Source: Sphaerodactylus townsendi (Eukaryota). Taken from it: DNA of 64,000 bases. The stretch covers positions 88,722,001 to 88,786,000 of the forward strand of contig NC_059434.1 of NCBI RefSeq assembly GCF_021028975.2. Reading direction: 5' to 3'. The translations under genes and the position numbers were made by a program. Below, piece after piece: positions 1-64,000 of this stretch. The first letter of the stretch is position 1, and the number at the start of each line of letters is the position of its first letter. The notes under the pieces are model-generated. The model had not been told where the DNA came from. It searched no databases and saw nothing but the letters and a program-made list of their open reading frames with translations.

Positions 1-97
1 CCCTCTGCTGGAACACAGGCAGCAACGGAGGCTGCAGCAGGTAGCATGTGAGGCAAGGAGGGCACTGCTCCACACCCGGAGCCTCCCCCCCACTCAC

Positions 98-204
98 CTG
101 CACCCTGAGAAAGCTGCCCATCATCTGGTGGACCATGCAGCGGGGCTGGGCAGCAAGTCGGCAGCAGACACTTCCGTACAGGGGCAGCCAAAACGAGCTC
201 TCCT
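98..204 (-). CDS. RTKN: Rhotekin internal exon (end of anillin-homology domain / start of PH domain); next exon starts at ~7 and runs off the window
   Basis: ttccag acceptor and gtgagt donor; translation (E)ESSFWLPLYGSVCCRLAAQPRCMVHQMMGSFLRVQ matches human RTKN EENPAWLPLYGSVCCRLAAQPLCMTQPTASGTLRVQ. Confidence 0.93.
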
Positions 205-599
205 CTGGAAGACAAGAGGGAGCAGGGGGGGCTGGCATCAGGCAGGGAGCAGCCAGGAGGGGCCCAGAGCTGGGCGGGGCGGTGGGGGGCGGGCAGGGAG
301 ACAGGCGGGCCTTCAGGAGAAGAAAGCCAGTGGGTCAGTGTGGACTCACAGGCTCCGGAAGGCAGCAGCCCTTGGAGGCATGAGAGCCTCTGAGGCAGGC
401 CAGGGGAGGAAGAGCCCTCGGGGAAGAACCACCCCGCCCGGCTTTCATGCACGCCAGTTGCTGGACGCTAAAGGGGGTGAGGGTGGGGGGCGTGGCTCTT
501 CTGGAATCAGCTCCCGACAGCTCCAGTTAAATGAGGGTCACACAAAAGGAGGCCTCGGTGGCCTCAGGTTGCAAGGCCTGGCTGAGCAAGGCTGCTAAG

Positions 600-690
600 G
601 AGCCGGTGTTTTGGAGGATGTTGGTTCAGAGGGCCGCCATGAGTCGGAAGCAACTTGGTGGCACTCGGCATACACACAACACACACAAAG
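600..690 (+). mobile_element. 3' tail of Sauria SINE / RTE-BovB-type element
   Basis: agggccgccatgagtcggaagcaacttggtggcact followed by (ACAC/ACA)n tail. Confidence 0.55.
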
Positions 691-779
691 CAACGGATGA
701 GGTGAAAGACTTTGACTCGAGACCTTGCAGGGCTGCTGCCGCTCAGAGCAGGCGAACAGTTCTGACAACAAGGTACTTC

Positions 780-1290
780 ATTAAAGATTTCCGGAATAAG
801 CCAAGAAGTGGGAGGAAGGGCACTCCTGTGGACTGGAGCAGGTCAAACAGCAAGAAGCTGAGAGCTGGCATAAAGCGACAATCCCTGCCCGGGAGGGAAG
901 AGGGAAGCCAGCTCCCACAAGGGTCAGGACTGGGACCACCAACGTTTTATTTGTTCACAAATGTTCTGGATTTGGGACTTAATAGTTTAGCAGCCAAGTT
1001 TGCAGAGGATACCAAATGGCTCAGGATGGTAAAACCCAAAGTGGATTGTGAAGAGCTACAGGAGAATCTATCCAGACTGGGTGAGCGGCCAGCAGTGCGG
1101 CAAAGAAAGTCCAGTGCTGGTAAGTGGAAGGTGATACAGATTGGAAGGAAAAAATGCCAACTTTAAATACAGGCGGCTGGGTTCAGAATTGGCTGAGACC
1201 AAGACTGGGAGAAATCTTGATGACTCAGAGTGCAAACTCCGTGCGGAGGATTATCGAGAAAGGAGCTGAACATAGAACGGCCAAGGTTGA
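780..1290 (+). mobile_element. Degraded CR1 LINE reverse transcriptase fragment
   Basis: [39 protein letters not shown] motif in ORF 531..1166. Confidence 0.85.
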
Positions 1291-1294
1291 AATG

Positions 1295-1640
1295 AACATA
1301 AGAACATAAGAACAAGCCAGCTGGATCAGACCAGAGTCCATCTAGTTCAGCTCTCTGCTACTCGCAGTGGCCCACCAGGTTCCTTTGGGAGCTCACGTGC
1401 AGGAGGTGAAAGTAATGGCCTGCTGCTGCTGCTGCTCTGGAGCACCTGGACTGTTAAGGCATTTGCAATCTCAGATCAAGGAGGATCAAGATTGGGAGCC
1501 ATAGATCGACTTCTCCTCCATAAATCTGTCCAAGCCCCTTTCAAAGCTATCCAGGTTAGTGGCCATCACCACCTCCTGTGGCAGCATCTTCCAAACACCA
1601 ATCACACGTTGCGTGAAGAAGTGTTTCCTTTTATTAGTCC
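1295..1640 (-). mobile_element. Young CR1 LINE 3' end, same family as the MOGS intron copy
   Basis: [33 protein letters not shown]; (TTCTTATG)n tail; nearly identical to 24425-24771. Confidence 0.92.
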
Positions 1641-3079
1641 TCCTGGCACCCACCAGCAAGGCAGGGTCCGGCTGCTCTGGGACCAGGTCACCGGCAGGAG
1701 CTGGAAATAGCAACCAGAAGGGGCTGGAAAAGGGTATGCCTCAGCACTCCTGAATGGGTTGCTCCAACGGACTAGCAGTCCATTAGTGGCTACTAGCCAC
1801 AGCCATGGTGACTAAAGGGAACCCCTGCATCTGGAGGCCACGCGAGACGAAGGCCTCAGGCTCTGTGCCCGCCGGTTGTTGGCCCTCCAGATGAACAGGC
1901 TGGCCCGTTTGTGAGACGGGATGCTGGGCTGGACAGATGTTCACTGCTGTGATCCAGCAAGGCTGTTCTTATGTTCCCATGCAGGGTTCCCATGTGGAAC
2001 ACCACACCAGTCCCAGAGAGGGGGGGGGGCAGGCATCAGTGAGGCAGAGCGAACCCCAGAGCCAGCAGGGGCTGCAGAAAGGGCACCAGGATGCCCCACG
2101 ATGGATAAAGCCCTGAGGGGCAACAGGAGGCCGACACTCACGGCAGCCCCATGCGAACAGTGAGGAGGACCAGGCAGATGATGTTCCCCTCCAAGCAGGG
2201 AGGGTGGAGTCGGTACCAACCTGGTGGGAGGGCAAAGTGCAAGCCCCCGATATGGTCCTCCCATATGTGACGCACCTGTGTGTGCTCATCAAGAGAAGCA
2301 GGGAGGCGGGCTGAGCAAGGCCAGGCCCACATGCCCAGATGCAGGGAGCTGAGGGGGCCGGTCCAGCGTCCACACTGGCCATAGTGCTCCCCTCCGGCAA
2401 GGTGCTCCCAAGGTGTGACCAGGGACCTGAGAGGTGAAGCTGACCAGCCCAGAGCACCAGAGCCACACGTGGTCTCCAGAGGTTTTCTGGGGGCTCCACC
2501 TCTGACTGGTAGGGCAGGATGCCACCTCCTCCGTCCTGGGCCTCTAGTGGCCAGTGGATAGCTGGTACTATTCCCACACAGGAGGACTCGTGGTTTTGTC
2601 TGTTGCACCATCTCTGCGTGGCGGTGAACCCGGGGCCTGTGTCTGCAGGGGCTTGACGCAGGAGTGGGCAGAAGAGGGGCTCACGGGCGGCAGTCCCCAC
2701 AGGGGGGGTGGGAGTTTGAACACAGCTCCTCACAGCCAAATAAACATCACACCTTGACCTCAATGAAAAACTGGGGGGGGGGGGGGTACTGACAAGAGCC
2801 AAACAGTCAGAACTTTGCTACTTTTCCCAGTGGCAATTTCACCAACCTGGCATTTGCTGCTACTGCTGCTACTGCTACTCTGGAAGGTGCAAGAAAATGC
2901 TACGCACAAGAGCCCCCCACCGGCCCGGCCCTTTCCGCCCTCCCTCTCACAAGCTGCCAATATTCCCAAAATCACCCTTGCTGTCAAATGGCCATCCAGA
3001 CAGTCTCTGCTTAAAAGCTCAACCCCTCCCCCCCCGCCCCCCGCAAGGAGCCCTGTTCCACTGAGGAACCCCTCTAGCT

Positions 3080-4940
3080 GGCTGGAAGACCTTCCTAAAG
3101 TGTAGCCGAAAACTCTTTTGGTTTAATTTCAACCTTTAATTTCACTTTACTGTCTGAATGACAGCCCATTAAATACTTGAAGATGGCTGTCATATCACCT
3201 TCCAGCTGCTTCTTCTCTAAGACAAACATGCGCGGCTCCTTCGACCTTTCTTCATAGAACTTGAGCACTCCCCACTTTTCTCTACCCTCAAGCCTGGATT
3301 CTCAAAGCAGCTGACAAACCCCTTTCCCTCCCTCCCCCACAACAGACACCTCGTGAGGCAGGTGGGGCTGAGAAAGTTCGGAGGAAAAATGGGACTGGCC
3401 CAAGGTCACCCAGCAGGCTTCATGTGCAGGAGCGGGGAACCAAACCCAGTTCACCCGTCGGTTGCCCACATGGAGGAGGGCGGAATCAGTGCTGGCTCTC
3501 CGGATTAGAACTCTCCACCACGCTTGCCCACTACATCGCTCGCCACCTTCATGGGCCTCCTCCGGGCATGTTTCACAGCTTGTCAACAGCCTTTCTCAAT
3601 TGTGCAGCCCCAAAGGGAACCCAACGCTCCCAGGCATGAGCAGAGGAAAGCGATCAGGCCACTTCTGTGGAAGCCCCCCCAAATCGCATGTGGCTTTTCA
3701 GCCGAGCATTGCACGGCTGACCTCATGTGATCAGAGTATGGCCCATTAAGACCTCCAGTTTCTTTTTGCATGGGCTACTCCTGCCAAGACATGCCTCCCC
3801 GTCCTATAGTTAAACTTCACACTTCTCTCTCTTGAAAGGTTAATTTTACCAGTATTCGTTCCAGCTCAGTTTTCCAGCCTGTCAAGATCATCCTGTATCC
3901 TGATTCTGTCTCCCACCGCATCTGCTACCCCTCCCGACTGAGTATCATCTGCAAATGCAATGAGCACCCGTTCTATTCCTTCCTCCAAGCTATCAATAAA
4001 GATACCGAACAACACAGAGCCCAGCACAGATCCCCCACCCCCCATGTCACTCCAAGAGGATGCAACGGAACCACTAACATGCGCTCCTGGGGGCAGCCTG
4101 GCAACTAGTTACAATCGTGCAAGAATGTACTTGTGGTCCCTGGCCCAAGGGGAGTCCGGTTTGCCTCAAGCAGGGGGGATAGGACCTTTTCGGTCCTGGC
4201 CCCGGCCTGACGGAGCACTCTGCCCAATGAGACCAGGGCCCCGGGGGATTTAATGCCGTTCCGCAGGACCTGCAAGACAGAGCTGTCCCAACAGGCGTAT
4301 GGTTGAGGCAGCCACAGTTTTCCATCTGAGCCTCCCCCCACCCTTGGACCACCCTGCCCATCATCTCTGACCTGTCCAGTCTTTTGGTTAGCACTGTTTT
4401 TATCAGGCATGTGAGCATCACCAGGATTTATATGAATTTATATAGTTTTAAGTTTTTAATTTTATGATATTTACAGTGCTGATTATCTGTCATTGATTTT
4501 ATTTGTGTTAATGTCTGTGGTTGGAAACAGTCCTGAGCCCAAAAGGGGAGAAGCATGTCAAAAAACCCAATAATTTTTTTAAAAACCTCACCTAACAATA
4601 AAATGTACCAAACAACATTTTACCAACATGTCAATAGGGATATCATGTGGAATCTTATCAAAAAGCCTTGCTGAAATCAAGATGAACAATGGCCACACAG
4701 CCAGCCAGCGACAGATGCAGGCGGAACGTCAGGGGAAAATGCGACTAGAACATGGCCATACAGCTCGGAAACCCCACAGCACCCCTGTGCCCACAGCACT
4801 CCCCAAATCCAGCAAGCTAGGAACTTCCTCAAACAAGGACATGACTTGTTCCCCAGGAACCTTTCCTTGCTCTTAGTGATCGCAGCCGTCCTCTCAAACT
4901 GCTCAGGGACTGGCTGATTTGTGCTAAAACTTTTCCAGGT
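3080..4940 (-). mobile_element. Old CR1 fragments interrupted by a SINE (~3290-3530, -) and an L2 3' end (~4110-4570, +)
   Basis: Antisense LDFSKAFD (~4655-4690) and FADDT-like (~3940-3960) RT motifs; typical squamate SINE and L2 tail sequences between them. Confidence 0.7.
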
Positions 4941-5449
4941 GAGGACGCCAAGACGGGGGGGGGGGCGGGGGCGGCAGGGTTGCAGACAAACTCGGGGTGA
5001 CGTCAGCTCTCAAGATCCTCCTTTTCCCGCTGGGCTGAGGCTGGCCAGGAAAACGTTTGCCCACCTCCAACTCGGGATCTCGCCAACAGGTGTCTGCAGG
5101 TGAGAGGAGCCCACCTGGCCTACCGAGCATCGTCAAGCCACTCAGGCAGCCCGCCCGCCCGCCCGCCGGAGGAGGAGGAGGAGGAGGAGGAGCAGGCCCG
5201 GCCAAGAAAGACCCGCGTGCCCGGGCGGCAGAAGGGGCGCGAGGCTCGGGCGAGGGGCAGAGAGCGACCGGACGCCCCCGCCGGGTCTTCGTCTCCACCA
5301 CGGCTGGGGCACCACCACCGCCCGCCCCCGCCCCGGGCTCCTCCTGGCCAAAACGCCTCGTCGTCCACCCGCCCCGACCCTTCCCCTCGCTACTGCCTTG
5401 GGCCGGGGCGCCACGTGCCTGCCCGCCGCCGCCGCCGCCGCCGCCCTAC

Positions 5450-5560
5450 CTGCTCGGGCTGGGCCAGGAGGCTGAGCCGGCAGCGGCCCCGTCGGATTTC
5501 CATCTCCAGGGCGGAGCCGCGCGCCACCGTCACCCTGCTGGGCTGGTGCCGCTGGAACAT
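5450..5560 (-). CDS. RTKN: Rhotekin first coding exon (37 codons) in a CpG island
   Basis: MFQRHQPSRVTVARGSALEMEIRRGRCRLSLLAQPEQ followed by gtaggg donor; matches human MFSRNHRSRVTVARGSALEMEFKRGRFRLSLFSDLPE with identical length. Confidence 0.93.
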
Positions 5561-7849
5561 GGTGGGGGCCCCCCTGCCGCCCGGCCCGGCCCGGCCCGGT
5601 CTGACCGAGGAGCGACGGGCGCAGCGCGCGGGACTTCCTGCTCCGGCTGAGCCCGCCAGCGACGGCCGCCCCTCCCCCCGCACGCCGGCCGAGCCCGCCT
5701 GGGCGCCCTGGGGCTGCGGGTGGGGCGCTGCCCTGGCTCCGCCCCGCGGCCCGCGCAGGAGACCGCCCCGCCTAGCCCGGCCCGGCCCGGCCCGCCATCG
5801 GCGGCCCTTCTGTGGCGTCCGAGGAAGCCCCACTGCCCCGACGGGAGCGGCCAGGCCGAATCCCTGGGCCTTCCCGCTGGCGGGCTGTCGCCTGGCGCTT
5901 CCTCCTGCGGGCTCCGGGTGGGGGACTAAACGCCTCTCGGCCGGCCGGGTCAGGGGGCCCCGGGGTGGGGGAGCGAGCGGGGTACCTCTTGCGTGCCAAG
6001 TGCCGCTCCACTCTCGGGCTCTGCACCCCGCCCTGGCTCTTTGCGGCAGATGCGTTAGTCATGGCACCCCCCGCCCCCCCCCCGCGCTCAGCTTCCATTC
6101 CTTGTCTGCCAAAGGGTGAGGGGTGCTAGCTACAGGGAACCCCCACCCCTCAGCCTGAGCAGCACTCCCAGCATCTGCTGTGGCTTCACTGCCCAGTTTC
6201 TTGGGGGCAGCCCTGCTCTCCCACCCTCCACCCCCCACTTCTTGCAGAAAGCCTTGGTCCTTTCCCCCTTTGGGTCTGGTGGGCAGGAGGGCGCTTTGGT
6301 CAGGGGGCTCAGGGGGGCACTGACCATAACACTCGCCCTGTGGGCCTGGGAACGCCTGCTGCCCTCTGCCCTTTGGAAATGACGGGCGGGAGGGGAGGGA
6401 GGGGGGGCCGTGGCTGGCTGCGGCAGCTGACCCTCGTGCCCGCTGCCACACTGTCTTCAAACAGCCCCAGTGGAGCTCAGCTGTGGCTGGCACGGGGGGG
6501 GGGGTGGGGAGGAGGACAGGATGCCCATGCCCGCCAGTACCAAGCACTGGGTAGGCACAATACAGGGAACGGATCCACATATGAAGCCCTCTGTGCTTTG
6601 TGTGAGTCGTGCAAGACCCCAGGCCAATTCAGTGTCCTGGTTTGGGCCCACAGCCAGGTTGGAGTGGGGGGGGGAGCTCAACACCAAGGAGCAGCCCAGC
6701 CTCAGCCCCCCCCCCACACCCACACACCCGCCCCCAGGAGAAAGGCAGCTGCAAAGGAAGACAGAGAGCTGCTTTGCAGGGGAGATGCCCCCCCCTCCCA
6801 CCGTCCCATCCCGTCCCTGGCATCCCTGTCAAGGGCTTCAGCAGAGAGCCTCTCAGCTTGGGAGTGGCCTGGCGGTCAGTCAGCCGCTCACTTGCTTTCT
6901 GGAAGGGCTGCTGGCTCATGCCCACGGGTGGGTGGGGGCAGGAGGGCACGATCCAGAGGAGCTGTGCATGTGCGGTGTTGCGGAGTGGCCCAGGAGGCCG
7001 GGAGCACCAGAGATTCCCGGTCCCACCACGTGGTCCACAGACACCTGCCTGAACCCAATTCCCACATGCCTGATTAAGAGGGGGAGGGGGGGAGAAAAAG
7101 CTTAACTCCCCCCCCCCCGCATTTATTTTCTCACCTTATACCATCCTAGGAGCGGCCCCTGGCCTCCTGGGGAGCCTGAAGGGCAGCCACCACCTGTACC
7201 CTCTCCAGGCTTCTTCAGTGGGCAAAGACGACCTCCCTGCAGTTGCCTCAGTGGTGGTGGTGGGGGGGGGGGCGTGCAGGTCCCTTCTGGCCGTGGAGCC
7301 GTGGTGCTGATGTCCCCTAGCAGTTGAGTCCCCACTGCAGCACTCCAGCCGTGTGCCAGGCCCGGTTCTACGTCCGCCATGATTCCCGTGCTGTGTGTGT
7401 GTGTGGGGGGGGGGGGAGTAAGGTTGAGGAGGGGGCTCTGTTTGGCCCTTGTGTGAAACAGGGTGCTGGGCAGGAGGGGCTGTGTGGGTCAGGGGCACGA
7501 CCCCTTGCAGAAAGGCTGTACCCAGCCTCACCCGGCTATCATCAGCCATGCCCAGACGAGGACAGCCGCTCTTGGGAGGCAGGGGGGTGGGGCCCGCTCT
7601 CTCCTGCAGGATAGCCCAGCAGCAGCCCTGGGTTAGCTCTGACCGGGGGAGGGGGGGGGGCTGAAGAGGACTAGGAGGGCGCCAACTGCCCCGTTTGTCC
7701 AGTGTGCTTCAGCCACCTGAATGAATGGCATGAAGGGCCTTTGAAGGCTGGCTGCTCCTTAGAACTATTGGCCAGGACACTTCCTTGGACCCTGCAGGAG
7801 GGGGGGTGCCCAATGAAGCCCCCAGTTCTCCCAGATTGTCCATTGGGAA

Positions 7850-8065
7850 CAGTGAGAGATGCTGGACTCTAATCTGGAGAACTGAGTTTGATTCCCCGCT
7901 CCTCCACATCAAGTCTGCTGGGTGATCTTGGGCCAGTCACAGTTCTCTCAGAACTCTCTCAGCCCCACCTACCTTGCAAGGTACCTGCTGTGGGGAGAGG
8001 AAGGGGTTTGAAGACCACCTTGAGACTACCTACAAGCAGAGTATAAAAGCGGGGTATAAAAACCA
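7850..8065 (+). mobile_element. tRNA-derived squamate SINE (Squam-like)
   Basis: ggactctaatctggagaactgagtttgattcccc B-box region, ctgggtgatcttgggccagtcac core, and A-rich tail. Confidence 0.7.
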
Positions 8066-8973
8066 AGTGTGTGCGCCGTGGGTGGCTGTGGGGCTCTGTC
8101 TGCAAGACTCCCATTGCCTGAGGTCCTCACCATTCCCAAATTCCTGACCCCCCCACACCCCTCCCTTTGGATGTCTCTTATGGAGGACCACAGAGCTTAT
8201 ACCCGAGGACGGCCCCTTTCTTTGCTCCCAGGCAGCTTCATAGAGAAGCTGGGCCTGGACGCGGGTGTGCTTGCAGACCTCCTGCTTCTGTGGGACCCCG
8301 GTCAAAGGTCAGCATCAGGGTTTCTGTGTCTCCTCCTCATGCTAGTGCCAGTTCTGGGCTCACCACACAAGACACCAGGCAAAGCCCAAGGCCCCCCCCC
8401 CCCCACAGTCGGCTGCTATCCCAGCCCCTCCAAGTTCCACCTGCAACTCTCCCTCCCCCTGGAAGCCAGTCAGGCCAGGGAAGGTTGCTTCCGTCTCTCC
8501 GTGGAGCTGGCAGCTGGAGCCAACAGGCCTTGCCTTGATTTGCAGCTCAGCAACGTCTAGCTGGTGCCACACAACTGTGTCTCCCTGGCAGGAGCTCCCT
8601 GCCCCTCCCTCCCTCCCCACCCCACCTGTGAGTCCCCTGAGGTCCAAAGAAAGGACTCTTGTGTCTCCCCCCCCGCACCACTCACCTTGCTGTTGGGTGA
8701 AAGTGGTGGCGTGTGTGTGTGTGGGGGGGGTTGCCAGGGTGACTGAGCCACTCTGCTGGCATGGTTGGAGTGTTGGATGAGGACCTGGGAGCCTCCGGTT
8801 CGTTCAAGCCCCCGCTTGTGTTGTGGGAGCTTGCTCGGTGGCCTCTGGCAGTCAGATTGACCTCCCTCACAGGGTTGGAGTGTGGTTGAAATGGAGAAGA
8901 GAGCAGTGACCCCACTGGGGAGAAAGGCAGAATATGAACACATGAAGGACAGCAGGGTGTGCTTGCTCTAGGG

Positions 8974-9108
8974 CACAGGTGTCAAACTCGCGGCCCTCCA
9001 GATGTTATGGACTACAGTTCCCACCATCCCCTGCCAGCATGATACTGGCAGGGGGTGATGGGAACTGTAGTCCCTAACATCTGGAGGGCCTCGAATTTGA
9101 CACCTATG
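8974..9108. mobile_element. Palindromic hAT-type MITE
   Basis: TIRs ca(c)aggtgtcaaa / tttgacacctatg; whole element forms a hairpin; 8-bp TSD CTCTAGGG on both sides. Confidence 0.9.
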
Positions 9109-9904
9109 CTCTAGGGAGTGGGGAGTGGGCTCTCTCACCTGGGGAAGACTGAGGGGTCTCTGGAGTCACCAATGCAGTGGGCAGATGCAGCTTCTCCAGA
9201 GGGGTTGGGGAGGGCACTAGGAGGGAGGCGGTCAGCTGACTCGGGCCCTGGATGCCAGAGCAGGGGGCTGGGGCCCTTGCAAGGGCCCTACAGTCACAAC
9301 TGGGTAGGGCCCGCTGGGGAGGGGTGCTTTCTCCTGGGGCAGGGAGGGGCTGGCAGGCTCCTGGAGGGGCTGCTGGGTGTCACAGGGGGCATCAGGAACA
9401 GCATCGAGAGGCGAGGATGTTTTGAAGCAAATGATAAGGTTGCCCACTGGGAATGGTGGGAGATCCTCCAACCCCCACTGGATGGATATCCTGGGAGCCA
9501 GGAAGGCCGACTGACTTGCAGGCTCTGCTGAAATGCCACCAATTGATCCCTCCAGGCAGACAGACGCTTTGGGACTGGAATGAGGGTGGGGGGGAGCAGA
9601 CAAGGAGTTGGCATCCCTGGTCACGCCCCTTCCCACCCCCGGCCTGTGAGAACTGCAGGGCCACCCCCTCCACCCGCCAGACCCCGATTGGTTCTGCCTG
9701 CCCTGTCCATCACAGCCCAAGTGTCACAACACACCGCCTGGTTGGGACATCCCCCTGACCTGTCTGCAGCCTGGAAAAGCCAGCTGTGGCTTCTCTCTCC
9801 TACTGCTGGCCGCTGCGTAACTATACTCTGTAGGGAGCAGTTACTCCGCAGCCTTGAAGAGTATTGGAATGCTGCAGCTAATGCAGAATCTGCAGCTGCT
9901 AGAC

Positions 9905-10051
9905 CAGGGGTGTCAAACTCGCGGCCCTCCAGATGTTCATGAACTACAATTCCCATCAGTCCCTCCCAACATGAGCATTGGCTATACTGGCAAGGGCTGA
10001 TGGGAATTGTAGTTCATGAACATCTGGAGGGCCTCAAGTTTGACACCTGTG
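9905..10051. mobile_element. Palindromic hAT-type MITE
   Basis: caggggtgtcaaact...agtttgacacctgtg; near-perfect 8-bp TSD tgctagac/tcctagac. Confidence 0.88.
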
Positions 10052-10129
10052 TCCTAGACTATTGGTTGGAGCCGGTTACAGGAGCATTTCCCCCAAATAT
10101 GACAGCACTGATACTGGTTACTGATTTGC

Positions 10130-11212
10130 TCCTGAGATCAATTCAAGATGTTGGTTTGCATCTTTACATCTTGGCACCGGGGTATCGATGTGACCATCTT
10201 TTCCCATACATTCCTGGCCTGAAATTAAGGTTGTGGGAAGACGTCCTCCTAACTTACCCACCACTTAAAAATACACATTTGGTGGGCACACCAAAACCTC
10301 TCCAGGAAAATGCACCTAGCTCCTGCATTGTTGATCTTCAGGAGGCAGATTAAGACAATTTTATTTTGGAGATTTTATTTTATTTATTTTATTTAGGACT
10401 GCATTGTGATTGAGATTTCACTTTTATTGTTGGCAGTCCAAATGGAAGTTTTTAAACTGGTTTTATGGCTTTAAAATTCTTGTTTTTATGGGGTTTTCAT
10501 TTATGTCGCAAGTCACCTTGAGTTCCCCAAAGGAGTAAGGTGACTAATAAATATTTTTTAAAAAATTATTTACAGTATTTAGAGTCTGCCTTTCTCACTT
10601 GGACTCAGGGCAAATCACACACAGTGAGTCATCACAGTCAACAGGATGGGACATGCAATACACAATGAAATAGGATTTGGGTTGTGAAAATCTAAAAAAT
10701 AGAATTGAAGCAAAACATAAATGTCACCAGGACAGATTAAATTATACAAAAATTACATAGTAGAATACTACTTACAGAAAGCTATGCATATGGCACAAAT
10801 CACAGTCCTTTATAATTTATCCAAATACTTTCATGAATAAGTTTGTAAAGATGCAGAAGCCCCAACAAAAACCACTTCAGTTTTGCATAGTTTGTTCAAA
10901 GCCATGGGAGTGGGAGCCTTCCTGGCCTCCTCAGGCAGGCTGTCCCGCAAGGCAGCGCCACCACAGAGGAGCCACTGAGCAAGCAGTTGTTGATTTTGCC
11001 CATCTGCCAGCTGGCACCTCCGGAAGGCCCACTCAGATGAAGCCGTTGTGGCAGGACAGAGAGAGAGAGAGAGACAGGCCGTCTTGCAGATGCAAAGCTT
11101 GAAAGGCATGAAGGGCCTTGAATGTGACAACCAATAAACTTTTAATTGAGCCCAGTAACCGCCTCGAGCCCTTCGGGGGTGAGGCGGTCTACAAACAAAC
11201 AAACAAACAAAC

Positions 11213-11269
<57 letters not shown>

Positions 11270-11830
11270 GAAGGGCGGCCAGTGGAGTGACTGCGGAATG
11301 GGATTAATATGCACGCTCCATCTAACTCCCTATAATAAGCAAGGCATGGCTTTTCGCACCAGCTGAAGGGTCTGGATTGACTTTTGAGGGGAGACGAATG
11401 TACAGTGCATTGGAGTAGTCTAGCCTTGATGTTATTGTGGCATGGATCCAAATGCCCAGAGCAGCTGTATCAAGGTACGGTACCATGGGCAAGGCCGAGT
11501 TGAGAGAAACAGATTCCTGCAGCTGTATTAACTTGCTTTTCCAGCAATAATACTGGGTCCAGTAGAACCCCAAGGCTCTTCACCAGTTCTGCAAGGCTCA
11601 GATGAACTCCATCAAGGGGAGGGGGGGCGGAATAACATCTTTCCCAAACAGTTTCATCTCTGTCTTTTTAGGATTTTGTTTGCTCTTAGCCAGTTCATCA
11701 CAGCAGCAGCGATTTAGGGCCTCTCCCACATCACCAGAAAGCTTGGATAAAAATATATAGAGCTGGGTGTCATCTGTATATTGGTGACAACCAACCCCAA
11801 ACTACAAATTATTTCTCCTAAGGACTTGAA
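10130..11830. mobile_element. L2 LINE fragments (+ 3' end ~10130-10560; - ~10570-11830) with a short inserted tail
   Basis: Minus-strand IHATITSRLDYSNALY (L2 ORF2) and LRDSLPEEARKAPT motifs. Confidence 0.75.
11192..11268. repeat. Compound microsatellite (AAAC)n(TAAC)n
   Basis: Seen directly; forms the tail of a short LINE-end insertion. Confidence 0.95.
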
Positions 11831-12291
11831 AACTGCAGAAATATTCGATTGTTTTTAATAGATATTAAGAGTCAGTATTGCCTTTCTTCTCATCTTGCTT
11901 TAGAAAAGTTGAGGACATATTTATATTCTCATTCGTACCTTTGGATTGTTTCATTGAGAACCAATCACTTGTCTAGGTACTAATCATATCATATGATTGA
12001 AATAGGAGGGATTTAGAGTAAAATAAGATGGATATTTTTCCGTACAAACACACAACCATGATGGGCAAATGAGATTACTCTGGATGGAACTGTCAGAAGA
12101 TTAAGTAAGAGTCTTGGACTTATGTGCTTATCTTGAAAAGCAGTGGGACCGTCACCTGAAACAGGGTTTGCTTGTTAAATGTTCTAATATGATGCAATGG
12201 GAAGAAATGCTAGAAACTCTGCTAATATCAGCACTTTTGCAGTAACTGTAGACTTAATTCACATGCTTGTATTTTCTAACTTTCTAATTTT

Positions 12292-12462
12292 TTGGGTGCT
12301 GTGTGGTTTCCGGGCTGTATGGCCGTGTTCTAGCAGCATTCTCTCCTGACGTTTTGCCTGCATCTGTGGCTGGCATCTTCAGAGGATCCTCTGAAGATGC
12401 CAGCCACAGATCTGGCAGCATCTAAGTGCAACCATGGCTAACTCTTGACCGTGAAAGCCTTT
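12292..12462. mobile_element. Penelope-like element pseudo-LTR remnant with inverted hammerhead-ribozyme halves
   Basis: Perfect 50-bp palindrome at 12362-12411; CTGAAGA core; ends in ccgtgaaagcctt like the copy at ~55690. Confidence 0.75.
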
Positions 12463-13287
12463 CTAATTTTTGCTTAACGAAGAGAACTTCTGCTTTTAAG
12501 ATAAAGTAAAGGTTTGTAGTCTGGTTCGCTGGCTTTAGTTCAAAGAACAAAACTTGCTTGTATTATGAGATTATAACAGATAAGTCCTAGTGGAGACACA
12601 CCTGCTACTAAATGTTTTAGATAAGCAAAGTCCTGCAAGAACTTTTTAGTCCAGACTCCCTAGTTAGATGCAAGATGTCCCCCACCCCTGCCAATTGCAT
12701 TAATGCATCCTATGTAACCTGCATAGAGTCCCAGTGAAAAACTTGGGAGTATGAGGAACATAAATTGAATATAAAGCTTGTGTTGGGTGCAACAGATGTT
12801 AGTCTTTCAGGTGCCACAAGTTTGGTGAGGGTTTCAGGCAGCTGGGCTGGGGCAGCTCTCCTCTGCCCCTCAAGGCCTGGGAGAAGTGGGGTGGTTTACT
12901 TGACCCTTGTGCGTGTGGCCCCTTCTGCAGGGTCCCAATTCCCCTCTTCTCTGCACTCTCCTGCCCGGTCCCTGCATCAAGCTGTCTTGAGCCGGTGGAT
13001 TCAGCTCCTCTAATCTGTGCCCTGCCAGTGAGTGGCTCCATTTTCCTCCTCTTCACCTGTGACCGCCCACCCACCGCCCTTCCAGCAGGGCTGCCCTTTC
13101 TGCTCCCCTTCCTCCCACCCCTTCTTAAGGCCACTGAGAAGTGGGGAGGGGGACGCACCAGGGAGCCCCAAAGCACGGGGCAGGTGGGTTGTGGGGCAAA
13201 GTGTGTGCCATCCTGCTTAGAGCAGGGGTGTCAAACAAGCGGCTCAGGGGCCAGATCCAGCCACCTTGGAGGGCTAATCAGGCCTGT

Positions 13288-14592
13288 GAATAGAATAGAA
13301 TAGAATCTTTATTGGCCAAGTGTGATTGGACACAAAAGGAATTTGTCTCCGGTGCATATGCTCTCAGTGTACATAAAAGAAAATACATTTGTCAAGAATC
13401 ATAAGGTACAGCACTTAATGATTGTCATATAGGTCTAGTAAGCAATCAGGAAACAATCAATAGTAATAAAAACATAAAATGTAAAATCATAAAATAAAAT
13501 GAAATGTCAGCACAGGCTATAGTCATACAGTCATAATTGGGAGGAGATGGGTAATAGGAATGATGAAAAAAAGCTAGTGCAGTAATTATATAATAAATAT
13601 ATGTAATAAATAGTTTGACATTATCGAGGAATTATTTGTTTTAACAAATTGATGGCATTAGGGGGAAAAAAACTGTTCTTATGTCTGAATTGTCTTGGTG
13701 TGCAGTGCTCTGCTTAGCGACGTTTAGAATTAAAGTTGAAGCAGTTTATGTCAGGATGCGAGGTCCAGTAAATATTTTCACAGCCCTTTTTTGACCCGTG
13801 CAGTATACAGGTCCTCAATGGAAGGTTAGCAGCAATTGTTTTTTCTGCAGTTCTGATTATTCTCTGAAGTCTGTGTCGATCTTGTTGGGTTGCAGAACCA
13901 AACCACACAGTTATAGAGGTGCAGATGACGAACTCAATGATTCCTCTGTAGAACTGTATCAGCAGCTCGCCAGGCAGTTTGAGCTTCCTGAGTTGGCCTT
14001 AGAAAGAACATTCTTTGTTGTGCTTTTGATGTTCCATTTTGATATTAGGTGTCCATTTTAGGTCATAGAGATATGATGGAGCCTAGGAAATTTAAAAGGT
14101 CTCTACTGTTGATACTGTGTTGTCCTGGTATTGTGAGAGGAAGGTAGGATGGGAGGGTTTCTCCTGAAATCTACACCATTTCTCACGGTTTTAAGTGTGT
14201 TCAGTTCTAGATTGTTCCGAAGTGGCACCACGAGGCTAGTTGTTCAACCTGCCTCCGAATGCTGTATGGGTTTCGCCGTTGTCGAATGAGACCAATGCAC
14301 TGTTATCATCATACCAAATTTCAGTATTTTTTTAACAGATGGATGGATTTGAGAGATGCAGTCATTGGTACGCCTGAAGTGGTGAAAATTACACAGCAGA
14401 AGGCCGCCTTCATTTACAGGTGTCTGATGTAATTTTTCCTAGCTTCACCTGCTGTTTTCCTATCTCTGACCCCAGGAAGCTTGGCGATCACTTACAAGAA
14501 ATATGCTCGAGGTACTGCTAGCTGATTTAGTTTGGTTAGAAGAAGAATGTCGGTCTGATAGTATTGGTACTGAACTAAAGTCAACAAAGGAC
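13288..14592 (-). mobile_element. Rex1/Babar-clade LINE, 5'-truncated, indel-ridden, inserted into a hAT MITE remnant
   Basis: WFGSATQQDRHRLQRIIRTAEKTI motif; LFVDFSS at 5' end; (TTCTA)n 3' tail. Confidence 0.85.
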
Positions 14593-15479
14593 CGCCATGG
14601 AGTCTTTAATGAGCCAGCTGAGTCCACGCCCCCTCCATAAATTGGGAGCCCACAGGCCCCATAAGCCCTCCGAAGGGATTCTGGTCATCACTCTGGGGAG
14701 GGAGGTTGCTGCAAGGTCACTAGAGGGGGCAGCCCCCCATCCCCACTACTGCCCATGGCGCTGGCGGGGTTGTCGGGGGCTCTAGGAGGGCTCAGGCGCG
14801 AGTCCTACTGTGCCTGGGAAGCCTACGGCGGGGTCTGGGTCTGGCATTCCCACTGCCCCGGTCTTGGGTGCGCCCCGCGCACAGTTGCGGCTGGTTGCCC
14901 CACTGGCACCCACAGGGGCCCGCTCAGATCCCGGGGGGTGGGGGGGGGACCGGCTCCTGAGCAGACGTGCGGCCTCCTGAAGGGGACCTGTCCTGGTCGG
15001 TGTCTCGCCTGCTCGGGTGGTGCCCCCCCCCACTCCAGCTCCCACTGCCGGGCGAAACGGAGGGGGGCGCCCCCCGGGAGGGAGGTCCGCGGGGCCGCTG
15101 CTGCCATCCCGTCCGGCGGGGCTTCTGCCGTCTCTTCTGGGGCGCCGCCTGCTTTGGAAGAGCGCTGGCGCGGCGCTCCGGGGTGCGGCTGGGGGAGGGC
15201 AGGCTTGCCCCCGCGTGGCCAGGCGGGCAGACTTGGCCTCCCAACGTGGGATTCCACCCTCACGCGACAGACAGGCGCACTCTGCACATGGGCAGAGGGG
15301 CGGGCAGGCGGCTTTCTTGGTACTCCAGCTGCTGCGCCCCGGCCTCTTGTGGGGCGGAGCGGCTCTTCCAGCAACCGCCCCGCATGCACGCGCCCACCCC
15401 CCCCCTTCGCCGATCCAGGCGGGGGAGGGGAGAACGCCCCCCCCCCCTCCCGGTCACGGCTCCTCCTGTAAGCCCGTCG

Positions 15480-17265
<1,786 letters not shown>

Positions 17266-18912
17266 CCGTGGCAGGCTCTGCTTGGCTGACCTTCCCCTTC
17301 CTGCTTCGGAGGAACTGACGTCTGGCCGCCGGCCAGGCTGCAGGGACTGGGGAGCAAGTCATTCACTGTGGAGAATCACCGCCTTAGCACCGACCTTGCC
17401 CTTGGCCGACTCTCGCATCCGCACTGCCCTCCTCCTGCCCAGCCAGCGCGTAGTGCCCCCCCCAACCTCTGTGACCAAAGGTCTGCTGCTCTTCCCGCCC
17501 CGCCCCCCCTAGACCGGCCGGCCGGCCTGCCTTTGTGGGCCTGATGACTTTGGCTGGGAGGGAGGACTGCGGCCACTTCCTCGCCCTGGCTACTGTTGTG
17601 TCTGTGTGTGAGCGTCCCACTGGCTCTGCAACCTTTGGTTCAAGGTGTAGTAATTCCTCCGGGAGCCAGACACCCTGCGCCGCTCCTTCCCGCTCAAACC
17701 TGCACTGGGCCTGCAGACAGCTGGGTGCATCCAAGGGATGGTTCTGGCTGACATGCGCTCCCTCTAGTGAACCGACGAGGCTGGCCGAGGGAGGCTGGCC
17801 TCCCCCCCGCTGCAGCTGGGAGCAGCTGGCCCGGCCTCTGGCTTCCTGGCAACCCTAGCCCTGGCAGAGGGGAGGTCTCTCCACATGTGCTGTTGAGGGC
17901 AGCAGTGTGTGCTTGCTATTAAAGAGATGTGGTCATTCTCAGAGCACCTCGTTTGGATTGTGTCAAAGGGTGTGGGGCACGCAGGGCTGACTGCTGGGGA
18001 AGGGGCACCCCACCCCCACAGGGCAGCTTCCCCTGCGGCTCATGGTCCTCTGGAGAGACGGGGGATTCCTGCAGTCCTTGGCTGGGAGACCAGGGCAGAA
18101 GCAGGCAATGAAAAAGCCGCCTCTGCTCGTCTCTTGCCTTGAACATCCCATGAGGCAGCGGCTCGATGGCCCTTCCCTCTGGCAAGTCAGCGCTTGGCCC
18201 TGCCTGGGGAAGGGGTGGGGGATCATCTTGCTCTTTCCCATTTTGAACCAAAGAGGGACTTTTGCCGCCACCCCCACCAGCTGATGGCCCGGAACACTGA
18301 GCCCCCTCCCCCATGGAGTGAACAACTCTATTTTTAGCAGCTCCTCCTCCAGATCCTATATCCTGGTTCTAGTCCTCTGCCTAGGAAGCAGAATTCTCTT
18401 GGGAACCTGGCAACCCTTCTCCTACTTCCTGTTCTGTCGCACTCGCTACATGGGAAAGGTGGAGGTGCACAGGATTTGGGTAGCTGAGGACAACCTGCCA
18501 GAAGGCATGCAGGGGGTGGAGGCTGGGCTGAAACCCCCAATTATGCAGGCGGGGCTACCCCTTGGCAGTGGAAAATGGGCCCGGAGGTCTCCAGGAGCAG
18601 GACGGGCCTCTTAATCCGGCTGCTGTTTTCCACTAACAGGGACAATCCCGTAACTTTGCCTAGAATTCAACTGCGCCCACGGCCACAGGGCTCAGCCACT
18701 GGAGATGTGAAGGGAAATGAGGTATCCCCTTGCCTCGGATTACACGTTCTACTTCTCTGCCACTGCTGTTCATGCATTCTTTGTCCAGACCTCTCGCTTT
18801 TCTCAATTTTATTCTGTAAGAAAATATTTTGAATTGTTTTTCCCAGCTCATGTCCTACGGAGGGCAGAGCCGCCACGCCAGCCCTGAGCAATCCCTGCCT
18901 GCCCACCCAGTG

Positions 18913-21900
18913 CTAGTATTTCTCAGACATCATCAGCACCACCAGGGCAGACCAGCCTGTGAACGGGTGGCTCCCCTGCCCCTTGCCCGTGCCGTCGTGG
19001 TACTGCTCCCAGAGGTAGCCACTTTCCTGGTACTGCTGAAAGACGTTGCCCACGAGGTTGGCTCGCAGCTCCTGGTAGAGGGAGGCGGCCTCCTGGCGGA
19101 AGGGCCCCTCCTGGCGGCCGTAGTGGTGCAGCGCCCGCACAGCCAGGTAGTTGATGTTGATCCAGATGGCCCCCCGCCAGTAAGGGGGGTCGTGCTCTGT
19201 GTTGTACTTGAGGTAGAGGGGGCTGCTGCGCGAGAGGGAGCGCAGGCCAAAGGGCGTCCATAGCTGCTTCTCGCTGCGCATGTCTGCCAGGAGGGTGCCC
19301 AGGTGTGGCGAATCAGGCCGCAGCAGCTGCAGCAGCAGTGGGAAAAGGCTCACGTAGCCGAGGGCGCCCCCTACAAACTGCAGCCTGGGGGGCTTGCGGA
19401 CCACCCGCAGAAGCCTGGGGGGCGGGAGGGGCTGGCCCGGAGAAGGGGGCCGGGGCTTCTCCCACTCTAAAGCCACTGCCTGGGTGTGGTTGCCGTAGTC
19501 CGCGAAAGTGCTCAGCGCCTTGGCCCAGTGGTGCTGCTCCAGCAGCTGGTTGTCGGCCAGAAGCTTTGCCATGTGCTGGTAATCCCCCGCTGGCTCTCCC
19601 AGATGCACGGCCACCTGCGCCATGACGTCCGAGGCGAGGGCCATCCAGCAGCGAAGGTCCAGGTGGCGCTCCTCCGGCGACGGGTGCGAGGCCCGTGGAT
19701 AGTCATCCAGTCCTGAGGTCAGAGTCTTTGGGTTGAGAAACATCTGCGTGTCCTGGTCGCGTCCATGCCACCGGAAGGTGTAGGGGACCGGTCCAGCTTG
19801 CGTGCGATTGTACCAGTCGTACCAGCTCTGTAAGCGAGGGAAGAGGCTCCGCAGGTAGGGCGCGTCGACCGCGCCCTGCGCGAGGAGCTGCTGCAGCAGC
19901 AAGAAGAACGTGGGGGGGTTCCCTGCACTGCTGTGCTGCACCACGAACTCCGCAGGCACCTTCGTGCGGGCCTCTTCGCCTAGGATCTGCTCTCGAGGAA
20001 TCCAGCCCTCGGCGTTCATGAGGTCGAACCAATGGGCCAGCACCTCGCAGCTCAGGGCGGGATCCCAGCGGCTCAGCAGCAGCTGGTGGAAGCCTTCATC
20101 CCACAGGAAGCCCCGTGGGAAGAAGGAGCGCGACGGCACTGCAGTGAAGAGCGGGCCCTCGGGGTAGGGCTGCGGGAGCTCGCTGTGGGGGGACTGCACC
20201 AGGGAGCGCCCATAGAAGTAGCCCATCCCGCCCAGCATGTTGCTGAAGGCCGCCTTGGCAAAGTCCTGCTCCTGTGCAGAGAAGCCCTTGCGGGCCAGCC
20301 CAAACGCCTCCTCAAAGCGCTGGTCGAAAGCGGCCACGTGGCTGGCCAGCTCTTGCGTCAGCACCTCCCCCACCAGCCGCTCGGCACGATCGGACACGCT
20401 GCCCGACTCAAAGGCCATCTCTAGCCGGCAGGGCAGGGCCACGGTCACCTGGTGGACCACCAGCTGGCTCTGGCGCTCCCTCCCGTCGGGCGGCCCCTGG
20501 TAGGTGTCCACACCAGCATAGCGGCGCTTGGGGCCCCCTGGTGGCGCATACACAAAACGGGGGCTGAGGCTGGCCTTGACCACGTCGCTCAAGCGGTGCA
20601 GGCCCTCAGCCCGAGCGTGGAGGTAGTTGTAGCTGGAGACAGGGAGAGAAGAGCCCCGGTGAGAACGCAGGCAGCCCGTGGCCCCTCTTGCCCACCTCTG
20701 TGCTGGCCCAAGGACTGGCAGGCGGCACAATACCTGGCATAGAGAGGCCCTGTGCCAGCCTCGCTGGTGGGCTGCAGGAAGGTGATGGTGAAGTCCCCCA
20801 GCTCTTCGGTTGTGCCGGTCAGGGAGGCCAGGCGGTTCTTCTCCACCACCAGGGGCCGGAGGATCCCTTGCCCGTCGGTTGCCACATAGAAGAGCAAGGA
20901 AATGAAGGCGGGTGGGGGCCCAGCACTCCTCTGTAGGCAGAAAAAAAAAGGGGGGGCATCAGGTACTCACTACTCCCAGCCAAGGTCGTGCCCAGCGGCC
21001 TCTCTTGTGCCTGAAGACCACCCTTTGAGGAAGAACTGTGGGCCCAGCCCAGGCTTGTGAGTCCCCAAAAGCCACCGGCACGTTTGTGGGCAGGCCCCCT
21101 TTCTCGGCCTGGGGGTGAGTGAGGGCCTTTGCTCCCCTGACGCTCAAGAGCCAGAAGGGAGGGAGGCCTCCTTGCCAGCTGAAGCGCCTGCCCCATAGGA
21201 CACCCCCCCCCCCCGCCAACTCGGAACCTGGAAGAGGAAGCACCCAGCCCTTATCGCCAACACAAGCGACATGTAGCCGGGAGGTTCTGGAAGCTAAATT
21301 TAGGCTGCTAGGAAACAGGTTGAAGTCCAGGACCTCCAAGGTGGCATTCTCAGAAATGCTACCCGTTCCACGCGCAGGGCGAGCTAGGCAAGCGGATATA
21401 CAGGGTCTCAATGCGTGGATGAGAAGGTGGTGTAAGGCAGAGGGTTTCAGATTTGTCAGGAACTGGGGAACCTTTTGGGACAAGGCAGGCCTGTACAAAC
21501 GGGACGGGCTTCATCTTAACCAAAGAGGAACCAGGCTACTGGCGCTCAACATTAAAAAGGTGGCAGAACAGCTTTTAAACTGATCACTGGGGGAAAGCCG
21601 ACAGGAGCTGAGGTGACTTCGGTTCGGAATACAGTATCTATGGGGATGCAGACAGAGAGGGAGGTTTTTCTAAATCAACCACATACAAGCCAGAAACATA
21701 GCAATGTGCATGTGACAAGGGATAGTGTCTACAAAAGACTTGAGGGTAAAGCACATAAATCCCAGGTTAAGGACAGAGACAGGGTATACAGGTGTCTCTA
21801 TGCTAACAGTAGAAGCATTCGACCTAAAATGGGGGAGCTAGAGTACAGAGTTTTGAAGGAGGACTTTGATATAGTGGGCATTACAGAGACATGGTGGAAT

Positions 21901-24900
21901 GAGGAGAACCAGTGGGATGCTGTTATACCAGGCTACAGGCTCTATAGGAAGGATAGGATAGGGCGCATTGGGGTGGAGTTGCCCTTTACATCAAAGAGAG
22001 CATAGTATCACATAAAATAGACAATGCAAGGGGAGCTGGTTCCCCTACAGAATCACTGTGGATATCAATACCAGGTGTGAAGGACAGTTTAATATTAGGA
22101 ATATATTATCGTCCCCCTGACCAAAGTGCACAAGAGGATTCTGAGATGGAAAAAGAAATTAGAGAGGCCAACAAAAACAAAAATGTAGTGGTAATGGGTG
22201 ATTTTAACTATCCCCATATAAACTGGAAAAATGCATGTTCAGGTCATAGTAAGGAGAGAGCATTCCTGGATATGCTAAATGACTGTGGCTTAGAGCAGAT
22301 GGTTGTGGAACCAAGGGGAGAGGTGATCCTAGATCTAATTCTATGTGGGACCCAGGACCTGGTGCAGGAAGTCAGTGTTGTTGAGCCGATAGGGAACAGC
22401 GACCACAATGCTTTCAGATTCAGTATCTCAGCATGCGAACAAGTGGCAACTACTAATGTAGTTACATTCGCCTTCAGAAAGGGAAATTTCTCAAAGATGA
22501 GGGGGATAGTGCGCAGGAAGCTGAAAGGGAAAATCAAGAGAGTCAAAACTGTCCAGGATGCTTGGAGGTTATTTAAAAACACAGTAATAAAAGCTCAGCT
22601 GGAATGTGTTCCACAGGTTAGAAAAGGCAGCACCCAGTCCAAAAGAAAGCCACCATGGTTAACAAGAGAGGTTGAGGAAATTATCAGAAAAAAGAAAATG
22701 TCTTTTAGAAAATGGAAGTCCAACTTAACTGATGAAGAATACCAGAGAGAACACAAATGGTGGCAAAAGAGAAGCAAGTTAGCTGTAAGGGAGGCAAAAA
22801 AGGATTATAAGGAACGCATGGCTGCGAACATCAAGACCAGCAACAAACAGTTCTTCAAGTACATCAAAAGCAGGAAGCCAGCAAGGGAAGCGGTAGGCCC
22901 GTTAGATGACAAAGGAACAAAGGGTGTGCTAAAAGATGGCAGGGAGATTGCAGAGAAGCTGAATGAATTCTTTGCATCTGTCTTCACCCAAGAGGAGGTG
23001 AGGAACATTCCTGCACCTGAACCAAGCTTCTTAGGAGGCGAATCCGAGGAACTAGCGAAGATAGTGGTAGACAAGGAAGAAGTTCTGGCAGCCATTGATA
23101 AACTAAATGTTACCAAATCCCCTGGCCCAGATTGCATTCACCCAAGAGTTCTTAAAGAGCTCAAGCATGAAATTGCTGATCTTCTCACTTTAATATGCAA
23201 CTTATCCCTGAATCAGGCTCCATCCCTGAAGACTGGAAGATGGCCAATGTCACACCAATCTTTAAGAAAGGATCTAGGGGGGACCCGGGAAATTACAGGC
23301 CAGTCAGTTTGACATCTGTTCCTGGTAAATTAGTAGAATCTATCATTAAAGATAAAATTATAAAACATGTAGAAAAGCAAGACCTGCTGAGAAAGAGTCA
23401 GCATGGGTTTTGCAGAGGCAAATCCTGTCTTACAAACTTACTAGAGTTCTTTGAGGGTGTAAACAGGCATGTGGACAGGGGTGAACCGGTGGACATTGTC
23501 TACTTGGATTTCCAAAAGGCTTTTGACAAAGTTCCTCACCAGAGACTGTTGAGAAAACTCAGCAATGAAGGAATAAGAGGGGAAGTCCTCCTATGGATTA
23601 AAAACTGGTTGAGAAACAGGAAACAAAGAGTGGGTGTAAATGGGAAGTTCTCACAATGGAGAGATGTCGGGAGTGGTGTCACCCAAGGATCCGTTTTGGG
23701 ACCAGTGCTCTTTAACCTATTCATAAATGACCTGGAAGTAGGGGTGGGTAGCGTGGTGGCCAAGTTTGCAGATGATACCAAATTATGTAGGGTGGTGATA
23801 ACCACAAAGGATTGCGAAGAGCTCCAAGCGGACCTTGATAAAGTAGGGGAGTGGGCTAAGAAATCGCATATGCAGTTCCATGTAGCCAAATGTAAAGTGA
23901 TGCACATAGGGCAAAAAATCCAAACTTCACATACACGCTTACAGGGGTCAGTGCTATCACCACAGACCAGGAAAGGGATTTGGGCGCCTTAGCTGATAGT
24001 TCCATGGGAATGTCAACTCAATGCACGGCAGCTGTGAAAAGGCAAACTCTATGCTGGGGATCATTAGGAAAGGAATTGAGAATAAAACTGCAAAGATTGT
24101 CATGCCCTTATATAAAGCAGGCGACCGCGACTTGGAGTACTGTGTCCAGTTCTGGTCGCCGCGATCTCAAAAAAAGGATATTGAGGAGATAGAAAAGTGC
24201 AGAGAAGGGCAACAAGGATGATTGAGGGACTGGAGCACCTTTCCCATGAGGAGAGGCTGCAGCGTTTGGGACTCTTTAGTTTGGAGAGGAGGCGGCTAAG
24301 GGGGGATATGATTGAAGTCTATAAAATTATGCATGGGGTAGAAAATGTTGACAGAGAGAAATTTTTCTCTCTTTCTCACAATACTAGAACCAGGGGCATT
24401 CATTGAAAATGCTGGGGGGAAGAATTAGGACTAATAAAAGGAAACACTTCTTCACGCAACGTGTGATTGGTGTTTGGAATATGCTGCCACAGGAGGTGGT
24501 GATGGCCACTAACCTGGATAGCTTTAAAAGGGGCTTGGACAGATTGATGGAGGAGAAGTCGATTTATGGCTACCAATCTTGATCCTCTTTGATCTGAGAT
24601 TGCAAATGCCTTAACAGTCCAGGTGCTCGGGAGCAACAGCCGCAGAAGGCCATTGCTTTCACATCCTACATGTGAGCTCCCAAAGGCACCTGGTGGGCCA
24701 CTGCGAGTAGCAGAGAGCTGGACTAGATGGACTTTGGTCTGATCCAGCTGGCTTGTTCTTATGTTCTTATGACAGATCAACTCCTGCCATCTCAGCCTGC
24801 TGCCCTCTCTAATTCCCCCTCGCCGGGGTCCCTGTGGCTGCCCCGCCCCAGCCCCGCACCTCCGGGCGCGCCGTGACCCTCCAGCTCCAGTCGCCGCCGT

Positions 24901-25509
24901 GCAGGCCGCCGGGCCGCTTGACGAACTCGGTGCGCAGGCGGAGGCCCCGGTCGCGGATCTCCTGCAGGCCGAAGGTGAGGCCGTCGTGGCGCAGCCAGCC
25001 GTAGCCGGCCAGGCGGTCGCTTTGCTCGCACGTGTGGCGCAGCGGCGGCGGCGGCGCCTCCCCCTCCGACGGCAGCAGCCACATCAGCCCTGTGCGGGAG
25101 ACACGAAGGAGCGCAGCGGTGAGAACCGCAGGGGCGGGCGGGGGGGCTCCTCCCTGGCTCCCTTCCTCCGGCGGCGGGGCTGCTGACCTGTCACCGGGGC
25201 GCGCGGGCTGCGCGTCTTCATGCCCAGGTAGACGTGAGGCCGGTAGGAGCCCCAGAAGAGGCCGGGGGCGGCGGCGGCACTGCTGCCGTTTGCGGGCAGG
25301 AGGCGGGCGGCCGGGTGCGGCGTCACGGCCAAGCCCCCGCGCGCCCGCCACAGCCCCCACGCTGCCGCCGCCGCCACCACGCACGCCACGCCCAGCACCG
25401 CCGCCGCCGCCCCCTGCCCCGACCGGCCCCTCCTTGCCGCCGCCCCCCGCGGGCCTCTGTCGTGCGGCCGGGGCCCCTCGGGCACTCTCCGCCGTCGCTC
25501 CCGGGCCAT
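18913..25509 (-). CDS. MOGS: Mannosyl-oligosaccharide glucosidase (ER glucosidase I, GH63), ~822 aa
   Basis: Exons 25509-25188, 25089-24860, 20930-20734, 20632-18913 join in frame. [71 protein letters not shown] (-) at 18808-18813. Confidence 0.98.
21271..24771 (+). mobile_element. Near full-length young CR1 LINE in MOGS intron 2, antisense to MOGS
   Basis: ORF1 SGNH-esterase C-terminus ([15 protein letters not shown]); ORF2 APE endonuclease ([19 protein letters not shown]) and RT ([21 protein letters not shown]) split by a few frameshifts; TTCTTATG tail. Confidence 0.96.
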
Positions 25510-25559
25510 CCCGGCTGCGGCTTCTCCCGCGGAAGGAAGAGGAACCCGCCGCCCCGCCT

Positions 25560-25680
25560 AGGCCGGAAGCGGGGCCGCCACGGCTTGAAGCGCGCCGCCA
25601 CTCCACGTGGCCTTGGCTCTCGGCCCGCCGCCGCCGCGCCCGCCCCGCCGCATGCTGGGAAGTGTAGTTCCTTCCGCGCC
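25560..25680 (-). promoter_or_regulatory. MOGS promoter: ZNF143/THAP11 motif, ETS site and CCACGTGG box
   Basis: Minus strand ACTACACTTCCCAGCATGC at 25651-25669; CCGGAAG at ~25563; CCACGTGG at ~25603. Confidence 0.7.
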
Positions 25681-27773
25681 GACGTTTCCTCCAGACGGGA
25701 GCCCCTCCCTCCCTCCCGCATTCGGTGTGTGGGGGAGGGGAGAGGTCTGCAGTCGCCGCCCCCGATGGCTCTTCAGCCGCGAAGCCAAGAACACGCCGGC
25801 GCAGAGGCCGCCCCGGGGGTGGGGGGTGGGGGGATCGCCTCGCTCGGTTGGCAGCCCGGCTGCGGCCAAGACAGAGGGGGCTTCTCGGGAGTGCGGAGCG
25901 AAAGGCTGCCCCCACCCCCAGGCAACCGGAAAGCACTCCGCGCCTGGGCAGCAGTGCGGGGAGGCGATGCCACTCTGCCCACGTGCCCCGCCCGCTGCTG
26001 ACCCCCAAACCGATGGGAGGGGGGGGAGTCCCGGAAGCAGCTCCTGGGCAGCCTTCAGTCCGCTGGCCCTTCACACCCCCCCGCCCCGCCCTCCTTTTCA
26101 GTGGCCTTGCCAGACGTCAAAGGGGCTGGATTCCCCACCCCAGGCAGGAGGCCGTCTAGAAAGCGGGGGAAGGGAAGTGAGCACCCCAGGGACTGGCGGT
26201 CCAACTGCGCACAGGGCTGCCGGAGGGAGACTTCAGACCACGCCATGCGCTGCCAGCCACAGGAAATGCTCCTTTGCTCCCGGAGGCGTCCACGGCCAGA
26301 GGTTGTTGCGGAAATCCTGGGCACTCGCAGCTTCCAAGGGGGCTAGCCAGAATCAGGGAGGAGAGGAAGCAGGGAAGGGAACCTCCACCTTCAAAGGCAG
26401 TCTACCAGTGCCAGGAGGAGGCTTTAGCCTCTTATGCCTCAGTCTCTGTCCTCCAGAAGACCCCCTGTGACACAGGATGATGGGCCCTCCCTGGCCTGAT
26501 CCCACAGGGCTCTTTTGTCCTGGATTTCTCCCTGCCCTGTGACAGTGTTCTCAGGAGGCCACCCCAGAGGTGCACGAGCATCACTGGCTCGCCCACCCAC
26601 TCGCAGGTCCTGGGGTCAGCCCTGGCCACTGCCTCTCAAAGGGTGGTGGGGCGGGGGAGACAGGACCCCTGCGACGTTCCTGCTCTGCTCTCCCATGACC
26701 CCTCAGCAGCCCCCAGAGGAGCGCCAGGCTTTGTCGGTGGGAAAAGCTCCGGGGGTCCAGAGGGGGCCTTCTTCATAACGTGCCTCCCAAAAGTTCTGAC
26801 AGTCCCCCTTTTTGTACCATGTGTGTGTGTGGGGGGTGCAGAAGCAGGGGCTGGAATGCTGCTTGGACAGACCCCATTTTTTGGGGGGCCACATAGTCCC
26901 TCATGGTCTCTGGCTTCCACATCTGACCGTCTGCAAAGGGCTGCTGTCATCCAAGATCAGTTGGCCCAGGAGGAAAGCCAGCATTTGCTGTCAGGGAACT
27001 CCGGGCTTCTTGGGGCCCTGGGCTCACCTGGCTCAGCCAACCCCCACCCCGCTGACCTAACACATGGCAACCGACAGCCACACAACAAAGAGTTTGAAAT
27101 GGGTGGGGTGTGTGTGTGAAAAGACAAAGCGAGAGTCACCACATCCTTTGGATATATCTTTTATTGCTGCTGGCGCCTCACCCCCTGTGCCTGGCCTGAG
27201 CCCCCCCCCCCCCCCCGCCAGAGCTGGCTCCCCCCCCCCCACACACACCCTGAGCCGAAGGCCCTGAAATATGCCCAACCCCACAAGGAAGAACATTCAT
27301 GTGCACTCCCCTCTCCTGGCAGTTTTTGCGAGCCAAAGGACAGCCCCAGGACTCCCGCCCTTCCCAGGTGATTGTGCGCGGGGGGTGTGGGGGTGTGGCA
27401 GAGTGGGGCCAGGATTGACCCCTGCTTGGGTCAGCTCAAAGACAAAGGTCTGGAAGACACCCCGGCCTGGGAGCAAAGGGGGGGGGCAAGTGACTGGTGT
27501 GGGGGAGGGGGTTTCTGAATGGCCCAGGGCCAGGACCCACTCCAGCTCTGGCTCCGGCCTGCTTGGAGACACAAGGCTCGTTTTCCTTCCTGAGATGTGG
27601 GGCAGGGGGACAAGCCCAGCTAGAAAGCCCCCCCCCCCCACTGCTCTTGTTGCAGGCCACAGGCTTCCTCCCTCCCTCCCAGTTTGGGGACAGGTGGTAG
27701 CTGTTGGCCTGGGGCCAAGCAGGGGATGGTGCTGGTGGGAGAGGGGTCAGAGGTCGGGGTTGCCAGCAACCAA

Positions 27774-30700
27774 TCACTGCTTGATTTGTCCACCGTCTCC
27801 TTCGCTGACGAAGCGCTTCCGTCCCCTAAGGGGGAAAAGGAGCGAAGTTAGGCAGGCCCAGGGAACCCCGACAGCAGAGCGACTTCAGGCACTGCCCCCT
27901 GCCCCCTCCGCCCCCCACAGAGCGCCCCGTCCCTCACGCGCCCCCAGTGCCCTAAACAGATTTACAATTTCTAAACAGGCAGTTCTAATCTATTGGGGGG
28001 GGGGGGGAAGACCCGAAAGTCTGTCCCCCAAGTGCTTGGACGGGCTCAGGACCCTCCTGGCCGGAGCCCCACGCCCTCCGCTGCCCGCCACTCTCCAAGG
28101 GGAGGGTAAGAGAGGCAACAGGGCGTACCGGGCAGGGCAGGCGTCCCTCAGCTGCTTGGTGATGACCCCCTCCTCAAAGCACAGGTCCACCAGGCGCTCC
28201 AGGATGCTGTGGGCCAGAGGGACGTCCAGGCTGATGTCTCCAAGTTCGCCATACACCCGCTGGAAGCCCTGCCGGAGGGGAGGGGAGGGGAGGGGAGGGA
28301 GCAGCGGTCAGCAGAGCCAGGAAGGGCTGCCCAAGACTGGGGCCGTCGGCTAGGAGGCAGGCCCCGCCCACAGGCCTCCACCGCAGGTCTCTCCTGTTGC
28401 GCTGGGACCTGCCTCGTGGGCTCCCTCGGCCGTAGCCTTTTGCCATCAGGCGTGTGTGTGGTCTGCTGCAGCAGCAGCCGCCGCCGCCCCCAGAGCTCCT
28501 ACCCTGTTCATCTGGTCCAGGGTCACCAGCCCCGTCTCCCAGAGCACCTTCAAGAGCTTCATCATCATGGCCACGGCCGTCTCGCCCGAGGACTCCAGCA
28601 CCATCACCACAGCCTGGCAGAGAAGCAGAGCCGGGAAGGGCTGTCAGCCATGGAGGCTGCTCCGCTGCAAGGCACAGCCGTGTGGGGCAAAGTGCTTGGG
28701 CTAGCGACCCCCGCCCGTCCTGTTGCCCGGCCAGGTGCCTGCGTACCTCATAGATGAGCTCGTGGTGGAAGTGGGGCACCTCAAGCTGGCGCAGGCAATG
28801 CTCAGCCTCTGACATGTCTCCTGAAAGCAGGTACTCCTGGAGCAGCAGGTTCATCTGCAGGTTGGGGAAGACAGCAGAGCTGAGCTGCCTCGAGAAGGGA
28901 ACATTCGGACAGGCAGAATGACAGAAATCCTGACACTTACTAAAGCTGGCAGTGCCTGGGACCCCAGATGACCCTCCAGCCCAGGTATTCAGGTCCGTCC
29001 CACCTGGCAGCCTTAATCCCTTTTGGACAAAAGACGAGCCGGTTTAGACCAGGCCCGACGCCTGGCCTGGAAGTTCAGATCGACCACCAGGCGGCCGACA
29101 CGGGCGGGATCCGGCTCGGACGCATGAAGGTGGACTTGACTGGGATGGGAGAAATCCGCTCGGTGGCTCAGGTCCCACTCCAGCCAGCACAAACATCTGG
29201 ACATTTGGGGTTTCCCCTTGTCTTCACTTTTCAGTCTTCCGTGGGAATAGGGCCGTGGGACGTTGGGTGGGGGGTTAAGGGCCCCTCCCCCTTCTTCAGG
29301 CTCCAAGGAACTGGCTACAGCTGAGTCACGTGGTGAGCTGGGTGAGTGCGCCTGTCTTGCTTTTCACTGGCGTCTCTGCGTTGCTGCTGCTGCTGGGGGC
29401 TTTTCTCGGCCTTTGTGATCTGCCCCTCCCTGCCGAATCCAACCACCCTCTCCTTTCTGATCTTCTCTTTTTTCACATTTAAGCTTTTTTAAAAGAAAAA
29501 ACCTACGTTTTGCTTCACTGAGTACATTGGGTGTCTCTGGAGCATTTCTCTTGATCTCTTTCCCATGTGACAGACGGCACAGCGGCCACTCGCTCGGTGT
29601 CATTTAGTTATTGCTCTAGCAATATTGCACTTGCATGGAGCCATCCCAGCAGGTCAGTCTAGGCCCGAGGGGCAGTGGCTCAGAGGATGCTTCGTGGGGC
29701 TGCGCAAGGCCAGGAGGGGCTGCTCAGTTTTCACTGGGGGACGTCACTTTGGGCCCCTGGAGCATTTTCTGGGCAGAGTGACGAGAGAGGCACTTTGGCC
29801 ACCTTTCTCTTGCTGAGCTCTGGGATTCGCAGTTGAGGCCTACCTGCAGCAGCATCCTGACTCGCTTCCAAACCCTGCTCAGACAGAGAGCCTCTCAACC
29901 CCCCCCCCCCACACTCCCAGGACAGAGGGCAGAGCCTCCTCAAGCATGCCCCCCAGCGGCCCCGTACCCCTCTCACCTCCTTAATCAGGTGCCTGACAGG
30001 TCTCTGGCCGCCCCCCACCCCCCACACGTTGTCCAAGCGGTTGACGTCTCGCTTGATCCGCAAGAGGACAGCAGCGCGATCCAGGGCAGCCCTGGGGGGG
30101 GGGGGGGGGGAGGAGGAAGGAAGGCCTTCAGAAGGGAGCTGAGGACGGCCGGGGGGGGGGGGACCCAGCCCACAGACTCTCCCGGGCCAGCTGGGTGGTC
30201 AGCCTAGGAGTTCGTGCCGCCCCCCTGCCTGCCTGGCCCCCACGACGGTCAGCAAGGCCAGCGCTCAGGCTGGCTCCCTCACCGAGCATGTTCACAGTCG
30301 ACACGCCCCTTGTAGCGTTCGAGGAAGTCGAGAGGCAGGGCGTGGTCGGCCACAGCCCGAGCGATGAACTGGCCCAGCATCTGCACAGACAGACGGACGG
30401 GGGTCAAAGGCTACGCGTCCACCCAGCTCCCTGCCCCCCCCCCGCATTCTCCTGGGCCACATCCTGACCTGGGGGGCCTCCGGCGTGTCCAGAATCAGAT
30501 CAGGGAGGTCCTGCAGCATGCCATCGAAGGCGGCGGCCACGTCCTCGGCGCTGAGCAGCTTCCCCACCAGGTCAGACAGCAGGCGCGACGTCAGCTCCCT
30601 GTGGCTGGCCTTCCCCTCCAGAGACAGCGCCACGGCCAGGGAGGGCACCGCTGCTTTGTGGCCCCCCAAGTTCAGGCCCCGGAGCAGCTCCTGCCAGACA

Positions 30701-32795
30701 CAAGACATTGGCCAAGGTCAGCAAGTGCCCCTGGACAGAGGGGTTCTTGGCCCCCCATGTCTGCTCCTTCCCAGCCGGGGGTCCCAGGGGAGCTTTCCAC
30801 TGACAGGGCAGCGTGGGGGGTTTGCCGCCCCCCAATATGGTACACCTGCCCCCCTCCCCCCCACTCTGCAAGTCTAAGTCAGCCCCTTCTGCTGTGCCAC
30901 AGACTCATGAAGGGGAGCACCGGCCCTTTCCCTGTCCTGCTAAGTGCTGGGAAATGCCTAAAGCCCGTGGGGTGAGATCTCGATGCCCTGACATGGGTCT
31001 GAGCCCCCACCAAGGTAGCTTGCCCGGTTAACCAGCCCTGCCAGCTAATGCCTGCCAGGAGCAGGACCAGGCTGTTGAGTAGCCCCCACCCCGGTGGGCT
31101 TCTGCACCAGGGGGCCGATCCTGGGGGTGTCTCTTATGATACCTGCAGGAATCTCTTATTTATGTAGTTCAGTTATTTTCACCCTGCCTACCTAAGGCAC
31201 GTGGCCAAAAGGGCAAGTTGCACGCCCCTCCCCACCACCAATCAGCCAGTATCTTTGCTCATTAATAAGCAACCCCCCCCCCCAAAAAAAAAACACAAAC
31301 AAACCTGGCCTCAAGCAAAGCCCACTCTTGGGTCAACGGAGTTCCCTGAGCAACTAAGAACGGCACCTTCTCTGCTGAGACAGCTGGCACCCAGGTCTCC
31401 TGAGCAGAGCAGATGCCGTCGTCAGAGGGAGCCGGCTGGGCCCCTCCTCTTGAGAGCCCCCCCTTGGGCAACCTCTGGGGAAGCCTGGCTGGAACCGGCC
31501 TGAGAATGGCTGCAGGAGGCAGCCCCCCCAGCCCCCGCCCCAGGAATCACTAGCAGCAGCAGCTGCTGAGCCCACCTGCCCCCCACCCAAAGGTCGCCAT
31601 TTTGCAGGAGACGCTGCGGTCCCCGATGCCCCCCCCCCCCACTCACCACAACCTCCAGGGGGTCTCCGTGCTCAAAGTACTCCAGCACCATGGGCTGCAC
31701 GTTCTTCTTCAGGTCCTCCTCTTCCAGCTCAGGCTCCACTGTGGCATACACGGTGTCGCCCTAAGGAGTGGGGGCAGAAGGCACTTGGGGGGAGGTTCTC
31801 TCCCCCCCCCCCCCCCCCGCCAGACCCTGTGCAGCACAAGCAGGAAGGGGGCATCCACAAGGCCGGGGCTGAGGCCTGCCGCCAGGGGTCGAAGACGGAC
31901 CACCCCGTCCCAGCTGCAGGCCAAGCGTCCTGGGGAGCGAAGGGTCCCGCCTCTTCGGCCTCCACTGGCCCCCTCCCCATTCTCTCTGCGCGCCGGGTCT
32001 TCAGCCTGGGCGCCCTCACCCAAGCCCCCCCCCCAAGCTGAGGACGGCCGGGGGGGGGGAACCAGCCCACAGACTCCTGCCCGCCCCCCCCCCCCAGACG
32101 CGCACCTGCGCCGCCTCGTCGTAGTTGGGGTCCCGCGCGTCGGGCTCCTGGTAGGCGTAGACCACTCCGGGCGCCCCCCAGACGCCTTTGCCGCCGGCGC
32201 CACCTGGGGAGAGGGGGGCACGTGTGGGTGGGTGGGGTCGGCGGGGGGGCTTCGTTGGGTTTGGGGTGGGTTGGAGGCGGTACCTTTCTTGGGCAGGCCG
32301 CGGCCTTTGCCCGCGCGGGAGCGGCGGTCGTGGCCCTTGCCCGGGGGGGGCGGGCTGCTGGGGTCGGGGCCGGGCTGGGCTCCCTCCGGGAGGACCTCGC
32401 GGGCCGCGGCGTCGCGGGAGGAGGTGCGTCGGAGGCGGCGCTTGGCCTTGGCCTTCAGGCGCGCCTCGTGCAGGGCCTTCTCCGGGGGGCTCCAGGCCCG
32501 GCCCCCCTCGCCGCCGCCGCCGCCGCCGTCCATCGGCTCCTCCTCGGCCAGCTCGTCACTCTCGCCGGCGGCCTGCGGGGGGCGGGCAGTAACGCTTAGT
32601 TCTCGCCGCGGCCCGAACTCCCCTCCCCCCACCCCCGGGGGGCGCTCTGCACATGCCCCGAGGCGGCACGCGGAGGACGGCCCAGGCCCGAGGCGGCGGC
32701 GGCGGCGGCGGCGCACAAAGACTTGCCGGCGGGAAGGGGCGGCGGGGGCCGCGCGGCAGCTCGGCGGAGCCTGCCGGGAGGGTCGAGGCGGACAT
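27774..32795 (-). CDS. Programmed cell death protein 4-like paralog (two MA3 domains), ~471 aa
   Basis: Exons 32795-32727 (putative, GC donor), 32572-32284, 32203-32106, 31760-31647, 30690-30469, 30380-30283, 30091-29977, 28854-28747, 28613-28503, 28268-28129, 27825-27774 join in frame. [68 protein letters not shown] (-) at 27160-27165. Confidence 0.95.
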
Positions 32796-33591
32796 GAGGA
32801 GCGCGGAGCAGGCGGCTGGGGCGCCCCGTCCAGCCTGCTGGGCCTGGCGGAGGAAGTGAGCTCAGGGGGCGGGGGCGGGGGCGGGGGCGGGGGCGGTGGC
32901 GGCGGGGCCGGGCGAGGCGTGCCGGGACTCGTAGTCTCCGCCGGTCTTGTCGCCTGCACGCCGAGAGCCCGCCCGCCCGCCCGCCCGCCCAGCCGCACCA
33001 CGGCCCCGTGAGGTGGGCTGCCTTGGCCGGCGGGGAACGGCGCGGGCGGGCGGGGGCGGTTTCCATCTGGGGGACTTCCTGCCCAGCGCGGCGCCTTCGC
33101 TTCCCCGGCCGGCCTCTGGTGCCCCGACTCGCCTGAGCCGTCCACGCCGGCCGAGTTGCCTGAGACTGCCCCCCCGGCCCCCCCCCCTTTTAGGGTCGTG
33201 TCCGTCGGGGGTCTGCAATCGCTACGCGCAATCAGACCCCCTCCCACGGGACGCCGAGTGTGCGCCCCCTGCCTCCTGGACCCCGGCGCCCTGGACGTGA
33301 AGGACTCTTTTCGGGGGTGGGGGGAGCTCTTCTCGGTCACTTTGGGCCCAGTAAGGGGGGGGGGGGGCTATTGGCCTGCTGCTTTAGAGGGCGAGCAGGC
33401 GGGCTGCGCTTCGGGAAACGTCAGCCTGAGATTTCGGCAGGAGAGTGGAGGCGGGGGGGGGGGCCGGGGGGGTCCATCCAGAGCCTCGAAGCAGAGTCGG
33501 CGCTCGTGCCGCGGGAAGGATCGGCCGGCTGCCCAGGCGGGAGTCTGCAGGCAGGATGGAGCGGATGGCCGTAGGAAGGCAGGCCCGTAGT

Positions 33592-33685
33592 CACCGGTGT
33601 CAAACTTGCGGCCCTCCATGATGCTGGCAGGGGATGATGGGAACTGTAGTCCATAACATCTGGAGGGCCGCGAGTTTGACACCTA
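33592..33685. mobile_element. Internally deleted hAT MITE
   Basis: ggtgtcaaact...agtttgacacct termini, same family as 8974-9108. Confidence 0.8.
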
Positions 33686-35434
33686 AATCCATGACAATTA
33701 CTGGGGCACCCAAACGAAGGCTGGATGGAAGCACGGCAGTCCTGGATCAGACCAGGGAGGGCCCATCTAGTCTGGCAGCCCCTCCTCCCCCAAAAGCTAG
33801 TTCCTCTGGAGGTCCAGTTCTTTCCCCCATCTTGCCTCCAGGGCCAGATATTCGGAGATTGACTACCCTGGAACATGGAGGCTCCCTTGTAGATGTGTCT
33901 TCCATACCTGTCTAATCTCCCTTTCAGCTGTCTCTGCCTGTGCCCCCCCCATGTCCCCAGGCAGCAAATCCCCCCTATTAATCACTAATGAGCATCCAGT
34001 GAAGTGGTGGTGGGGGGGGGAGAGGAGAGTCAGGAAAGATAAAAGGGAATTATTTTCCAGCACCTGGCTCCTCCCCCCTCCCCTCCCCAGGGATCCATCC
34101 AACTCGTGCTGCTGCTTTATGTGGTGGGTGGGTGGCCCTCAGTGGCAGGCGGCCCCTCCCACCCCTCCGGACCAGCCTCCAGGGGCAGTGTATGTCATGT
34201 TGCAGCCCACCCTGAGCCCCGCTGTGATTGGCTGGAGGAGTATAAATGGCCGCACCACAATTGGTGGCAACCCGGCAGGCAAATAAAGGGCCTGCTGGCA
34301 GTGGGCACGGCAGCCGGGGATCTGAGCCACCAGCCCAAAGAACGCCTGCGGGATGAGCCCTGGTGGGCCTCTTTGGGGCACGCAGGGGGGGGGCTTCCTG
34401 GCACACCCACACAGGTGCCCTTCCAGCAGTGCCCTCCCCACCAGTCTCTGCGGCTGCCAGACCATCTTCAGCCTGGCATCTCGCACGTCTGCATCAAGGC
34501 CGCAGCTGCCAGGCCGTTATCATTGCTGGAGGCCAAGGAGGCCTTCCTCCCTCGCTTGCCATGTAACTAGTCAACAGAGCTCTTATCTGCCTTCCTCCAG
34601 GTCCCAAAACAATGCCTCTGTCCCAAAACAATGCCTCTGTTCACACCAACCTTTATCATGCTGATATTATGGGAATGCGAGGGTGGGGGGACTATGGGAG
34701 GAGCCATGTTGTAGCTGACAGGTACATGCCAGGGGTCAGAGAGCCAAACTTCAGTTTCAGCCATCTGAACCTCGGCCTGACGCTCTTGAAACGTTCCCGA
34801 GTCTTTGCTGGCTGACTGGAGCACCAGACGCTTAGAGCAGCTTCCCCTCTGCTCTTGCCACTCAGATGGACAGAAAAAGCCAGAACGTGGCCATTTTCCA
34901 AAGTTTATTTAGAAATCGAAATGAGATTTTGGTGGCTGCAGAAAAGGGGGGGGGGCAGTTATTGCAAACGAGTTGGTTGTGACGCAGAGGTCTCTGCTAA
35001 AGACAACACACAGGCGCCTGCCCAGGACCACGTGGGACAGGGGCCTGAGGGCTGCACTGGGGGCCGCTCACTGAGGCACAGGCTTGCTTCTCGACCAGCA
35101 CCTTTCCTTTGCCGCTGCAGCAGCAGAGGCGGCCCAGTTGGCAGCCAGGCCTCTGAAGGGCTCCAGGACCCGCCCCGCAGCTGGGCCAGAGGAAGGGCAG
35201 CAGAACAGACCCTTCCCCACCAACCGCCAGAAGTGTCCAACGGGAGGGAAGGAGAGCCCTGAACCCAGCACGGCTTATCCCACCAGGCCTGGGACCGCTG
35301 CCAGCCCCTGCCACGGTGGCTCCGAGGGCAAGCAAGGCACGCCAGAGGGAGGAGGCCCCAGGGTGCGCCAGCTGCTCGCTCTGCAAAGGCACGGGGGTGT
35401 GTGTGTGTGTGTGTGTGTGTGCAGAGTCCGCCCT

Positions 35435-38400
35435 TCAGGGCTCTGCCGCTCTGCACATGCAGGGCAGGCCAGGCACTTTCCAGCGTCGGCCCCCGTGCAG
35501 CCGCAGCGCCAGCCATTCCTGCTGGTGGGGGCTGAGGTAGGTCTCCGGGCTGCAGCCGAGCAGGTCCCCCGGCTGGCTCTCCCCGGCAGCCCTGGAATGG
35601 GCAGGCAGCCCTTCCAAGCTCTCCAGACTGTTGAGGCTGCTGGGGACGCCGTCCTGCATGCGAGTGCCGTTGTAGGCGCCTAGGGGCAGAGACAGAAGTC
35701 AGCAGAAGGAGATGCGACAGGTGCTGCGAGGGCACACAAGAGCAGCAGAGCAGTGAGGTCGCTGCAGCTGCTGGGACCCAGGCCTTTCACCGAATCTCCT
35801 GCTCTGGGGCTGGCTGGGAAAGTTCTTCCACCTGCTCCAGGTGTGAGGTTGGGTGAATTCCGGGCCCCCTTTCATCCCCCCCCCCCCCCGGGGGGGGGGG
35901 CTTCCGCCCCTCCCAGCTCCCCGAGGCTGAGTCTGCCGCCGCCCGGCACCCTAAGAGAGCTGGAGCCCCCCTGGAGCCCTGCGGGGCACTCACAGCACTG
36001 GTGGAGGGCGTCCCAGGTCTGGCAGGGCAGGGAGGCCTTGCCGGGCTGCTGCAGGAGGCAGGTGACGGCGTTGTCCACCTGCTGGAAGACGCGGAGGGAG
36101 AGCAGCCGCTGCCTGGTCTCTGCAGGGAGCCCGGCCTCCTCGGACTGCAGCAGCTCCCTCACCAGCTCAAAGTCCTGCTTCAACTGAAGGGCGCCCTGCA
36201 GGCTGGGGAAAGAGGGCGGCCGGCCCCTTCAGCTGGTCCTGGCCGGAGACGCCGCCCCCCCCCCCACCAGGTAGCTGCGAAGCGGAGCAGCCGAGCCTCA
36301 CCTGAACCTGACCTTCTGAGTCAGGATGTGGTCCAGCCAGGCTTCCAGGAAGGCGGTGGTGACCTGGCTGAGGGTCGGCTCCTGGACCTCGCGGGGCAGC
36401 GGCTGGAGGCCCTGCAGGACTTGGCCCAGGACAGCCTGGGTGGCCGCGGAGGCGTACTCGCTGGGGGAGCAAGGCACGTCTGCGGGGGCAAGCAGCGCAG
36501 CTGGCACTCGGGGAGCCCAGGGGGAGGGGCGCCCACCAAGCCCTCGCCCCCCCGCACCAACCCCTGCGGCAAGAGTACCTGCTTGGCGGGCGAGGCGCCA
36601 GTGCTTGCCCAGGGGCATGGTTTGCCCAAAGATCTCCCCTGCCATGCGCCTGCACTCCGAGGAGAACAGCCTCAGGGCGTCCTGGGCGAAATCCTGGGGG
36701 AGCACGAGGGGCGTGAGTCTGGGGTCCCAGGCGGAGAATCCCAAAGGCACCATTGCCCAGGCACCCACTCTCCTGAACAGGCCAAGCCCCGAAGGCCCCC
36801 CTTCCCCGCAATATCAACCACGTGCCTCTCCTCCTCCCCCCCCACAACTCCAGGCTGAAAGGGTCAGGGAGAGGAAGGAGGCCAAGACAGGAAGAGCCGT
36901 GCGGAGGGCAGCCCATCCACCCCCTGCCCCATTCAGCCCCCTGCCGCTTGAGGGGCTGGCAGAAGTGCAGGCCAGGGCCTGGGCCTCCCCCCTGCCCCGC
37001 CCAGAGGGCTCACCTGTAGGCTGGCTGCCATAGAGTCGACCTGCTGGCACAGCTCTTGCTCCTGCTGGGAGACGAGGGGACCACCCTTCCCTTCCTCCCG
37101 GGAAGGGTCTGCGGTCGCCAGAGCCGCTAGCCTGCTCGCCTGTGTCTTCAGCAGCTGAGAAGAAGAGCAGGGGTCTCCTTAGGGGGTTGCCCCCCCCCCC
37201 CCCCCCCGGCCTGGACGAGGCTCGTGCCTGGGGCCACCGGCAAGGGAATATCCGATGGGGGTGAGGCTGCCTCCCCACCCTCTCCTCCCGTCAGGTCAGC
37301 GATGGGACCAAGGGGGTGGCGGCCATTCCACTTGCCTGCAAGTCTCCTTGGGTGACGAGCAGAAACGGGCTGAGGGAGCCGGCCGCCAAGTGCTGGGAGG
37401 CTTTGCCCAGGGCCCAGTAGCAGGAGGCCTGGCTGGCAGCGGCGGACAGGGACAGCAGGACCAAGCGGCAGCCTGCGGGCCCGAGGAGGCAGTGGCCGGC
37501 TGCAAGGGAGGAGACGCACCCGTCAGGGGCTGCTCGGCGGAGGGGCTGCAGCCGAGCAAGTGGGGGCTGGGAGACACTCACCGGTGCTCAGCGGGGACCA
37601 GGCATCCCAGCACTGCAGGGAGAAGGCCAAGGGCAAGGAAAGGCTGTGGAGCAGCTGAGCTGTGCGGCTGCACGACGCCTCCGTGGCCCGGGGTGGCACG
37701 GCCACACATTTATCAGTCAGGCTGGAGCCCAGCGCCCGGCAGAAGTCTGGTCCGGAGGAGAAGAATGTCTGGTGAGTTCCCTGCACGGGACTTCCCATGG
37801 GCTGCGTGCCAGGCCCACGGCTGGGCCTCCTCCTGCGCTGACCACACTGCCCCCCAGGCCAGAGCAGGCTCCCCCCCTCACCCGGTGGGCCCTTGGCTGG
37901 CCAGCACTGCAAGGGTCCAGCTGGGATCCGCTCTGACCTTGGTCCCAGTGCCTGAGGACTTCACGCAGCAGCAGCCGTAGAAACAGGCCCCTCAGCTCTT
38001 CCGTGCTCTCTCGGGGGACGCAGGCTGGAAGCAGAGGGGGGGGGGGGGAGAGAGCGCGCAGCGTCAGCCAGCCTCCAGCAGGGTTGTTGTCCGGGCCTCC
38101 AGGGCAGGAAGGTCTCCGCCTGCCTTTCCTGAAGGGTCGGTCCTTTCGAGCCTCCCCTCATCACCAGAGAGCCAACTCTCCTGCACAAGGATCCCACCCA
38201 CAGCCCACCAGAGGCCCAAGGGGTCTGTCGGCCACCCCAGAAAGGCCTTTGGACTCAGTTAACCCATTACTGGCCCTTTTCCTGGGGTCTGGCTGCAACC
38301 CTTTAGCACGGCTGCCCTCTGAAACGCCACGCTTGCAGTTGTGACTCTGCACTGTGCACCTGCAGACTGGGACCCTTGCAGAGTGTTCCTTGCTCTGCTA

Positions 38401-40418
38401 CTTTTGGGGGGGGGGTTGGGCGGGGGTGGATGCAGAATGGCCCGGCACGGGGGGGGGGGGGGCAGGAAAAGAAGAGGCAGAAAGGCCCAGAACCCCCCCT
38501 CCCCAGGCCCTCCTGGAGTCACTCCAGCCGGCCTCTGCAGCCAAGAGAGCCCTCGCTTGCTGTGAGAAATGGAAGCAAAGGTGCCCCAAATCCCACAGCA
38601 CCTGCCACACGTCTGGATGGGCACGGGAGTCTCACAGGGCCAGACGCCACCAGCACCCCTCATGCCTACCGTGGAACGGGGCGTGGCCAAGTTGCTGGCC
38701 CAGCGTGGCCACTGTCCTTCCCTGGAACTGTGCCATGGGCAAACGGACCTCCAGCTGGTGGGCTAGGGCAACGGCAGTGGCACTCCAGAGGAGGGGGCAG
38801 CATTGCGCGTACAGCCCCCCAGCAGCCTCCGAGTAGGAAGCGTCCAGCCAGTGCACGGTCTTCCAAGCAGGCAGGGAAGCGGAGTCAGACCCCCCCGGCC
38901 CATGAGACTCCTCCAGGCCCCCGGGGGGCCTTTCCTGGTTGGGCCTACGGAGGAGGTGGTGCCACAGGCTGCCAGTGGAGGCCACCAACTTCCCCAGGAT
39001 CCACAGCAGGTGCTCTTCCTCTACGTGGCACAGGGCTTGCAACTCTGCAGAGAGGCTGGGGGCGCCCTCGCCAGCCTGCGGGGCCGCTGCCAGGAGCCCT
39101 GGCTCAAGAAAGCCCTCCCAAGACGTCGCCGCTTCCCCGCTTCTGGCCCGCGCCTGCAGCCCGAGGAGCAGCTGGCAGAGCTTGCGGGCCGCCCGCTGGC
39201 CTCTCTCTGCCGCCAAGATGCCCAGAACTCTGTCCACGGGGAAGGCAGAGGCTCCTCTGGGCTCTCTTCGCAGACCTGAGCTGCATCCTGGCTCCGCCCA
39301 CAGTGGCTGCCGTGGCTGGTCTCTCAACACCTGGTTGTAGATTTCCAGCCCCTGGAAGAAATCGGAGAGCGGTGCCGCGGACAGGCAGGTGGTGTGAGCC
39401 AGGTGGCGCAGCAGGGCCTCTAGGCAGCGCTCTGAAAGGCAGAGGGCCTGCAGGGCCAGCAGAGAGAGGGCCTGCTTCATGCGCAGCACCACCTCGTGCC
39501 TCAGGAGAAGCAAGGGCCGCAGCCAAGGGTCACTGCGCATGTGCCGCTGCAGTGCATCCCAGTGAGCGGTGTGGGTGCGCAGCTGTTCACACAGTCCCCG
39601 CAGCAGCCGCCCCGAGTCGGCCTCCTGCCTACCGCTGGGCAGAAGCAGAGAACGCTCCGCAGTCCTCAGGCGGCGCACAAAGTCCGAGGCGGCCTTGAGT
39701 CGCCGGCTGTAGTGGCGGGCCAGGCGCAAGTTGTGGTGCTGCTGCAGCAGAGCATGCATGGTGGCACACCGGCGGGCTGCGCCGCTCCACACCGCGTGGT
39801 ACGAGAAGGCCGCCTGGGGCAGCTCTGGGCGCACATGGCCCTGGAACGTCTCGGTCCGCAGATCCTCTCGCACGCAAAGGCTGCGGCTGAGCCCCAGGAA
39901 GCTGCGTTCCACCTGGGCCAGGTGGGCCACGCCTCCTGTCGTCTCCTCCTCCTCGTCACTGTCTTCAGGGTCTTCGGTGGGACGCAGCGGCAGCAGGCGC
40001 CTCCAGTTGGGGTGAATGCAGTGGCGCAGCAGAGCTTCAGCGGTCTGCAAGGATTTCGCCAAAGTCGTCCGGGAGCTGGACCCTGCAGGGAGGCAGAAAG
40101 GGGGGGGGTTGGGGGGGACTCTGAGTCCCTTGTGCCGGCAGCTGCTCCCTGCCCTGGCTTTGGCGCACCTGGGGAAACATGGGAACTGCAGCCCCTGCCC
40201 CCTCAGGTCCGTTTCCCCAAATGGAAAGCAGACGGACCCTCCTCCTTTCCTTTGGGTGGGGAAGCAGGAATAATCCATGGCAGCCCCCCCCCCCCCCATG
40301 CGAGAAGCCCCTTACCTGGCTCGGCCTCCTCTCCCCAAGCCGGCGCCACCTTCCTGGGCCCTGCCAGCGCGCTGAGGGGTGGCAGAAGGGTATCCGCAGC
40401 TGGTGACTTGCGTGCCAT
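35435..40418 (-). CDS. CCDC142: Coiled-coil domain-containing protein 142, ~939 aa
   Basis: Exons 40418-40316, 40082-38670, 38024-37938, 37746-37582, 37499-37336 (GC donor), 37154-37014, 36693-36579, 36479-36302, 36202-35994, 35679-35435 join in frame. MPLGKHWR, PSEYA, AWLDHIL..RFSLQGALQLKQDF, QQEWLALR. Synteny; AATAAA (-) at 34904-34909. Confidence 0.92.
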
Positions 40419-40939
40419 GAAGAGGAGGAAGATGGCCTCGATCCCCTGGAAGACACGGGAGTCAGCCCAGTGCCTGCCCCCCCCTCGCAGGGAGCGCCCC
40501 TCCCCCCCCCTGCAGAAAGGCTTGAGCCTGCCTTGCCCTGCTCTTCTGCGGCCACAGGGGAGGGGCGGCGGGGGAGGGACAGAGTGCCTGCTTGCCCCGG
40601 GGGGGGGGCGCTCAGGTGAGCCCCGTCAGGGTCTAACGCCTGCTGCCCCCCGCCGCCCCCCCTCGCACCTCTCCCAGCGCCGGGCCAAGGGCCCCAAAGG
40701 CCGCCCCGCTCAGCCCGCCCGCCCGCCCGCCCGCCCGGGGGTCTCCGCCCCTGCAGATGCCGCAGATGGACGAGCGCGGCCTCCTCCCTCGGGCGCCCCT
40801 GGGACGCGCGCAGCGTCCACACGTGCATCGCTCACCCCCTACTGGGGAGGCACGGAAGAGGCGGGGCCTGAAGCCCGCCGTCGCCCTGGCAACAGGGGGG
40901 TCCGCGCCCGCTCGCCCTCCACGCGCCTCCCGCTCGCCG

Positions 40940-41060
40940 CCGCTGTAGTCACCGGCAACTGCCCCGGCGGGCCGCCAGGCGAGCGAGCCAATAGGAGCCC
41001 GGGCAGGAGTCACGTGAGGCGAGAAGGCGGGCCCTTCGGTCCGGAGGCATGCAATTCCGG
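40940..41060 (-). promoter_or_regulatory. CCDC142 CpG-island promoter; probable non-coding first exon ends at ~40836
   Basis: CCAAT at ~40989, GTCACGTG E-box at ~41009, ETS-like TTCCGG; gtgagc donor at 40835 and ttccag acceptor at ~40446. Confidence 0.6.
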
Positions 41061-44000
41061 CAGAGGCCGCCAAGCGGCGCGGGTGGGGGAGCGGGGTCCC
41101 TGCCGGCAGAAAGCCAGCGGCTCAGGCGCGCTCTCTGCCCCGTGCCGAAGTTGCCTGCTGCCGCGTCCTGCGCGGTGGGGAGGGGCCGAGCAGCCCCCCC
41201 CCCCGGACCCTTCGTTTTTCGTAAACAACTAAATTCGGGCCCAGGAGCCCCCGGGAGGCCAGGAAGGCTTTCGGGGCAAAAGCCAGCCGAGCGGAGCGGC
41301 TTGAGGGTTATCTCACCTCCCCCCCCCAGCCCTTCCTCTGCAGCCCCCCCCCTTTTGCGAAAGAAGCCCCGGAGGCATCCCGAGCTTGCCTCGCCCTTCC
41401 TCCCCCTGGTTTTGACCTTTCGGTCCTGGGCCCCTCAGATAATGTTGTTTTAACTAGAGAGCCCAGATTCTCTTTTAAAATCCACCTTAAATGCAGCCTC
41501 TGGGCTCCCTGGTTTCAACAACATTGAAAGAGATGCTGTTGGGTGGGTGGGGGGGGGGGGGGTTTCCACCCTGGAACAGCATAGTTTTCAGTGCTGTTTA
41601 AACTAGGGAGTCCAGATTCTCCTTTCAAATCCCCCTTAAAGGGAGAATCTACCCCAAAAGGAGGCATCAGGAGTTTGGCCCACCTCGAGCACACCACTCT
41701 TCCCCTCCCTACAGTCTGGCCACAGCGAGTAACTGGGAAGGTGGTGGCCGAAGGCCGAAGAAGGGCCCCTAATGCCTTCCCCCTTGCTGGGCAGGCCAGC
41801 CTCGCCTGCCTCTGGCTCCACCGGCCTAATCCTCAGCATCGGCTCCTAATCCCCGGCAGTCATGCCGGAAGGCAGGGGCGGAGGCTGTGTGCGCGAGGCC
41901 CGCAACAGAGGCACGAAGGGCGGCTGGCAGGACCCCTTCCCCTGTCGCTCTGAGAGCCCAGCAGTCAGTCCGCTAGGGTCTCTCCTCCCGTGCGTGTTCC
42001 TCGCATTCTTGCTTTGCTCCCCTGGCGGTTCATTTGCAGCCCACCCTGCCCAGAATTTCTGCTCTCTCCTCCCCAGCACGTGGCTCCTCCTGCACCTGAG
42101 CGCAGGTCTCCCCTGCCTGCCTGCCTGCCTGGTCCTTCTTGTCTGTGGGGACCTTTTCTTCTCTGCTGCCTCCAGGCCTCCTGGGACTTCTTCTCCCCCA
42201 GCCAAAGCCCCACAGTTCCTCTTGTTGCCTGGCACCCCGTCAGCACCCCTGGAAACCCTCCCCCCTCCCTTTGCAGGAGCTGCATTGGGATGCCTTCTTC
42301 CACTCCCTGAACTAGAAGTATCAGCATACAATGTTCCGCTGTCAGACCTCCCCAGCCTTCCAGGATCAAAGTATTTGTTACCACAAAATGTAATACAGCA
42401 CAAGCAACGCAACAGATAATCACCACTGGACATGCGGATTCATCACCCTCCCACCCCCCTTATCTTTGAGAATAACTGAATTTGTACAAGATGGCCGTAT
42501 TTGAACCATGGTTCCCACCACCGCTTGCTCCCTGTGGATCAGCAGCCTTTGTGGGGCGAAAGGGAAGCTCAGAAGGGCGTAATGGAGCCCCCAGGCCTCA
42601 GGCTCTCAGCCCCACAGATCCCCCCTCCCACTTGTTATTCTGTTGCTCCAGAGCTGACCTGGCCCAAGGGCACCCACCCACCAGTTCAGTGCTGCACATC
42701 CATACGGAAAGCCCTGCTGGGTCAGACCGAGGCTCATCAAGTCCAGACGACTAAACTGGAGTCCTGCTTTGAGCCTGGGGGGTCTGTTCTGTTTTTCCCA
42801 CAGGGAGCCGGTGGGTGATGCGCACCAGACTGGAATGTCTGCCCCAGGAGGGGCCTTTTGCAGCCGCACAGGGGAGAGGGGAGCCCAGCTGGACCTGGGG
42901 GCTGCTGCTGGCCCTGGTGGGTTTGCCTAACTCCTGGGTGTATCTGTGCATCCGTGGAGCTCCCGGGGTGCCGCCACTCGGCCTCCAACCAGCTGTCTTC
43001 AAATTGCCTAGACCCCAAACAAGGGCCACTTGGAAGCAAATCCAGAGACCTGCCTGCCTGCCTGCTCAGGCTGCAGATTCACAAGGGCCATGGAGTGCTG
43101 GCCCCCACCCCTGCAACCCTGTACGGTTCACGCAGTTATTGCCCAGTGCTGATACTCCATACCCCCGTCCCGTGGAAGCACATGCAGTGTTCCAGCCCCT
43201 CAGCACAAGAAGGCCAAGTGAATGGCCAAAGAGACTCCCCGGGGGGGGGGGGGGCTGCTGCTCCTGAGCCTCGCCTCTGGAGTCAGGGGCCTCTCTTGTG
43301 GGCAGCCGCGCCAGGCCCCAGCTGAGCAGGAGGCCCCACTCCAGCCCTTACCTCCAGAGGCGGCGGCGTTTTGTGGCTCTGGGTCACAGCATCCTCCTCC
43401 ATGGCAGCCACGGTGACTCCCAGCCGCAGTTGCACTGACAAGGACACCAGCGGATTGGCTTCCCTGGCAGTGGCCTTAATCTGGTCTGGGCAGCAGGGTG
43501 CTCATTGGCTTAGGGTGTCAGGCCACTCCGGGGTGGGGGAGGGGAGATGCCTCCAGGCCCTCCCCTTTCCCAGGACAGTCCTTCAGCCGAAGGAGCACTC
43601 CCAGAGGGGTCCTCTCCCGCACAATAACTCCAGTCCCAAGGGGAATAATGCTTCAGTCCCGTCAGGGGAGCACCAGCCAAGGGGACCCCTAGGGAAACAG
43701 GGAGAAGTGGGCAGGCAGAGGTGGGACTGAGCCAGGCAAAGTGCTCCTGGCCAGCTCAGAGAGGATTCAACACCCCCCCCCCCAAAATAAATCCTACCCA
43801 GCCTGTGTTCTTTCTGGGGTTGGGAAAGATCTTATGCCAAGAGTGAAGGAGGTGCCAACCAGGTATGCTGGTACCACCAGGCTGCTACTTTCTGGTTTTA
43901 TTTATGACGTTTGGCTGTTTTATGTTGCGTTGTTCTTTTAGCCACTCAGGAGCTGCCTGCAGCCTTGTGTTGTTTTAATGTAGAACATTTCTTGTCCCTG

Positions 44001-44789
44001 TGTTGTTGTTTTTATATGAGGATTGACACTGGCCTGCAGGGAGCTGAGAATGAGCTGCTCTTGATCTATAATGGTAAAGAAATTCCTTCTGCCCCAGGGC
44101 AGCAGTCTAGCTGAATCTGAGTACTTCTAAAGCCCTCAGCGGCCCATGCCGGCAGAGAAATGGGGCGGCAGAGAATGGGCCAGGTAGGAGGATGTCTGGT
44201 GTCTTTTTAGTGTTTCCTTCTGCCCCCCCCCCAACTGAAAATAGCAAGCAGAGTTCTCTCTTCCCAGTTTATCCACACAACAACTATGCAAGGTAGGCTG
44301 CACAGAAAAACAGCGACTTACTGGTCCAGTTCCCTCACTGAGCTGATTTATTTTATGTTATTAACTGCATTTGTGGTCCACGTTCTCAGTGGGACTCAGG
44401 ATCGGCTGCCAAATATAAAAAGCAACTCTTAACTGCATGTAAAATATTTAAACAATTCAACAAAACATCTAAACACACAAGATTTTCAGGCAGAGACTAA
44501 CTAGATGGTCACCTGACAGCAATCATCAGAGGAAGGCGGGCCAGTTCTCGGCTCTTGCGGCTCTTTCTTGCACGCGGGGTGTGTGTGTGTGTGGCGGGGG
44601 GGGGCCTCCAGTGTGTGTGTCCAGTGGCGGGGTCCTCCAGTGGAACCCGGGCCAAGTGTCATTTTCTTTCAGGTTTTTTGCCTTCCTGGGTGGGGGGGGG
44701 GGGGTAGCGCCCTGACTCCCAGCACGGAGAGAAGCAGCCCTCGCCAGCCCGACCTGAACGCCCCGCCCACAGGGGGCAGCCACCCGCCC

Positions 44790-44850
44790 GCTGCCCACAA
44801 CTAAGATGGCGCGCAAGGCTTCCGCGACCAAGGCGACTTCCGGCAGGCGC
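44790..44850 (+). promoter_or_regulatory. TTC31 promoter (YY1 and ETS motifs)
   Basis: AAGATGGCG at 44803 and ACTTCCGG at ~44836 in a CpG island. Confidence 0.65.
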
Positions 44851-44917
44851 GCAGGATGTGCGTCACCGCGCTCGGAGAGCTTTGCGGAAGTCTACGAGGG
44901 CGGCGGCGAGCCCATCC

Positions 44918-52979
<8,062 letters not shown>

Positions 52980-53679
52980 GCTGAGCGGCCCTTAGTTGGG
53001 TTTCCTGGGACAAAGACACTGGTGGCCAGGGCAGCCCCTTTGGGGTTGCCTTCATGGAGACACCGGGGGGGCCCTCCTGACTGGGGCCACTTGCCGAAGT
53101 CACGGCCTCCAAGCCCACCCTCTCAGCAGATGGTTTTCTTATCTGGTTCCCCCGCATAAACTGCTGGAGGAGGATTGGCTGAATTCAGCTTCCTGTAAGG
53201 GGTATGTTCCAGGCTGCGCTGCAGAGAGGTGGGAAGGGGTCTCTGTGTGGGTCTCTCTTTGTGGGTGGGGACTGGGGTGGCTCACGGGTCCCACCCCCGG
53301 GAAACTACGTACCTGCAGCCCCTTTGCTGCTGCAACTGCTGACGGCCAAGTGAGGTGTCCTTCTGCGGGCCAGTCAGCTGCCCCCCCCCCCTGCAGCATT
53401 GGGGTGGGGGTGGGGCTCCTGGCCCTGCTGGGACAGAGGGAAATTGGAGCAGGTTGTGTGCAGCGGGTGATGTCACAGGACTTGGCCCAATCCTGGCCCT
53501 GCAGCAGAATTTCACATGGATGCAAGACTCAGTCGGGAGCAGAGCCCTCTTGCCTGCTTGGCCCGTCGGTCGGGGATGGCTGCTTCTGGCTTCGCCTTAA
53601 ACTGTTTGCAATAAAGTCTTGAAAAATCTGCATTGACGTGTGCCCTCTTCTGCCCTGCTGCCCACATGCTCTAAACTGC

Positions 53680-54210
53680 TGCCACTGTGGAAAAGTTATT
53701 TCTTATGTCAAGCTAGCACTTTGCCCAGAATTTAAACCTATTATTGTGTGTCCTCTCCTGTGCTGCCAATAGGAGCAGCTCCTTGCCCTCCTCTAAGTGA
53801 CAGCCCTTCAAATACTTCAAGAGAGCAACCTCCTCTTCCCCAGACTGGACGTTCCCAGACCCGCCCCCCCCAAGTCTTCCCCTGCAGAGGGGCCCTGGTC
53901 ATCCTCCTCGCTCTCCTCTGCTCCACTCTGTTCTGGCCATGTCCTTTTTGAAGTGAGGCCTCCAGAACTGCGCACAGGACTCCAGGCGCGGCCTGACCAA
54001 TGCAGTGAGCGGGGGACTCAGACATTTTGCGATCTGGACGTTACGTCTCTGTTGATTCACCCCAAGATCCCATTAGCCTTTTTTTGTCCTCTGCAGCACG
54101 CTGGCTGATCATATGTCGTGTTCTTGTCCACCCGTACCCCTAGATCTTGTTCACATAGTATTATGCAGATACAGAACTCCAAGCTATTGTTGAATTGAAT
54201 CTTGTTCACA
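53680..54210 (-). mobile_element. Old CR1 fragment
   Basis: Antisense CR1 ORF2 C-terminal region (QRRARRM..., YCAQFWRPHFKKD-like). Confidence 0.65.
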
Positions 54211-54569
54211 ACTACCTACTTTTCTAAAAAAGAAAAGAAAGAGAAATTAAACCAACCCTGACTGGAAAGAAGAAAACAATTTAGTCAACCTTGGAACATG
54301 TCGCCTTCATGGTGTGCTCGCATCTTTTAGAAGGGGATTGCGTGCAGTAAGGGTGGGCCTGAGTTCAGTCTTGTGCGACACGTGTTACCTGTTCAAAGAT
54401 TCCCCAGCTAGTTGGGCATCATACTCTGCTATAACAGGAAACAAACCATTTCCCTAGAACTTTTGGTGGTTGGAGAATCTTACATATCTTTACAGTCACT
54501 GATTTTGGCAATGTCAAGTAATTCATGGAAGGAACAATAAACCTGCAAGTCACTAAAAATCTGCAATGT

Positions 54570-55692
54570 GAGATTCAATGGCCTCCCTGTGCAGTCTCAT
54601 AGTATCCTTATGAATTGTCCAGAATTTCAGTGCTTTCAAATAAAATGTTATGTCCAGTTTTGTTTAAGACATGTTCTGCTACTGCAGATTTTTCAGGATG
54701 GTTAAGCCGACTGTCTTTCGTGCTCCATAATACGAGTCTGAATGCTGCGTTTTGTGGTTCCTATGTAGTCCTTTCCACAGCTGCAGGGTATGCAATAGAC
54801 TCCTTCAGAAGTGAGTGGGTCTCTCTTGTCCTTTGCTGAGTGTAGCATCTGCTGTATTTTCTTGGTAGGTTTGAAGATGGTTTGTAGGTAATGCTTTTTC
54901 ATCAGTTTCCTTATTTGATCTGTGATTCCCTTGATGTATGGTAGAAATATTTTCCCCATGGTGGGCTGTTTCTCCTCAGTCCTTTGGGTTTCTCTTGGTC
55001 TTCAAGCTCGTCTGATTTCTGTTGTGAAGTAGCCATTAGCCTGTAGAGCCCAGTCTAGGTGATTTCATCAGGGAGGAGGTGAGGTTCACGAATTCATTTT
55101 GCACAATCTGTCAGAGTTTTGATTATACCACTTTTCTGTTGTGGATGGTGGTTGGAGTTTTTATGTAGATGTAGGTCTACGTGGGTTGGTTTTCTGTATA
55201 CTGTGTGGCCCAGTTGATTGTTGGGTCTGCGAAAGAGACTCTGAGAATTAACAAAGCTTGGCTACCAGTACTTAAAAACACCAGAAGCAAAGGTCAAGGG
55301 CCTGCTAAGTTCATGGACCATGGACTCCATGCAAACACAGGATTTGCATTCACCAATGCTGCTGGTGGTGGTGCAGGGAATGCAAATGTGAATTACTCCC
55401 TGGACTGAAAAACCCCACCTGCAATACTGTACTATCAACCACACCTTTGCATAGCAAGTTCCACCCAAACACTTACTGACTGGTTCCCCACCCAGGGACA
55501 TGACAATTTATACCCCACAAAAACATTCCCTTCTCACTGGACACAGTGTGTAACAGACTTTCCCCTGTGATACACCTCTGAAGATGCCAGCCACAGATGC
55601 AGGTGAAATGTCAGGAACGAGATCCACCAGACCACGGCCACACACCCTGGAAAACCCACCACAACCAGTTGAATACGGCCGTGAAAGCCTTC
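54570..55692. mobile_element. Penelope-like retroelement (GIY-YIG) with 5' inversion and hammerhead-bearing 3' pseudo-LTR
   Basis: Minus strand 54570-55228: FLPYIKG..GVYCIPCSCGKDYIGTTKRSIQTRIMEH. Plus strand from ~55230: KETLRINKAWLPVLKN, then CTGAAGA..GAAATGTC at 55578-55612. Confidence 0.88.
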
Positions 55693-55969
55693 AACCACCA
55701 CAACCAATTTACCTTTTAAGTTTTGCCCTTTTGAAGCAGGGTGTCAGCCACTTCTCTGCCACTCTTTCACCCGACCCTTTGTCTGGGAGTGATGAAGGAC
55801 TGGGAAATTGGGGGCAGTTCTTTTAAGGTTACTTCCCCCCCGCCCCCGTTTAGGCTTGATTACACCTTGAACCTACTTATCTGTCTTTTTGGCAGCCTGA
55901 CACTCTCTTCCAACAGCACATTTCAAGAGAATCTGCTTTCTTCCTGTTAGTTTTCACACCCTTTCATAG

Positions 55970-56224
55970 TACCCTGTTTCCCTGAAAATAAGGCATCCCC
56001 TGAAAATAAGACATAGTAGAGGTTTTGCTGAAGTGCTAAATATAAAGCATCCCTCGAAAGTAAGACGTAGCAAAGTTTTTGTTTGGAAGCACGCCCATCG
56101 AACAGAACACCAGAGCATGCAGCTGTGGAGCGAAAAAAAAGACATCCCCTGAAAATAAGACATAGCGCATCTTTGGGAGCAAAAATTAATATAAGACACT
56201 GTCTTATTTTCGGGGAAACACAGT
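55970..56224. mobile_element. Tc1/mariner (Tigger/pogo-like) MITE
   Basis: TIRs taccctgtttccctgaaaataag / cttattttcggggaaacacagta; internal repeats of cctgaaaataagac. Confidence 0.75.
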
Positions 56225-56479
56225 AATAGACAATACTATGGCATTAATAATAACAATAATATAATTGTGAAAATTGTTAGATTTCTAACCCACTCTATCC
56301 CAACTAGTTGGGCTCAGGATGGTTTACAACATAATTCAAATGCACAACAATTTAAATGATCAGAATTTCCAATATTAAAAGCTCTAGGTGGCGCCAAAAC
56401 ATATTCAGAACCAGTGACGGGAATATAGGAAGAAGGTAAAGCATCTACACTCAGTATGAAAGGGAATAAGAAGAGACTC

Positions 56480-56579
56480 AGTGGTGGGATTCAGCCGGTT
56501 CACGCCACTTTGGCAGAACCAGTTATTAAAATGGTGCTTGTATACAACCAGTTGTTAAATTATTTGAATCCTACCACTG
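56480..56579. mobile_element. Short hAT MITE
   Basis: TIRs cagtggtgggattca / tgaatcctaccactg. Confidence 0.7.
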
Positions 56580-56649
56580 AGTAGACTTTTAATACTTAAA
56601 ACAGAAAAACAGAAAAAGAATGGGGGGGGGGGGGGGCAGACCAAACAGA

Positions 56650-56989
56650 CAGAACCTGCCGCAGTCCTCAGCCATGGGCTTGGAGGAACAACTCCACTGT
56701 AGCCGATCTCCCAGGACGCTGGTCTCACCAGATGGAGCATTCCACGAAGCCAGAGCCAAAAGAGCTCTAGCTCTGGCTGAGGACAACAGCTGGATGACTT
56801 TGGGGCCGGGTACCAGCAGCAAGTTATTTCCAGATGAGCCTAATGCTCCTTGGGCGCATATCAGGAGAGGTGGTCTCACAGATATGACACTCCAGATCGT
56901 TGAGGGCTGTAGAGGTCAATTCCAGAACCTTGAATCTGATCTGGTGCTCCACCTGGAGCCAGTGCAGCTGGCGGAGGACCAGTTGGATA
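56650..56989 (-). mobile_element. L2 fragment split by the copia insertion (continues at 62428-62530)
   Basis: Antisense L2 3' ORF (PVLRQLHWLQVEHQIRFKVL); sequence resumes collinearly after the 3' LTR. Confidence 0.75.
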
Positions 56990-59900
56990 TGTTGGAAGTG
57001 AAGGACTTTGTTACGCTGTTTCCTGCCTCACCCTACAGAGGGGGTTTTTTTTTTACTAGAGAGCTAGTGGCTAGATAGGGACCTAGGGATTTGACACCTT
57101 TACTCTATCATGCTGGTTCTATCCCTTTGATGTTGGGGACTGATACCCTTGTGACTTCCTTCCCTTCCCGCTTCTTCCTCACCTTCCTCACCACTTCTTC
57201 CTACCATGCCTAGAGAGAGGATGGATGCTCCTCTATCATCATCTCCATCCAGCTAGGATTAAGATAGCATAGTGACTCTATTCACCTACCTTTCTATCCA
57301 GAATGGAGTCTCACTAATAAATACTCTTTTATTAGATCAGAAAACTATAACTGACTCCTCAATTTCTTTTGTGTAAGCTTACGCGACATTGGGATTCATC
57401 ACGACACGCGACGACACGAGTGCAGGTAAGGGCTTCTGCTGTGTTCTAGCCACCCGCGTCAGCTTCTGCTAATCTACTTATAAAGAGGATAATCTCCAAC
57501 TACCAGGGAGCTCTTTATCCTAACAGGTTAATGGGCCCAGCATTCAACAGGTTAATGGGCCCAGGACATTCAACAAGTTATTGTGCCAATGGCTGTTTAG
57601 CCCATATTTTCTTTTACTTTGGCAGGATTGAGATCCCAACCTTTGTTTTTTACCTGTGCTGAAAGAGCTTGGCACTGGACGGAGTTAAGTTTCTGCTAGT
57701 TTTTTCCCAAAGGCTTAGAGGAGTGCAGTTCCTAGGGATTTTTTTTTGACAAACTCTTTCTTTTTTGTAATTGGCTTAACGAATTTGAGCCATTGACTAC
57801 AAAGATACCTCCTCTTCTCGATGGACTTAATTTCCTCTGATGATTTTGACGGAAGACTCGAAAGCCAGAGTGGCGAAGAGATTGGCGCTACTTCTTCTGA
57901 TCGCAATCTCATTCACGTTTCTTTGGACGCAACACTCCTTACTGTAAATGCTGCAACCGAGGCAGCAAAAAACGGCTTGGAAGAGAAATCAAACTCTCGC
58001 CTGTGCTTTATCATCTCAACCGGTGAGTTCAGCCCCGCTTTCACACATATAATTGATATAGGACTTCTTTCTCAAAGAGATGCTGGACATTTTAGCCAGA
58101 CTGTACAATCGGGGAGGTTGGTCTAATGTCCATAGTTTTAAAGCTTAGACTATATTTACTTAAGGTACCAAGAAGGGACACCTTTCATGAATCACCTGCA
58201 AAAAACTTCAGTAATGTTTCACTGCTCTTAAAAAAATGAACGCCAGGAAATGTCTGATCTAGATACAGTCTGCATTATTTCTAACCTCTACTCAGGAGAC
58301 TTTTGCACCTCTGCTGCCAATTTGGAACAGAGGGAAGGTTTAAAATTTCCTCAAGCTGGGTAGAAGAGATCAAAATGTATATTTCTTGTCAGGATGTAAT
58401 GGCTGGAAGAGTATAGGAAAAGTCAGCCCTCCTTAGTCTTTGGAACATAATGCCTTTAAGGCATCCTTCCATTCCAAAACAAAAGGGCAGACCTTTAGAA
58501 ATGCAAATGACCAGAGAGATGGCTATGGAGGAAGGGGAGCTCAACCCTTTAGGAGGAAGGGGGGGCCCAACCCGATGGGAGAGATCAACGTTGACCACCA
58601 GAGCCAGGGAAAGTTCCTTTGATGTGCAATTTGGCCACAGCACAAAATACCTATAGGCTATGCGGTCCCAAATCTAGGATTCACCTTCTAACAAAGAGAT
58701 CATTTGTTACAAATGCCAACAGCCAGGTCATTGAAAGCTGAATCGCTGTTTCAACAACAGCCAGGCCACCAGGGGAGACTCTTCAACTAAAAAAGATTCC
58801 CTAAGCAAGGACAATCTGGAGCAAGCTTTTTAAGAATCGCAATTTTACACCGTGCACATAAAAGGTGACAAAAATGACTGTTTAATTGATAGTGGTGCCT
58901 CATGCAAATGTCCCCAACAGATTAGACCTGTTTGTAGACCTGAGTAAAATCTCAGAACAAAGAATTTACAATAGAGAAATGATAATGCATGTTCTCTCAT
59001 CATCAGTATTCAGGGACTGCAGAGATCCCTTTGTATATTGCCTTGATAATGAAGTTAATTCAGCACTTTACTACATTGAAAATGCATATTATGCATCAGA
59101 GATGACCTACCCTTTGCTGTCATTAGCTGAAAAAATGAAAAGCAGAATTTTGAATTGAATTTTAAAATGGGAAATGTTATGTTACAAAAGGAAGAGGAAT
59201 TGTGTCTCATTGCATCTCAAATGAATCGGACTAAAATTACCATGCTAATCAATTGCCTGATGTTCCTAAGGAATGCAGAACAAAAATAAACTTTGAACTT
59301 GAAAAAAATGCATCGATGATTTTCAAAACCAATTTTAGCAAAAAAAGCTTCCGTAAACCACAAAAAAATTGCTTGAGCATATGGTATCAACGCCTTCTAG
59401 GGCCACTGTGCACATGATACAATCCTGAAAAAATGCATAAAGAAGGTTTGACTAAAAGATATTGTTTCTGAAAACTGTGAAACTAACTTTTCTTGTGATT
59501 CTTGTTCACAAGCTAAAGCTGTGAACACATCTTATCCCAAATAGGAGTGAGAGAAAATGAAGCAACCTCTCTGATCCAGTGCACTCTGACATAGGTGGGC
59601 CTAGTTCCTGAAACGCATTGGAAAATTTCATTATCTGTCTGACATTTGTTCATGATTATTCTAGATATGTAACCACATTTCTTTTGAAAGAAAGATCTGA
59701 GACCTTTGGGATGGGTTTAAAGATTCTATGTTTAGAATGGCGCAGAACAAGTTCCAGCTTAAAATATCTAAGTCCTATTTAAAGCGGATGGTGCTGGAGA
59801 ATTACATCCAGAGCTATGCAGGACTTCATGAAATCTGAAGGAATTCAACACCAGACCACGGGTTCCATATTGCCCAGTCAAAAAATGGCACTTCAGAAAG

Positions 59901-62427
59901 AGCTAATCCTAAGTCTACTTAACAAGGTAAGGTGCATGTTCATTAATGGACATCTCCCTCAGCACTTCTGGGGAGAAGGAATCATGACAGCAACATATTA
60001 CACACAATAGGTTGTACACTCTGAGCCACAGGGTCTAACACCTTTTTGAACTTCGGCAAGGTTACAAGCCATCAATGGTAATAATCTAAGAGTCTTTGGA
60101 TGCACAGTTTATGTATATGTTTGCAAAAGAAAACGAAGAGTAAGTTTTGAACCAAGGAAGCCAAGCAAGCAATCTTCCTTTGAGTTATTCTGTTCAATCA
60201 AAAGCTTATCTCCGCTTGATGAACCTCTGGATACATTACGAGGATCATGATCAGCAGATCTTGTTTACTTTGAGGAAAATGAAAGTGCCATGTCTCCAGA
60301 GGGGGGGGCAATACAATGACCAGACCAAGCCCGCATGACTGTATTGATGTATCCTGTTGCTTAAACGAGCACAGAGAGATGATGCTGCAGGATTTAGATG
60401 ACAAACCAAGATGTATTTGATGAACCAGAAGAAATCTAGTAGATGTAGATGCTAATCCAGAGTACCTACCAATACCAGCAGTAGTTGCAGAGGGGGAGAA
60501 ATCCCAAGAGATGAGGTGGAGACGCATCAGAATGCAATACAAACAAAGGAGTACCCACCTGTATGACTGGGACTTTCCTACCCTAAGACCAGCGTTAGAT
60601 GAACCGTAAACCAATGGAAAGACTCTGGATGAAATTTTTGATTCAATCCGTCTCAATCCTACTCACCATAAGAACTTTACTCAGCATAGCAGCTAGCAAG
60701 CAGGATGCAAGTTCAACAGGATAAAGATTGAATCCACATTTTGGAACAATGTGCTACTTCAAGCAGACTTTCAACAAAGTAAGGCTGACCAATGCCTCTT
60801 TATGTCAAGAAGAAATAGAATGGAAAATGGACTTATATTTTTTGCTTTTAATAAAGAATTGCTTTTAGTCTGTTTTGACTTAATTCAAGATGACTACAAA
60901 GGATTAATACAATATCTGAACAAACAAGTTGAAATTAAGCAACTAGGAAATGTTGCACACTACTTAGGAATTCAAATAGAGAGAGAGAAAGATGGGAGTT
61001 TCCCTTTGAATCGAAACAACAGAAGATTACGAAGACCTAATCAACTTACTGGATCTACCACTCTACGCATTGATCCAGCTCCTCCCATACCTATGGGCCA
61101 ATTATATCAAACAAGATGATCCCACTGAATTACTCCTCTCATGTAACACCAAATATAGAGAAGCTTTTAGGGAAAACTCTCTATACATAAGTACATTTGG
61201 GACTAACCAGACCAGATATAAAGCAATAGCGAGTTGGTCTGGTATTGTGCAGAAAGACTGCTTCACCAACAGTTAAGGACTGGAATGCACTGAAGACGGC
61301 TTTCTAGATATCTGAAAGGAACCGCGACATCTTAAACTGAAACTGCCAGCTACCAAAGATGCTACACTAATAGCTTATGCGTTGATGCAGATTGGGCCGA
61401 GACTCAACTGACCAGAGCATCTACCAATGGGCAGATTCATTTTCTTTGGCAATGGTCCTATTAGTTGGTCTAGTACCAAACAAGACATAACAGCAGCATC
61501 TACCACAGGAAGCAGAATATGTGTCTGCTGCTCCACGCTTGTCAATGACGAGTTGAGCAGTGGTTACATGCCAACTCCTAAAGGATCTTAGGTAGTAGAC
61601 ACACCACTTCCCATACCAGTGTATGAAGGATAACCAAAGTTGCATTAAGCTATCTAAACAAGAAGATGTGAAGAAGGCGCACTGCTAATACATTGATGTG
61701 AAGTACCTCACATAGTGAGAAGACTGCAAAGAATGGTTTCATTCAACTGATCTACTGCCACACCACTGAGATGCTTGCAGACCTTTTCACTCAAAACCCC
61801 ACCGGTGACCTGCTTTTGAGAAGTTTAGAAGCAAGATAAACCTGACTACCTTGAGTCAAGAAACATCGAGGAGGGGTATGCTGGAAGTGAAGGGACTTTG
61901 TTACGCTTGTTTCCTGCCTCACCCTAAGTACAGAGGGGGGGGGTTTTTTTACTAGGAGAGCCTAGTGGCTAGATAGGGACCTAGGGATTTGACACCCTTT
62001 ACTCTATCATGCTGGTTCTATCCCTTTGATGTTAGACTGATAATTACTAGTCAGGACTTCCTTCCTTCCTCCGGCTTCTTCCCTCTGACCCCTTCTCACC
62101 CACTCCTTCCCTGCCATGCCTAGAGAGAGGGGATGGATGCCTCTTCAGCATCCATCTCTCATCCAGCTAGATTAAGATAGCATAGTGACTCTATCTACCT
62201 ACCTTTCTATCCAGAATGGAGTTCACTAATAAATACTCTTTTTATTAGATAAGAAACTATAACTGACTCCGACTTCCTTTTGTGTAAGCTTGCCGCACAT
62301 TGGGATTCATCACGCACATCGCATTACTCCGCAGGTAAGGGCTTCTGCTGTGTTCTAGCCACCCGTGCCGCTCTGCTAACTACGATAAAGAGATAATCTC
62401 CAACTACCAGGAGCTCTTATCCCAACA
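56990..62427 (+). mobile_element. Full-length Ty1/copia LTR retrotransposon (frameshifted)
   Basis: LTRs 56990-57525 and 61879-62427 (TG...CA); 5-bp TSD GGATA; PBS GGTTAATGGGCCCAG; PPT GAGGAGGGG. Domain order gag zinc knuckle (CYKCQQPGH ~58704), protease (LIDSGA ~58883), integrase (HSDIGGP ~59580), RT, RNase H (DNQSCIKL). Confidence 0.95.
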
Positions 62428-62529
62428 GGATATGCGTCCTCCCTGGCGTCCTGGAAAGGACCCATGGGGCTGCATTTTGGACCAGCTGGAGTTTCCCAGT
62501 CAGTCTCAAAGGCAGCCCTGTGTAGGATG

Positions 62530-64000
62530 AGTCCCAGTGGGATTAATGCAGCTTTGGTTATCTTCATACACTGGTATAGGAAGTGGTCACCAACTCTTCT
62601 TGGTCACCAGTGAGTGACACGTTCTGACGCTTAAGAATCTTCTCTTGCTCCTTCACGGCTGTGTTTGCCAGTCTCAATCTCTCGCTTGCAGAAGTTTTCT
62701 TCTGAAATTCTCTCATGTGCTCCAGGAATCAACATCAGTTTGCAACATGACTTCTAGTACCGCTTCCTTTTCTGGATCCAGTTTGACCATTTCCTAACTT
62801 AAAAGCCTTCCCATATAGTCCATAATGCCCTGACCTGGGTCACCTGCTGATCATGTCAGCAACAACCTCCAGGATTCCAAGTAAAGGGCAAAGAAAATTA
62901 TGTCTGCTGACTTCAACGTTCTCTTTATGGTTTGAAACAAGCTGCGAGATCTTGGAATACAAAATTGAACCAAATGCTACTTGAAGCAAACTTTCAACCA
63001 AGTCAGGCTGACCCATGCCTTTATGTCAAGAACAAAAATGGACAATGGACTTATATCTCAGCATATGTAAGTGATTTACTTTGATCTACTTCAGAACACA
63101 GAAGACTACAAAGAACCTGATACATCGTCTGAGTAAGCAAGTTCAAATAAAGCAACGCCGGGATGTTGCATACTACTTAGGATTTCAAATAGAGAGAGTA
63201 GGAAGATGGGAGTTTCCTTTTGAATCAACAACAGAAGATTACAGGACAGTAACTAACATAGCAGGCTCCTACACAGCCATGTCGCACTCCGGCCCCATTC
63301 CTATGTGCAAATTTAATTATATCAAGCAGATGATCCTGTGACTGGAATTACTCTCTGATAATACCAAACACAGAGAGGCTTTAGGCAAGCTCCTATACAT
63401 AAGTACATTAACTAGACCAGACATCGCTACAGCAGTTGGCTTACTGTGCAGAAAGACTGTTTCCACCAACAGTCAAGGACTGCAATGCCTCCCCTGAAGA
63501 CGCTTTCCATAGATATTTGAAAAGGAACTGCAGATCTCAAAGTTCAAAGCTACCAGCTACCAAAGATGCTACACTAATGGCTTATGTTGAGTGCAGACTG
63601 GGCTGGAGACCTAACTGAGAGTAGAAATCCAATGAAGTGGTCAGGATAATTTTCTTTGGAAAATTCCTATTAGTTGGTCAAGTACCAATCAAGAAATAAC
63701 AGCATCTACCACAGAAGCCAGGAGAATATGTTTCCAGCTGCCCATGTTTGTTGGAAAGAATTACAGTGCGGCTATGCCAGCTCCTACAAAAGATTTAGGC
63801 ATGGCACACACCCACTTCCTATACCAGTGTATGAAGATAACCAAAGCTGCATTAAACTATCATGCAACAGAAGATGTGAAGCCAGTCCATCTAAGCACGC
63901 TAGATGTGAAGTTCCACATAGTGAGGAAATCCTGCAAAAAGGGATGGTATCGCTCAACTGATCTGGTTGGTCACACCCACTGAGGATGCCTTGGGTAGAA
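62530..64000 (+). mobile_element. Second, rearranged copia copy (inverted pieces 62530-62820; RT-RNase H from ~62850 to window end)
   Basis: YGLKQAARSWN, SQADPCLY, PIPVYEDNQSCIKL; parallels 60750-61780. Confidence 0.85.

Follow-up and report, generated by a model that had tools for sequence, protein, structure and literature searches.

A pdcd4a-type paralog of PDCD4 in the gecko Sphaerodactylus townsendi: a predicted translation-initiation repressor, likely lost in mammals

Human PDCD4 (10q25; pdcd4b in fish; PDB ID: 8XXL-8XXN and 9BKD; PMC11217289) is an inhibitor of eIF4A and of the 40S subunit. The roles of R102, R103, R110, W124, the acidic-patch residues and most other contact residues have been described (PMC11217289, PMC3089569), as has that of its DSGxxxS beta-TrCP degron (PMC6539695). 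A second group comprises fish pdcd4a and the reptile, bird and amphibian proteins named "programmed cell death protein 4-like" by NCBI. Carp PDCD4A phosphopeptides show that the carp member of this group exists as a protein (PMC11170284), and miR-21 morphants of zebrafish show induction of pdcd4a (PMC3709480). It is pdcd4b, not fish pdcd4a, that is orthologous to the human tumour suppressor. The "elusive" reptile genes (PMC5901865) are old duplicates missing from mammals and located in GC-rich, gene-dense regions; that class, however, demands absence from birds too, so that the gecko gene, which birds have as well, falls outside it.

The gecko gene described here falls in the same clade as the pdcd4a group (clade A, 71-88% identity) and is a paralog, not an ortholog, of human PDCD4 (clade B, 59% identity). 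With the former it shares the basic helix, the ribosome-binding region, the tandem MA3 domains and the lack of a DSG degron, but it has neither of the two degron serines and, unlike the miR-21-responsive pdcd4a of zebrafish, no seed match for this microRNA. With human PDCD4 it has in common the contact residues and both RxRxxS sites, and its intron phases 2-10 are those of the canonical copy on contig C8 of the same genome; it differs in having no DSGxxxS degron, no miR-21 site and a diverged eIF3G strand. Very probably, this is an intact, spliced pdcd4a ortholog, likely born of whole-genome duplication and likely lost in mammals, and a predicted repressor of translation initiation that likely escapes the beta-TrCP switch. 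It is a member of a known family, the ortholog of which is already in databases ("PDCD4-like" or pdcd4a), and represents neither a new mechanism nor a new family.

Gene structure, transcripts and neighbours

The window, i.e., the whole 64,000-nt stretch of DNA that was analysed, carries the gene on its minus strand at 27774-32795. Eleven coding exons (1416 nt, 471 residues plus TGA) run from an ATG at 32795 to a stop at 27774, without frameshift or internal stop. The exon model and Pfam bear out, at the same coordinates, the open 11-exon gene with both MA3 domains that a first-pass annotation had read here; five of the peptides it quoted were found by motif search, and its DTVYATV stretch lies in the exon model. 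One 74-residue exon matches PDCD4-family proteins of vertebrates far beyond chance (E between 1e-26 and 1e-36), and the ESM Atlas result is again "PDCD4".

Nine of the ten introns have GT-AG ends, and intron 1 requires a GC donor at 32726. Exon 1 (32727-32795) starts with an N-terminus that agrees with other squamate orthologs. In run X4 (see below), the contig piece of exon 2 stops at 32570, the leftmost cut predicted for a GC-AG joint, and continues with 248 further letters; we infer the GC-AG joint itself. A GT donor at 32722 was rejected, as it yields a stop and would place the end of this contig piece at 32571. From the 248 unplaced letters and depth bins, the 5′ UTR probably extends over approximately 32796-32975, within a CpG island (32300-33300, GC 0.79, CpG o/e 0.89). 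A motif that we take to be ZNF143-like begins at 32935 in this UTR, a weak sign given that the pattern occurs at nine places in the window.

Exon 2 (32284-32572) encodes the basic helix, an S6K/Akt-type site, a degenerate degron and the beginning of the ribosome-binding region; no variant is listed in it in any of the four runs, X1-X4. Exon 3 (32106-32203) holds the second motif (WG) of the ribosome-binding region, and exon 4 (31647-31760) the eIF3G-contact strand and the beginning of MA3 domain 1. This domain continues in exon 5 (30469-30690; PF02847, E 1.9e-6) with its acidic patch, and is followed by exons 6 (30283-30380) and 7 (29977-30091). MA3 domain 2 begins in exon 8 (28747-28854; PF02847, E 1.9e-8), which is followed by exon 9 (28503-28613) and by exon 10 with the D414/D418 patch (28129-28268), where the Pfam MA3 match (28131-28268) is below cut-off. 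Exon 11 (27774-27825) encodes the C-terminal RxRxxS site (S457 equivalent) and the stop, and the 3′ UTR (27140-27773) contains an AATAAA at 27165-27160, X4 contigs spanning 27182-27536 of it.

Contigs of X4 bridge eight of the ten introns, with CT..AC ends and depths of 867-2409. All joints of exons 3, 4, 6 and 7 are seen, together with the upstream joint of exon 9 and the joint 27824-28128 into exon 11. The joint 28854-29977 favours an exon 8 acceptor at 28854 over the database model P0001, in which this exon is 10 residues longer; the longer form has no backing from X4 joints. The two joints not listed, those of intron 1 and of intron 9 (downstream of exon 9), both adjoin stretches skipped as repeats by the tool. 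X4 is treated as RNA because its contigs skip introns; the evidence for expression is that of the contigs of a single run of a single study, its library type not on record, and among the runs listed with the gene none is on record as RNA. A processed pseudogene was rejected as the origin of the joined contigs: runs X1-X3 display none of the intron-skipping joints, introns in X4 are covered at a much lower depth than exons, and the genome gave only two matching loci. The expression check proposed with the first-pass annotation is thus answered by a spliced gene.

As that annotation had also stated, the gene lies between MOGS and CCDC142. Downstream, MOGS (18916-25557, minus strand) is recognised in two matched open stretches (PF03200, E 2.5e-209; PF16923), and upstream the matched stretches of CCDC142 span 36301-40311 on the minus strand (PF14923, E 5.7e-31; PF25081, weak). 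Matched exons of WBP1 (PF11669), the paralog of WBP1L on contig C8, are found at 16142-16722 on the plus strand, and LBX2 and PCGF1 are located past the window end. RTKN, which the first-pass annotation had named, was not located: neither the RTKN nor the INO80B family has a Pfam match among the 110 of 495 open stretches that were scanned. Bird and alligator database models (P0060, P0061, P0105) are fused or mislabelled with CCDC142, MOGS and LBX2, an indirect hint of the same neighbourhood.

Repressor residues and the missing degron

The fold of PDCD4 is already solved at about 60% identity to the paralog. Two tandem MA3 domains are present (PF02847 on exons 5, 8 and, below cut-off, 10), with 72/122 and 77/124 residues identical to a 469-residue primate stand-in for the human protein. 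In the ribosome-binding region (35/46 identical to the same protein), R102, R103, R110 and W124 are all kept, as are G125, E210, D253, H358, F359, D414, D418 and P420 elsewhere. We take E210, H358, F359 and P420 to be functional residues as well. The acidic eIF4A-binding patches E249/D253 and D414/D418 read D/D and D/D here. At position 249, 133 of the 134 rows of clade A have aspartate, as do 8 of the 97 canonical ones. The eIF3G-contact strand is the diverged part, with 5 of 12 residues identical to the primate protein, vs. 11 of 12 in the C8 copy.

By analogy with human PDCD4, it is highly probable that the paralog would act on the 40S subunit and on eIF4A, its ribosome-binding region plugging the mRNA entry channel of the former and its tandem MA3 domains holding the latter inactive.

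The regulatory part differs. At 32393-32437 (minus strand, exon 2), the RxRxxS site equivalent to human S67 is kept; the degron position after it has D-A-A-x-x-x-V in place of human D70-S71-G72-x-x-x-S76. The DSGxxxS degron is found in 96/96 canonical (clade B) proteins and in 0/132 clade A paralogs. DSG is also missing at this position in 8/8 invertebrate proteins, which favours the reading that the canonical copy gained the degron rather than that the paralog lost it. Among the 134 rows of clade A, the gecko string, with neither serine, occurs once, in the database entry of this very gene. Regarding miR-21, the C8 copy has an 8mer seed match 239 nt past its stop, vs. none in the 634-nt 3′ UTR of the paralog; this lack is not clade-wide, because zebrafish pdcd4a responds in miR-21 morphants (PMC3709480).

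In the predicted scheme, S6K/Akt would phosphorylate the kept S67- and S457-type sites, but without the degron no efficient turnover by beta-TrCP would follow. The two copies would then split the work between a growth-signal-sensitive repressor and a more stable one. Such degron-free stability and division of labour are probable in this gecko, its gene lacking both degron serines; clade-wide, they are only somewhat favoured, and clade A proteins that keep both serines may still be weak beta-TrCP substrates. Indeed, of the 134 rows of clade A, 117 keep S71 and 106 keep S76, and some variant degrons are tolerated by beta-TrCP. With S67-, S71- and S76-type serines retained in most clade A proteins, regulation of the paralog might resemble that of canonical PDCD4, by way of a non-canonical degron (D-S-x-R-E-S), the difference being one of degree. 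This reading is the less likely one, though by no means negligible: the degron glycine is invariant in 97/97 canonical rows and replaced in clade A, and the pattern of missing serines (the second one in both turtles, both galliforms and both vipers shown, the two together in the gecko) looks like relaxed constraint. With an invariant degron in one copy and none in the other, the two genes offer an experiment of nature on the mTORC1-S6K1-beta-TrCP switch, and the gecko copy carries a natural equivalent of a stabilising S71A/S76A-type change.

Distribution and absence from mammals

The clade A gene is present in birds (in many database rows), crocodilians, turtles, amphibians, lungfish, coelacanth, ray-finned fish and sharks, usually annotated "PDCD4-like". 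The retention in reptiles proposed earlier was therefore too narrow: among the listed matches, every major jawed-vertebrate lineage except mammals has the gene, birds included. No named mammal is found among 120 listed of 343 matches, nor among 120 listed of 1382, and the unnamed rows in these lists are nearest to non-mammals in 27/27 cases. This absence is one from the listed matches (240 rows), and GC-rich genes (GC3 0.87 here) are easily missed in monotreme and marsupial assemblies. From these sequence matches, the second PDCD4 copy was likely lost in mammals. That monotremes or marsupials still carry it, its absence being confined to placentals, or that high GC hides it, is unlikely: its GC3, its position 0.37 Mb from the end of its contig and several partial bird rows would agree with this, but canonical PDCD4 of platypus is found, yet no mammalian clade A protein appears in lists that reach down to teleosts. 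The GC-rich, gene-dense location near a contig end would fit the gene-loss-prone regions described in PMC5901865.

MOGS, MRPL53 and CCDC142 all appear in a list for a human 2p13 deletion and in a list of cattle genes; neither names a PDCD4. In the gecko genome, a family search places MRPL53 on contig C9 only; its presence within the window was rejected, since tblastn with the C9 locus yielded no genuine match there. The locus may record a gene replacement in early mammals, of PDCD4-like by MRPL53. A fuller scenario, which we offer as speculation and consider improbable in its entirety, would run as follows. After an early vertebrate genome duplication, only the copy kept by mammals would have gained the S6K1-beta-TrCP degron. 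Its sister would be a stable repressor that growth signals cannot remove, kept by all other jawed vertebrates, in which it could hold translation down during fasting, cold or anoxia. This sister would have been lost in the mammalian stem when MRPL53 entered the exact MOGS-CCDC142 slot, possibly taking over the CpG-island promoter. Neither the degron asymmetry nor the placement of MRPL53 on another contig had figured in the first-pass annotation.

That annotation had called the second gene little studied. Databases already hold it, as stated above, but a full-text search found no paper on the vertebrate PDCD4 paralog pair or its loss, and neither the mammalian loss nor the regulatory asymmetry was found in print. 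The name PDCD4 is absent from the text and supplement of PMC2446394, the 19 supplements of PMC5901865, the main text of PMC3296468 and one supplement of PMC13450315; the pair may be listed in the supplementary files of PMC3296468 or in the ohnolog database on which PMC13450315 draws, and lists based on identifiers escape a search by name. Work on "PDCD4" in zebrafish, frog, chicken or lizard must allow for a second gene, probably redundant and seemingly missing from mammals.

Phylogeny and origin of the two copies

A search of the gecko genome with exon 5 retains exactly two of seven candidates as matching loci, and no third PDCD4 copy was found with this exon. The other locus is canonical PDCD4, on contig C8 at 57.0 Mb, between genes that we take to be RBM20 and SHOC2. 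The two proteins are 59% identical and align without gaps across both MA3 domains; exons 4-10 are equal in length, and introns 2-10 have the same phases. The C8 copy, in contrast, has a GC3 of 0.35 and a coding span of 17.4 kb, vs. 0.87 and 5.0 kb for the paralog.

In an IQ-TREE phylogeny of 41 rows, clade A (100/96) and clade B (100/99) each contain at least one shark and extend to amniotes, with crinoid, Daphnia and mite proteins outside both. The paralog falls in clade A with fish pdcd4a, in species-tree order and outside mammalian PDCD4, with which the C8 copy groups; all 200 bootstrap trees (100%) contain a branch that sets clade A apart. The resemblance of the paralog to zebrafish pdcd4a rather than mammalian PDCD4, noted in the first-pass annotation, is thereby upheld. 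It is closer to gar 4a (75% identity) than to gar 4b (60%), and to shark A (72%) than to shark 4b (62%). On these sequences, the window gene is orthologous to pdcd4a of fish and paralogous to human PDCD4, and the split predates the divergence of sharks and bony vertebrates. The tree holds no cyclostome, tunicate or amphioxus sequence, and no lamprey, hagfish or amphioxus protein is among the 20 representatives looked up by name.

The two copies sit on paired blocks, 2/2 tested neighbour pairs mapping to the same two contigs: WBP1 and LBX2 on C10, the contig of the window, and WBP1L (62.1 Mb) and LBX1 (63.3 Mb) on C8. Because of this pairing, a whole-genome-duplication origin of the two PDCD4 copies is likely. 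Of the first-pass proposal of a 2R ohnolog, the paralogon stands (WBP1/LBX2 facing WBP1L/LBX1/PDCD4); either of the two vertebrate genome duplications may have produced the copy. PMC2446394 describes the Lbx loci as ohnologs and puts the Lbx1/Lbx2 split at the first round of duplication. That an ancient segmental duplication or a transposition, rather than a whole-genome duplication, placed the gene on this block is quite improbable, given that both pairs link the same two contigs and that the Lbx loci are described as ohnologs (PMC2446394). This reading would draw on the small number of pairs tested (two), their distance of 5-6 Mb from PDCD4 on C8 and the lack of a jawless-fish sequence dating the split.

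That the gene is canonical PDCD4, translocated, which its domain layout and intron phases would allow, is refuted by the C8 copy beside RBM20/SHOC2, which groups with mammalian PDCD4 while the window gene lies in the sister clade. A recent lizard-specific duplicate, or a pair from the teleost genome duplication as the a/b naming hints, can be dismissed with equal assurance: AU tests (LG+G4) reject both a window+C8 clade (p 7e-31) and a teleost 4a+4b clade (p 3e-64), and clade A genes are carried by gar, bowfin, reedfish, coelacanth and sharks. Two Megalops proteins fall within clade A, as expected of true teleost duplicates.

Gene structure and transcription

The PDCD4 paralog of the window (minus strand, 27774-32795) is composed of 11 exons, located at 32795-32727, 32572-32284, 32203-32106, 31760-31647, 30690-30469, 30380-30283, 30091-29977, 28854-28747, 28613-28503, 28268-28129, and 27825-27774. 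They join into an unbroken frame (1416 nt, 471 aa) and both neighbours, MOGS and CCDC142, were located, as the first-pass annotation had proposed. Nine introns display GT-AG ends. The frame across intron 1 is preserved only with a GC donor; a GT donor 4 bases further on creates a stop. Intron 1 (32573-32726) is likely GC-AG and of phase 0, that of the canonical copy being GT-AG and of phase 1. Exon 1 encodes a peptide similar to the N-terminus of other squamate orthologs. The closest database protein (P0001, gecko, labelled uncharacterized) is identical from Met37 onward, barring exon 8, where it possesses 10 additional residues. The window (C10:88722001-88786000) ends ~0.34 Mb short of the end of its 89.1 Mb contig.

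The run search returned four runs (X1-X4) from a single study, none recorded as RNA. X1-X3 cover exons and introns equally. Contigs of X4 leave out 8 of the 10 introns, the joints falling at CT..AC ends; joined contigs reach depths of 867-2409, versus 0-76 on most intron stretches, contig depth being no measure of expression level. Because of these skipped introns and this depth contrast, X4 is taken as RNA, and the RNA-seq check suggested at first pass thus yields spliced contigs. The two joints unlisted in X4 both border stretches skipped as repeats. The exon 2 contig piece stops at 32570, matching the GC-AG prediction, and 248 letters continue beyond.

Within intron 7, an X4 contig of depth 76 (28946-29790), with clustered variants in X1-X3, is likely repeat or retained intron sequence. 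Many X4 contigs stack on an 88-bp MITE-like element upstream of the gene (33596-33683), with 23-nt inverted ends (96% complementary). A MOGS intron harbors, antisense to MOGS, a LINE-type element (21119-23989, plus strand), likely of the CR1 type, in which the GDSL esterase ORF1, endonuclease, and reverse transcriptase are shifted in frame relative to one another. A weak GIY-YIG match (54705-55001, minus strand; E 2e-4, just under the cut-off) is perhaps a fragment of a Penelope-like element.

Two ancient PDCD4 copies

The window gene is a real, well-supported ancient paralog. Of 7 candidates for its exon 5 in the gecko assembly, two loci match, one in the window and one on contig C8 at 56.98 Mb. 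The C8 gene (11 coding exons, 468 aa) is flanked by open frames that we take to be RBM20 and SHOC2, and answers to the canonical PDCD4 sought elsewhere in the genome. Exons 4-10 are equal in length and introns 2-10 in phase between the two genes, which share 59% identity (247/417), with a GC3 of 0.87 in the window gene versus 0.35 in the C8 gene.

FastTree (96 rows) and IQ-TREE (LG+G4, 41 chosen rows) both reveal two clades, A with the window gene (IQ-TREE support 100/96) and B with the C8 gene (100/99). Teleost pdcd4a falls in clade A, bearing out the closer resemblance to zebrafish pdcd4a than to mammalian PDCD4 noticed at first pass. Sharks are present in both clades, so the split is older than the shark/bony vertebrate divergence wherever the root sits, the outgroup branches being long (tool warning). 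AU tests reject the groupings of teleost 4a with 4b (p 3e-64) and of the window and C8 genes (p 7e-31). Tarpon and moray possess two clade A proteins each (P0081/P0452 and P0451/P0459; the tarpon pair alone is in the tree), probably true teleost-duplication pairs.

The local gene order is WBP1, MOGS, the window gene, CCDC142, a TPR gene, LBX2, and PCGF1. The TPR gene, whose Pfam match is weak, is presumably TTC31; a TPR exon (48407-48640) and an RRM-like exon (51910-52113) lie on the plus strand at the expected place of TTC31. C8 also carries WBP1L (62.1 Mb) and LBX1 (63.3 Mb), so that both tested neighbour pairs connect the two contigs that carry the PDCD4 copies, in line with the paralogous regions proposed from WBP1/WBP1L and LBX2/LBX1. 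The Lbx1 and Lbx2 loci have been traced to the first vertebrate duplication (excerpt of PMC2446394); if PDCD4 travelled with them, the PDCD4 pair would be as old. Another strong WBP-1 family match, with one internal stop, is found 14 Mb off on the window's contig (C10:74319216-74319449).

Taxonomic range, likely mammalian loss, and MRPL53

The best 120 of 343 matches of a window exon comprise squamates, birds, turtles, alligator, amphibians, lungfish, teleost pdcd4a, and sharks; a full-length turtle query (best 120 of 1382) adds coelacanth, gar, bowfin, reedfish, sturgeon, and paddlefish. Retention in reptiles thus holds for squamates, turtles, and alligator, but confinement to them does not among the matches listed, which include birds, amphibians, lungfish, ray-finned fish, and sharks. 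No mammal is named in these two sets, and all 27 unnamed rows are closest to non-mammals. The C8 exon query (best 120 of 156) returns mammals, including platypus, plus pdcd4b. Loss of the clade A gene is likely specific to mammals.

The human order is MOGS-MRPL53-CCDC142. In the gecko, MRPL53 is absent from the window and was found solely on contig C9, at 93.94 Mb (C9:93938800-93946250; handles L025-L027), with three exons and seemingly intact; the mammalian arrangement is therefore not common to this gecko. MRPL53 may have moved into the place vacated by the lost paralog. Human and cattle regional gene lists name MRPL53, MOGS, and CCDC142 but not PDCD4 (excerpts of PMC7272322 and PMC8505495).

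Among the matches listed, the ortholog is called pdcd4a or "PDCD4-like" in many genomes, and the NCBI names 4a and 4b are used even for gar, coelacanth, and shark genes. Mislabels include "transcription factor LBX2" for alligator isoforms and "mannosyl-oligosaccharide glucosidase" for a tinamou protein, and in godwit the gene model is fused to CCDC142 (P0105, P0060, P0061); they help conceal the ortholog and mirror the LBX2/MOGS/CCDC142 neighbourhood. No account of the PDCD4 pair, the likely mammalian loss of one copy, or the degron difference was found in the openly accessible literature searched, including gene-loss and ohnolog papers. A name search of the supplements to the gene-loss paper PMC5901865 gave no PDCD4, and an excerpt of PMC3850090 concerns plant PDCD4 alone. 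The present analysis adds an orthology correction, a likely mammal-specific loss, a degron asymmetry, and the possible MRPL53 swap.

Predicted translation repression and its control

In human PDCD4, residues 100-145 (R102, R103, R110, W124) plug the 40S entry channel, residues 148-159 touch eIF3G, and both MA3 domains grip eIF4A (PMC11217289), the main eIF4A patch being E249/D253 (excerpt of PMC3089569). By the numbering of a 469-aa primate protein, the window gene retains R102, R103, R110, W124, D253, D414, and D418, with D at position 249; 35 of 46 residues of the ribosome-binding region and 5 of 12 of the eIF3G strand are identical to the primate protein. Given the conserved contacts and ribosome-binding region, its product is predicted to block translation initiation as human PDCD4 does.

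Its control probably differs from that of human PDCD4; it lacks the DSGxxxS degron. The human protein is destroyed via D70-SGRGD-S76 once S6K1 marks S67, and S71A or S76A prevents this (excerpt of PMC6539695). DSGxx(x)S occurs in 96/96 full-length canonical rows versus 0/132 clade A rows (124 without the motif, one with ESG, seven with the region not located), counted on rows of 400-520 aa that are 90% clusters including isoforms and hence not independent events. Both degron serines are kept in most clade A rows; the second is missing in the turtles, galliforms, and vipers shown, and both in the window gene. As DSG is missing at this position in 8/8 invertebrate proteins, a gain by the canonical copy would be the simpler reading.

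The C8 copy carries a miR-21 8mer 239 nt past its stop, and the 634 nt after the window gene stop contain none. This is not a clade-wide rule, because zebrafish pdcd4a increases in miR-21 morphants (excerpt of PMC3709480). Phosphopeptides of carp PDCD4A have also been reported (excerpt of PMC11170284).
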